From Hyaloraphidium curvatum SAG 235-1 (lineage: Eukaryota > Fungi > Monoblepharomycota): DNA of 64,000 nucleotides. This document shows, one piece after another, positions 1 through 64,000 of the stretch (position 1 is the first letter of the stretch; every line of letters starts with the position of its first letter). A program made the translations under genes and the position numbers. The notes beneath the pieces are model-generated. The model was given only the letters and a program-made list of their open reading frames with translations, had not been told where the DNA came from and searched no databases. Location: positions 434,001 through 498,000 of the forward strand of contig JAIVFI010000017.1 of the NCBI GenBank assembly GCA_025558095.1, in the 5' to 3' direction.

Positions 1-1215
1 GTGAAGGCTCATGTCGCGGGGAACGGAGATCCTGTCGCGGATATATCGCAAGATTGAATCGCCGCGGGACGGCAGCTGGGCGTCCGCTGGTTCGCCTATG
101 CGACCGAGAAGGTCCTTCTCGAAGGATCCGCGCACCATCGTGGTCAGCGCGGCGCGGAGGCACACGTCCACCTGCTCCGGTTGGCCTTCTTTGTTGACGC
201 GGATGACGGTCTTTGCATGCTTGAGGACACGGCGCAGAGCTTCGGCCTCGGCTCCGTCAGGGCACGGAAATCCAACCTCGGGAATCTCGGGTCCCCACGG
301 TCCGCTGTCGACCAGTTTCTTGGCAACCAGCTGCGCCGGAGTGCCATTCTCAATGCATGAGCCCATCTGCGGGGGCAAATCGTGCGCGTGCGTGTGGAAA
401 TCGCTCTCCATTCCGCGGTACGTCTCCCGCTGCTCGAGAGCATCGAACCACGCGGCGATCCGGGGATGCTTCACTGGATCACGGAGCTTGTAGCCTTTAA
501 AGTAGAACAACGATGCGTTCATGCGCTCGACGTAAGGCACGAAGACGACATCGGCGATAGAGAACTTTTCGAGGAAGAAGGGGCCCGGGGTCGCACCCAG
601 CGCTTGCTCCATTTGCTCGACGGTTGATTCGAAGGCAGCAGCGGCGGCGATGTCCGAGCTCCCAGCACCCGTGCGGCACAGCCAGTGGCACCAGTCGTAG
701 AACAGTTCCCTCTCAAGCCGACGGAGGCGCATCACAGTCGGATCGAACATCGACCTCTCGAGGGGCCCGAATTCCTTCTCCAGCGCAGCGAGAATGTCGT
801 CCGACTCGGTGATGACCTTGCCGTCGAGCTCCAGCGCCGGGAGCATGCCCGAAGGGACAATCCGTTTGTACCAGGCCTCCTTCTGCCCGTAGCAGAACAT
901 AGTGACCTTCTTCACTCTGAAAGGGATGCGCTTTTCCTCCAGGAAGAGCCCTGCGGAACTAGGGCTTCAGCAAAAGAACAACGGGGAAGACGAGATGAAT
1001 GGCTCACATGTCTTCTGGCAGTAAGGACACCATGCGTGGAAATCCCGGTAAAGCGTTACGCGCACGTCTGCTTCAGAGGTGCCGAAGAGCCGGAGGTTGG
1101 ACTGCGCCGACGTGGGACCGTTGGGATCGTAGATGTTCGGCGGCGGGTTCTTCTCGGAGGCTAGCTCCGAAAGCGACGAGAGCTGCTCCCAGCTGTACGC
1201 TGGCACGGTTGCCAT
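1..1215 (-). CDS. Glutathione S-transferase, cyanobacterial/algal CPYC type (3' end runs off the window; spliced)
   Basis: Spliced translation [17 protein letters not shown]|[54 protein letters not shown], later [15 protein letters not shown] and RISVPRDM; thioredoxin-fold GST-N with cis-Pro and ES motif; ATG at 1215. Confidence 0.85.
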
Positions 1216-1445
1216 GCTCGCTTTGCTAGTGAAGAAGCGGGATGGGATCGCAGCGACGATGCTTCGCAACATGCGAAGTGAAGGGGGTGACGGGCGATCG
1301 GATCGCCGCGGCGCGTAAACATCCGCCCGCGCTTCGGCCGTCCGCATCCAGCGCAAGCCTGCTGGGAGACGTGGCATTGCGTGATCCTGAAGACTATGGA
1401 GCAAGTAATACGCCCATCTGTACATCAGTGATCGTTACAGCTGAA

Positions 1446-2964
1446 TCAATCAATCTCGGCGGGAATGAACCAGCTCTCCTCGCGCCGCGCCACCCCGAAC
1501 GCCCGATCGATGCCCGCGAGGTGCATGCGCAGGCCCCGCCCCATGACCGTGACCCGCGCGATCACGTCGTCCCACTCGTTCTTGGACACTGCAGACTGCG
1601 GCACGGGCGTGTAGTCCCAGATCCCGAACGCCCAGTTCAAGATGAAGAGCGAAGCTTCCGGCTCGCGGGCGGTCCCGGCGCTCGAGAGCCGCACGAGGCC
1701 CTTGACGCGGTAAAACTCGTCCTTGGGGATCGCAGCGAGCCATTCGTCGAACGCTGTGCGGTCAAGCGCGAGCACCCGTTCCCTGGGCCCGTCCTCGTGG
1801 TTGTGGTCGCCCTTCTCCCCCGCGTGCGAATGGTCGTGCCGCTGCACCCCGGCGTCGGCGCACCCCTCCACGCCGCAGTCCTTGCGCTCCACGACCTTGC
1901 CCGAGATGTTGCGCACCACCTGCACGATGTCGACCTCCTTTGCCTGGTGCTCGCTGTCGACCAGGATGCCGTACTCGGGGTCCTCGGGGTCGGCTTCCGA
2001 GAAAAGCGCCGTGTCGAGGCCAAAAACCACGTCGGGGCACAGGCCCGTTTTGGCCGGGACCTTGATGATGGGCGGCACGGCGGCGACGGTGCCGTCAAAC
2101 ATGTCGTAGACGCTGTCCAGGACTTTGTCGAGCTGTCGCTCCGACACCATCTCCCACTTGTTGAGCAGGATGATGTCGGTGTACTTGCACTGCACCTTGG
2201 CGGTGTAAGAAGTGTCCTCGTACCCCTGAATGCGCGGCAGGCATAAGAGAGTGGGATGCACATCGGCTCGGACCCCGCGGCCTTACCTTGAAGTTGACGC
2301 AGTCAAGCACGTTGACGATGCCGTCCAACTTGAAGCCATCGTCCTCCAGGGCACGGATCTGGAGAGCAAGCGGCGCCGGGAACGCGGAGCCAGAGGTCTC
2401 GATGACGACGCGGTCCGGGTTGTACAGATCGCGGATCTCCTTCAGGGCCTCGGCGACCTGCCCCGTCAGCACGCAGCACAGGCATCCGTTGAGCATCTCG
2501 GTCACGGCGATGTTGGAGGTGCCGCCCGCAGCAGCAGCGCGGTCCGCCTGGAGCTTGACGAGCTCCGAGTCCACGGCGACGTCGCCGAACTCGTTCTTCA
2601 GGATCGCCATGTTGTACCCCTTGGGCAGCCGCTTCAGCAGGGACAGGATCAGGGTCGTCTTGCCGGCGCCCAGAAAGCCCGAGAAGACCGTGACAGGGAT
2701 CGGGGCGCCCTCGGCGCGCTTCGATGCCCAGCGCACGGCCTGCTTCCGGCGCTCCTCGGCTGCGGCGGCCGCGGCCTTTTTCGCAGCCTCCTCGGCCTGC
2801 GCACGCTCGTACACGGCCTGGAACTGCGCGGCCTCGCGCGTGTCCATGAACGATCCGGCCCCGAGCGCGTCCGAGAAGCGCCCCGAGGCGAAGAACCCGG
2901 AGTTCGGCTGGTCTTCCCACCCGGTCCTCGTCGCATCCCCGAACTGGCCGCAGAACTGGCACAT
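1446..2964 (-). CDS. COG0523/CobW-family G3E GTPase metallochaperone (ZNG1-like), 1 intron
   Basis: GFLGAGKTT Walker A, NEFG, GCLCC (CxCC), VIETSG, LLNKW, His-rich HDHSH..DHNH, C-terminal RVKG; intron ~2226-2287. Confidence 0.9.
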
Positions 2965-3150
2965 CGTGACAGATGCGCAACCGGACGCGACGATGCGGGG
3001 TCCGAGGCGCCCCAAACGTCTGAAACGTCTCCTCCTGCCGTCTGTTGCAGACGCTGTTCCGTTAGGATTTTTCAACGATCACCTCCAAACTCCTAGCGCA
3101 CACCGTCCTTTTCGTTTCGGTCCAGCAGCTTGCCGACGGGCGCCGCAGCG

Positions 3151-4901
3151 ATGCTGTGCTCCAGTGGGTGCTTTCGCCGGGCGTCGCGGCGCCGCTGACC
3201 CGCGCAGTCTCGGGCGAGCCGCCGCAGGAGCCGGTGGTGTCGCGGAAGTCGGGCGCGCTGTTCGAGCGGCGGCTCGTGCTCAAGTACATTGCCGAGCACG
3301 GCACGGACCCCGCGAGCGGCGAGCCGCTGGCCGAGGACGACCTGGTGCCGCTGCGCGCGGCCCCCGCCGTGCGCCCGCGCCCGCCCGCCGCCACGTCGAT
3401 CCCCGCGCTGCTCGCGTCGATGCAGAGCGAGTGGGACGCAAACATGCTGGAGACGTTCCAGCTGAAGCAGCAGTACCACCAAGTGCGCCAGGAGCTCACG
3501 AACGCGCTGTACCAGCACGATGCCGCGTGCCGCGTCATCGCGCGCCTGACCCGCGAGCGAGACGAGGCCCGCGCCGCGCTGGCGAACGTGCAGGCCAGCC
3601 TGGCCTCGGGCGCCGCTGCCGCCCCCGACGGGGACCGCATGGACGTGGACCAGCGGCCGCCGGCTCGCGCCGCGGAGGGCATCACCGACGAGATTATTGA
3701 GAAGATGACCGAGACCTCCACCTCGTGGGCATCCGGGCCCAGCTGCCACGCACCGCATTGATCTTACTCTCGTCTCTCTCTCCCAGCTTGTCCAAGGTGC
3801 GGCGCAAGCGCAAGCCGGCCCCGACCCTCGCCTCCCCCGAAGCCATCTCCTCCTACTCCACCAAGCGCGAGACGCACTCCCTCCACTCGAGCACGCAGCC
3901 CGGTATCCTTTCCCTGGACCTGCTCGCGGCGCGCAATCTGGCCCTGACCGGCGGCAAGGACGGCGGGCTGACCGTCGTGGACGTCGAGGCCGGCAAGGTC
4001 GTCGCCGACCTGCCCAAGGCCCACTCCAACAAGAAGGTCGGCTGCGTCACGTGGCAGTCGCAGACCTCGGGGTCGGCGGCGTTCCTGTCCGGCGGCGCGG
4101 ACAAGGTGGTGCGGTGCTGGGAGCTCGGCGCCGACGGCGCGGTGGGCAAGTACTCGGTCAAGACTGCGCACTCGGCCGAGGTCACGGGCCTGTCGGTACA
4201 TGCGAGCGGCGAGTACTATGTCAGCGCCGGGTTGGACGGCGTTTGGTCCTTTGGGATCTTTGAGGACGGGAGGGTGGTGCAGAAGGTGACGCACCCCGAG
4301 GTTACTGGTGAGTCTGTTTCGTTGCCGGCTTGGAATCCCCGCGACCAACACGGCATCATCTTAAGGGTACACGACGTGCGCCTTCCACCCGGATGGTCTG
4401 ATTCTTGCAACGGGCACCACCGATGGCAAGCTCAGGCTTTGGGACATCAAGGCGCAGAGCAACGTCGCCACGTTCGAGAACCACAAGGGCAAGGTTACCG
4501 CCCTTGCCTTTTCCGAGAACGGCTACACCGTGGCCACAGGATCCGACGGCGAGGGCGTGGTCCGCATCTGGGACCTGCGCAAGCTTGACCAGACGGGCAC
4601 CATCGAGGTCGAGGGCGCCGACAAGGTGCACGGCGTCGCCTTCGACTACAGCGGGCAATACCTCGGCGTCGCCGCCGGCGCCAACGTCTCGTGCGTGCCT
4701 TCTCTCCCTTCCTGCTTTCTGTTGCACTGACTTCTCCTGCCCAGTGTTTATCCGCACAAAACCTTCAATCCCGCGATCCTCTCTCTAGACAGTGCGCACG
4801 ACGGGAAGGAAGTCACGCACGTTGCTTTCGGCACGGATGCCAAGTACTTGATCTCGGTCGGCATGGACCGGACCCTGAGGCTGTATGCAGGCGAGGAATA
4901 A
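3151..4901 (+). CDS. PRP19: Pre-mRNA processing factor 19 (U-box, coiled coil, WD40), several introns
   Basis: MLCS|ISGEPPQEPVVSRKSGALFERRLV U-box; SIPALLASMQSEWDANMLETFQL..RQELTNALYQHDAACRVIARL Prp19 coiled coil; WD40 repeats; stop TAA 4899-4901. Confidence 0.95.
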
Positions 4902-4957
4902 ACGGCCTGCGCGGCCGAGTCATGCTGGACGCGCGTGGGCTACTGCTTGCAACGGCT

Positions 4958-5801
4958 CTATTCCTCGTCCTCCTCGGCGATCGGATCGGCGTCCATCTTC
5001 CTGCTGTTGGCCTTGCGGATCCCGGACCCGGCGGACTCGGGCTCGCCGAGCTCGTCCGCGTTGCTGAGCCGCTGGTTCCTCCGTTCCTTCACCGCCCTGG
5101 CGTGCTCTTCCTGGCTGCGCAGAACCTCCTCCCGCTTGGCCAGCTCCTGCTGCCGCCTCTCGGCGGCGAGCGCCTCCTTCTCCTCGAGCTTGCGCCGGAG
5201 CTCTTCCGGGTCCGTCTCCTTCTCGACGATCTGGAACGGGGCCTGGTTCTGGGGCTCCGACGGATCAGCGGTGGAACAGGCGCGGCACCGACATAGCTCC
5301 CACGTGGAGGCCTCCGGATCCCTCCCCGGTCTTGGAGCCTTCGGTGGACTTGAGGGTCGCGTCAATCGGGATCTCGTAGGCCAGGGAGCCCGGCTTGGCT
5401 GCTCGGTCCACATGAGCGATCTTTGTTGGCTTCTCAAGGCCAAGAATTTGCTCACCGGTGACAGATTCCGGGGCTCCGGCAGCCGCGGCTTGCTGGAGCA
5501 GAGGTTCCGATTTGGTCACTGTTCCGCGGATCAGCTTCCGTCGCCGTCCTCCCCCCGTACCCTCCCTCCCACCTGGAGAAACTTTGCGCTGGGTGTTTGG
5601 CGTGCTCGCCCTCGAGCTCGCCGGGGCCTGCAGCTTGGAAATGGCCGGGGCCGACCCGGTCATCCCCCCCGATCCCATCGCGCCGCCGTTTTCACCGGGC
5701 TTCGGGGCCGCCCGGTCCTCGAGGGGGACCTGACCGGCGACATCTCCCTGGGAAGGGTGGACCTGGTGCTCCGCGGCGCGTTTGGAGGGGAAGCAGCCCA
5801 T
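4958..5801 (-). CDS. Putative N-myristoylated/palmitoylated stathmin-like coiled-coil protein, 2 introns
   Basis: MGCFPSK N-terminus; spliced SLAYEIPI...TDPEELRRKLEEKEALAAERRQQELAKREEVLRSQEEHARAVKER resembles the stathmin domain. Confidence 0.55.
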
Positions 5802-6148
5802 TCTGACAGGGGGTTGATGGAGGCGGGTGATCCCCGGCAAGGCGCGCCCGGCCTGCCGGATCCGGCGAGCGTGTCAGAGATTCGAGGACTCTTCGTAAAG
5901 CAGATTGACGAGGATAAGCTGGAACGCACTCTGATCTTCAGAATTGGCCGTGAAGTGATTCGATTGAGGGGTCGGCCGGGGTCCGCGGCGCTCACCGCCG
6001 CCCGTGTTGACCCTGCGTGGCGACGCAGGGACCACCCAAACACCGCGTTTCCTGCCCTCTCTCCGCGGCTACGCTGTTGATTTGGGGCTAGCCACTCCCG
6101 AAGCCCCTTTTCTCGCTCTTTGCCGTCCCTCGACGACCCATCGTCGCT

Positions 6149-6955
6149 ATGGCCGCCCCCGCGGACGCCGGCGCCGCCACGACCTACTTTGACAAGTTCG
6201 CGATAACCTACGTCACCATGCCGATTGACGAGGCGGGCGGAATCCCGACGCCGGAATTCATTCAGGCGACGAAGGCGATCCTGGGCCTGTTTGGTGGGCG
6301 CTTTCGGCCTCAAGTCCTGCTGTGCCCTGAACGGAACGACTGCCCGTGCACACAGACCTCCTTGGTTCCGTTGCCTTTTCGCCCGTCAAGAGCGACTTTG
6401 ATGGCAACATCAAGGTTCGCCCCTCCCTGTACGCCAGTGCCGCGCGCCCTGATACCCTCTGGGCGAGCAGAAGATCGAGACGCGGTACAACGCCAACAAG
6501 GAGGGCTCCAAGACCTTGCAGGAGCTGGTGCAGACCGAGTGGAAGGAGAAGAAGCGGACGGCGACCGAGGGCATGATGTGGCTCCGCCGCGGGTTGGAAT
6601 TCGTCTCGGCCGCGCTGTCCAAGCTCGAGGCGGACGACAAGCTCGAGCTCAGCACGGCATTCTCCTCGGCCTACAAGGAGACGCTGTCCCAGTACCACAG
6701 CTTCCTGATCAAGCCCATCTTCTCGGTGGGTTGCGCACCGCCGAGCGGTTGGTCTGTCGTCTGACAGGGGCCCGGCAGGCTGCGATGGGCGCCTGCCCGT
6801 ACCGCAAGGACTTTTTCACCAAGCTCGGCTCGCCCGCGGACAAGGTGAACCAGCAGTTCGGCGAGTTCGTGCCCGCGTTGGCAAAGGTGGTCAAGATCCT
6901 CGACGACTTCTACAAGAAGGGCACCCCCAGATACGAGGACGGGCCGTTCTCTTGA
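6149..6955 (+). CDS. Glycolipid transfer protein (GLTP / HET-C2 family), 3 introns
   Basis: DLLGSVAFSPVKSDFDGNIK, ATEGMMWLRRGLEF, AYKETLSQYHSFLIKPIF, MGACPYRKDF. Confidence 0.92.
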   Translation: MAAPADAGAATTYFDKFAITYVTMPIDEAGGIPTPEFIQATKAILGLFGGRFRPQVLLCPERNDCPCTQTSLVPLPFRPSRATLMATSRFAPPCTPVPRALIPSGRAEDRDAVQRQQGGLQDLAGAGADRVEGEEADGDRGHDVAPPRVGIRLGRAVQARGGRQARAQHGILLGLQGDAVPVPQLPDQAHLLGGLRTAERLVCRLTGARQAAMGACPYRKDFFTKLGSPADKVNQQFGEFVPALAKVVKILDDFYKKGTPRYEDGPFS

Positions 6956-7013
6956 ACCTGTTGTTTCCTCAATAGACATCTATGGCACTCGTCGTGGATA
7001 TGCGGGGTATCCT

Positions 7014-9243
7014 TCACGGCTCTCGATCGAGCTCCCAGACACCAAGAGACATGAGCTCTTTCCATGGAGACTCGACCACAGTCTCGCCGACCTTGCCCTC
7101 CGACATCCAGCGCGCCACGTCCCCGGCATCGTCCAGATTCAGGTGCGGCTTGAAGGAGCGGAGAAGTCGTAGCCGGAACGCAGTCCCGTTACCGCCGGGA
7201 ACGAGGTGCTGGGCGTATGCCGGCGCCACAAACAGCGTCCGCCCGCCCCGCCCGGTGTCCTCGTCCGCAGAAAAGGCTAGTATCTGCGCGACCTCGTCCG
7301 CACCGCGCCCGGCGAGGTCCACGACGTCCAGTGACTTCCGATCCTCCGCCGGCCAGCCGAGGAGGTACCGCGGCGGCATGTAGGTCTTCCAAAACACGAG
7401 TCGCGGCGGCGGAACGCCAGAGTCCACAGGAAGCTCCCTCCTCCCGATCCAGACGAGCGCCGGCACGATGCCGCCCTGGTGCGCGAAGCCCAGCAGCGCC
7501 GTCGCCGAGGCGTTGAATGCGATCCAGGGGACCCAGAACCACACCCTCCACTTGCCCGACGGGGGCTTGGCAACGGCATGCGACTTGACGGGCGACCCCA
7601 ACGGCGGACGGCCCTGCTTGCCGTACACCAAAACGACGAGGCACGGCAGCAGCGGCACCAGGAACCTCGCTTCCTGGTGCGGCACCGCCGACAGCGCCGC
7701 CAGCGAGGTGCCGGCTGCCCATGCGGCCGCCTGCTGCACGAACCCGGGCGGCTTGCCCGCGGTGAGCTGCCGCCGCAGGTACCACGGGACGTACACGGCG
7801 AGGGGGCCGTAGAGCACGGGGAAGTTGACGAGGAGGTGCAGGTACCGCGGGTGAAGCCCGTGCGAGGCGAGGTTTTCGGGGTCCGAATTGTACCGGAGCG
7901 AGTTGAGCGGGGTAAGCACGGGCGTAGCGGTGAAGGTGAAGGCGCGCAGGGCGCCGAGCGGGTCCGCAAGCGCGCGGCCGAAGAAGTAAGGCCACGTCGT
8001 TGGGCGGCCTTTTTCAAAGACAAAGAGCTGGCCGTAATAGGCCGTGTCCATCAAGACCATGGCGCCCGATGCGAGCGCGAAGCCGGTCGTGGCAAAGGTG
8101 ATGGCGAAGATCGCCCCGGCTGTGCCTGAAACAACAACGTGAGCAGGCCAGAAGAAGGTCTCTAAAGGTGTCCCACCGATGGCGTTCGATCGCCACAGGC
8201 GAAGCAAAGCTAGTAGGAATGCCGCGCCGAACGCAGCAGCAAACGGCAGGAACGAGATCCTGGTAAAAATACCAGCGGCAAAGAGCACGCCCAGCATGAA
8301 GGACTGCAAGCAGCCAGGAGTGAGCACGGGAATCCATAGGGCTGCTGCCGCTGGCGCGGGATCCGCCCACCTCGGTGCCGACTCTCGCCGTCTTTGGCCT
8401 CGCCCCCGTCTTCCTCGCCAGCTCCGCTACGCACCACAGGCACCACGCCACGATGCACGTCTCGACCGAGTTGGTGAATGTCCGCACGCCGTAGGCCAGC
8501 TGCACGTGCGAAGAGGCGAGCAGGACGAGCGCGCGGAGGGTCGCGCGCTGCCCGCGGAGGATGTTGTACACGGCCGCGTCTGTGGGCACAAGACAATGCC
8601 GTGCGTGAGCCATTGACAATTGGGGCTCGAGCATCAGTTGTGCCCACCGACGGAGAAGGAGAGCAGCAGGAACACGAGGCGCGAGACGAGTAGCGCCGCC
8701 AGGCCAAGAGGGATGGCCGGGCCGCCGGCGGCGACCAGAATCGCGTTCACGATCCTGACGAGCGCCAGAGGAGGCCCAAGAAGGATTCCACTAGAGAGTT
8801 GACGCCAAGGAACGGTAGCGTTCCGACGACGACGCGTCGGAATCGAAGATGAAGAGGTCAGGAAGGCCCGGAACGGCGATCCGAGGCACCCACATCGGCG
8901 CTATCGACCGGCACGGCCTCTCCGAATTGAATTCCCACGTCCGCACCACCTGCAGCCCGAGGACGTCCCCTGGGACCGCTGGCCGTCAGCCTCCCTCCGG
9001 CGCCCTCCCGCGGGCGGGACAGCCACCTGCCACCACCTCCACGCTCTGGAAGTGCTCGTCCGGATGCAGGTACCCCGTCCCCAGCAGCGCCGACCCCGCG
9101 CGCAGGGCCAGCAGGACGGCGTACGCGCCCGCGAGCGCCGGGTCGGGCGGCGGCGGCGGCGGGTCGCGGCGGGGCGACGCGGGGGCGGCGCGCAGGCCAG
9201 AGAGCGGGCGGCCCGCGGGCCTCATGGGCCCGTCGACCGCCAT
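7014..9243 (-). CDS. SMP3: GPI mannosyltransferase 4 (Alg9-like GT22), spliced
   Basis: GYLHPDEHFQSVEV, RTFTNSVET, NSLRYNSDPENLASHGLHPRYLHLLVN, PHQEARFLVPL, HQGGIVP; multiple TM segments; exact start uncertain. Confidence 0.88.
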
Positions 9244-9413
9244 CGGCACGGCCGCCGGCCAACACCGTGTTTTGGGGTGACGCCGTGACGCGGAGCGCAG
9301 ACGGCGCACCATTCGTGCCGAAGCTCCAACAACCGCGCAATTCCCGCCTGCCCATTGCTCCCTCCTCCTTCCCGACCCCCGCATCGCCTCCCCTTCCCGA
9401 TCCGCGGGCAGGC

Positions 9414-11246
9414 ATGTCCGCCCACACGCGGAGCCACCCCCTCCTCCAGGCCTTCCCGCGGCTGGACCCACCGTTGGCGTTCCTCCGCCCCAGGGAGGGG
9501 CCGGCGCCCGCCAGGGGAGGAAGAGGGGCACGGACAAGGATGCCGAGGCTGACGAGGGCGGCGGAGCTGAGGGCCGCGGCGGCGGAGAGGAAGGGGGTTA
9601 GGGGGGAAGCGAGGGGGGGGACGCCGGGAAGGGGGGCGGGGAAGAAGGCGGGACAGGGGAGGCAGGGATCTGCCAAGGGGGTGGATGCTGCTTCTGGATC
9701 CGCGGAGCAAGTTGCGGCCGGTCCGTCGAGCGCGGGGGCGGACGGCGCCGAAGGGGAGGAGGACGAGTTCGTGGACGCATCCGCGGGGGACCGCGAGCAG
9801 GGGGATTACTGCTGCGAGCTGGACTATGACGAGCACGCCGCGTTCGGGAGCGACCTCATCGACGACGGGGCGTCGGTGGCGGGCAACGAGGACGCGGATA
9901 GCGGGCGGGAGGAGGGTGTCGGCGCCATGAGGCAGTCCTGGACCTCTTCGACGGCGTCCTCGGCATCCGATCCGCATGCCCGTGCGCCATCGCGCTACTC
10001 GTCGGTGCATGTGGTAGCGCAGGATCCAGGCAGGGGGGCCGACGGCCGCTCTTCTGGGCGCATCGGATCCCCGTCCGCTGTCGCTGGCACGGTCGGTGGA
10101 CATCCCCTCTTCCAGGCCCAGCTCTCGCGGGCATCCACCTCGTCTTCGCTGCGGAGCTCCCGATCCGACGGGATGCGGACGCCGACGCCCCTGGGTTATT
10201 CCGCGGGGCCTGTGCAGCGCTTTTCGCACCCTGGCCACGCCGCCTCGCAGGACTCTGCCTACGGATACCACCAACCTCCCGCTCCATACTCGCACCCCAT
10301 TGCATCCTATAGCTACGGGGCCCCTCCCCTCGCCCCGAACCCCTTCCCCGCAACCCCCGATCGCCGCCCTCCCCCCCTTCCCCACGCGCCCACCTCCTCC
10401 CTGCACCTCTCCCTCATGCCCCCCCGCCCCGCCTTCCGCTCCGTCGGCCTCGGCTTCGCGCACACCGGCACCTCCTCGCCCACCCTCCTGCCGGTGCGGT
10501 ACCGCGAGCCGTGGCAGCTCGCCTATTCGCTTTCGGCGGCGCCGGTGCGGAGCGAGGTGCTCGGCGAAAGGGGCGTGCCGAGCGTGCCGAGCGTGACGGT
10601 GGTCCCGGTTTCCCCCGGGAGGCCCGGCCGGAGGGAACCCGCGGAAGGGGCGAGGTCGGACGGAGGGAGGAAGGGGGCGGCGGCTGGCGAGAAGCCACCT
10701 CCCCAGCCGGCCGCGCCCGCGGCGCTCCCGCCTCCTCCGCCGGCGGTCTCCGCGGCGGCGGGAGCGGGACAGGGACAGGCGGTGCAGGGGTGGCCGTTCG
10801 GGATCGTGCTGGCTGCCGGGCCGGACGGGGGGCTGGCGCTCAAGTTGGGGGGGCCGGCTGTGCAAGGGGCGATCCCCCCCGTGGCCGGTCCGGTGGAAAT
10901 GGAGAGGGCGCCGACGGCGAGGCAGGAGGAAGCTGATGCGGGCGAGGCGGCGGATGGGACGGCGAGGGCGGCGGGGACGGGGGGGAGGAGGCGCCCGGGC
11001 AAGCGGGAGCTGAACGCCGACATCCGGCTGGGCGGGCTGGGGCCGGACCTCGAGTCGGACGAGTACAGGCGCAAGGTGAGAGGCACCAGACTCGGCTTGC
11101 TGGTCGGAATGGGCTGATGTGCGGTGCAGGCCGAGCTGGCCAAGGCCAAGGCGGAGTACGCGGAAAGGACGCGCGTGCGCAACCTGCTCAAGGCGGCCAA
11201 GGCCGGGTTGCAGCGCGGGACGGGCGGGGGAGCGGGCGGAGCCTAG
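9414..11246 (+). CDS. Hypothetical low-complexity Pro/Ser/Ala-rich protein, 1 intron near the 3' end
   Basis: Long ORF 9267-11117 joined through GTGAGA..GTGCAG to a short coiled-coil exon ending TAG 11244-11246; no recognisable domain; start uncertain. Confidence 0.5.
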
Positions 11247-11709
11247 GGAGCTTTGATGTAATGGAAACCGGTTCGGACGAGGGGGATGCCGGTGATCTGG
11301 TGCACCTTTTTCGCGGTGGCGTGCGGCCCGGCTCCAGCATCCCGACAACCACCTCCCGAGAAGCCTCCTCCCGCCGGCGCGCGTTTGCGCGGCAGCTTCC
11401 TCCCCGCAGTCAGCCGGCGCCAGAGCGCGGCGACGCGGCGGAGCGTGTCTCTTTGAGAGCGAGGAGGGAAGCAGGCCCGCACAGGCCCGCGGACCTCCGC
11501 GAGCCCATCGCACGGCGACTTGCGCGCACCCGCGGCCGCGCCGGAGCAACAGCGCGGGAGCAGCTGAGAGGCAGCAGAGCGGACCCGCGTGGAGAGCAGC
11601 ACCGGGGCGCCGCTGAGGCCGCCTGTGCCGCCCGCCCGCCGCCCGCGGTCGACGACTCCCCGCCGCACGCGGCCCGCCCCGCCCGCCCGTCCTCCGCCCC
11701 CCGCGGCCC

Positions 11710-14360
11710 ATGAAGTTCCTGCCCGACATCGCCCCGCCGCCGCCGCGTGACAGCTTCCTGCCGTCGCGCAAGCCGACCTCGTTCCACATCGACCTGCCCG
11801 AGCGGCCGTCGCTGCCGCTGGGCTCCGTCACCCGCATCGACGACCCGCACGCGCGCGCACTCCGCGGCACAGACGACCCGCCCCGCGAGAACGGCCCGCC
11901 GCAGACGCTGGCGCAGTTCCGCGCAGGGAAGCTCAAGGACATGGACTCGGCGGGGTCGTGGGGCCCGTACCTCGGCCTCGGCGGGCCCGACTCGGGCCCG
12001 CTGAGCCCGTTCGCCTTCGCGGACCGCGGCAGGCAGCACGCGCAGCACCACACGGGGCAGCAGGACGCGGCAGGCGGCTCACAGGGCGAGTTCCGCGGGC
12101 TCAACAATCCGTCGCCCATGCCAAACGACTTCCTCAACCTGGACCAGCGCTCCGACATCTCGCGCTTCCTCTCGCTCGCGAACCGCGGCGGGTCGTCGAC
12201 GCCGGGGTCCGCCGCCGAGAGCCACGGCAACGGCACCGCGGGCCAGCAGCAGGCCGCCCAGGTCACCATCGCAAACATGGAGCCCAACTCCACCCCGCCG
12301 GTCGCATCGGGCCCGCAGTGGACTGCCGGCGGCTTCTGGCTCAACCGCTCCGGCGGCCTGCAGTCCGCGTCGGGCGAGGGCCGCGCCATGGCCCAGCCGG
12401 GGGCCGTGCAGCGCACGCCGTCGTTCCCGCACGTCTCCGCCCACCTGCAGCAGCCGCAGGCCCAGATCCTGCAGCAGCCCGGCCTCGACCGCGCGCCGAC
12501 CGCCCCCGCGGGCTTCGGCGTGGTCGGCCCCGGGCTGCAGAGCGCGCTGGCCGGCTTGCAGTCGATCAACTCGGCCATGCAGCAGTACGCGCAGCAGCTC
12601 GGCCGGCAGCAGCCCGGGGGCAGCGGCGACTCGGGCGTCTTTGTGCAATCCGGCTACCTCGCCAGCAGGTCCTTCCCCGGCATGCCCGCCGCCTCGGCCG
12701 GCCCGGCGATCCCCGCGGTGCAGGTGCAGGCGCCGACGTCGGGTCTGGACGAGCTGCGCACGCGCAGTTTCCCCTTCCCGGCGCGCGCGGCGCCGTCGCT
12801 GCGGAGCATGTCCTTCACCGACCTCGCCCCCTCCCGCGCCGCGGCGGCAGCGCAGCCGGGGAACAACGTGCCCGTGTACGCCCCCGTGAGCCAGGAGGTC
12901 CAGGCGCAGCTGGAGGAGTGGCAGAAGCTGGGCCTGATCTCGGCGCCCGGCGCCGCGCAGACGGCCGCGCAGCGCTCGGCAGCAGAGGCGCAGAGGCAGG
13001 CCATGGCGTTCGCCGTCGCCGCATCGCAGGCGTCGCAGGCGCTCGAGCACCAGCGCGCGCTGTCGGGCGGGGCCCTGAGCTCGCGGTCGTTTTCGGGGGG
13101 GCAGCAGCAGCACCCGTCGCCCTACGTCGCGCCGATGGATCTCAACTCGTCCAGCGGCGGCCGCGCGGGTGCGAACGGCGGCGCGGCCCGCGGCCCGACG
13201 CAACCCGTGCACCTCGGCACCCTCGCCCCGGAATCCTCCCGCGTGGACCTGAGCTCGCTCTCTGGCACCGCGCTGTTCCCGCCCGCGCGCAGGGTCTCCA
13301 CGAACGTGCCCCCCGCGGCGATGCAGACGAGCCCGCTGTCGCCGCTGCGCACGGGATCCGGGGACCGCGCGGCGATGGTGCCGACGACGGGCCCGTTCTA
13401 CTCCAAGTCGGCCCCCGCGACGGCGGCGCCCGAGTCGGAGGAGGAGACGGACGAGGAGGACGAGTACGAGGAGGAGGACGACGACGACGACGGGAGCGAC
13501 GACGGGGCCACGGGCAAGCGGCGCCGGCGCGACTCGGACGGCGAGTTCGGCGGGCCCCGCCGCCGCCGCAAGTCCTCGCACCCCGCCGCCCCCCGCGCCC
13601 CGCGTACCCCCGCCGACGGCGCCGCCCATTCGGCGCCCGCGCACGGCGCCGCGGCGGGGTCGATCGAGGAGGGCGACGAGAGCCTGGTGGGCATCTCGAC
13701 GGACAAGGCCAAGCTGCAGGCGATCCTGGCCACGGCGCCCTACAGCAAGTCCACGGGGGACTACCTGTGCCCGGTGTGCACCAAGGGGTTCAAGAAGCCG
13801 GTGCTGCTCAAGAGCCACCTCAAGATGCACGACCCGCAGAAGAGCCACCAGGTGGGTTTCGGGCGGGCCGTGATTGGCTGCTGTCTCTCATCGTTGAAAT
13901 CCGTGGTGGAAACCCACAGTGCGACTACTGCGACCGTACCTTCCTCCGCGCGCACGACAAGCACCGGCACGTGCGCTCGATCCACATGGAGAAGAAGCAG
14001 TTCGTCTGCCCCACCTGCGGCGCGCAGTTCGCCCGCTCCGACGCGCTCCGCCGGCACACGGGCCGCGACAACACGCCGTGCTACGGCAAGGTCGCCAAGG
14101 GCAAGAAGGGCGTGCGGCTGGTCACCATCATCCCCGAGGCGGTGCTCGGCGCCGAGCCGCGGCCCAAGCAGCCCGAGCGGCGCGCTGCGGCGCCTGCGGC
14201 CCCCGCGGCGCCGGTGCTCCCGTTCAAGCTGGACCCGCCGCGGCCGGGCAAGCGGCGGCGGAGGGCGTGGGACGACGAGGATTCGGACGGGAGCGAGGGG
14301 GGGAGCGAGGCGGCGTCGCCGGCGGTCAGGGGGAGCGACAGGGACGGGGTTTACGACTAG
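11710..14360 (+). CDS. C2H2 zinc-finger transcription factor (3 fingers)
   Basis: CPVCTKGFKKPVLLKSHLKMH, CDYCDRTFLRAHDKHRHVRSIH, CPTCGAQFARSDALRRH; acidic tract and KRRRR NLS-like motifs; intron ~13852-13919. Confidence 0.9.
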
Positions 14361-14730
14361 GTCCGGGGGCGGACGGGGATGTATATTTGGTGGCGGTTGC
14401 TACGGCGGGTCTGTTTCATGTCTAGAGGGCAGCGCGATCCGATTTCTTGTCTGCGTGCGGGATGTGTGATCGGGAGCGGCGATCGCCGGTTTCGCGGCCC
14501 GGGATCGAGACAATCCGTGATTCGGAGTGTTGTGGACGTTCTTCGGTCGTTGATGCTGTGCGTACGGAGTCAATGCTGGGTTGGAGACGTTTGCTGGGGC
14601 GCGGTGCTCCCCAGCCACGGCTGCTGCGCCGCGTCGGCCAAGGCGACTGCGGTTGATTCGATTTCGGTGTCACACGGACAGGCGATGCGCTGTCTCCGGA
14701 CCACCAGACCGTCGCATGCCGCCTAGGAAC

Positions 14731-17705
14731 ATGGGATCCCGCACGCGGCCGCGGCCGGCCGCCGCCGAGGGCGCCGTTGCCCGCCCGGCCCGGACGACTG
14801 CCGCCGGCCCGCCCGCGGGTCCGCGGCACCGCTCGCGCCGGCGTCCGCCGCCGCCGCTCCCCGCGGGGCCGCACGGCGCGCTTGCCGTCGGGGGGCACGC
14901 GGCCGCGGAAGGCGCCGCCGCGCCCCCGAACGCCCCTCGGGTGACACGCACAGACTGCGCAACGACATCCGCCTCCACGGCACGGGCATCGCCGGCCGGG
15001 CGCGCAGCCGGCGCCCCCGCCCTCCTCTCCGCGCTCCTCGTTTCCCTCCTTGCCGCCCTCCTCGCCGCCGCTCCCGCCGCCGCGATGGCCCTCTGGCCCC
15101 AAGAGGTCCCCGTGCTGGCCTCGAACTCGTCCGACGCCGCAAGTCCGAGGTCGTTGGCCGCTCCGGATGAGGTACATGCCGCTCTTGGCGCGCTTCCGCA
15201 CGCTCAGGCTCACGCGGATCGGTTCCCCCGCGCAGAACCTCGCCGAGCCGCTCACCGGCTTCGTTAACCCGCTCGAAAAGTGCCAGAACGTGCGCTGGGA
15301 CGCGGACTTTTCGCACAACCCCGAGCCCGGCATGCCGCCGCGCTACGTGCCCGTCTGCGCGGACCTGACACCCGCCGAGGCCCGCCGCCTCGAGCGCGCC
15401 AGGCGCCTGGAGGACCGCCAGACGCAGCAGCCTTTTTCCATCCGCTTCACCTGCACCGACACGACCAACGCCGTGTGCGAAAAGGCCAAGACGGGCTTCG
15501 AAAAGGCGGGGCAGCGGCTCGCGCAGGCGCTCAAGATCGACAGGACCATCGTGGTCCAGGCGACTTTCAAGAGCTTCTGCCAGGGGCAGGGGTCGTCGTG
15601 CTCGCTGAGGAACACGCTGGGGCAGGCCGCGGCGTCTTCCTACCTCCAGGGTCGCTTCGGCGATGACGGACCCTGGCTATTCCCCCAGGTAGGGGCAATG
15701 CGAGTCCCGTTGGACTCCATCCCGTGCTAATGCATCCCCACGCCCCGCAGTCGCTGTTCAAGCAGATCAGCAACGGAGCCGCGGTGCAGCTCAAGGACGT
15801 CGACATCATCGCCGAGTTCAACACCGACTTCAACTTCTGGTTCCCCGGCGACAACCAAATCACCTTCAACCAGGTTGACTTTGAGCTCGTCGTTGCGCAC
15901 GAATTCGTGGGTCTCCTTCAGTCCGCATCATCTGCACTTCGCTTATGCACGTACGCCCCTTGCAGACGCACGGCCTCGGCCTGACCTCGGGCTGGAACAC
16001 GTGGTTCAGCAGCGTATACCCCATCCTGCCCTCGCAGGACTTCCTCACCCCCTCCATCTTCATCCAATCCCCCGTGGGCGACGCCTCGCCCAACAACTAC
16101 TTCTTCGCCGGATGGCAGCAGCTCCAGATCCTGGACAAGTACATATACGCCGTCGGCTCCGGCAAGTCCCTGGTGGACTCTGCAAAGACCATCACCTCCT
16201 TCACGGGTTCGTCCGGCACGCGGCTCAGCTCCTGGATCACGCAGTTCCAGCAGTCGGGCGCCCCCTACGCCGAGGCGAAGAGCGTCTACAGCATCGCCAC
16301 CTCGGGCTACCGCCAGCTCGAGTTCCGCATCCCAACCAACGCTGCGTCGCAGGGCGGCACCATTGTGTACCTGCAGACCGTCCCCGGCCGCTGGCTCCCC
16401 GGCTCCTCCATCGCCCACGTGGACCTGCAGGACGAGGGCACGGGCCCGGACTTTCTCATGATCCCCGACGTGACCAGCCTGACGGGGCGCACGCTCGACA
16501 ACATCCTGGCCACGCAGGCGCCCGGCTGGAAGTACGGCGCCATCGGCCCGCAGCTGGCGGGCATGCTGAGCGCCATGGGGTGGCCCACGCTCATCGCCGC
16601 GGGGGACTCGAACGCGCCCGTCGGGAACGGCACGGGCAACGGGACGAGCACCACCACCCGCCCGCCGCGGCCCACGTCGTCGCCGACCTCGTTCACCCCC
16701 GTCGCCCCCGTGCCGGTCGGCTCCGCGCAGCCCTCGACCATCGGCCCTTTCACCATCCCGCAGTTTGTCGGCGTGGTGGTCGGCAGCGTCGCCGCCGCGG
16801 CCGCGATCGCGGCCGGCGCCATCTGGCTGGCGAGGCGGGGCAAGAAAAAGGAGGGCCAGGCCAACGGGCACGCCAACGGGAACGGGTACCCGAACGGAAA
16901 CGGTTATTCCGGAGACTACCCGTACTCGGGCAGCGGGGACTACCCGCTCGCAGCGTACCCGGCCGCGCCGCCGCCGGCGGTGCAGCCCGCCCCGCGCAAC
17001 GCGGTCGCGCCGGCGTACTACCCTGGGGAGATCCCTGCGGGTGCCGCCGTCTACGCGTACACGCCTGGATCGGGAGCCTACCCCGTGTCCAACGGCGTCC
17101 CGACGTACCCCGCCGCCGCTGCCGCGTACGCGGCACCGGCGGCTCCGCCCGCGCCGTACCGCGCGGCCTCGAACGATCCTTACCTGGCGTCGACGACCAC
17201 GAACGCAGCCACGCGCAATGCGCGCGGGGTCTACGCCGTCGCCGCGGGCACCGCGCTCAGCCCTCAGGAGGCCTCGGACCTCGAATATGCGAAAGCTCTC
17301 CAGGAACAGGAGGAGGCTTTGGCCGGCGTGCGCCTCGCGCACGTCGCTACGCCGCCGCCGATTGTCCCGGCCAGGCCCGCGCCGGCACCTCCGCTCCCCG
17401 CGCGCCGGACCGCGACCTCCTTCGCCGCGCCTGCGGTGCCGGAGTCGGACTACGAGCTCGCGAGGCGGCTGCAGGCAGAGGAGGACGCCAGGGTCGCCGC
17501 CGCGCCGTCCACGCCGCCGAGGCCTTCCCCGCGGCCGGCACCCGCCGGGCCCAGGCCACTGCCGCAGAGCAGCAGCTTCTCATCCGACGTGGGCATCGAG
17601 ACGCCCACGTACGGCTCGGTGCAGGACAGGATCAGGATGCTCAACGCCTCGACAACCGGGACGGGTGGTAGCCGGCCGGCGGGATCGTACCTCGACCAGC
17701 AATGA
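14731..17705 (+). CDS. Single-pass membrane protein with zincin-like (HExxH) ectodomain and Tyr/Pro-rich tail
   Basis: Hydrophobic signal ALLSALLVSLLAALLAAA; spliced DFELVVAHEF|THGLG (intron 15907-15965); GSSIAHVD; TM FVGVVVGSVAAAAAIAAGAIWLA-RRGKKK; start uncertain. Confidence 0.7.
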
Positions 17706-17827
17706 AGACTTGACGACCCGCGAGGACTTGTAGATACGACGGATATCAAGCTTGGCGGAGAGATCAAGCATGTTCTACCATTACGATACATTAGTCTGGA
17801 ATGAGACACGTTGCGTGCCCTCGTTTT

Positions 17828-19888
17828 TCACCCGCCCTTGGCGGCCGCCTTGTGCTCGGCCTGCTCCGCGGCCTTGCGCACGTCCCGCAGGCTCTCGATG
17901 AGGACCTGCTTGAAGGTCGCGGCGTTGGTGGTCTTGCAGGCGTTGCGGGCGGTGACGGAGGCCGTCAGCCAGTTGTCCTGCAGGTTGTAGTTGCTCCCTG
18001 CACGACCGGGGAAGGAATGAGCCAACTCAAGTTCGAAATGATGGGAGTGGCAACCCACCGTATCCGTCCGGGTAGACGGGCCCGAACCCGGCCATCGTCT
18101 TGTCCGACACGCTCAGGTTGCTCGTCGAAAGCATCCACTTGCTCCCGCGCTTGTACACCACGTCGTCGAGCAGCGCCGGCCGGGCGTCGCCCTCGCGGAG
18201 CTGGCACGACAGGCCGAGCAGGTGCCGGTCGACGCCCTTGCCCGCCGTCGCGAGCTTCATGTAGGCGATGTGCTGCGCGCACGCCTCGCGGAGCTGCGTG
18301 ATGGAGGTGGCAGCAGGAACCCGGCCGAAATTCCTGGTAAACTGTTCCGAAGCAACGGAGAGAGTGCGGCAGGTCTCGGTGCGGCCGTTGAAGAACTGCC
18401 TCGTGGAGGCGGACTCTGAAATGGTCATCAGAAGGCGATTGCCAAAGCACCCGCAAAGGACCCACCGTATGTCGCCGTCGGGTGGGCGTACATCCGGGCC
18501 CAGGTAAGCTGGAGCATCATCTGGAAGAAGGCATCCGGCGACACCTTGAGGTGCGCCTTGACCCAGCCGGCCCCATACTCGTCGAAATAGCAAACTTTCG
18601 ACTCCAAGTCGGCGATCTGCTCTGCGCTGAATGTGCGCGCGGCGCCAATGTCGGCGGCGATCTGGGCGTCCACATCCCACTCGAGCTTCTTGGGCGCGGG
18701 AAGGTGGTACGAGCGGTCGACGTGGGCAGGGTCCTTGGCCGGCTCCTGGTTGAGCACCCATCCGACGATGGTGTTGCAGCTGGCGCCGTCGGTGGGGGTG
18801 TGCTCGCCCATGACGCCTCCGCGGCCGTCGTTTGCGCAGACGAATTGCAGCGACTTGTCAACCCAACGGTTGCGGCACTCGGGCCCTCCGTGGAGGAACT
18901 GCCGCGCGCGCGCCTCGAGGTCTTCGTCCTTGCCGTAGTCGAGGGGCGCCCCCGTGTTGTAGTCGTCAAGGTTGATCACGAAGAGGGCGTCGTTCATGAT
19001 GTCGACGTTCTTCCGGTTCCGGTCCGAGAGCGAGCGGAGGTGCGTGTAGGACTTGTAGTACGTGTCGCGGTCCGCGGTCGACAGCTGCCCGATGGCGGGC
19101 TGCAGCTTCGAGACGCGCGCGTCCTCGATGGCATGCTTGAACAGGTGCTCGATCTGGCTGATGGGCACGCGCTCCCCGTGCTTGCCCACGACGTCGACGA
19201 CGTACATCTGGTCCTTGATCATCAGGATGATGTGGCGCGCCTTGGCGGGGAACGGGACTAGGATGGTGTCGGCCACGTCGCCGGGAACCCTCGTTCCACC
19301 AAAGAATTTCCCATACTGATCCATGCTAAAGGGCACGGTCTTTTGCTTGTCCATGTACTCAGCGGGGAGCTTCTCCGAGTCGACAAGCTCCTTGTAGTCC
19401 AGCAGGAGCGAGGTCCAACCAGCAGCGCGGCGGACCTGGTAGTCCGAAAAGGTGCCCGGTGCCGGCGGCTCCTGTCGCAGCTCCTTGGGATAGTCCGAGG
19501 GCTCCGTCAGCATCGTGAGGTAGTAGGACACGTTCAGGACCGAGCTGTCGCGGTACTCGACATATGCCTTGTGGAGCCAAAGGTCATCGAGCCAGTTGCG
19601 CTTGCCCTCGGCATCTTTCAGCAGCCGCTTCTGCAGTTCCTGGCCAATCCCGCCTGGCGCGGCAAACTCGGCGGCCTTGGCGTTGACCGCTTTCCATTCC
19701 GCATCGGTCCAGGCCAGCGGCCGCAGGGTGTTGAGTAGGAGCGGGATGGTCTCGTTCTCAAGCGAAGGGACGGGAAGGCTCGGAAGCCGGGACTGGTTCG
19801 AGAAGGTCCCGTGCGGATGGGCAGCGGTTGCGAGTCGCCGGCTCGCGCCCGCGAACGGGCCGGAGACCAGCCGCGGAAGCCGCGTCAT
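17828..19888 (-). CDS. Carnitine O-acyltransferase (CAT2/CrAT-like), mitochondrial presequence
   Basis: LPSLPVPSLE, NWLDDLW, NRWVDKSLQF, catalytic GEHTPTDG, ATY|ESASTRQFFNGRTET, GKGVDRHLLGL, LSTSN. Confidence 0.93.
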
Positions 19889-20411
19889 GGTGGCGTGGCG
19901 TCTGTGGCGCCGGGAAGTTGCGTGGGGGACGGCAAGAAACTTTGCCGCTTTGCCGCGGGCCCGCAGCGGAGACGAAGCGTCACGCCCAGCTCATGGACCT
20001 CACATTTCTCCCTCGTCGTGTTGGAGATCAAAGTTTATGTTACTAGTTGCAGTCTCCATGTTTCATCCCAGGGTTCAAGTGCCGGGGTACGATCGTGTAA
20101 GGCTAGGCCGTTCAGTTCGGGACGACGAAAGCCGTTCCGACCGAGCGAATCCGCTGTTTGCTCTTGCTAGGAGGAGGAAGATATAAAAGTAATGATGGGG
20201 CCGCTACAACCTGAACCTGAACGGAAGGCTTTTCGGATCGGGCGGGGTCCCAGGCGGGGGCCTTTCATCCGGTGGTCGGCGGAGGATTCCCAAACCGCCG
20301 GAACGCAAGAACTCTAATCGAACCACCCAAGGCGGCCGTTGGCCACCAGCAAATCGCTGCCTTGCGTGCTACATTTTGCCCACACCGTTCTCTGCGTACT
20401 CCCGGGCCACG

Positions 20412-23400
20412 ATGTCGTCGCCGGAGACCGTGGGCGTCACGGGACATCCCGCGGACGCAACGCCCAGCTCGCCGGACGCGAATCCCGCTCCGATTCTCTC
20501 CTCCGATGCGCCGAAAGCCTCGGGCGTGAGCTTCCAACCGGTCGTGGAGGACCCGCCCGCTCTCGATCCGCCGACCGGCCTCGAAGTTCCTGGCGCGTCC
20601 CAACCTGCGGACTTCAATGCGGGGAGAAGGCGGTCCTCTGCGTTCCGCACGAAGTCAGGCAATCTCATCGATGGAACGCACATCGGCGTGTTTGAGGAGC
20701 AGATTTCTTCGGCCGGCGAGGGCGTTTTGGAGGGCGATTCTTCGAAGAAGGCGTTCGACATGACCGCCTTTCTGGAGAAGCTTCGCGCCGAGGACGAGAA
20801 GGCGGGCGACGTGCGCGATGTCCTTCTTACCTGGGAGGGCATCACGGTGAAGACTGCGCGCTCGTCGACCCAGGAGGGCATCCCGGTGTTCTGGGAGCCG
20901 GTGAAGAGGCTGCTCAGCTTGCCGTGGACGATTGCTGCCAAAGTCTCTGCCAAGAAGGCGGCCAAGGAAGCAGCTGCAAATGGCTCTTCTCCTGCCGCAC
21001 CGGCCGTCGACAAGACCGTCCTGAACGACGTCTCGGGGTTCTGCCGGGGAGGCGAGGTGTGTTCTTCAGCGTGGTTGCCGTCTTCATCGCTGACCGAAAG
21101 CTTCATGTGGCAGATGGTCTTGATCCTGGGAAAGCCGGATTCCGGAGCGTCCAGCCTTGTTCGCGTACTCGGCCAACAGGGCCGCTACTTCAAGAGCTGC
21201 GTTGGGAAGATCGAGATGAACGGCGTCGACTCGGTCCCCTGGATGAAAGAATACGGATCGGAGCTCTATTACTCGGGCGACGAGGACCTCCATCTGCCCA
21301 GCCTGACGGTCTCGCAGACTTTCGACTACGCGCTGCAGTACCGAGAGAAGGACCCCGCGCGGCGCCAGGAATGGCTCGAATGGCTCGTGACATGGCTCGG
21401 CCTGGGCAAGGCGAAGGACACGATCGTGGGCGACTCTTTCCTGCGCGGGGTCAGCGGCGGTGAGAGGCGCCGAGTGTCAGTGGGGGAGCAGCTCGCGGCC
21501 AATGCCACGGTCAACTGCTGGGATCAGCCGACAAAGGGCCTAGACTCGACCTACGCGCTCGTCGTCTGCAAGGGGCTCCGTCTCCTCAATTCGATCCTCA
21601 ACAAGACGTCGGTCTGCTACCTCAACCAGGTTTCGCAGCAGATCTACGAGCTCTTCGATAGCGTCATCGTACTCGCCGAAGGCCGCGTGATCTTCCAGGG
21701 GCCGGGCGACCAGGCCAAAGACTATTTCATTGGCCTTGGATTCGAGCCGTTGCCCAGGTACGTTACATCGCTGGCTTCCTTTTCATGCGTTGACTGTCCT
21801 CTGCTAGGCAATCGACGAGCGACTTTATTCAGCAGTGCACGGAACGCAAGGAGCAGAACGTGCGCCCCGGATTCACAAAGGAGAACGGTCGAGCTCCCCC
21901 CGTAACGGCGGCAGAGTTCGAGGCGGCCTGGAAGGCATCCCCCGAATACGCGAGCTTTCTCAAGGACTTTGCCGAGGTCAAACAGGACAGCGCGGCTCGA
22001 AATGCGGCGTCGACGTTCCACGACGCAGTCATCAGCCACCGCAAGGCGACCTCCGCATCCTCGCCCGACTCTGTCTACCAGACAACGAGGGCGCAGCAGT
22101 TTGCTACGACGGTCAGGCGCGAGTACACCCTGCTCGGAGGCCAGAAGTTCAACGTGGTCGCGAAATGGCTCTTCAACCTGATCATTGCGTTCGTGGTCTC
22201 TTCGTATGCTTTCCAAGCCCCCAACACCGGCAGCGGAGCATTTGCCAAGGCGTCGGGCATCTTCTTCAGCCTTCTCATCAACGCGCTGAACACAAATGCC
22301 GACATCCCGAACGTGCTCAAAGGCAGGCCGGTGATGTACAAGCACAAGAACAACTTCTTTCTGCGTCCGTTTTGGTTCTATCTCGCGACGATCGCCGCGG
22401 ATCTACCCGTTCGGCTGGCCAATATCTTCACCTTCACGGTCATTTACTGTTGGTGTCTGGCCTGCAATGTTGCCGTTCGGATCTAACCAATACTGCATTG
22501 CAGACTGGATGGTTGGCTATCAGGCCTCGGCGGCACACTTCTTCATCTTCTTCCTCTGCCAATTTGTTGCCGGTGTCGCTTATTCGGCCGAGTCTCGCTT
22601 CCTCATCTCGCTTTCGTCCAACGCGGACGTAGCTTTTCGACTCAACGGGCTCCTCATCATACCGTCCATCATCTATTCGGGGTAAGTTCAAGCAAAGCCA
22701 TCCAGACCCCAGGCACAAACTGAAGTCCGAAACAGGTACTTCATTCCCTATTCGAGCGTAAAGCCGTGGTTTGTATGGCAAGTGTCGACCACGTGAGCGC
22801 GCACACTACGAATTTGGCGCTGACAGTGCCCGCTTCTGTAGGCTGTACTGGATCAACCCCCTCGCGTACGCCTTCAAGGCGATGATGGTCAACGAGTTCT
22901 CGGGCCAAACCATCTCGTGCGCCGATTCGTTCTTCCCCCCCTTTCCCAACGTTTCCGCCGAATACAAGACGTGCACCATCCCCGGCTCTCAACCGAATTC
23001 GACCACCGTGAGCGGTGATGACTGGCTGTGGGCAACGCGGCAGATTCCGACGGGCCCTGGTGTGATCTGGTACAGTGGGTGAAGACGGACCTGGCAAAAA
23101 TCACCCGCTGACCCCTGTCCAAGACTTCGCTGCGATCGTGGGCTTGACCATAGTCTACACCCTTCTTGCCGCCATTGTCACGGCCAAGGTTGAGTTCGGC
23201 AAGGGCGGTGTCACTACGAACGTGAGTGTTTTGATTACAGGAGCTTCGAGTGTTCCAACGCCGCCGCCTGCAGATCTTCAAGAAGGGCTTCGTACCGTCG
23301 GAAGCTCCGTCCGCGGCGGGAACCTTCAAGTCTTCCACGATCGCCGGCACGAGGCGCAGCGCAACAACGCAGGCGATTAATGCCGCCGTTCAAGAGCACG

Positions 23401-25675
23401 AGGTCGCGCTGGAGCTTGCTTCTTTGAACCCTCTACGAGCAAACGGCGTCGCGGAGGATCTTCCCGCGCCAAAGCCGTCGATATCCCTGGCCGAAAGGGT
23501 CAAGTCCGCGGAAAGCATTGCCGGACAGCTCCTCGTCAAAGCGCCTACGCTCACGTTTAAGGATCTTTCGTATTTCATTTCGGTTGGGAGGGGCAAAGAG
23601 CGCCAACTCCTCGACTCGGTGTCGGGCAGGATCGTTCCCGGGGCCCTGACGGCCCTGATGGGATTCACGGGCGCCGGCAAGACCACGTTGCAGGACGTGC
23701 TCGCTAGGCGCAAAACGGCGGGCCGGATCGAAGGTACAGTTCTTGTCGACAACGTGCCTCAAGGCGAGGACTTCAAGCGCATCATGGCTTATGCGGAGCA
23801 ATCGGATGTGCTCAACCCGAACTTCACGGTCCGCGAGTCGCTGCGGTTCAGCGCATACTGCCGCCAGCCCGCCGACGTGCCCAAGGAGGAAAAGGATTCG
23901 TACGTCGAGCAGGTCATCGACATCTTGGGGATGCATTCCATCGCCGAGGCGCTCGTCGGCTCGGTGGAGAAGGGCGTCGGAATCGGCCTCGTTGACCGTA
24001 AGAAGCTGAACATCGGCATTCAGGTGGGATTATCGGGCGAGTCGGGCGAGGTTCGCCGCTGACTCCATCTGCTTGCAGCTCGTTGCGAAACCTGAGGTCC
24101 TGATTCTGGACGAGCCGACCTCCGGCCAGGACAGCTTCGCCGCCTTCCAGATCGTGCGGCTGCTGCGCAATCTGGCTGATTTGGGTCTGGCTATCTTCTG
24201 CACGATCCACCAGCCTAGCGCTCTGCTCTTCGAGTACTTCGACAACCTCATCCTTATTGCTAATGGCGGCCGTGCTGTCTACGTCGGCGAGATCGGACCG
24301 GAAGCTGGCGCGGTGTGCGGTTTCTTCGCTCGCAACGGCGCCACGCCGATCGCCGACGGCGAGAATCCCGCCGAGTACTTGCTCGACGCAGGCAACGGGC
24401 TGCGCGACTCCGGAGGCATCAACACGCTCGCCTGGCCGCAGATCTGGAAGGAATCCGCCGAGTACGCTTCGCTCATGGAAACGATCGACAAGACGGTGGC
24501 CGCGGCGGTCGCACCTCCTCCGGACGCCAACACCCGCGAGTTTGCGCTCACCACGGCACAACAGATCCCGCTGGTCGTCGATAGGATGTTTCTAGATTAC
24601 TACCGAGATTTCGGTTACAACTTCGGAAGAATCATTCTCTCGATCATGCAGGGCGTCATTGTCGGGTTTACTTTCTTCCAGTAGGTTGCATCATTCTCTC
24701 GTTCACGCATGGCATAATGCCGGGTTACCTTCTCCAGGATGCCCAACACATTCAACGGCGCTGTTCTGCAGATGTTTGCTCTTTTCAGTGTGACTACTCT
24801 GGGAATACCCTACATCATCACGCCGGTCACCCCGTTCGACGAAAGGCGCAAGTACTTCTACCGGGACTCGGCTTCTGGGATGTACGGGTACCTTCCGTTC
24901 TCGCTCGCCATCACGATCGCCGAGCTTCCCTTCGCCATCCTCCCGTCTTGCGTGTTCTTCCTGATCATCTACTGGACCTACGGTGAGGATCTACTGCGTC
25001 GACAGGATTGGATTTTGCTGACGCCTCCGCCCCGATCGCAGGCCTCCAGATGGGGCATCTTGCGCCGCTCATTTTCCTGGCGGGACTCCTTTGCTTCCAC
25101 TATTGGTGCAATTCCTACGGCCAGAGCGTGGCTGCGCTCGCTCCCAACGCCGAGCTGGCCTCGCTCCTCATTTCGCTCTCGGTGACGCTGATGCCGGCCA
25201 TCAGCGGCGTGCCCGTTCCGTACAACGTTCTTCCGAATGCGTGGCTATGGTTCTACTACATCAATCCCTGTGAGTTACTTTTTGTGTGCCGTTGCGATTT
25301 AGCTGACGGTGCTCCGCAGACCACTACAGCGCGGGCATCTTCATCACCAACCAGCTCCACAATCTCCCCCTTACCTGCGTCCCCAGCGACCTCAAGGTCT
25401 TCAACCCCCCTCCCCCGCTCACCTGCGGGACCTACCTCGCGCCCGTGCTGGCCCAGGCGCCGGGATACCTCCTGAACCCCGGTGCGACGTCGGGGTGCGA
25501 GTACTGCCCGATCGACAACGGCGACTCCTTCCTGTCCTACCAGCTGGGCTGGTCTTGGAGCCAGATGGGCCTCTTCTTCGGTGTGCTGATCGCGCTGACG
25601 GTCGTCAACCGGCTTTCGCTCGTGTTCTTCATGTGGCGCAACACGCGGCGGAAGCTGGCGGCTGGGAAGAAGTGA
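20412..25675 (+). CDS. Full-size ABCG/PDR-type ABC transporter (NBD-TMD)2, many introns
   Basis: NBD1 GKPDSGASS, VSGGERRRVS, CWDQPTKGLD; NBD2 GFTGAGKTT, LDEPTSGQD, CTIHQPS; PDR extracellular Cys motifs (CGTYL..CEYC). Confidence 0.93.
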
Positions 25676-25806
25676 TCACGACCGGACGACCCATAGACAT
25701 CTTCCTGCCCGGACGACATAGACATCTTCCTTGTGTGATCTGAACGCATTGCCAGAGGTGTCCATCGTGGCCCCAGTACAAAATCCCCGACCCAGATCAT
25801 CCCCGT

Positions 25807-27477
25807 TCACGTCCGCCCCTGCCAAGCCTGCTTCGCCCTCCCCGCCACGTCCGTCGCGAAGCCCGTGACCAGCGTCCACGCCTGCGCCGGGTTGGCAGCC
25901 AGCTTCCAGATGTCCGGCGCCGCCTCGGCCGCGGCGTGCCCCGCTGCGTGGCCGTTCTCGGCCGGCTTCTCGCCCTCGTCCTTCCCCCCAGCCTCGACGC
26001 CCGACGGCGGCGGCGTCGCCGGCTTCCGCAGCGCGGCTTCATGCGCCGCCTGCAGGTCCGCAAACATGTCCTTGCCCACCTCGGGCAGCCTCTCCACCAG
26101 CGCGTCCACGGCCGCACGGTATGTCTGCCCCGCAGCATCCTCTCCACCCTCACCGTCGGGATCCTCGAACAGTTCCGGCGGGATCTCCACCGCCGCACCG
26201 ATCGCGAAGCACTCCCCGAGCTTTTCCCTCCCCGGCGGCACCGGCACCGCGACCTTCTCCGCTGCGGCGCCGCACGCGAGCTCCAGCAGTGCGTCGACAG
26301 TGTCAAGGCCGCGGTGGATGGTCCTCGTCAGCGCTGATTTGCGTACGCGGAGTGCGTCGACGGCCTGGGCGATCTCGGCGGTTATCTTGGGGTGCGAAGC
26401 TAGCTCCAGGTCCGCCGTGTGAGCGCGCGGGGGTTGCGCGGGCGGGTGCGTGGAGTGGGGTTTGGAGGGCACGGATTGGAGGACGGCGTCGCGGAGCGCC
26501 TCCTCGCTCGCGCGCACCCCGTCAACTTTTTCCAGCATCCGGGTCAGGCGGTCCTCGAGCGAGCGCAGGTGGCGCTCCATCGTGGCGGTCGTGATCTGCG
26601 GCAGCCTGGGGCGGCGGCCGGCGTGATCTGGTGGTGGGTCCGCGGGCGGGGTGAGGGTAATACGGACGGCGCGAAGGGTAGTTGCAGAGGGCGGAGGTGG
26701 GGAGGCGGCGGGAGTGTCCGCGACGTCGTCCGCGCTCTCTGCGACCGAGTGCGTGTCGTCGTCGCCATCGGCCAAGCTCGTCTGCGACGCCGAGTCTGCG
26801 AGCTGCAGCAGGCCGCTAGACGATCCCTTCGCCCTGTGCGCACGCGGTTGGCGCGGGCGGGCGGCCTTTGCGCGGCCGAGGCCCGCCCTGCGGGCCGCCT
26901 CCCGCGTCGGCGACGCGGTCTCGCGCCTGCTGCGAGCGGCGTCGACGGCGGTTGTCGGCCACGACAGAAAAGAAACCGAGGCGGAGAGCGGCGACGGCGG
27001 CGCGGAGGTCTTGACCGGCGAGCCGGGCGGCGTGCCGGCGGCCGACCCCGCACCGGGGATCCCCAGCGTCAGACCGGAGCCCGAGCTGCCCAGACTCGCC
27101 GAGCTAGAGTTCGCAGCACCCGTGCTTAAATTCCCACTGGTAGAATTGCCGGGTCCCGGCTGCAGGTTCGGTGGGCCGCTTGCGTTTTCCAGGAGGGCGA
27201 GGGCGGCCGGCCCGGCCCGCCTCGCGCGCAGCAGACACAGCAGCAGCACGCCGCGCAGCGTGCGGATCTCCGGGAAGAGCAGCGCGCCGCACGCCGCCTC
27301 CACGCCGGCCAGCGCAGAGTGCTGCGCCGCCGCCGCCGCCCGCAGCGCGCGCGACACCGTCGCGAGGTTGTGGTCCGCGAGCAGCCACCGGAACGACGTG
27401 GCGATGGCGACGCCCGTGGCGACCGTGACAAGCCCCGCCACACTGAGCGTCAGCGTGGCGTCCGCGAGCCCGGACAT
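25807..27477 (-). CDS. Hypothetical protein with N-terminal hydrophobic segment and coiled coil
   Basis: Intronless ORF from MSGLADATLTLSVAGLVTVATGVAIA; no recognisable domain. Confidence 0.55.
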   Translation of the reverse strand: MSGLADATLTLSVAGLVTVATGVAIATSFRWLLADHNLATVSRALRAAAAAQHSALAGVEAACGALLFPEIRTLRGVLLLCLLRARRAGPAALALLENASGPPNLQPGPGNSTSGNLSTGAANSSSASLGSSGSGLTLGIPGAGSAAGTPPGSPVKTSAPPSPLSASVSFLSWPTTAVDAARSRRETASPTREAARRAGLGRAKAARPRQPRAHRAKGSSSGLLQLADSASQTSLADGDDDTHSVAESADDVADTPAASPPPPSATTLRAVRITLTPPADPPPDHAGRRPRLPQITTATMERHLRSLEDRLTRMLEKVDGVRASEEALRDAVLQSVPSKPHSTHPPAQPPRAHTADLELASHPKITAEIAQAVDALRVRKSALTRTIHRGLDTVDALLELACGAAAEKVAVPVPPGREKLGECFAIGAAVEIPPELFEDPDGEGGEDAAGQTYRAAVDALVERLPEVGKDMFADLQAAHEAALRKPATPPPSGVEAGGKDEGEKPAENGHAAGHAAAEAAPDIWKLAANPAQAWTLVTGFATDVAGRAKQAWQGRT

Positions 27478-27651
27478 CGCGGGATGGGCGGCGGTACTGG
27501 CGCCGTGACGAGGTGGCGGCAACAAGGCAAACAAATGTGACTTCGTTGCGTCATCGGCACTTCCTCGGCCCGCTAGCATCTCCTCCGACCACATTCTATC
27601 GTCAACACGCCGATATCCCATATTCTCTCCACAGGGCCCTCGCCCGCGTTC

Positions 27652-28886
27652 TCAAGGCGCCAGCTTGGTGACCGCCCCGTCCACAATCAGGTTGCTGCCC
27701 GTGCAGAACGCAGAAACGGGGCTGGCGAAAAACACCGTGGCGGCAGCCATCTCCTGCGGTGTGCCCATGCGGCCCGAGGGGTTGCCCGCAAGCGCGCCGG
27801 CGAACATTTCCGGCATGTGCTGCTCGATCGTCGCCCAGATTCCTGGCGCAAAGTACACGTTGCCTGGTTTCGAGAGGTCGTCAGAAGAGGTCCCCGCATA
27901 CATAACGACTCGGCCGAGACTTGCCTGGGCTTACGATGTTGAAGCTATTGGCGTAGGCAGCACAGTCAGACGGCGTGGGTGGGACAGTGGAAGGTGCTCA
28001 CCGAATGCCGTCCTTGGCGTACGTGCGGGCGGAGCCCTTGATGAAGAAGTTAAGCGCAGCCTTCATGGCACCGTAGCCTGCCAGCGACACATCGGTCAGA
28101 CGGACACGCGGTTCAGTTGTCGCATCGTCGTACCCTCGTAGAATCCGTCGATCTCGAGGCCCGACACAGAGGAAATGGCGATGAACGACGGGTTCTTGCT
28201 CTGCGGCCCCGATGGCGTCAGATCACGTCTTGGGAACGGGCGACAGCCGTCCTTTTACCTTGAGGAGGTGGGGCACTGAGGCGTTCCGCAGCCTGACGGC
28301 GCCCAGCACCTGTCGAGCGAAGTCGATGGATCAACACGATGTCCAGAAGCCATCGGCGACATCTGGGACCCACATCGATCTCGAAACACTCCTTCCAGGC
28401 CTCCTCATTGTCGCCTGCAACAACAGCCACGGTCAATCGGGTCCACTACTCCGGCCCGCTCAGCAGCACTGACCTCCTTTGAGCGCCGACACGTTCGAGA
28501 CCACCGTGTCCAGCCCACCCAGCGCGGCCGCCGCGTCGTCCACGAACTTCTTCAGCGCGGCGCCGTCGGACACGTCCACGCCGGCGCCGAACGCCTTGAC
28601 GCCGAACTTCTCCTGCAGCCCCTTGACCGCGGCCTCGACCTCGGCCGCGTTGCGCGAGCACAGCGCGATGTCGACGCCCTCGGCGGCCAGCGACTCGACG
28701 ATGCTCTTGCCGATGCCTTCGGTACACGTTCGTCGTCAGCCCCCGTTGTGGCTCTTGCGGGGAGACGGGAGACGGACCTTTGGTGCCGCCCGTCACGAGC
28801 GCCTTGGAGCCCTTCAGGGCGAAATCGACCTTGGTCCCCTTCCAGCCCGCGAGCAGGGGGACGGCGCCTTCTTTGCCGGAGGCCAT
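27652..28886 (-). CDS. Short-chain dehydrogenase/reductase (FabG-like), many small exons
   Basis: ALVTGGTK|GIGKSI, YGAMKAA, PGNVYFAPGIW..NPSGRMGTPQE..FFASP..TGSNLIVDGA. Confidence 0.88.
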
Positions 28887-29076
28887 GGTGGGGATTCGCT
28901 GGCGGGATGCGGTTGGGAGACGGTGCCGGCGATGGATCGTCGGCGGGCGCGGCGCCGCCGCCCGCGATCGATCGAGGTCGCCACAGCGCGCCAATTCGAC
29001 TGGCGGATGAAGGACCCTTCAATTAACAAGCTTGATGAGCTCGTGTTGCAGCGATGCCTCATCAGCCTCGAATCGC

Positions 29077-29186
29077 GGACGCACTGCGCCTCCCGGGGCG
29101 TGCTGCACCGGGACTGCAAGCTCGACAACGTGCTGGCGTCGGCCGACGCAGGGTCGCGCTCATCGACTTCAACCGCTGCGCATCCT
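29077..29186 (+). pseudogene. Orphan ~105-nt copy of the kinase catalytic-loop segment at 31863-31981
   Basis: Near-identical nucleotide copy encoding HCASRGVLHRDCKLDNVL, with an indel before IDFN. Confidence 0.85.
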
Positions 29187-29355
29187 CTGCTAACAGTCCT
29201 TCCCATTGGCCCTTCAAGATGTGGCCGGCGTCCGAGGGCCAAGGCCTGAGCAAGGACGCTCCGCCTGCGCCACTCGATCCCTCACGCACTGAGTCATTCT
29301 CACTCACCTTGAAGTCCACGAATCCTGCTTCGCATCGGACGACACTCCGCTCCAG

Positions 29356-30660
29356 ATGCGACGAAATTGCGCGCTTAACTTTTCTGCGGCCGGCGCCGCC
29401 CTGCTGCTCGCCTCGGCGGCGCTGCTGGCCTCGCCCGCCGCGGCGTCCCCCGTCGCGGTGGCACCCTCCAGCGATCCTCCGTTGCTCCCCCGCGGCCAAG
29501 CCGAAGTCGGCGAAGCCTGCGCCGGCTCCTCTTCCTCCTGCAAGTCGTTGTGCTGCTTCAGCGGCACCTGCGCACCGTTCGACCGCTGCTTCCCCTTTGG
29601 CTCCTTCGGCCTCGACGGCGCGGCCTGCAACTCCAGCTCCATCGACCAGTGCCTCTCCGGCTGCTGTGCGGACGGCGTCTGCTCCCCGAGAAGCGCCTGC
29701 GGTAATGCCGCGATCCCAAACGTGACGCCGCGCCCGGGTTTGATGGGCGACGCCTGCGCCTCGAGCGAGGGCGACGAGTGCCAGACGCAGTGCTGCCTTC
29801 GGGGTCAATGTGCCCCGGCAGTGGAGTGCTACGGCGGCGAGGCGTATCCCGTGCACCCGGGGCTGTACGGGGACGCCTGCCTGGCGAGCAACGCCTCGCA
29901 GTGTGCGACGGGGTGCTGCCTGGACGGCGTCTGCGTCGACTACGCCGAGTGCTTCGGCGGCGGCGAATCCGGCGGCGATGCCGACCTCGGGAAGCCGGAA
30001 GACCTGGTCGCGGCGGGGATCGGCGCGGGGATGCTCGTCTACCAGTGCCGATCTCCGGGCATGGTTGCCCTGACGTTCGACGACGGATCGTTCAAGGACA
30101 CCGAAGCGCTACTCAACATCCTCGACGGGCGCAACGTCAAGGCTACCTTCTTCGTCAATGGCCAGAACTTCGACGATGTAAGAAACCGCGCCGGTCTCAT
30201 CCGCCGGATGAAGAACACGGGACATTGCGCTGGGTTGCACGGATATTTCCACTATGACATGAGAACGCTCGACCGTGACAAGCAGTACGCGAACCTGAAG
30301 CAGCTCGACGACCTCCTGTTGCAGATCATGGGCGCCCGCACCAGATTCTTCCGCCCACCGTACGGAGGCATTGGCGCCGACACCGCCGCCGTCTGCGCTT
30401 CCCTCGGGCTCGACATAATCATGTGGAACGTCGATTCCCGGGACTGGGAGTACCACGACAATAAGCGCTCCGTTGCCGTGTACGAGGCGCAGTGCACCGA
30501 CCCGCGTACGCAGAGCTTCGTCGGCCTGCAGCACGACGTGTTCCCCGAGACGGCGCTGGGGCTCGCGTCGTGGGTGATCGACACGCTGCGGTACAGGGGC
30601 TTCAGGTTCGTGACGGTGGGGGAGTGCGTGTACGGCTCGACGTCGGCGTGCTACCAGTGA
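29356..30660 (+). CDS. Secreted CE4 (NodB) polysaccharide/chitin deacetylase with four N-terminal 6-Cys repeats, intronless
   Basis: Signal peptide; TFDDG, HGYFH, RPPYG, DSRDW, LQHD motifs; YRGFRFVTVGEC end. Confidence 0.92.
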   Translation: MRRNCALNFSAAGAALLLASAALLASPAAASPVAVAPSSDPPLLPRGQAEVGEACAGSSSSCKSLCCFSGTCAPFDRCFPFGSFGLDGAACNSSSIDQCLSGCCADGVCSPRSACGNAAIPNVTPRPGLMGDACASSEGDECQTQCCLRGQCAPAVECYGGEAYPVHPGLYGDACLASNASQCATGCCLDGVCVDYAECFGGGESGGDADLGKPEDLVAAGIGAGMLVYQCRSPGMVALTFDDGSFKDTEALLNILDGRNVKATFFVNGQNFDDVRNRAGLIRRMKNTGHCAGLHGYFHYDMRTLDRDKQYANLKQLDDLLLQIMGARTRFFRPPYGGIGADTAAVCASLGLDIIMWNVDSRDWEYHDNKRSVAVYEAQCTDPRTQSFVGLQHDVFPETALGLASWVIDTLRYRGFRFVTVGECVYGSTSACYQ

Positions 30661-31473
30661 TCGGGAGTCACGAGGCAGATCCGCGGCTCCGAACGATAGA
30701 CAGACATCTCCTATTCTTCTTTATATGTATTGTAAGTGCAGTTGAAGAGAAAAGAGGCTTCTTCTCGCCACCAAGTGTATCGCTGCCCAGCAGCGGAGAA
30801 CCCGTCGCAAGAACATGCATCCGTCGCAAGAACCCCCTGCCGTTGCCGCAGTACGAAGCCATACCTGTACCTGTCCGATGCCGATATCATGCCCGGCCCG
30901 GATGGCATGATCGCTTGCGTGCCAGCGCAGCATCCCGATCCGGAATGCAAGGGCACCCGCAGCGCGGCATAGCGCCGGCAGCGCGGCACGCGCAGGCACG
31001 GAAATTCCCGAAGATGCGGTGCGGCATTTACATCCGCCTTCTTATGCGGTCGCGGGGTGCTCCGATGGGCATTTGCCGGGGGTTGTGGATTGCGCAAGGT
31101 GATGAGCCTAATCGGTCGGAAGACTCACTTTGCACGTGACCCTTCCGGCCGGGGAGTCATTCGGGCTCTTGAGTCAAGAGCCCTCTTCTCACTCCCCTGG
31201 TCGAAAATCAACAAAGGACTCCGCCTCGTTGCCGTCGGAAGTGCCGCTTCCGTTGAGGCTTGGTTTGGGGTGTTGCCGTTTGGAACGTCGCTTGCGCCCC
31301 ACGAAGGGTCCGCGCAGCACCCGTTTCCGGCGGGCTCAGCGCTCCGACGTGGCATTCAAGCGAACCCAGCAGACATGCTGTCGCTTAGCAACAGCCAACA
31401 GCGAACGGCGGACCATATCTTCAGGCGTTCGCGGCGGTCACCCGGCCCGTATTCACGCCCGCACTCGCCCGCC

Positions 31474-32601
31474 ATGCCCCGCGCCGACCACAGCACCCGC
31501 ACTTCGCCCGCGCTGCCCGCGGAGGGCACGCTGCTCCGCGGCGCCGCCGCCGTCTGGCGCATCGGCCGCCCGCTCGGCAAGGGCTCCTTCGCCACCGTCT
31601 TCGAGGCGCGCGGCCCCAACGGCGAGCGCGCCGTCGTCAAGAGCGCCGCCCCCTCGCCGCAGGTCGACCGCGAGGCCGAGGCGCTCAGGAAGCTCGCGGG
31701 GCACCCCAACGTCGTGCGGCTGCTCGACGTCGCTCGCACGCCCGCGGCAACGCACCTCGTGCTCGAGCGGGTCGACGGCCTCGAGCTCTACGACTTCCTG
31801 CAGGCACAGCCGGCGGGCAGGATGCGGGAGGACCTCGCCCGCGCCGTGGCCACGCAGCTGCTGGACGCACTGGCGCACTGCGCCTCCCGGGGCGTGCTGC
31901 ACCGGGACTGCAAGCTCGACAACGTGCTGGTCTCGGCCGACGGCCGCGTCGTGCTCATCGACTTCAACCTCTGCGCCTCCTTCACCGACGCCACCTCGCA
32001 CACCGACCCCGTGGGCAGCATCCGCTACTGCGCCCCCACGGTGCTGGAGCTCGCCGCCGCCGGCCTGCCCTACCCCGCCGACGGCGGCTGGGTCGACGTC
32101 TACTCGGCCGCCGTGGTGGCCTACGCGTGCCTGACGGGGTGCTGGCCCTTCCGCGGGGACTCGCCCGAGGAGGCGCTGGAGGACTACCTGGCGGCGTTCG
32201 ACGCCCGCGGGGGGTTCGGGAGGGGGATCGAGTTCCCAGAGGACGTTTCGGAGCAGGCCCGGGCGTTCGTGCTCGCGGGGCTGGACTCGCGGTACCGCTT
32301 CCGCGCGGACGAGATGCGCGCGCACCCCTGGCTCGCCGAGGCGCCGCCGTCGCCCTCCGAGACCCTGGTCGGCTCCGAGGCGGGCTCGCCGTTCGCCCTC
32401 GACGACTTTGTCGACGCCGAGGCGCTCGCCGACTCGGCAAACGGGATGCAGCTCTGGAACAGCGCCAGCCCCGCCGCACCCTCGGCACCCCCGCTGGACC
32501 TCTGCACCGCGGCGCCGGAGGACGACGGGGAGGACACGGACTGCGAGGACGCGTGGGGCGGGGAGCTGGCGGCCGTGCTGCTCTCCATTTCAGCATGCTG
32601 A
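31474..32601 (+). CDS. CAMK-like Ser/Thr kinase with DFN in place of DFG, intronless
   Basis: GKGSFATV, VVKS, HPNVVRL, HRDCKLDN, IDFN, GSIRYCAP, DVYS; start could be 31375. Confidence 0.88.
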   Translation: MPRADHSTRTSPALPAEGTLLRGAAAVWRIGRPLGKGSFATVFEARGPNGERAVVKSAAPSPQVDREAEALRKLAGHPNVVRLLDVARTPAATHLVLERVDGLELYDFLQAQPAGRMREDLARAVATQLLDALAHCASRGVLHRDCKLDNVLVSADGRVVLIDFNLCASFTDATSHTDPVGSIRYCAPTVLELAAAGLPYPADGGWVDVYSAAVVAYACLTGCWPFRGDSPEEALEDYLAAFDARGGFGRGIEFPEDVSEQARAFVLAGLDSRYRFRADEMRAHPWLAEAPPSPSETLVGSEAGSPFALDDFVDAEALADSANGMQLWNSASPAAPSAPPLDLCTAAPEDDGEDTDCEDAWGGELAAVLLSISAC

Positions 32602-34200
32602 GGCACACAAGGCGGATGGAAGGAAGTGGAATTAGGGGATCCATACCGATACTTTGTCCAATACCCTGGAAGATTGAATGGAACATGCTCCATTGACTTG
32701 CACCCCAAGGAACCAAAGCCCCGCCCCGTCCGCGTCCCGCTTCCGGCCTCATCGGCCTTCCCGTCCGCAGGGACACTTGCCTGCAACACATCCAACACCA
32801 TGCGGCAGTCTCCATCTGGAAAGCCGTGGGGGGGGGGAAGACGCCGGGTGTTGGGTCCAGGCGGGGCCGCCTCCCGACGGGCTTTGTCCGAACCCCCGCT
32901 GCCCGTCCACCCCCGGCCAACCCGCTCGCGAGCCATCCCAAGACATGCGAGGAGGTCGCTCGAGGATGTGTCTCATGCGGGAAGAGCGGCAGCAGGGGGA
33001 GAGAGGGGGGGGAACGGGTGCCGTGCGGCTTCATACGGCGGGATCCCGGGCGGCAAACGACGGCCTACCTCCCCCCGGCTTTCACCGGCTTTTCACGGCC
33101 CCCGCGGTGCGAGAAAGGCGGATCCATGCGTTGCCGAGCTCGTGGAGGCTCCCGGGCGGCGGCGGAGGGGTGATTGGCGGCGGTCGGGAGGCGGAGAGTT
33201 TTGGCGGGTCGGCGGGCGGAGCGGGAACCTGTGACCCACCCGTGCCAGCCCGCATCCCCTGGGCGTCGGGACTGGACCGACCGTGGCTTTGCTGCCTTCT
33301 CGTGCCATATAGTCGATGGATTGGATGGAAAGCGCCGAGTTTGAGGGGCGGCCGGTGCCTGAAGTCCGGAACGCCCAGCGGGCCGCAACGCCAATGCCTT
33401 GGGGAAGCCTGGCCGTGTCGCCCCGGGGCCCCGGAGGGAGCGGGGAGGGCGGGATCGGGGGTTGCGCGGTGTTGCGAGGGCCGCCGGGCGCCGGATGGGC
33501 GGGCGATCGGTGTGTCGCGGTGAGCGCAGTTGAGGGACGAGGATCGGATCCGGGGACGCAAATCTGGGCGGCCGCTATTTGCAGGCCAATGGAGCGGCGG
33601 GAGGGGCTGGGCGCCGGGGTGGGGACGGGATGGATGTCGGTGGTCAGCTTGGGGGCGGTTGCGGCGGCTGGATGGCCCCGACGAGGGGCAGAACGGGGGA
33701 AACAACTCCACGCGGCCAAAGTCTAGGCCCTCGGGCTTGCGGAGCTATCGGTTCCCGAAAGCCCCTTCACTGCCGCTGCCCGTTGTCGGGCGGGCCCGAC
33801 AACCTCGCGAGCGCTTGAAAGGCGTTTGGGAGTTTTGCGGATGGTAGTGCTGTGGAGGATTGGCGTTCAAAGAGGGGAAAAAGCTGGGGAGAGTTTTGGG
33901 GGGCTAAACCAGGGTCCCGGGTCTAGACTCTTGGGGTCTCGGTTGCCTTTTTCCCCCCGTCTTCGTTTCTCTCCGTCTGGCACGGCGCCAGAGCCTTTCT
34001 AGGCGACCGGGGTGGAATTTTCAGCCCGGATCAGCAGGTCGTCGCCCATGGGGCATCGATTCGGAGAGGCGGGGAAGGTTTCGGCTGGGCGGACGGTCTG
34101 TAGTGGCCTGGACCCCTCCGGTCGGCGGCGACCGCAAGCAGCTTTCGGTGGTTCAGTTTCCCGTTCCCCGCCATTCCCGGTACCAAGGAGCGGCGCGGGG

Positions 34201-35895
34201 ATGCTGGCGCCGTTCCCGCCTGCCCCGCTCATCCTCCCGCCGATGGCGCCGCCGCCGTCCGCGCCGTGGGCCGCGTGCCCGAGCAACTGCGGGCTTGCGG
34301 GGTCCTCGTCGTCGTCGTCAGCGGGCACGTGCGTGGCGTGCGGCGACTCGCCGTCGTCCGCGTGGGGCGCGCCGTCGTCTGCCGGCACGGCGGTGGCCGC
34401 GCCGGTGCCCGTGCTGTTCGGGTGGGCGCCGCTGGCCCCGCCTCCGGCCCCGCCCCCGCCCCCGCCCCCGCCCCCGCCGCCCGGCCCGACACGGCCGCCG
34501 TGCGCGCGCCGCGCCGTGCCCGCGTTCCACCCGTACGCGCGCGCGGAGCACCGCCGCCCGCGCTCGTTCGCCGACCCCCGGACGCACGCCGCGCTCGCCT
34601 GGCCGGCCGCACATCCCGCCTTCCCCTCGCCCGCGTGGGCCGCGGACCCCATCGCGCCGCCGCCGCCGCCGCCCGAACTCGCGCTGCTGGGCGAGCCCGC
34701 GCCGCCGCCGCCCCTGCCCCCGCTGCCCCCGCTGCCGCCGCGCCGCTCCTCCGCCAGCGCCGCGCCTGCCCTGCCACACGTCGGCGCCGTGCTGCCCCAC
34801 CCGCCGCTGCCCGCTCCCCTGTCGCGCTCAAAGGGCCCGCGCATCGGGCAGTTCCAGCTGCTGTCCCCCCTGGGTCGGGGCTCGTACGGCGTGGTGTACC
34901 TCGGCGAGGGCCCAGACGGCGGCCTGGTCGCAATCAAGCGCGTGCCGCTGTACCTCGCAGACGCGGCCTGCAAGCGCAGGCCCAACCCGCACATCGTCTC
35001 CGAGGTCGCCGCGCTCAACCTGGTGCGCGGCGCAGAGAACGTGGCGCAGCTGAAGGGTGGGTCGCACCGACGGCCGCACCGCACGTCAAGTTGCTGACGT
35101 GCACCCCCCGGTTAGACGTCCTCTACACCTCCAGCCACGCCAACCTCGTGCTCGACTACAGCCACGGCATCGACGTGCTGCGCTTCATGGAGGCCCGCAA
35201 GCGGCGCTTCGGCGCGCAGTGCACCGCGGGCGCCGCGGCCGACGCCGGCGCGCTGCCCGAGGAGTTCACCCGGCTCATCGTGCACGACATCCTCAAGGCG
35301 CTGCGCAGCGTGCATTCCGCGGGCATCGTGCACCGCGACGTCAAGCTTGGTGGGCATCCGCGCCGCGCCGCCGGACCGCGTCGCATGCTGACGTCCCCGC
35401 CCCCCCGCGCATGCAGACAACATCCTCATCTCCCCCCGCACCGGCGTCTCCTCCCTCATCGACTTCAACCTCGCCTCCCCCATGCGCGACCCCGCGCACC
35501 CCGCGCGCGAGGTGCGCTTCCGCCGCCCCGCGGGGTCGCTGCACTACTGCGCCCCCGACGTGCTGCGGACGTGCCTCGCCCGCGGCGCCGACCCGGACGC
35601 CGACGACGGCGACGCCCCCGACGGCAGGGGCTACGCGGCGTGCGGCGGGTGGCTGGACGTGTATTCCCTCGGCGTGGCGTGCTACTCGATGCTCGTCGGG
35701 CGGTTCCCGTTCCCGGGCGCCGGGGCGGGGGACATCCTCGCGAGCCACGCCGCGAAAGGCGGCCGGTGCTTCGCGGGCGACGAGGGGTGCGCGGTTTCCG
35801 AGGCCGCGAGGGCGTTCGTGGAGGGGTGCGTGGACGAAACGGGGAGGTGGAGCGCGGAGGAGGCGCTGAAGCACGCGTGGTTCGAGGGGCTGTGA
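34201..35895 (+). CDS. Ser/Thr kinase with DFN motif and Pro-rich N-terminus, 2 introns
   Basis: GRGSYGVV, VAIK, HRDVKL|DN, IDFN, GSLHYCAPD, WLDVYSLG, RWSAEEALKHAW. Confidence 0.88.
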
Positions 35896-36059
35896 GCACC
35901 GCGACGAGGGGCGATAAGCTATGCTGGGCAGCACGGTTGAAGTTAAGATATCCTGGATGCTTGCTGAATGAACTCGGATGGCTTCGAAGCGATGCACGGA
36001 CGGGGCACTTGCATGCGCCGCCACACCTGCCGGCCCCGAATCTCGCCAACACAAACACC

Positions 36060-37089
36060 ATGTCCGACCTCCCCCCCGCCGCGGAGCTCCTCCTCACCCG
36101 CATCCGCGCGGCGCTCTCCGCCTTCTCTGCCCGGCTGGACGACGTCGACGCCGCGCTCGCCGCCGGCCGCAGCCTCGCGGAGCTCGCACCGACATTGGCC
36201 GCCATGGGCGGAGCGTGGGCGGCCGCGGACGGGCTGGTCAATGTCGTGGACGCGCTGGCGGTGCCTCCCGACGCCCGCCCGCAGATCCTGCGGGACGCCG
36301 TCGAGGTGCCGGGGCTCGAAAATGAGCACTGGCCCTCCGACTCGCCGGCGTTCCTGGGGTTCCAATCCAGGCTGTTCCCGGCGGCGTACCCGCACATCCG
36401 CCGCGCGATCATGCTGTGGCTCGATCCGAGGGTCGCGGCGCTGCACGGGGTGCCCGTCGGGGGGGTGCAGGGCATGGCCGGCGTCGCGGCGCGGGCGCTG
36501 CGGTGCAGCCCGCCCATGCAGGATGCGGGCAGGGCGGTGCGGCAATTCAGGATGTCGCCGGTGTTCTACGTGGGGAGGTGGTGCGCCAACCGGCTCTAGG
36601 TGCTGGCGAGGAAGAGCGCGGCCAACCGGGCGAGGTTCGCCGAGGACTGGGGATGCAGGACGCCGTGCTCGGCGCGGTACGCGGACCCCGACCGCCGCGA
36701 AAGCGGGCTGCCGGCGTTCCTGGAGGTGCTCGACGACGGCACGATGGCGCCCGACTGCGCGATGGCGCTCATGGCGCGGTACCGCGACCTCAGGGTCGCC
36801 CAACGGCCGCCGGGGCCGGGGGAGCCGGACGACCTGGGCGCGCTGGCGAGGCTGGCGCCGGCGATCGGGAAGGCGTTCGGCGCGGCGGATCGCGGGAAGG
36901 TGCCGCGGCCGGACGGGGGCCCGGGGGCGCCGCGGCTGTGCGATGTCTGCGGGAGGGGGCCGGGGGAGGGGGCAGAGCTGAGGAGGTGTTCGAGGTGCAG
37001 GGTGGTACTGCTCCAGGGAGTGCCAGGCGAGGGATTGGAGCGCGCACAAGGGGGCGTGTTTCGTTACGGGGGAAGCGGCGGGGAAGTGA
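36060..37089 (+). pseudogene. MYND zinc-finger gene with premature stop and frameshift
   Basis: In-frame TAG 36597-36599; CDVC..RCSRCR then a frameshift near 37003 into YCSRECQARDWSAHKGAC. Confidence 0.75.
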
Positions 37090-37188
37090 AGGGGGTTGCG
37101 GGCCGGTGTGGTCGTGGGAGGCAGGAGGCATGCGGACCGCTACAGCAAGAGCGACAAGAGGCCACTCTATGCAGGCTTGAAATGTCTA

Positions 37189-37999
37189 TTACTGGCTTGA
37201 AATGTAAGGGAGCCGCTTCACCCAATCCGTCGACTCCATCTCTATCTGGTCGGCAAGCCACGCAGCAATGGAGGCCCGTCGGATTCCGCTCGCGCTTGAA
37301 GAACCCCCAACAGGTCCGGCATTCACAGCCGTGGCAGAACCTGGAACATGGCGAAATGTCAGCAGCCGCTTGCATGCGTGTGGCGTCGAGGTCACGAAGC
37401 GAACCATTGCTGAGCCACCCCACTCTAAAAAGCGTCCAGTCAAGATCCCTGAACGCTTCGTCCTCGTTGAAGAGCTTGCCAATCGCAACAAACTCTGCCT
37501 TGCCGGCTGGTGCGATCAATGATATCAGTCCAACGCTGATGCCTTTCCGGAGCCATTGTCAGAATGCCGTGCACGCGGAACTCGGGCAGATTGTCCAAAC
37601 TCACTGTTCAACAGCGAGAATCCGTCGGCAACGTCGGCGTATGAGGTCGTTCCCAGTGCGAAAATCCTCCTGACCCCCGTCTTCTTCATGGCGCTCGCGA
37701 CGTTCCGGTACCCGCCCGAGATTGACCCGGCAACGTGCCCCGTCAGCCCGCACGGGCCCGAGGAACGAAACCACCGCGTCGACCTTGCGCGACCCCATAG
37801 CTGCGCAGATGTCCTCTTCGCTTTCCAGGGTGCCGGCGATGGGGAAGAACGTGGAGGGGTGGGTCGTGGCGAGGTCGGGGCGGAATTTGGAGGCGTTGCG
37901 GGAGTATGCGACGACCGTGTGGCTCCGCGAAAGGAAGAGGTCGATTGCGATGCTGCCTGCGAGGCCGGTGCCGCCGAGGACGAAGATCGTTTTGGGCAT
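37189..37999 (-). pseudogene. NAD(P)-binding oxidoreductase (flavin reductase/BVR-B-like atypical SDR), apparent frameshift
   Basis: IFVLGGTGLAG, DAVVSFLGP; continuation YRNVASAMKKTGVRRIFALGT is in another frame at ~37750 with no plausible intron; LDWTLFRVG, IRRASIA. Confidence 0.7.
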
Positions 38000-38117
38000 T
38001 TGGAGTGCGGTTTCGATTAGTCGAGTCGATGCATGGGAAGGTAACGGGTAATTGAGACCTGGGAGCTTTCATAATCAAATCGACGTGTGAAACTCTCGTA
38101 ATCCACTGGTCACCAGC

Positions 38118-38204
38118 GGTACTGCTCGAGGGAGTTGCCAGGCGAGGGATTGGAGAGTGCACAAGGGGGCCTGTTTCGTTGCGGGGGGATGGGCGTGGAA
38201 GTGA
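38118..38204 (+). repeat. Degenerate second copy of the MYND 3' segment (direct repeat of 37004-37089)
   Basis: ggtactgctc.agggagt.gccaggcgagggattggag.g.gcacaaggggc.tgtttcgtt shared with 37004-37089. Confidence 0.85.
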
Positions 38205-38454
38205 CAAGGATTTCGGGCCGGGGTTGTTGCAGGAGAGACGTCGGTGAAGGTTCGCTGAGGGGAGGGCTCCCCGACGCACGCGGATGGACCGGGGAACAGT
38301 GTAGTATATAGGGCAAAGAGCAAGCGGTCCGCGTCGGCCGGACGGAGGGAGGGCACCAGGGCCCGGATCGCGTGCCCTTGCCGATGGGTGACGTGCCGAC
38401 AAGAGACCCTGGGAAACCTCGCCTCCCGAGTTCCCGCCTCGCATCGCCGCCGCC

Positions 38455-40363
38455 ATGGCAGCCGCCGCCGCCACCCTGTCCCCCGCGGCGGTCCCCGACG
38501 TCCCGCCGGTCGACGTGCTCGGCGATGAGGACGACGAGGTGCTGGAGCTGTACACCGCGGAACCGAAGAGCGTCGTCGGCCGGCTGTGGGACGCCGCGGG
38601 GTCGCTCGTCGGGGGCGCGATGCGGATGGCGGGGTTCGGGAAGGTGCAGGGCGCCGAGACGCTGCAGGAGCTGGCGGAGAGAAAGTGTGGGTGGCACGCC
38701 GCAGGGGGGGACGTCCCCCACCCGGGGACGGAAGCGTCTGGCCGGATGCCGGGGGCGTCCCCGTCCTCAAGCCGTGGAACACAAACGGGCACTGACCAAG
38801 ATTTTGCCACGGTTCAGACAACGAGATGATGGCCCGCGTCAAGGCGCACTTCCGCCGCGCCATCCTCTCCTTCCCCGTCGACCTCGACTACCCCGTCTTC
38901 CAGCTGGCCCAGGGCGGCGCCAACGGCGGCATCAGCATGTACGACGTGCTCCCCGCCGCGCTGCAGCCCGACGACCCGCTCGCCGAGCGGATGAAGAGCA
39001 TCGAGTCGACCTCGACGCTGCTCTGGCTGCTGGACCGGGTGATCCCCGTCACCAGCTGGGCCGTGCAGATGATCACGGCGGTGCCCAAGCGGCTGGCACA
39101 GGTGCTGGTCGTGGACATGGCGCTGATGAGGGAGGCGGCGAGCAGGTCGGCGTTCAAGGCCATCGTGGCGTACAAGCAGCTCACCGGGGCCGAGGGCGGC
39201 GAGGCCAAGAACGAGGTCAAGGCCGCGGAGGAGGAGAAGGCGCCGGCGCACGAGGCACCGCGGGACATCACCGCGCTGATCGACACGGGCAGCGTGGACG
39301 ATGCATGGACGGACGAGCTGACGGCCCACTTTGCCGGCCCAAAGCACATGTTCAGCGACGTCTACATGGGCGTGCCCTGGGCCGACACGGCCGACGGCAG
39401 GCGCGGGCTGGCGGTGCAGAAGGTGCTCAACGACCTGCAATTCGGCAAGGCCGCCTACGCCTACGCCCCGGCGGGCAAGCCGGCGGCGGAGCTCAAGACC
39501 GTGGACGACTTCGTCGGCCTCCTCAAGACCCTCGGCTTCCGCCCTTCGACCTACCTCAACGTTCGCATCGCCGACTTCCTCGACCTGCACACGATCAAGG
39601 GCCTCGAGCCGCCCGCAGAGGGCGCCTCGCCGCGCAAGACCGACTGGGCCAAGATCGACATCAAGGACATCGTCACGCCCGTGCTTGTGCTCATCCACGG
39701 GGAAGACAAGAAGGCGAAACCGTACCTGTTTCCGTGCATGCACAGCGAGTGGCACCTCGTGTGGACGCATCCGAAAGGCGCGTTCAACCTGGGCACACGG
39801 TTCTTCCACGGTCGGTCGCACCGGCCTTGCCTCGCTCCTGTATCTGACGATCCCGACCACCAGACATGTTCGCTGGCGCCCAGTTCCACCCCCGCAACGC
39901 GTGGGGCCTCCCCTGCTGGATCCAGAACCGCGAGTTTCTCGAGCGGTCCTCGTGGGAGGACCTCGATAAGGTGCTCGCGCGGGCGAGGCTCTACATCGAA
40001 AACATTACCAAGCTGGACCTCGGCCCAAACGGCGGCTACGGCCTTGTGGGGGTCTGCCAGGACTCGGCGGCCTTTGTCGAGCACGGGGTCTACGGGACCA
40101 TCACGCCGCCGCTCATCTCGGGCGAGCCGGGGGCGCGCAAGTGGGTCGTCGGGAAGGAGCCCGCGCTGGCGGACCTGCTGGCGCTGCCCGACGACGTGGA
40201 GCCGTCGCACGACCACCTGGTCCGGCTCGCGGCGTCGTTCCCGAGGATCTGCGGAGGGGTGAGGGTGCTCGAGGACACCAGGGATCGGCTGGTGAAGGAG
40301 GGCTTCAAGGTGCCCGAGGACGTGATGCCCAAGGCGGCGGCGACCGGTGAAGCCGCGCCGTGA
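38455..40363 (+). CDS. Hypothetical globular protein, 2 introns
   Basis: Strong coding codon bias; exons 38455-~38686, ~38819-39810, ~39864-40363; C-terminal GGYGLVGVCQDS motif; no family recognised. Confidence 0.7.
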
Positions 40364-40456
40364 GGCTTCGACCGTCGATTTGCAGTGAGCTGCCCCGGGC
40401 AGCTATAGCTTTACTTAATCGGTACTGAGTTATAGAGAATTGAATATCGGATCCCG

Positions 40457-41603
40457 TCACTTGGGCTCCGGCGCCGCGGCCGCAGGCGCCGCCGTCGGCT
40501 CCTCCACGATCGTCTCCACCACCGTGACCACTTCCTCTTCGTGCGCGGCCGCGACGCCGCCGGGGTTCTCCGTGTATCCCGTTTTGAGCTCGTGCTGCCG
40601 CCCGGACCAGTACCCGTCGCCGTAGCTGACGGTGACCTCCTCGTCGGGCTTGAGCGCGCGGCTGGTGACGTAGACGACGTGCCAGAGGTTCCGCCAGGGG
40701 ACCATCTCCACGCTCGTGTCTGTCCAAAACAAGTGGTCAGACTGGGAAGGGTCGGCCGACGCGAATGGGCGAACGCACTGGGAACCTCGTCGTGGTTCGA
40801 GTAGCGGAGGTAGTTACCCTTGTGCCAGGCATCCAGCGACAGGCCGATGGGGTTCCCATTCTCGTCCTTGATCTGCTGGTCCGAGTTGTAGTGCCACGAG
40901 TACCGCGACCCGACCGACTGGTTCGTCACGACGCCCGCGTACACGCCGATGGGCGTTCCGACGGGGATGCCGACGCTCGCGAAGCTGGAAGCCGCGCGGT
41001 TGACGCCTGTCAGCGCGACTCCTCGGCGAGGAGCCGTTCGGCAAACACCCACAGCCCGTAGCCCCGCTCCGGCCCCGTCCAGGCGATGTACAGCCGCTCG
41101 TCGCCCTCGAATCCCTGCTCCAGGAAGGGCCCGTACATTTTCTCCTTGCCCTCGTTGCCCTCGATGTCGTCCTTGTAGCTCTGGTCGTTGCGGATGTCGT
41201 GCGCGGCGATGATGTCGGCCAGGATGGGGTCGACGGTGGTGTTGTAGATGGGCTCGACGCCCATGAGCGAGACAAAGTCCTTGTAGGTGTACTTGATGTG
41301 CGGCGGGGCTGCCGGCGCGGCCGGCTCGGGAGCCTTGGGCGCCGCGAGCAGGTGCTCCGGGAAGCGCACCTCGACGACGATGGGCGTGCTCTGCACGGGC
41401 ATTCAGCCCAACCCAGTGGCCACTCCGCGAATTCCCACCGTCCTGAGCAGCCACACGAGGGCGGCCAGCAGCAGCGCGTGCGCGGGGCGGATGCCGCCGA
41501 AGAACCAGTCGAGCCCGTCGTCGTCGCGGCGCCGCATCCTGGGCGCGTCCTCGGGCGGCGGCGTCGGCTCGAGCTGCTTGCGCGGCGGGGCAAGCTTTTC
41601 CAT
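40457..41603 (-). CDS. SET-domain protein with N-terminal transmembrane helix, 3 introns
   Basis: RGYGL|FA, IGVYAG, LDAWHKGNYLRYSNH, EEVTVSYGDGYW; hydrophobic HALLLAALVWLL upstream. Confidence 0.8.
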
Positions 41604-41800
41604 GCCGCGCGGGGCGGCGGGAGGAGGGCGGTGGGAATCGAGCGTGCTGCGGCGTGTCCGTCAACGCAGCACCCACGGAAGGTGCTGCGTCAGTCAGCCA
41701 GTTGAGGTAGGACGAATGGACAGGCTAGGCGTTAGACACAGCGTCTTAGACTGAGAAAGTTACATGTAGCTCTGCATACGTGCCGTGCCCGCGGCCTTTT

Positions 41801-43590
41801 TCACCTCCGCCTTCCCACTTCGACCCTGATCCCTCCCCTGCCCGCTCCGATCGCAACGGCAACGGCGACGCCCGCGACGAGGAACGGAGTGCTCCACTCC
41901 AGCACGTCGTGCACCGTCTGCAGCACCGTGAGGAAGGATGATCCCGAGGAGCCCGCGGCAGCCGCGGCGGGACGGAGCTCGATCGCTTCCGACTTCCGCT
42001 CCTCCCCGGCCTGCTCGGCCTCCACGGCGTGCGCGACCCGGGCCGCGGGCGCAGCATCCATCGCGTCCTCCACCTCGGTTATCTTTGCTGGCAGCGCAGC
42101 CGCCGGCACCCTGGCCTTGGGCTTCCATCCGGGCCCGGCGAGCCCTTCGCGCCAGAGCCTGCTACCGTCGTCCTCCTTCCACCCCGCCTTCTTCATCACC
42201 GAGAACATGGTGCCCACCGACTTGGGCACCGCCTTGCCGGCGACGAAGTTGACCACCCACCCGGGCACGCTGCCCCCGGGGTTGAGGTCCGCGATCTGCA
42301 GGGACCGCGTGCCGCCGTTGGGCAGCCTGGTAAAGATGCGGCCGGCGACGCTGGTCGTCATGCGCACGACGCCCTTGGGGTTCGGGGCGCGCGAGTGCTG
42401 CACCGACTTGGTGACGTGCAGGAAGCCCTGGGGCTCGCCTTCGCCCGAGAAATCGCTGGGGTAGGGGGCCAGGTGCGAGAGGAGCACAACGTCGCGCGCG
42501 GCGGTCGGCCACACGGGCTTGGCGCGGAGGTATTCGATGCGGGTCATGCGGTCCAGCACCTCGAGGATGTCGACGGCGTCAACCATTTCATCCCAGTTGA
42601 CGCGGGACGAGATGTCGGCGGACGTGTCCAGGGTCACTCCGATCGGCGTCGGGAGGTCGTACATGACCTGTGGGACAACGCATGCGAAAGCGTTTAGTCT
42701 GAGAACCCAATTTTCTCGACGCCGCATCCCACCTTGAAGCACCACTCGCCCTTCTTGTACTTCCAAACCTTGATCTCCACGCCGCTCTCGTTAACATTGG
42801 CGACCGAATCCCATTGCGATTCGTCCGTGTCCGTGGCGAGCCTCAGGAACTCGTTGACCATGGGCGGGACTTCCGCCAGGAGCGGGTGCTCCGGGGCCGC
42901 CACCGCGGTCTCGTCCGATGCCGTCGAAGTCGACGGCGACACCTCGGCCACCTGTGGGGCAGCGGCCGGCGGGGCCGGGGCGGGTGCGGCGGCGAAAACG
43001 ACCGGTGCTCCGCCCCTTTCCCTTGCCAACTCAGCCAGTGCCTCGTCCAGCTTCTCCGAGTCGCTCTTCTCGACGGTGAAGCCCGCGAACCGGCCGAACA
43101 GGGTCCACCCGTCCGGGAGCCCAAAGATGTTGTGGAACCAGCCGACGACGGCGACCACGAGCCACAGGATTTCGTTCTTGCTCGGCTGCACGATGTAGCC
43201 GTCGGCGCCGACCACCGGGTAGGGGAACAGGTACGAGAGCTGCAGTATCAACACCGGGACCCCCAGCAGGAGCAGCTGCGGCAGGGGGAACGGGAGCCGC
43301 ATGTCGGGAATCGAGGCCAGGAACCCGCCGCCACTGCGCTTGGCGGCGCCGCCTGACTCGCGGAAGCGCTGGCGGAGCATCAGGGCGTTGGGCGCGGGGG
43401 CCGCCCCGGGGCCGCTGAGCGGGACCGGGGCCGGCGGGGGCCGCGGGCGGCTGCGCGCCTCCTTCTGCCGCGCGGCGAGGGCCGCAGTCTCCTTTGCGAG
43501 GTACGCGCTGGCTTCGGGCCCGCTGCTGTGGTGGAAGCCGTACTTGGCGGCGCGGGACTGGGCGGCGAGGAACTTCTCGCGTCCGCTCAT
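41801..43590 (-). CDS. START-domain lipid-binding protein with membrane segments
   Basis: RVNWDEMV, KPVWPTAARDVVLL, SVQHSRAPNPKGVVRM, DLNPGGSVPGWVVN; N- and C-terminal hydrophobic helices; 1 intron. Confidence 0.85.
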
Positions 43591-43906
43591 CCCCCGTCCG
43601 GCGACGCCGGCGAGCACCCGCAGGCCACTGATGCGGCCTGAATGCGGCGTAAACTGCCGCAAATGCCCGGTCCGGAGCCGGTTTTGGTGCTCGGGCCCCT
43701 GTCGGTGCTTGGGTGGCAAGTTGTAAAAACAGGCGAAACGCCAGGACCAATAGACTCGGAACCGAACAACCGCGCTCGATCGGGCTATTTGGGACGATCC
43801 ATGGCATTCTCGACCCTTCAAAACGTACAATCTATCGAGCCCCGCAAACCCTGTGCGGAACTCCCGGATATCAAGGCATCAAAACCCCAACCGATCGGGA
43901 ACCCGC

Positions 43907-46313
43907 TCAACCCCACACGTCGCGCCTGAACCCGCCGCGCTCCGCCCTCTTTTCCATCCAGAACTCGACGCCCTCGCCCTTGCCGGCCTCCCACCCCTCG
44001 CATTCCTCGAAGATCTCGCCCAGGGCGGCGAGCACGCCCTTGCCCATCGTCTTGGCGTCGCCGCACGTGTAGACGACCGAGCTTTCGTCCTTCAGGAAGG
44101 CGTGCACGTCCTTGCCGTGCGCACGCAGCGCGTGCTGCACGTAGCGCATCTCTGCGTCCGCCGGCGGCGCCGCAGAAAGCTCCGACCGCTCGGGCTCGCG
44201 CGAGTAGACCACGTCCAGGCGGTCGAGCACGCCCTGCTCGCGCATCGCCCGCAGCTCGTCCAGGTAGACGGCGTCGCCGTCGCCCCCGGGAAACCTGCAC
44301 CCGTAGACGAGCCACCACTTGCCGCGCTTCCCTCCGCGGACGCGCTGCTGCAGGAACCCGCGGAAGGGCGTGATGCCCGTGCCGGTCGCGACCAGCAGCA
44401 CGTTGTGCTCCTCCTCGTCCGCCGGGGGCTCGAAGTTGGTGTGCGCCACGCGGGGGAACACGGGGACCTTGCCGCCGCCGGCGACGGCCAGGGCTTCGAG
44501 GAAGCCGGATGCGATGCCGCGGCGCGGGGATCCCCAGGAGGTCGTCCACTCCTGCTCGTTGAATGCGATGCGGCAGCCCGATGCGCCCTCCAACGGAGAG
44601 CCGGCGAAGGAGTAGTTCCGGGGCTGCAGTCGAGCAGCGTGCTCGACGAGCGCGGCCAGGAGCTGTGCCGTCTTTTCCGCCGGCGGCACGCACGACGGGA
44701 AGCACGACAAAACGTCCAAAAGAGTCGCACCGCACGTCTTGAGCGCACGGTAGGCGTTGATCCCCTCCTTGCTGCACAGGAACAGAAGGCGCTTGCGGTC
44801 GTCCTTGACCGTGGCCATATCCGCGAGCAGGCGCAGCACCGACTTTGTCGGGAACTGCGGCAGGTCCACCAACCACGTCAGCAGAGACCGCACCGTGAGC
44901 ATCGGTTCCTTCTCGCCCGTGATCGGGAACGGGTGGTGCTCCGGCCCGAGCCCGGCGTGCTCCGATCCGCGGATCACGACCTCGACATCCGCATCCTCTA
45001 TGCACAAGATGCGGATGATGCCGGCGACGAGCTCGGGAGGGTTCGGTGCGAGCACCGCCAGCGCGTCGCCGGCCTGCCAGCTCCACGGGACCTGCTCCAG
45101 GCCGACCTCGTGCACGGGCTGCGGCGCCCGGTCGCCGGTAAGGATGCGGTGCGTGGTGATGCGGGCCAAAAAGGGGTTGCTGTGCGACGCGGCAGCCGAG
45201 GGGCTGCTGCGGAAGGGGTACGGGTGCGGCTCGTGCGTGCGGCCGGTGTGCTGCAGCGAGACGCCGGAAGCGGGGGATTTGGTGACGTTGGTGAGCTGCT
45301 TAAACTTGCTCAGCTGCGCGTCAAAGTTGACCAGGGCATCGAAGCTGGTCAGGGGCCGGAAGTAGTCCGCGGCCGCGGGAACGGTGAAGGCTGCGCGCTG
45401 CACGGCCTCGACCGAGGGCGTGCGGGAAGCGATGGGCGGCGTGGGCGCCCGGAACTCGGGTGCCAGCGGCGGGAAGGTGAGCGGAGGTGCGATGTCGACA
45501 ACGGGGCTGACGCGGCCGTTGGACACCACGCCGAGCGGGATCTCGGCGGGCGGCGCGGCGGCCTTTTCGCCCTCCTCCTTCTTCCTGGCGGCCGCAAACG
45601 ATGCGAATGCGCTCAGAGCGTCCCGTTTCGGGCTCGTGCCGATCGATTTGAGGGCGGCGACCTTGACCGGGTCCCTCCAAACAAGGTCGGGCAGGATGTG
45701 CCACAGGTTGGCGATCCACGGGTCAACGACGGCCTCGATGCTGGAATTGCGGGTGCAGAGCAATGAAAGGAAGGGCAAAGAATGCAGGAAAGTGGGCGGA
45801 GGCGGCCGGTCAGGGGTGTGCGCGGGGCGGCGAGCTTCCGATGGATTCTCACCCCGTGGCATCGTCTGCCCAGCCCCGCTCAGCGACGCACTTCATGCCG
45901 CACTTTTGCAGCTCCCTGTCGAGCCGCTTAGCGCCGCCGCAGAAGTTGTCGTAGTTTGTGTCGCCCAGGCCGAGCAGCACGTAGTCCCGGCCCTCGAGCG
46001 CGGCCCGCTTGGGGTCGCGCTTGAGGAAGCGATAGAACTTCGTGCCGTTGTCGGGCACATCGCCGTCGCCGGTCGTCGAGCACACCAGCACGAGCAGCGG
46101 CGGCGGGGCGTCGGCGGCGAACGCCGCGTCGAAGTTCGGCACGCCCTTCGGCGGCCGCGCGATGAAGTCGTCCGCCGACGCGCACGCGGCGTCGAAGCCG
46201 CGGCGCGCCGCCGCCTCCTCGCGGATGTGCCGCGCGATCCACTCGGCGTTGCCGGTCTGCGAGGCGTACAGCACGAGCAGCGCGCGGTTGCGCGGGGGCC
46301 CGGGGAGCGTCAT
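43907..46313 (-). CDS. MTRR: Methionine synthase reductase-like diflavin oxidoreductase
   Basis: YASQTGNAE, STTGDGDVPDN, GLGDTNYDNFC, ADDATG|IEAVVDPW, LLFLCSKEG, LQPRNYS, TGTGITPFRGF, YTCGDAKTM, DVW end. Confidence 0.82.
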
Positions 46314-46484
46314 GGCGGAGTTTGGTGGGAGAAGCGTTTCGGAAGCGTTCGGGTGCTGGTCTTTGCCACCAGCCCTGGGAGTCAAAATCCGCGCCACCGC
46401 TCGGTTCCGATCATTCAGGCGGCGTCCGCATCGCTCGATCGAGGGCAATCGGACCCTTGGGCGGCATCCAATGTGCCTCCCGCA

Positions 46485-47264
46485 ATGTCGGACGACGAGG
46501 ACAGCGACCTCTGGGTCCGCCGCGTCACCATCCCTGGCACCACCTGCTTCCTGACCATTAGGGAGGACTTTGCCGGGCCGTCGGGCCTCGGAGGAACAAT
46601 CTGGGACCCCTCATTTATCCTCCTCGATGTGCTCGCCGCGAATGCCGCGGCCTGGAAGCTCAATACGCTTCGGGTCGCCGAACTTGGTTCCGGCCTCGGA
46701 GCTCTGGGGCTCGGCGCGTCCGCCCTTGGAGCCCCGGAAGTCCTCCTGACCGAGCGAGGCGAGGACATGCTCGAAATGCTGCAGTACAACGTCTCGGAGA
46801 ACCAGCTTTCGGGGGTACCTGGCCCCGGAGGGCTTCCGAAGATCGACGTCGCCGAGTTGGACTGGCTCGAAGCGAGCTTGGAACCCGATACCCACCTCGC
46901 GCCGCTCGTCGAGCGCCCGTTCGACCTGGTGCTCGCTGCAGAGTGCCTTTACGACCCCTCCATCGTGCTGCCTTTCCTGCGGGTCGCCGAGGCGCTGGCC
47001 TACGGCATCCCTCCTGATCCCGATCGGGAACCCATCATCCTCGTCTGCGGGGTCATTTCCGACGCTGCCTGGGCGTCATTTTCGGCGGCAGTCCCGGAAA
47101 ACGCCGCCGAAGGAGCCGAATGGGTGCGCGTGGAGGTGCCCGTGCCGGAGCTCTCGGACGCCGGCGCCGTGGTGGGCACCAGGGAGATACAGAGGCCGGA
47201 TCGCAAGTGCTGGCGGCTATATCGGCTGTTTCCTTCTTCCTCCCATGGTTCTGCGATACCCTAG
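46485..47264 (+). CDS. METTL21/EFM-family (Methyltransf_16) protein lysine methyltransferase, intronless
   Basis: GGTIWD, VAELGSGLGALG, ELDW, FDLVLAAECLY. Confidence 0.88.
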   Translation: MSDDEDSDLWVRRVTIPGTTCFLTIREDFAGPSGLGGTIWDPSFILLDVLAANAAAWKLNTLRVAELGSGLGALGLGASALGAPEVLLTERGEDMLEMLQYNVSENQLSGVPGPGGLPKIDVAELDWLEASLEPDTHLAPLVERPFDLVLAAECLYDPSIVLPFLRVAEALAYGIPPDPDREPIILVCGVISDAAWASFSAAVPENAAEGAEWVRVEVPVPELSDAGAVVGTREIQRPDRKCWRLYRLFPSSSHGSAIP

Positions 47265-47321
47265 TTTCAGCGCTCTGTGATCTATTCTGCTTTAATCAAT
47301 AATCTTCGTCTACTTCGTGAT

Positions 47322-48305
47322 CTAGTTGGCCAGGAACGATCCGTCGCCAAAGTTCTCCGACAAGTCCCGCCGAGGCGCTTGCCCCTTTCTTTGCTTGACG
47401 TAGAGCGCCGTCGCCGCGTCCAGCCCGCCGTCCGCGATGATCACTTGGCCGCTGTCGCCAAATCAGCCTTTTCGGAAGGGTCCATCCTCCAAACACCCAC
47501 TTGACGTACGACGACTCGTCGCTCGCGAGGAATAGCGCCACGTCCGCCATCTCCTCCGGCCTCCCGACCCTCCCGACGCCCGGTGCGCGGCTAACGTACT
47601 CGTCCTCGGCCGCGGCCGGTCCCGTCATGTTGGTCGCGATGAAACCCGGTGCGAGCGTGTTGAAACGCACTCCCCTGTGGCGGGGACCTAGCTGATACGA
47701 CGCGCAGTTGACAAGCTGGTGCGCTGCGGCCTTGGAGGCCGAGTAATCCGCGCTGATCCGTTTGCCTTCGGAGGTACCAGCCACGGAGCCGCAGACGATC
47801 ACGGAACCCGACGGGGCGGGTTTCGAGGGGGACGTGACGCACATGGCCGGCGTCGCGTGCTTGATGGCAAGGAAAGGGTGGAGGATGTTGACCTGTCGCC
47901 AGTCTCTGCTGTCAATCGGCCCCGGAACCGCTGTTCGGCGCCACCCACGTTCAAGGTCTCCTGAAAATCGCTCAGATCCATGCCCGTCAAGGACACTTTG
48001 TCGAGATTCGTCCCCCCGTGGCCCGCATTGGCGAAGAACACGTCCAGGCGTCCCCATTTCTCCAAGCAGTGGGCCACGAGCCTCTCCGTGTCCGGCTCGC
48101 TCGCCGCATCCGCGATAAAGTGTTCGCAATCGACTCCGACACCGCGAATCTCCTCGGCTAGTTCTTTGATCCCCTCGGGCCGCCGGCCGACCACCACCAG
48201 CGCGCGCGGGTTCTCGTCCGCGAACCGGCGCGCGCTGGCCGCGCCGATGCCGCTAGGGTGTCCGCATCCCGTGATAACGGCGACCTTGCCGTCCAACCGG
48301 CCCAT
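47322..48305 (-). CDS. Short-chain dehydrogenase/reductase, 2 introns
   Basis: MGRLDGKVAVITG, FFANAG, YSASKAA, PGFIATNM, FLASDESSYV|NGQVIIADGG. Confidence 0.9.
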
Positions 48306-48427
48306 ACTGGCAGAGAAAGGGCTCGAGGAGGTGCTGCTGAGTGAGCAAGCGATGGAGATTGACGGCAGTGTTGATCGCGTCGATCGCGTGGCGATCGCGG
48401 AGGCGCTCTTCGTCCTCGATCGATCAT

Positions 48428-49866
48428 CTATTGCGGCGAAGCGACAAGATGGCTCCTCGCAAACTCCACCAGCCTCTCCCTGAGCAGGATGTCGGGTCTG
48501 TCCGCTCCCGCCCCCGGTTCGCCTTCCACAAGGCCAGCAACCCGCTCCCTTGCCTGCCTGCCGAGGGCGAGCGCGGCTTCCACCATGCCGGAAAGGTCCT
48601 CCCATGGCTCCTCTGCGGCGCGTTTGCGCTGGCCCTTGGGGTCGACCGGGAGGAGGAGGGGGGCGATCGGGGGCTTTTCGGGGGGCAGGACGAACTCCGT
48701 GCCGGCGATCATGACCGTCAGGGGGCGCGAGAGGTCGACGTCCTTGCTGGAAGTCGTAAGGTGCGTGAGATGCCTCATAATCCGCGTGAAACCCCTGTCG
48801 CAAAGGAATTGAGCCGGGGTAGCAGGGGCTCCGAAGGCGCCCCACCTCCGGAGGATGTCGGTGCAGTGCGCGCGCGAGTTCCTCGGATCCTTGCCCTTCT
48901 TGGTCCACTTCGGTTTCTGCGGGGTCGTTTTCCCGTCCGGCTCGCCGCCGCCCGGTGCGGTCGGTCCGAAGTGCACCTGCTTGCCCTGCTCCTTTGGTTT
49001 GGCGGGGGACGGCGCAGGTGCGTCCGCCTCCATCAGCAGCCTGGTACCACTAGCGAAAGCACATGCGACGTGCGGTGCAACAGGATCGGGTTTGGGATCG
49101 AGCGGAGGCAGCGAGATGAGGGAAATGGAGGTGTGGTCGACCAGGTAGGTTTTCTGCGCCAGCCACGGGGAGGTTGCCGCGGTCTGGTCGGCATCGGAAG
49201 GCGGGGGAGTGTTGAGGGTGAGGAACAGCAACGCGCGGTAAGGATGGACGTGAAGGGCGTAGCGGAACTGCGGAAGCAACCGTCAAGGTCCGAGCGCCGC
49301 CCTCGCGGCGTGGAACCCACTCTGGTTACGTCCTTGGCGGAGTTGTTAGCTTGCGGCTCCAAAGGTACGACCACCCGGCTATTCCGCTTGGTACTCGCGT
49401 ATTTTGGCGCCTTCCCGGGCTTTGCGGGCGGAGCGGGGGCAAGCTCCGCGGCAGGCTCGGACCGTGGAGCGAACCGCAGAATCAGGGGCACCGCCCTCGC
49501 CCCGTCCTGCTTCTTCGGCGTCCTTTGTTTCGCCGACACCTGCGACGGAGCGGCGCTCTGCCCGGTCGCGGGCCCCGAGAGCGACGACTGCGACGTGACG
49601 CCGGTCCCCTGTTTGGCGTTCCCCGGCCTCGGTCCATCGAGCGACGCGGCGAACCGGAGCGTGCCGCGCAGCATCGCCCTGCATGCGGGCGGCTTCCGTG
49701 CGGCCTGCGACGGCGCGGCCGGGGAGCTCCCGCGGCTCGTGCGCCGCTTCTTTGCAGGGCGGTCCCCGTCCGCGGCCCCGTCGCCCGGCGCGTCCGAGGA
49801 GCCCGCGCCGACCGGCACGAGCTCCCGCAGCCACGGTTGGCATTTGAGAAAGGTGTCCAGGTCCAT
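48428..49866 (-). CDS. Hypothetical protein, 1 intron
   Basis: ORFs 49033-50475 and 48428-49279 join via GTGGGT..CCGCAG (~49322-49269); probable start MDLDTFLKCQPW; no domain recognised. Confidence 0.5.
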
Positions 49867-50029
49867 CTCCGGCAAGAGAGGAGCCTCGTACCGCTCGGCT
49901 GTCTCCGGATAAGCGCGGGCCGATCGAAGCCGCCCTGGACTTTTTCCTGAACTTGCTGACGGTTGCGGACGGAGGTGCCCGCACTGCCCGGGACACGGTC
50001 GACGTGCGCGCCGCGGTCGGCTTGGGCAC

Positions 50030-52413
50030 GACCGAGCTCTCCAAGCTGACTCTGGTGGAGCAGCTGGTGTTGGTCCGCCGCGGTCGTGGCGGGCAAGCTG
50101 CGCCAAAACGTTGTGCAACGGCTCCACGCCGGGGACCGCTTCCAGCCCGTGGACAACTCGGCGTTTGGGCGTTGGATTTCGGCCTATATCGGTCATCTCC
50201 ATCGGCTGAAGGAGGGCGGCACCGGCAAGGACGGCAAGCCCGTTCCTTTTGCCCTTGCCGACGTCGTTCGGGGCTGGAATGTACCGCGCATCAAGGCCGT
50301 CCAGAATGCCTTGGACAAGCAGAACCAGCAAACATTGATCAACACCACCACGGCACCCGGCCTTCCCGCGCTCATGAACAGGATGATCCCCGGCCTGGCC
50401 CGCGTCGTACGCGGTCCGGCGATGGACCGGGGGGACGCCCACGTGGACAGGTTCCAGCCCTACAAGTCTAACCACTTCCAGTCAAACGGTACCGACACCC
50501 GGGTCCTGGTGACCAACCAGCGCCATCCGCACCGCTACAACCAACTCGGCGGCGTGCGGACCAAGACTGCGGTGGGCCACTTGGCGCAGCGGCAGCTGAC
50601 TGCGAGCAGATGCTGACCACCACTCGATCGCGGCAGGCGGGGGACCCGATCCTCGGCGACAGCCCACGGTGGCCCAGCGACTGCAGGGGCTGCAAGAAGG
50701 GCAAGTGCGATCGGCTGTACCCCGGCTGCTCGTAGGTGTCCCACACGATCACCGACGCCGATATGCCTAATCCCGAGTTGCCGACGCCCGCGATCAGCGA
50801 CTGTGCCGCGGCCAACCGCGCGTGCGTGTACGATCTGCCCACCTGCAAGCCGTGCGAGGATGCAGAGCGAGATTGCGACGGCTGCATGCCGACCTGCGGG
50901 TGCGTCTCCAGCTTTGACGCGCATGCCGGCGCCACAGTCTCAGACCATCCGGTGCCGCGCAGCCACTGCTCTGCCAGCTCGACGTCGTGCACGTGGTCCG
51001 TCTCGCAGCCAGAGCAATTCGCGCAGGTGACAAGCAACGCGTTCCGCCGAACGCTGCCCGAACTTGCCGGGCATCGGCACATCAAGGCCGCGACCGCGGC
51101 AGCGGCGCCGGCGGCGGACACCGAGGCCGCGAGCGCGACCGCCGGCATCTCCTGCTCCATCGCCGACACCTCCCCCTCCTCGCGCCCCTCCTCGCGCCCC
51201 GCCCGGGCCCCCGGCCTGCGGCTCCACCCCGATTTCCAGCCGCTGCTCCTTGTCGTGCTGCCACGTTCGCGCCGGCGCCGCCGACACGCATGACCACGCG
51301 CGAATCGTGGTCCTAGAAGGACAGCTGTGCTGTCGCCCTCCATCCGGCCCCGGCGGCCGACGATTCCAGAAGCTGCAGAACGACGGCAAGGACGTGCCGT
51401 ACTTCTTCACGCACGCGACGACCATCGAGGCTGCGGACAGCCTCGCCCTCGAGTCGATCCTGGTGGCGGTCGACCCCGGCACCGGCGGCCACACCACCAG
51501 CATCACCGTTCGCTTCCGCGGCGAGGGTGGCCAGCTGGAACAACTGACCGTGCACCGCAAGTTCGAGCCCCTCTCGTCGGCCGGGTACCGTGCGCGCGAC
51601 GAGGAGGCGAGGTCGGCGGCCTGGTGGGAGGCACACGGCGCGATGTCGCAGGGGTTGCGCGGGATCTCGAGGTCGCCGTACCCCATGGACGGCGTCATGG
51701 CCGGTGCGCGAGCTGTCGTCCGCGTTTCCGAGCGCCGCAGTGCTGACCTCTTTCCCGTGCCCAGGTACCGCCTTCCTCCGCAATGCCGGCCCCCTCCTCG
51801 ACCACGCGCAGAGCCGCGAAGCCCAGCTGGCCAAGGCTTACCGGTTCCGCGCCGTCCAGGCCCGCAGCAACGCCATCATCAACTGGGTCACGGAGGCCTG
51901 CGAGGACGTACGTCGAGACGTACAACGCCGCCGTCCGCCAGGCCAAGGTCGCGCACGGTGGCCGCAAGCCGACCGCCGAGGAGCTCAGGACCACGGAGCG
52001 CGCGGCGCACGAGGCTGCGGAGCGGGCCGTCGACGGCATCGACGCGGTGCCCAACCCCATCGTCCTCCGCGGGGCCGGCCAGGGCTCGGCGTCCAAGATG
52101 CCGTACCGCGGCGGCATCGCCGAGCTGCTCTCGCGCCACTACCTGGTGATGCTCGGGGAACACCTCGCAACGGTGCCCGACGTGCTTGTCAGAGTTGAAG
52201 CCGTACCCGCTGCGCAAGGGCGATGTAGAGCACAAGGTCTGCCCATCCTGTACCGGTTGCTCGGACAGGCACGGCTTCAAGGACAAGCTCGAGGTCAACA
52301 AGAATCGGTCGGCGACGCTGTGCCTCGTTCGAGTTTTCCTGCACATCATCGCCACCGGCCAGCGGCCCGCCGCCTTCACCCACCCCGCCGCTTTGCGCGG
52401 AACAGCCGGATAA
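50030..52413 (+). mobile_element. Decayed Fanzor1/TnpB-like RNA-guided endonuclease gene with spliceosomal introns
   Basis: RuvC-I ILVAVDPG (D 51472), PIVLRGAG..LLSRHYLVMLGEH (E 52158), CPTC..CPSC zinc ribbon, EVNKNRSA (RD to KN), C-terminal GQRPAAF; introns 50572-50636 and 51704-51764; TAG 50733-50735 and frameshifts; 5' end undefined. Confidence 0.75.
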
Positions 52414-52605
52414 ACCGACCCGGCGCGAACCTGAATGGGTGAGTGTGGATTGCTCTCGGGCAGGGCTTTCTCCGGTTCTGAGCATTGACGGAGGAGTTAA
52501 CCAACCATGCCCCCCCCCCCCCTTGGTTGCTCGAAGTCAATCAAGTTTCGTCCATCAACTTCACCGAAGTGGCCCGTGCCACACCGAGCTAGCTCAATCG
52601 CCCCA

Positions 52606-53112
52606 TCACGTCGCCGAAGAAGGGGCTTGTGGCATGACCACGATCCCGTCCTCATCGGCACACAACCACTCCCCCGGGCGGATCAGGACCCCTTGAATCG
52701 TGACGGGCACCTCGACCAGTCCCGGCGCCTTCCTGTCGGTCGGCATCGGCACGTTCGCGAGTGCAAACAGTCCGACGTCGCTCGCCGCAAGTTCCGCCAC
52801 GTCCCGAACGCAGCCGTCCACGACCGCGCCTGCCCAACCGTTCTTGGCCGCCGCCGCGGCGATGTTGCCGCCAATCAGAGCCCGGCGAAGCGAGCCGCCC
52901 CCATCGACGACCAAAACGCGTTCTTCTCCGGGAGATTCCAAAAGCTGCTTGACTGACGTATTGTCCTCGTAGCATTTCGCGGTCACGACCGTGCCGTGAA
53001 AGGCCTTTCGCCCGCCGTATGATCGGAATACAGGAGGAAGAACGCGAAAGGTCCAGTCAGACGACGCTTTGTACGCGTCGCAGAGGTCGCAGGTTGAGAC
53101 ATGGGTGGCCAT
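52606..53112 (-). CDS. rraA: RraA/MenG-family (HMG aldolase / RNase E regulator) protein, intronless, bacterial-like
   Basis: STCDLCD, KCYEDN, VLVVDGGGSLRRALIGGNI, GWAGAVVDGCVRD, ADEDGIVV. Confidence 0.92.
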   Translation of the reverse strand: MATHVSTCDLCDAYKASSDWTFRVLPPVFRSYGGRKAFHGTVVTAKCYEDNTSVKQLLESPGEERVLVVDGGGSLRRALIGGNIAAAAAKNGWAGAVVDGCVRDVAELAASDVGLFALANVPMPTDRKAPGLVEVPVTIQGVLIRPGEWLCADEDGIVVMPQAPSSAT

Positions 53113-53191
53113 CAGAGCGAGAAGTGGAGAGCTGGATGGACTGACGAGAGACTCCAGGCCCACGCTGCCACCGACGATACCCATTTCCGAC

Positions 53192-56100
53192 ATGCTCGGC
53201 GGCGCGCCGGCCGCAGGCATGGAGCTCTCGTGGCAAAAACTGGCTCCAGATGATCCAACGGGCCAGCGCGAGGCGCCTGCGTCCTCGCCGAACGCGACGG
53301 AGCCGGACAGCGAGCCGCCCGTCCCGCCGGCGCCCCCGCAACCCTCTGCGCGGCATTCGCACGTGCTGCTGCCGTACAAAATACCCGACAGGAATGAGGA
53401 CATGGTTTTGCTTTTGGGAGGCGGCTCTGCGGACGGTCTGAGGGAGGACGTGGCCTGGTGCTTTCACCTCCGTGGGTTCAAGTTGGAGCACTCGCTCGTT
53501 CCACTATTAGAGCCTTCCTTCAACGCATTTCCAATGTCGGGACACAACAATGGTTTCGTTATTCTCCAGAATCTCGCTCTTGGGCTCCTGTTCAGCTGGT
53601 GGGCGACCCGTTTCCGCCCATCGCCGGTTGCGCGGCGACCGTCGTTGGAGAGGACGCCTACATCTACGGCGGCATTGTCTCTAAAGAGCAATCTGACGGG
53701 CTTACGGTCGATGTCCTGCAGCGCAAAGTGGGTCGTTCTGAGGATTACGTCGAGGCGCGACGTTCACCTTGGTACAGCTCTACAGAGTGAACCTTCCGAC
53801 CCACACCGTCACACTTCTCTATCCTCGCCCGATTCCTGCTTCGTCTCCTTTCCCTCCGCCGACACCCAACCTCAATCTTCCCCCCGCTTTGATCCACGCG
53901 ACGCTGTGCTATCTTCCCCATCCCGACCAACCGGGTGACCTCGTTCTCTTTGGCGGCTTCAGCAGCTCGGCCGAATCTCAGGACAGCACCTGGTCGTTCG
54001 ACCTGTCCCAGCCGGCACGAGGCTGGCGCCGTGCGGAGCTTCCGCAAATGAAACCGCAGGCCCGGGACGGGCATGGCGCCGTAATCTGGAAGGTCGGAGA
54101 CAAGAGGAAGCTCATGGTCGTGGGAGGATCGTCGCGGGGGTTGGTCAAGGGTTTGCGGCTCGGCGACGTTTGGGAGCTGGAGTGGGGTGGGTCAATCTGC
54201 TCGGTCACATTCCTCGGAGCGCGTGGCTCATTAGGGAACCCGAGCAGACGAGCCGCGCCCTTCTTGGTCGCCCGTTTTCCCCGAAGCTGGCTCGCCTCTC
54301 CTCCCTCCGCGAGCGCAGCTCACGACCCACCTGGTCGGGCGCAAGCTCATATGCGTGTTTGGCAAGCTTGCTGCCGGCTCGCTGGAAGAGCGCAACAAAG
54401 TCTCGGACGAGATCTGGTGTTTTGATCTGTCGTCCCGGACGTGGGAAAAGCTCTGGTCGGGGGAGAGCGGGTCTGGTCCAAAGGCCCGAGGCGGGCATGC
54501 TTCTTGCTTGGTAAGTCGTGAAGTCTCGCAGCCATCGAGAGCGCTGAACATTTGTGGCCAAGCTCGGGACTGACCTCTTCATTCACGGCGGCGCGGGACA
54601 CGATACCAACGACGAGGCCGAAACCTCCCTTTCCGACACATGGCTCCTCCCTCTCGGACCTCCTGCTCCGATCGGTCCTCCCCGAATCGTCGACATCTCT
54701 GATACGGCTTTCACAATTCGATGGACCGATCCATACCCGTCCCAATCCGTCGCGTACAGGGTCGACTGCCGGCCGGAAGGCGGAGCAACCTGGACGGAGA
54801 CTTTGGTGCCTGCTGGATCATTGACGGAGCATCGCATGGAAGGACTGAACGTCAACAATGGGTACGAATGTCGTGTGGTGGCCATCGGAGCTTCTGGCGA
54901 CAGCACACGTTGGGGTGAGCCCGAATCCGTGGAGGCGTGGACCTACGGTGGGTTGGAAATCATGCAAGAGCACATGTCTCGATGTTGACGTAGCTGCGCA
55001 GGTCCGCCCGACCAACCGGCCATTTCCCATGTTGTGCCCGTGCGGGATTTCGTGAGCGTCCACGTGGTTCGACCCCGTCAACATGCATGGGACCCGCCAT
55101 CTGGTCGTACGGACGTCCAGATCCGTATCAAATCCGTGGACATCGACGACGGTGGACCGCCGATTTCCGAGGCTCCAGAGGGTGACAGACCGGCCGCGAA
55201 GCCGAGGGCGACAAAGATCCACTACAAGGGAATCTCGACGTTCGTGCCAGCGGCCGCGCGCGCTTCTCCCGCTCCGGATGTGCCACAGGATTTCGAAGCT
55301 ACTCTTTCGATCGGACCCGGGGAATCAGTCGCGGAGGTCTCCATTTCCTTGTTGGCCTCACATGTACACGCGCGGTCCTCCTCTTTCCGGGAAGCAGAGC
55401 AGCGGGTGGCCGCGGCCGCTGAAGAATACGCTCTGCGGATCCACGAGCTTCGGAAGCTTGCTTTGCCAGGTGCCGAGCCCGGGCCGGACGCGGATGAAGC
55501 GGACCAACCGAGAAGGAGGGGCCGCCGTGAGCTCTTCGAGAACTCGGATGACTTCCCGCTCGACCTCGAGAAGGTGGAGGCCGAGCCGCCTAGCGACTAC
55601 AAGCACAAGGTCTACGTCATCTATGAAGCCCGCGCTCTGGTGGAAAACGCTTACGGGCGGAGTCCCCTGAGCAAAGCCGTGACTTTCCAGAGAGCCGAGT
55701 ACATCAGCGCGCCCATACCATGGCGAGCTAGGCCGGAGCCGACGGAAGAGATGCTTCGCCGGGCGGAGCAGCTCGAACAGGCACGGAGAGAGCGCGAGGA
55801 GGAGGAACGGCGGCAGGAGGCCGAGTTCGAAGCCGAAATGCGCCTCCTGGGAATCGAAACTGGGGCGGACGGAGCCGAAGACGAAACCGACGGACGGAGG
55901 GTCAAGAAACCCCGGAAGGACAAGTCTGCTGACGCGGTCAACGCTGCCGGAGTGGAGCCGCCGCCAAGGAAGCCTCGACCGCCGAAGGAACCCGTTCAGC
56001 TCGTGCCACCGGAGCCGGAAGCGGATTGGATCTCGCCGCCTCCGCTACAAGGCGACGAGTATCCGAACGGGCTGCCCAATCGGTGGCCGTACAACATCGA

Positions 56101-56712
56101 GTACGGCAGACCCATCAAGGTCAGGTGGAGCACATACAGGGACGCCGTTTTCGAAGGGCGAGCGCTGTGGTACCGACGGGCGAAGCTCCTGAGCGAAGAT
56201 CGACTCTCGCATGAGCTCGGTTGGGTCTTGGAGGTGCACAGGTGAGCTTCCTTGTTCCCCAGCTGCTTTGCTCTTCTCACTAGGTTGCCAGCTCGGGGTT
56301 TCCCTGCGAAGGCGACGGCATGATTTTCCTGAACGCGGATACCGAGTCCGCGATCATGGAGGCCCCACATGCGCGCCGGCTCACGCAAGAGGAGGTGGAA
56401 CCCAGGAAGCGCGACCAGAGCCAGAGCCGGCAGACTCTCATGTCCCTCATCAAGCACGTGGCCATGGAGAAGTACTGGTTTGCGGTCAACGCCCCCGACT
56501 TCTTGGCGCAGGCGCCGAAGGAGTACCACATATCCCCTGCGGACTTGGCAGAGATCCGGGCGGGCCCTTGGAGGCGGGACAACTTCAAGCGGAACAAGGG
56601 GCCCGTGCTGATTGATGGAGCTCAGCACGATCTCATTGACTTTGTGTACGGCGGTTCCGGGAAGTCGAGTGTGAACGAGGAGCCGCGGCGGCACGCAAGG
56701 CTCGGAGCCTAA
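53192..56712 (+). CDS. Kelch-repeat plus fibronectin type III protein, several introns
   Basis: Kelch GG motifs (LLGGG, IYGG, LFGGF, VVGG, VFG, IHGG) with R.GH; FN3 PPRIVDISDTAFTIRW..LNVNNGYECRVVA; stop 56710-56712. Confidence 0.75.
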
Positions 56713-56755
56713 GATATCACAATTGTATACCATGTACAAAGATCAAGAGTTTTTC

Positions 56756-58080
56756 TCAGAAATTGTACTTGTAGGCCTGCCACAGCGCAGGCCAGTGCTT
56801 CGCCATGAACGGAAATTGCCGGATGCGGTTCTCGATCCACCGATCCGCCCGGTTCTTGACGCTGCCGTTCCACCCAACGATCACATCAGTCTGCATCGCA
56901 CTCTGGTGAGGCAAGCTGCAGGCAAGAAAAGAGAAACGAGCAGACGCACCTTGATGGAATCGGCCTGCCCGACGTAGCGACGCAGCTCGGCCGGGATCTT
57001 CTCCACCGGCACGGGTTCCAGCTCGAGGTCGAGGGAAGGCAAGAGGAAGAACGGAACGCTGATGCGCCCACGGTCGTTCTTGACGGAGCGCGAGTTGACC
57101 CTGTGCACCGTCGCCGCCAAGGCGCCGTGGGACATTTCCTCCAACGGAAGGCCAATGTTGACCACTGCAGTGTCCGGAAGATTGGGAACCTTGATCCATG
57201 AACCATCGTGCGCCTGCACTTCCAGACCCTCGTCGTCCTGCACGAGGATCGTCAGCAGCGTGTTGTTGTCCTTGTGAGGCCCGCAGCCTTGGAGGAAGCC
57301 GTCCTTGTCCAGCAGATCGGGCAGCGCTTTGATGTCGTCCGACTCCAGGTCTACCTTCGGGTAGTAGGCAACCTTGCAGAGGCAGAAGGGCTCCGGATCC
57401 GCCGGGTCCTCGTGGAAGGTAAAGTACCTGGGCGCAGGTAATTCTCAGGCAAATCGAAGACACGCAGGCAAAGTGAAGTACCTGTCCAGGTAGTTTTCCG
57501 GCAAATCGAAGAGACGGAGCATGAGGCGGATGAGAGTCATCTGCGCCTTGTATGCCCGGTCGATGTACTGCAACATGGTCTCGCGAAACTCGGGGAACTT
57601 TTCCTCATCTGGCCATTGGTTCGGGCCCCGGAAGCACTGCCTCCACTGGACCGCGTCCGGATCCGTGGTCGGTTCGAGTTCGAATCCAAGATCGACGTTC
57701 TCACGAAGATTCTGGTGGTACTGAGTCCGCTCGTCGCCGAGCTTCGTCCAACCGCGGAAGAACTTGCTGTTGCTCATGTGCAACTTGTCCTTCTCGGATT
57801 CTGGCTGCCCGAAGAAGAGGTGGCATTGCTCAAGGAGCTTGTTGATGAAAGCCTGGTCCAATCCTGGCATGTTTCGGAGCAGCAGGAAGCCGACGTCCGT
57901 CACCGCATAGCGGAGGAGTCGCTCGAACTCGGCACGCTCCGCTGGGTCCCCGGAGGAGAGTAGGTTCATGTCGATGAGCGGGATGACGAGCTTGCCGTCC
58001 GCATCGACCGTCCGCCCATCTTCCCATCGGTAGTAGGAGCTCACGGCAGCGGAGGCGACCGCGCCTTCAGAGGAGGGCAT
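56756..58080 (-). CDS. 2-oxoglutarate/Fe(II) dioxygenase, IPNS/DIOX family, 2 introns
   Basis: IPLIDM, VGFLLL, GPNQWP, GPHKD (HxD), VVNIG, ATVHRV, RISVPFF. Confidence 0.92.
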
Positions 58081-58307
58081 GCCACCGACACCGAGGTGAA
58101 CGAGCCAATTGGCGCGAGCGTGAAATCTGCTTCGTACTCAAGGCGCCCCGCCGGTCTAACGAATCTGGTAAGCGAGTCGCCGGCGTGCACGGACTTGTTC
58201 GCGGTTGGTGTCTCCCGCAGAAGTTGCGGAGGCCTTGCCACCACATCCTTCCCGCCCTTTCTCTCTCCTGTCACATTGAAGAATCGATTCCACGAAATGC
58301 AGGTATA

Positions 58308-59192
58308 CTACAGCAGGCTCCCGGGATCCTTCCACGAATCCTCGGCAAAGAACCCCGCGAAAATGGGGACGCCGACGCCGTCCCGTTCGATCCAGCAGAA
58401 AAAGGGCCGGTCAATGGTGATCCAGGGTTTAGTGATCGCAGGTCGGCTTCTTTTCATACCCATTGCCGCGGCCGACTGCGCTCTGGCTCCGATCTCGTTC
58501 ATGCGGAACTTTGTTTTCTGAACGGCTTGCGAAACCTCGTAATGATCCGCGTCGGGAGACGTGCGGAGGCCGACAAGAAAGTCCAGATTTTCGCCGCCAG
58601 AGTACGTGATGCACGGGAAAATGACCCCGGAGACAGCCATACTTTTGCGTGGAAGCGCCTTTATGGAGTCCAGCGCGTCCGGCATACCTAAATGCCCACC
58701 CGCGGCCTTTTCTGCCAGATCTCCAGCAACTGACATGTAGACGACGTCCTTGCTCTTTGTCGTCAGCTTCACGACAGGGTGGGGGTGTCCTTCAGCTTGG
58801 AATGCTTCGACCCCATTGGCCTGCTGAACGCCGGGAAACGAGTTCTCGTTCGCCCTGATCGACGTCTTCAGCCCGGCCTTGGTCCACTCCACCAGCACGT
58901 CCATGACACTGGCGACGGCAAAGCCCCCGGGGCCGGTCTCGTCCAGCTTTACGTCCGGCCACCCCTTGCTGGCGAGCCACGCGTTGACTTCGGCCGCCCG
59001 CGCCGCCGCCTGGCGCTCCAATTGGGATCCCATCGCGTCCACGTCCACGAGACGAGTCCGATAACGCGCCAAGAAAGCGCGCTGCGTGTCCGTGACTGCG
59101 CTCCAGTTCTGCGGCCTGCCGAGCCATTCCTCGGCTGCGCGGAGGCATCCGAGCACGGGGAGTATGGTCGAAGTCGCGCTCGACAGGCTCAT
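58308..59192 (-). CDS. Short serpin-like protein, intronless
   Basis: VNAWL, hinge-like MNEIGARAQSAAAMGM, serpin signature IDRPFF..I, PIFAG; ~294 aa, N-terminal helices apparently reduced. Confidence 0.65.
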   Translation of the reverse strand: MSLSSATSTILPVLGCLRAAEEWLGRPQNWSAVTDTQRAFLARYRTRLVDVDAMGSQLERQAAARAAEVNAWLASKGWPDVKLDETGPGGFAVASVMDVLVEWTKAGLKTSIRANENSFPGVQQANGVEAFQAEGHPHPVVKLTTKSKDVVYMSVAGDLAEKAAGGHLGMPDALDSIKALPRKSMAVSGVIFPCITYSGGENLDFLVGLRTSPDADHYEVSQAVQKTKFRMNEIGARAQSAAAMGMKRSRPAITKPWITIDRPFFCWIERDGVGVPIFAGFFAEDSWKDPGSLL

Positions 59193-59556
59193 CACAGGGG
59201 AGAATGCTTTTCCGGCAAGTCAAGAAGTGGGGTCAAGGATGCATTGGACCCCACCACGAAACGAGTCACCGATCAGGGTCCAACTTTGGGGACACATCCT
59301 CATTCCCTGCTACGGCGCTTGTCGTGGGTTCTACAGATCCATTCTCGTCTTCGATCATCGGAGCTTAGGATCGCTAGAGTGGACCGACAGAAAGAACTTG
59401 CCACCGCCAAGCAGCCCGGGACCGAAGGGGGTAATCAGCGCGGAGTAACTCGCTCGCAAAGGGAGACACCACAACATCCGCGGTTGAACTGCCCTTGTAC
59501 TCGAACCACGACTTCTTGTCGCGCCATTGTAGCGACTTGTACGCTTTCTCGCAGGA

Positions 59557-61906
59557 ATGGACCTCCTAATCGTGCTCCTGGCCGCCCTGGCCGCTGGAGC
59601 GCTCTACGTCGTCTTCCTGATGTTCAAGTACGCCCTTTTGCCTGCCGAGCTTGTCCTGGGCTAACGCCCTTCTCTCCCATTACTAGATACCGCGGCCGGG
59701 CTGCCTTTACGCACGAGATGCCCGGCGTCCCTCAGGTCGAAAACGCTCTTCCCCTCATCGGTCACCTCGTCGTGAGTCCTCCCACTATCGGCTGCTGCGG
59801 CAGGAAGGCAGCCACACGCGCCATGCGGCTGGCCGAGAAGGCAGCTGTGGGCCCAACGGCTCGGCGTCCAGTGCCTAGCCGCCGCAAGGAGAATACGGCT
59901 CACCAGCTTGGCATCCATCACAGCACTTTGGCAACATCTCTCCCTACATCCACGAGAAGTTCCGCGAATGGGAGAAGGAGTATCAGGTCGCCCGCCTCAA
60001 CTTCTGGATGCCAGCTTTGGCCCATCTCGACTCGGTAATCGTTTTTTCCCCCAAGGACCTGGAGACGGTGCTGCGCGACCCGTACACTTTCGTGAAGGGG
60101 AAGGACAACGCTGAGATGTTCAGAGAGTTTTTCGGGTGAGTGGGCGGTGCAATCCACGCTTCTGCAATCCAGCTACATATGCCCCGACCAGGTTCGGGAT
60201 CTTTGGCACGGACGGCGAACTGTGGAAGGTGCAGCGCAAGGTTGCCTCGAACATTTTCAATGGTGAGATCGTTGGCACTCGGTTCGGCGTGCAGAAGCTG
60301 ATGTCGGCGCAGTCAAGTCTTTCAGGGACTTCTACGTTCCAGTTTTCGAGACAGATTCGATCAAGCTCCGCGGCCACCTCGAAGCCGTCGCCAAGGCCAG
60401 CCGCAGCGACCCCAAAGTTTACGTCGACGTCCAGGACCTGCTGCTCCGCTCGACCATGGATTCTTTCGTCAAGCTGGCGACGTGCGTTCGATAGCCAAAC
60501 GGGGTTCTCAATGCTAACTAGCCTTCCAGGGGATTCTACTTGGGAAACCTCGAAGGACAAGGTCAGATCGCACCAGACGGCAAGTACACCCTGCACGACG
60601 TACCGTTCTCACAGGCATTCGACAAGTATGTGTAGTTGGCCGGGTTGGTCAAATGCTTATGCACTAACTGAGCGCAGGTACAACGTGCTGACGACGAAAC
60701 GAGCTAGCAACCCGCTGTGGAAGATCACCGAGCACTTGGATGGGTCCAAGAAGGTTGCGGCCTGGGCCAACAAGACCTTGAACGAGTTCAGCCTTCGCGT
60801 CGTCAACGATAAACGTGCCAAGCTGGAGAAGGCCGGCGGCAGCAAGCCCGACGGCCAACGCTCGGACCTCCTTGATTTCTTCATGGAAACCAAGCACGAC
60901 GACGGATCGCCGATCACGACTCGCGAGCTTCAGGACATGGTCAGCCGACTGCGTGCAAGGAAACCGAAGGGTCTAACAACACACCTTAGATCGTCAACAT
61001 GGTTCTTGCTGGGCGCGACACTACTGCTCAGACCCTCAGCTGGGTCGTGTACGAGATGGACAAGCATCCCGAGATCGCCGACAAGATGCGGGCCGAGATG
61101 GACGCGGTGCTCGGCCCGGACAAGGATGCCGTCCCCAGCTACGAGCAAATCTTGAAGCTGAAGTGAGATTTGATGCACCTGCTGCAGAGCATCGCTAATG
61201 CAGATGGCGCGCCTAGGTATTGCCTCGCTGTGTTCTCGGAAACGCTCCGCCTCCACTCCAACGTCCGTGAGTTTTGACTTCTGATCTCATCCTGCAATGC
61301 TACATGCTGAATCTCATCGTCGCAGCGCTCAATTTCAAAATGGTCAATTCGGACAAGCCCATCGTGCTCGGAGGCACGGGCACCACCGTCTACCCCGGCC
61401 AGCGCATCTTCTTCCACACGTGGGCCATGGGATACAGCGAAAAGATCTGGGGACCCGACGCTGGCGAGTTCAAGCCTGAGCGATGGTTGGAATGCGCTTG
61501 AATTTCTCTGGAGCAACGCTGACTTACTGCTCGTTGTAGGATCGACGAGAAGGGTAGCGTCCGGAAGGAGGACACCTTCAAGTACCCCATGTTCAATGCC
61601 GGACCGCGCATTGTAAGTCTGGCGTTGCGTTGCAACATCGCTCTGACACGTTTGCGCCCAGTGCCTGGGGATGGACATGGCGAAGCAGGAAGCCATGGTT
61701 CTCTCGTGCACCCTCTTCCGCAAGTTCCGCCTGAAGGTGGTGAAGGAGGATGATCCCGAGAAGTGGGGTGACTTCGCGAACAGGCGCGCCCGATACGACC
61801 AGGTTCGTCTGCACTGTAAAGCAACCGCACAGCTCCTGATTTTTCGCTTCAGGGAGCCACGCTTGGTGTCAGGAAGTCCCTGGACGTCCAAGTAGTTGAG
61901 ATTTGA
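59557..61906 (+). CDS. Cytochrome P450 (fatty-acid hydroxylase-like, CYP86/704/52-type), many introns
   Basis: TM N-terminus, LPLIGH, GIFGTDGELWKVQRK, AGRDTTA, ETLR, PERW, FNAGPRI|CLG. Confidence 0.93.
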
Positions 61907-62195
61907 TCCTACTCGATCTGCTTGCGGCCTTCAGGAGCACCGAGTGCTTGGCGTACTGTTGGTTCCGGCTGGGGGCGCTGAGCGAGGCGAGGCTTGTGAA
62001 AGCCTTCTAGTTGGACTTCTTGGGGTTGGCACAGTTAGCATAGAAGAAACGTCTTCGTTTGAGATCACCTTGATGCTTGTACACGAGACCACTGGCAGCG
62101 CGGAGATTCGGAGCCATGGTTGAGGGCGTAATAAGATGCGAGGACAAACAAACAGAGCCGCCACTCTCTCCGTCCTTTTGCCCCCGCTTGCGCCA

Positions 62196-63517
62196 ATGAA
62201 CGTGGGCAAGAAGCGGAAGCATGGCTTCCTTGACAACTCAGTTGACGATTCCGGCTCCCCGCGAAACGGGACGGGGCACCACGAGGGCGCAGAGGGCCAC
62301 GTCGGGTCCTCTTCTGCCAAACCCCGAAAGAAGACCTTGAAGCTTTCTAGCCGCCGCGACGCCCTCGACGAATCGGGAGACGGGGATGTCGGCGACCAGG
62401 ATGCCGCGAGGAAGAAGCTGGAAGCCTTGCTCTCTGCCCAGCTGGACTTTGAATGGGACGCAGATATTCTGCCAGGGGACGCCGCCGCGACAACCGTCTT
62501 TGGGGAGGAGAAGCTGAACAAACGGGAGCGGAAAAGGCGGAAGCGGATGTTGGAGTCCCGTGTGGCCGCGAAGGAGAGCTCCCCGGAGCCCAACGGGCAC
62601 ATGGAGCCCGACGAGGACTCGATTCTGCGGGACGACCTTGCGGTCGGCGGTTTCGACTCGGACGGCTTCGACGTGGGCGTAGATTCGGACGACTCTGAGG
62701 ACTATGGGACTTCTGACGGGTCCGGTGGCTCGGATTCGGAAGAGGAACGGCCCGTCAATGTTCGGAAGCCGGCGCCAAAGGTCGAGGTGGTCGAGTTCCG
62801 GGATCCGTCACAACAGAGGACAACGGCATCGTCGAATCCGCTGGAATTCAAGAGTTTTATGGTGATTGACATTGGCCGGTGCTCGTTTGGAGAGGCATGT
62901 AGCTGATTTTGAGATCCCGAAAGTCCTCGAAGGTTTCCAAGACTCTCGCCGCGAACGCTCCAAAGACACCCCTTCCGACAGCGGCCGAAGCAGCTCAGGA
63001 CAAGCAGGACGACCTGCACGACAAGGAGCTCATGTCCCTGCTCCGCTCGACCCAGCTGATCGAGCAGCTCACATCTGCTGAGCTCCAGGGCGCCGAGCGG
63101 CGGTCCTACCTCGCCCAACGGGCCGTGGAACTCGGCCTCCGCCCGGAAAGGCGGCCCAAGGTGCCGCGGGCGATCCTTCAGGGGATGCGGGAGAAGGGCA
63201 AGGAGCGGGCGAAGAAGGAGATCCAGGAGCTGAAGGAGACGGGAATGCTCACCGGCTCGGCGAGGCGGAAGATCGAGGCCAGGATCGACGCTCCGAAGCG
63301 GAAGAAGAAGTTCAGGCCGCCGCCGAACGAAGTCGGGACGGTCGGGCGGATGAACAAGGAGGGCATTCTGGTGGTGAGCAAGCGGACCATCAAGCAGGTG
63401 GAGCGCGAGGGGGAGAGGGAGAAGGCGGCGCGGAAGAGAAAGAGGGATCCTTTCGGGGATTCGTCGGCGCCGAAGTCCAAGGGGAAGAAGAAGGGAGGGA
63501 AGAAGAAGCGGCGATGA
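62196..63517 (+). CDS. Faf1/DUF4602-like 40S ribosome biogenesis factor
   Basis: Acidic/basic low complexity, VEVVEF, FKSFM, DKELMSLL, KVPRAILQGMREK, VGRMNKEGILVVSK; 1 intron. Confidence 0.65.
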
Positions 63518-63596
63518 AAAGCAGTGTATGGACGGAAGGCGATTACAGGCACGCAGCGACTTCAACGGGCTCTAGCCACGGGGAAAAGGTGTTCGA

Positions 63597-64000
63597 TCAG
63601 GCGCCCTTGCTAGGAGTAGCACCGCCGGAGTGGTCCTCGTGCTCTTCGAACTCGGCCAGGGTCGCGATCGCGTTTGCGATGATCTGGCGAAACACCGAGG
63701 AGTCAGTCCAAAGTCGCCTCATGAATTCGTTCCCTATGGACACTCACAGCGTACTTGTAGTTCCCGAGATCGCGCACGGTCTTGATGTGTAGCTCGGCGA
63801 AAACCTTGTCCTTCTCCTCGCTGATCCCCTTGAGAGCCGAGGGGGGCGAGTTGAGGATCTCGGTGATGCTCTTGCTGCCGGAAGCCACGGAAAAGCAGCG
63901 AAGTTCAGAAAAAATCCTTTTCGTTAGAGCATCCACGTACTGGGCGTGCTCGTGATCCACGATCTTGTTCACGTTTGCGTGGCTCTGCTCGGGCCGCTTG
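63597..64000 (-). CDS. Small hypothetical protein (helix-hairpin-helix-like), 5' end outside window
   Basis: NKIVDHEH..KSITEILNSPPSALKGIS..LHIKTVRDLGNYKYA|..IIANAIATLAEFE; 2 introns; stop 63597-63599. Confidence 0.65.

Follow-up and report, generated by a model that had tools for sequence, protein, structure and literature searches.

In the window considered here, a stretch of 64,000 nucleotides from contig JAIVFI010000017.1 of the fungus Hyaloraphidium curvatum SAG 235-1, a gene relic lies on the + strand between a short-chain dehydrogenase gene (47799–48908) and an RraA-like gene (52606–53403). The relic runs from 49889 to 52506, beyond both ends of the span of 50030–52413 first given to it in a preliminary description made by reading the sequence. 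Its homology to a 13.4-kb repeat found elsewhere in the genome begins at 49889 (tblastx), and from 49899 to 52506 it is 90.6% identical to C8:329868–332493 and 90.3% identical to C31:136180–133559 (blastn), the 3′ parts of two copies of that repeat. It corresponds to the last ~2.6 kb of the unit, in which four introns interrupt ~750 codons and a tail of 93 nt follows on the 3′ side; about 1,700 codons on the 5′ side of the parent gene are absent, and upstream of 49889 in the window no sequence homologous to this gene was found (tblastx, or tblastn to P0001). P0001 (KAI9027716.1) is an annotated JGI gene model of H. curvatum encoding 2,449 aa, a paralog of the main gene of the unit, to which the exons of the relic are 50–72% identical. 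The recurrence of the same 2.6 kb at 90–91% identity on two contigs, together with a 53–63% protein identity between the last exon and paralogs on C8b, C14, and C5 (collinear over ~8.3 kb in tblastx), is far beyond what chance would yield.

The exon–intron structure could be drawn from cDNA-like (X1) contigs of the paralogs, which display the four introns of this stretch in spliced form and thereby confirm that the family carries spliceosomal introns. The first exon piece (49899–50571; three-copy alignment and tblastn) is homologous to P0001 ~1700–1965, ahead of the zinc clusters, and contains the motif FQSNGTDT (50476–50499), which aligns with the F..f..T(D/N)G-type motif of the family in a column of profile A4. 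It is this motif, and not the previously proposed TAGISCSI, that occupies the aligned WED position: TAGISCSI falls within a low-complexity Ala/Pro insert, and this insert is absent from the diverged paralogs and broken by a 10-bp insertion. Intron A (50572–50636; GT-AG, 65 nt, two CTGAC) sits at the exon junction between HAK and ETPK in the JGI model P0001, and its donor is used in a C31-derived X1 contig (record 4), the acceptor there being a C31-specific AG that precedes the canonical AG (50636) by 4 nt. Exon B (50637–50731) encodes the first half of a first Zn2Cys6-type cluster (CRGCKKGKCDRLYPGC), and exon C (50798–50899), homologous to P0001 1997–2030, encodes the end of this cluster and the start of a second one, the limits of both exons being given by spliced contigs. 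They are separated by intron B (50732–50797; GT..AG, 66 nt) and followed by intron C (50900–50962; GTGCGT..CAG, 63 nt), both skipped in X1 contigs and both missing from the initial reading, in which a TAG at 50733 had instead been taken for a stop codon; this TAG, common to all three copies, belongs to the GTAGGT donor of intron B.

Exon D (50963–51703), whose product is 50.7% identical to P0001 2080–2227, comprises the end of the second zinc cluster, the Ala/Pro insert, the last WED strands, and RuvC-I, the latter reading ILVAVDPG, with its Asp codon at 51472–51474 aligned with the CDPGK of GtFz1; in the AF2 model of P0001, the RuvC-I strand ends in Asp. Intron D (51704–51764; GT-AG, 61 nt, CTGAC), which like intron A had been correctly proposed from the outset, is skipped in X1 contig record 5, its joint being ambiguous by about 3 nt because the same letters occur on both sides. 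The last exon (51765–52413), a single open frame of 224 codons in C8 and C31, encodes a helical region, the G-rich strand NPIVLRGAGQG (52053–52085), an alternative Glu (GAA, 52158–52160), a TSQ-CxxC...CxxC zinc ribbon (LGEH/SQRCPTC, CPSC), the RuvC-III sequence NKNRSATLCL (Asn codon 52303–52305), and a terminal GQRPAAF before the TAA stop at 52411–52413. The motif fragments of the preliminary description (ILVAVDPG, AYRFRAVQARSNAI, PIVLRGAGQG at 52056–52085, and those downstream) are all present, with the reservation that RuvC-III reads NKN and not NRD. The 3′ tail (52414–52506), conserved in an alignment of seven copies, contains a GTGAGT donor at 52439 and a TTAAC branch-like motif (52497–52501) before the end of the repeat at 52506, and an invariant GCCGG/CCGGC hairpin spans the stop codon (52405–52424) in the same alignment.

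Lesions and state of the relic

Aligned with C8 and C31, the relic has four indels that shift the reading frame and one in-frame deletion, and no nonsense codon interrupts it. The frameshifts are caused by a deletion of 2 bp after 50081, an insertion of 10 bp at 51153–51162 (inside the Ala/Pro insert), a deletion of 17 bp after 51904 (within a helix), and a deletion of 5 bp after 52158 (in the interval that separates the catalytic Glu from the TSQ-CxxC strand), and a deletion of 3 bp after 52143 keeps the reading frame. All are specific to this copy. The three zones of frameshift noticed at first are thus genuine indels, to which the deletions after 50081 and 52143, then overlooked, have to be added. 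On this basis, the relic lacks an intact open reading frame, owing to the four frameshifting indels and the loss of ~1,700 upstream codons, and we consider it very probable that it is a nonfunctional, 5′-truncated copy of the 3′ end of a giant Fanzor1-type gene of H. curvatum. It was probably incomplete from its origin and decayed afterwards.

It could be objected that the locus is a working gene, whose frame breaks would be bypassed by additional introns, alternative splicing, or programmed frameshifting. The lack of in-frame nonsense substitutions would agree with this reading, and so would an X1 contig that exactly matches positions 51827–52099, across the relic-specific 17-bp deletion, which indicates that DNA or RNA of the relic itself entered the cDNA-like library. 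However, every frame break falls on an indel that two paralogs, open in a single frame, do not have, the 5-bp deletion splits the catalytic Glu from the TSQ-CxxC strand as the 17-bp deletion interrupts a helix, and the ~1,700 missing parent codons have no homologous upstream exons to supply them, all of which makes a working gene very improbable. As a decayed copy, the relic would yield no protein of the Fanzor kind, even if it may still be transcribed.

As a separate observation, the introns and 3′ tail of the relic diverge from those of C8 by ~4–6%, which is below the divergence at synonymous sites (dS 0.21–0.25), a pattern for which a simple scheme of copying followed by neutral decay does not account.

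A Fanzor1-related C-terminal module

The similarity to Fanzor was brought out only by profiles built from homologues: neither Pfam run on the raw ORF pieces of the relic (nothing above threshold) nor phmmer run with a single exon against the PDB recovered it. Profile A3, covering the C-terminal region (a 116-position tail), matched PpFz1 (4.3e-14), SpuFz1 (3.4e-8), GtFz1 (4.9e-6), and TnpB (1.2e-4) in the PDB, and the longer profile A4 gave 1.2e-11 (PpFz1), 1.6e-10 (GtFz1, RuvC-I included), and 6e-7; the matched proteins, over the full 116-position tail, were Fanzor1, TnpB, and Cas12 proteins only, and hits to PF07282 were consistent and sub-threshold. For structure, and for several other analyses, the paralog P0001 was used in place of the relic. 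In the AF2 model of P0001:1690–2449, residues 2059–2449 have a pLDDT of mostly 75–95 with two short dips, and every Foldseek match of this model at E <= 0.001 falls in the Cas12/Fanzor superfamily; with VIA, SpuFz ranks best (Z 12.8, rmsd 4.1, 240 aa), with PpFz at Z 11.8 and TnpB at Z 8.7. The module of P0001 is thus predicted to have a RuvC (RNase-H-like) domain with an inserted TNB zinc ribbon, as in the solved Fz1, TnpB, and Cas12 structures. Hence, the profile and structural searches initially suggested as checks both place Fanzor1 first, and the family is Fanzor1-related by profile similarity and by predicted fold, which upholds the original description of the locus as a decayed copy of such a family.

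An origin of these motifs in an unrelated RNase-H-like/zinc-ribbon family, for instance another transposase class only superficially resembling Fanzor, might have been suspected from the empty Pfam and single-exon phmmer searches and from the Cys-rich exons, which at first suggested zinc modules of another transposase type. This explanation is barely credible, since the profiles match solely Fanzor1, TnpB, and Cas12, RuvC-I included, since only Fanzor1 and Cas12 head the structural ranking, and since the Cys-rich part proved to be Zn_clus (PF00172) above its cut-off.

The arrangement of catalytic residues also agrees with the Fanzor1 relationship. In the rearranged RuvC-II of Fanzor1, the canonical Glu site holds an inert Gly/Pro, and the Glu that takes its place lies ~30–45 residues downstream (PMC10530073). 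This rearrangement is found here as NPIVL(C/R)GAGQG followed by LGE(H/Y)xTSQxCPxC, the alternative Glu being invariant in 97 of the 97 aligned tails and aligned with E541 of SpuFz1. More generally, the catalytic residues D383/E541/D606 of SpuFz1 (PMC10432273) align with DPG, GE(H/Y)xTSQ, and the Asn of NKN, respectively, and the parent copies retain a full D-E-N triad. At the third position, 93 of the 97 tails have Asp and four have Asn (three giant copies of H. curvatum and P0081); beyond this alignment, Asn also occurs in the relic, in P0002, and in the C2-type family. We considered and rejected the idea of a nuclease-dead Fanzor, in which NKN would be a dead RuvC-III as in bacterial TldR: the A4 alignment places NRN of GtFz1 at this site, Asn (N658) is natural and active in GtFz1 (PMC11423790), and the D606N substitution makes SpuFz1 more active than the wild type (Xu et al. 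2024, PMC11423790). As the D-E-N triad is known from active GtFz1, NKN is no sign of inactivation.

The 13.4-kb unit and its giant gene

The preliminary description rightly assigned the relic to Fanzor. The parent gene, however, is no stand-alone Fanzor, the Fanzor part being the C-terminal module of a protein of ~2,450 aa that also carries Zn2Cys6 clusters. We hold with high confidence that the main gene of the unit encodes such a giant, multi-exon protein, ending in a Fanzor1-type module of ~400 aa or more that includes WED strands, a RuvC with rearranged Glu, a TNB zinc ribbon, and a terminal G.RP..F. Ahead of RuvC-I are inserted two Zn2Cys6 clusters (two CX2CX6CX6CX2CX6C units, P0001 1975–2043), detected in P0001:1960–2075 as two stretches of Pfam Zn_clus PF00172 (E=6e-6, 26.7 bits vs. 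a cut-off of 21). A matching Cys pattern, read by eye, is split over the three exons B–D of the relic, and in the subfamily of the relic and C8 the second spacer is 4 residues long and not 6. The N-terminal half of the giant protein has no match in Pfam, in the PDB profile search, or in Atlas; its AF2 model is poor (pLDDT 47), with weak matches to XRN2, T5-FEN, and FEN-1, so that PIN/FEN-like signals in this long region are weak and predicted ones.

The unit is present as two full-length copies (C8:319067–332501 and C31:147040–133551), 95% identical over 13.5 kb, and as two fragments, namely the relic and a 450-bp 3′ piece on C15. The better-preserved copies that had been anticipated elsewhere in the genome thus exist, as C8, C31, and P0001. 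The dN/dS ratio is 0.09–0.29 between C8 and C31 and 0.21–0.30 between the relic and C8; the parent lineage is under purifying selection, and the paralogs are transcribed and spliced. The splicing of one C31 transcript throws the frame off by 4 nt, hence an intact-looking copy may not always be functional. The family is not strictly lineage-specific, contrary to the first proposal, as 132 database representatives match it, mostly from metagenomes. A protein homology search for further giant relatives returned P0001 alone.

The same 3′ end occurs at four loci on four contigs and the same 5′ end at two, with unrelated flanks, suggesting that the unit may be, or have been, mobile, or was at least copied repeatedly. 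As noted from the start, no transposase is visible at the relic, and none was found in or around the unit: Pfam gave no family in seven of its long ORFs, and no DDE_3 hit falls inside it, the many DDE_3 (IS630/Tc1) loci of the genome lying elsewhere. Comparison of the ends of the C8 unit with each other revealed no terminal inverted repeats, and the flank alignment suggested at the outset gave shared unit ends and no obvious target-site duplication by eye, so that mobility is argued from the shared sharp ends and the scattered fragments only. These results must be weighed against the possibility that the 13.4-kb units are duplicated host genes, forming a domesticated giant Fanzor-derived family of which the relic and the C15 piece would be leftovers of segmental duplication or deletion. 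Besides the missing transposase, TIR, and TSD, this possibility would fit the low number of copies (two full ones and two fragments, with no "ghost" 3′ ends in the genome except a 45-nt scrap on C1), the purifying selection, the existence of a JGI gene model, the position of the relic among ordinary genes, and the splicing of a C8 transcript into unique flank, as would happen if a host gene had a further exon downstream. It is nonetheless somewhat unlikely, as ends repeated identically in unrelated flanks are the signature of a discrete element, and as the older subfamilies (C14/C5 and C8b) show the same unit-like organization, upstream similarity included.

The 3′ end of the unit and known RNA-guided systems

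The Fanzor1 omegaRNA is encoded at the 3′ end of the element, with its scaffold inside and its guide derived from the flank. In this regard, an X1 contig joins the equivalent of position 52438 to the C8 flank after ...CAAAAG, which reveals a C8 transcript with an 88-nt 3′UTR intron across the repeat boundary. Such introns, 81–88 nt long, start 26 nt past the stop codon, hold the last ~68 nt of the unit, and end 11–19 nt into the flank. If splicing were to release the guide RNA, this intron would match the scaffold and guide of a Fanzor1 omegaRNA in size and position, and the conserved 93-nt tail is a candidate place for the omegaRNA. Tail folding energies (relic, C8, and C14) are no better than those of shuffles (z 0.7 to -0.01), and covariation is weak (three compensatory pairs). 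That the family represents a new Fanzor1 architectural class (~2,450 aa, with a D-E-N RuvC, twin Zn2Cys6, and an N-terminal PIN/FEN-like nuclease region) together with a guide RNA made by splicing is a speculation that we regard as quite unlikely.

The relic in itself is ordinary, given that partial Fanzor copies and intron-bearing Fanzors have already been described. Its interest lies in the giant Fanzor1-type family that it reveals in an early-diverging fungus, transcribed and selectively maintained, in which fungal zinc-cluster DNA-binding domains are built into a predicted RNA-guided module and the catalytic site is of the Asn type, for which an increase in Fanzor activity has been reported. 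Should it be active, this family would show a eukaryotic elaboration of TnpB-type nucleases with protein-based DNA recognition, and the 3′UTR intron across the end of the unit offers a testable route to a guide RNA in a spliceosomal host.

Compared with the solved Fanzor1 proteins (SpuFz1, PpFz1, GtFz1; PDB 8gkh, 9cf0, 9cer), the H. curvatum family shares the RuvC fold with TNB zinc ribbon, the Gly-rich strand at the canonical RuvC-II site with an alternative Glu before TSQ-CxxC, the N(R/K)(D/N) helix start, the terminal G.RP..F, and, with GtFz1, the Asn as third catalytic residue, as well as a fungal host, introns, and the presence in one genome of several copies, some full and others partial. 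It differs by the length of its parent protein (~2,450 aa vs. roughly 640–870 aa untagged, estimated by subtracting the MBP tag from the chain lengths in the PDB), by the two Zn2Cys6 inserts before RuvC-I and the long N-terminal region, and by a unit without inverted repeats whose end is crossed by a spliceosomal 3′UTR intron, the relic being moreover a broken fragment. A Fanzor1 gene may be expected in a transposon marked by inverted repeats or target-site duplications and by an associated transposase (for instance Mariner, Helitron, Sola, MuDR, or IS4-like). A parallel for the relic is offered by Spizellomyces punctatus, a chytrid-grade fungus in whose genome decayed or partial Fanzor copies stand beside intact ones; Fz genes occupy 42 loci there and are full-length at 19 of these, the others being partial (PMC10432273). 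Its Spu-1 elements, ~2.1 kb long, bear IRs of 30 nt and are accompanied by numerous "ghost" copies, whereas the H. curvatum unit spans 13.4 kb without IRs or ghost copies. The six-Cys cluster is that of PF00172, here inserted within a Fanzor-type protein and not at the N-terminus of a transcription factor. Finally, TnpB of IS200/IS605 (ISDra2, PDB 8h1j/8exa) has a homologous RuvC-TNB core (profile E=1.2e-4; Z 8.7), but is prokaryotic, ~400 aa long, and intron-less, with the canonical RuvC-II Glu and TnpA as partner; membership in this family was rejected in view of the fungal genome, the spliced introns, the Gly at the canonical site, and scores below those of Fanzor1.

The relic as a truncated and damaged repeat copy

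The motif fragments named in the preliminary description are present in the window (C17:434001-498000 of a 32-Mb GC-rich genome), where two minus-strand genes flank the relic, one for a short-chain dehydrogenase to its left (47799-48908) and one for an RraA-like protein to its right (52606-53403); a FAD/NAD-binding reductase (43907-45862, minus strand) and a lysine methyltransferase (Methyltransf_16; 45384-47264, plus strand) are ordinary neighbour genes. Searching the genome with this region as query revealed a repeat: positions 49899-52506 are 90.6% identical to C8:329868-332493 and 90.3% identical to C31:136180-133559, on other contigs of the same assembly, and C15 holds the final 450 bp at 89% identity. 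All four loci share the 3' terminus ...GGAGTTRACCAACC. Since no homology to the larger unit was found upstream of window position 49889, the relic is a 5'-truncated copy of the repeat. Four bases past its 3' end, after a 3-nt ATG, lies a run of 13 C (52510-52522), where the other copies carry TCTCTCCC.

Called against the C8 and C31 copies, the lesions of the relic comprise frameshifting indels (-2 bp after 50081, +10 bp at 51153-62, -17 bp after 51904, -5 bp after 52158), an in-frame deletion (-3 bp after 52143) and no nonsense substitution. Because the last exon is a single open frame of 224 codons in both C8 and C31 and the indels are specific to the relic, the three frameshift zones initially proposed are true lesions, while one further frameshift had been overlooked. 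The TAG at 50733, formerly read as nonsense, sits inside the GTAGGT donor of an intron in all copies and is thus no lesion.

That intron is spliced in X1, a public sequencing run of the same organism, whose assembled contigs skip parts of the region, which shows that the run contains cDNA. Such contigs skip introns B (50732-50797) and C (50900-50962), both GT..AG, and a 61-nt skip corresponds to GT-AG intron D (51704-51764). Another 61-nt skip, from the intron A donor at 50572, occurs in a contig bearing C31-specific letters: in C31, a 3-bp deletion and a C>A change (equivalent of window 50626-50632) create a novel AG, which precedes the canonical acceptor at 50636 by 4 nt; this cDNA contig uses the novel AG, so that this C31 transcript is out of frame. 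The two introns originally predicted (50572-50636 and 51704-51764) are borne out by these contigs, and the exon junctions agree with the JGI spliced model of the annotated paralog KAI9027716.1. One X1 contig matches 51827-52099 exactly, across the relic-specific 17-bp deletion, so the relic itself is probably transcribed, DNA carry-over being an alternative source of this contig.

C8 and C31 give a dN/dS of 0.09-0.29, and the relic and C8 one of 0.21-0.30. Most divergence thus accrued under constraint, and the inactivation of the relic is comparatively recent. Between the relic and C8, introns (11 differences/255 nt) and 3' tail (6/93) diverge by ~4-6%, whereas synonymous sites of the flanking exons reach a far higher dS of 0.21-0.25, for which short-intron constraint, gene conversion or hypermutable third positions are possible explanations. 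Overall, the relic is real and Fanzor1-derived, yet an ordinary pseudogene fragment, and the object of interest is rather its parent family.

A giant Fanzor1-type parent family

The closest annotated paralog, KAI9027716.1 of the fungus Hyaloraphidium curvatum (an exact database match), is encoded on C8 (locus C8b); its annotation is that of a hypothetical protein of 2,449 aa. The exons of the relic and of the C8 unit were searched individually, and KAI9027716.1 was the subject of folding. A profile of five last exons matched 132 proteins among 1.84 billion representatives, most from metagenomes and most restricted to the last ~110 residues; consistent sub-threshold matches to PF07282 (Cas12f1-like TNB) occurred in 6 of the 10 homologues tested. 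The 97-sequence tail profile matches Parasitella Fanzor1 (E=4.3e-14) and SpuFz1 (3.4e-8), as well as LaTranC, GtFz1 and ISDra2 TnpB, with the full tail covered, and a longer profile additionally aligns RuvC-I with GtFz1. The AlphaFold model of KAI9027716.1 residues 1690-2449 is confident across 2059-2449; its Foldseek matches at E <= 0.001 are exclusively Cas12/Fanzor proteins. In VIA-align the best match is SpuFz, with Z 12.8 and an rmsd of 4.1 over 240 residues, and PpFz comes second (Z 11.8). Profile and model thus uphold the proposed Fanzor relatedness.

The N-terminal region of the giant protein carries conserved motifs (YYVDG, GEADGH, SSDRDLLY) reminiscent of FEN/XPG-type PIN nucleases, and its poor model weakly matches XRN2, T5-FEN and FEN-1; a PIN nuclease-like region is a lead, not a finding. 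The start of the giant gene in the C8 unit (C8:323356-324909) may encode a ubiquitin-like domain with ...VRLPGG at its end; behind it come low-complexity stretches, Gly/Arg-rich and acidic.

C8:319067-332501 and C31:147040-133551 are 95% identical across 13.5 kb and have unrelated flanks at both ends, and the unit behaves like a discrete element. TIR, TSD and transposase were all looked for in or around this 13.4-kb unit and none was found, nor were extra copies of its 5' or 3' end in the genome; older paralogs on C8 (82-90 kb), C14 and C5 show collinear protein similarity to the C8 unit over ~8.3 kb (tblastx, tblastn). A history of host-gene duplication instead of a mobile element is an account we regard as rather unlikely, a discrete element being preferred. 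In the C5 paralog, the last exon is matched twice (C5:742605-743517; query 2-131 and 24-221, different frames), which suggests an internal duplication or rearrangement in another damaged copy.

Further Fanzor-like loci occur in this genome. A second multi-copy family (C2:951814-955023, C30:188895-192290, C11:495878-499093, C13:279501-282707) encodes LDVG (RuvC-I-like), IIGDGG and EWG(T/S)SQ in an ORF of 489-559 aa and, past an apparent intron, a zinc ribbon and VEKNVSATLCF. At ~10 loci, a weak Cas12f1-like TNB match and a DDE_3 (IS630/Tc1) transposase domain are ~7.4 kb apart (among them C7:376497/383875, C6:418739/426117, C3:625520/632898, C11:285476/292854, C28:412683/420061 and C35:360604/367982); none overlaps the giant-family units, and they seem to form a third family of giant Fanzors, one linked to a transposase. 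PF07282 exceeds the Pfam cut-off at C2:397554-397694, C5:336026-336172 and C2:426655-426792, one of them within a 691-aa open frame; these three are conventional Fanzor/TnpB-like genes.

The 3' end and a candidate omegaRNA

In seven copies aligned at the 3' end, the stop (52411-13 in the relic) is enclosed by a GCCGG/CCGGC hairpin that does not vary; they also share a GTRMGT-type donor ~26 nt past it (GTGAGT at 52439 in the relic); a TTRAC branch-like motif lies a few bases before the repeat end in all copies except C8b. One X1 contig joins the 52438-equivalent to unique C8 flank directly after ...CAAAAG, so the C8 transcript has an 88-nt 3'UTR intron made of the unit's last ~70 nt and 11-19 nt of flank. 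The SpuFz1 omegaRNA consists of a 75-nt scaffold after the stop and a 14-15-nt guide (PMC10432273), and the C8 intron is a candidate at this expected Fanzor1 location. No folding signal for an omegaRNA was found in the 3' tail, covariation there is weak, and the first 8 flank bases are common to three copies; a splicing-derived guide RNA is speculative. An isolated 45-nt scrap of the 3'UTR-intron part, small hairpin included, lies at C1:1157782-1157826 (93% identical), with no other element sequence found around it.

Motif map and catalytic triad

TAGISCSI, first taken for the WED motif, lies within an Ala/Pro-rich insert that is absent from C14 and C8b and disrupted in the relic by its 10-bp insertion. 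The family motif F..f..T(D/N)G aligns with FLSNGHAT of KAI9027716.1, equivalent to FQSNGTDT in the relic (50476-50499). In the giant family, two Zn2Cys6 clusters stand between this motif and RuvC-I (PF00172 in KAI9027716.1:1960-2075, 26.7 bits, cut-off 21); exons B to D encode them in the relic.

The catalytic residues of SpuFz1 are D383, E541 and D606 (PMC10432273): D383 aligns with the Asp of DPG, E541 with the Glu in LGE(H/Y)xTSQ and D606 with the middle Asn of NKN. This Asn is rare among relatives; of the 97 aligned tails, four have it, those of the three giant H. curvatum copies included and that of the relative P0081. Beyond that alignment, it occurs in the relic, in the protein P0002 and in the C2, C11 and C13 copies of the second local family, which shares this Asn-type RuvC-III with the giant family (its C30 copy matched the query, but the motif was not readable there). 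An inactivating role for the Asn was considered and dropped, as the longer profile's alignment shows NRN in GtFz1, where Asn is catalytic.

At the canonical RuvC-II site this family has a Gly (GAGQG), as described for Fanzors (PMC10530073). According to Xu et al. 2024 (PMC11423790), N658 of GtFz1 is catalytic and the D606N substitution raises SpuFz1 activity above the wild-type level; on this basis, and given the NRN of GtFz1, the parent family carries, as judged from aligned residues, the known D-E-N variant of the triad.
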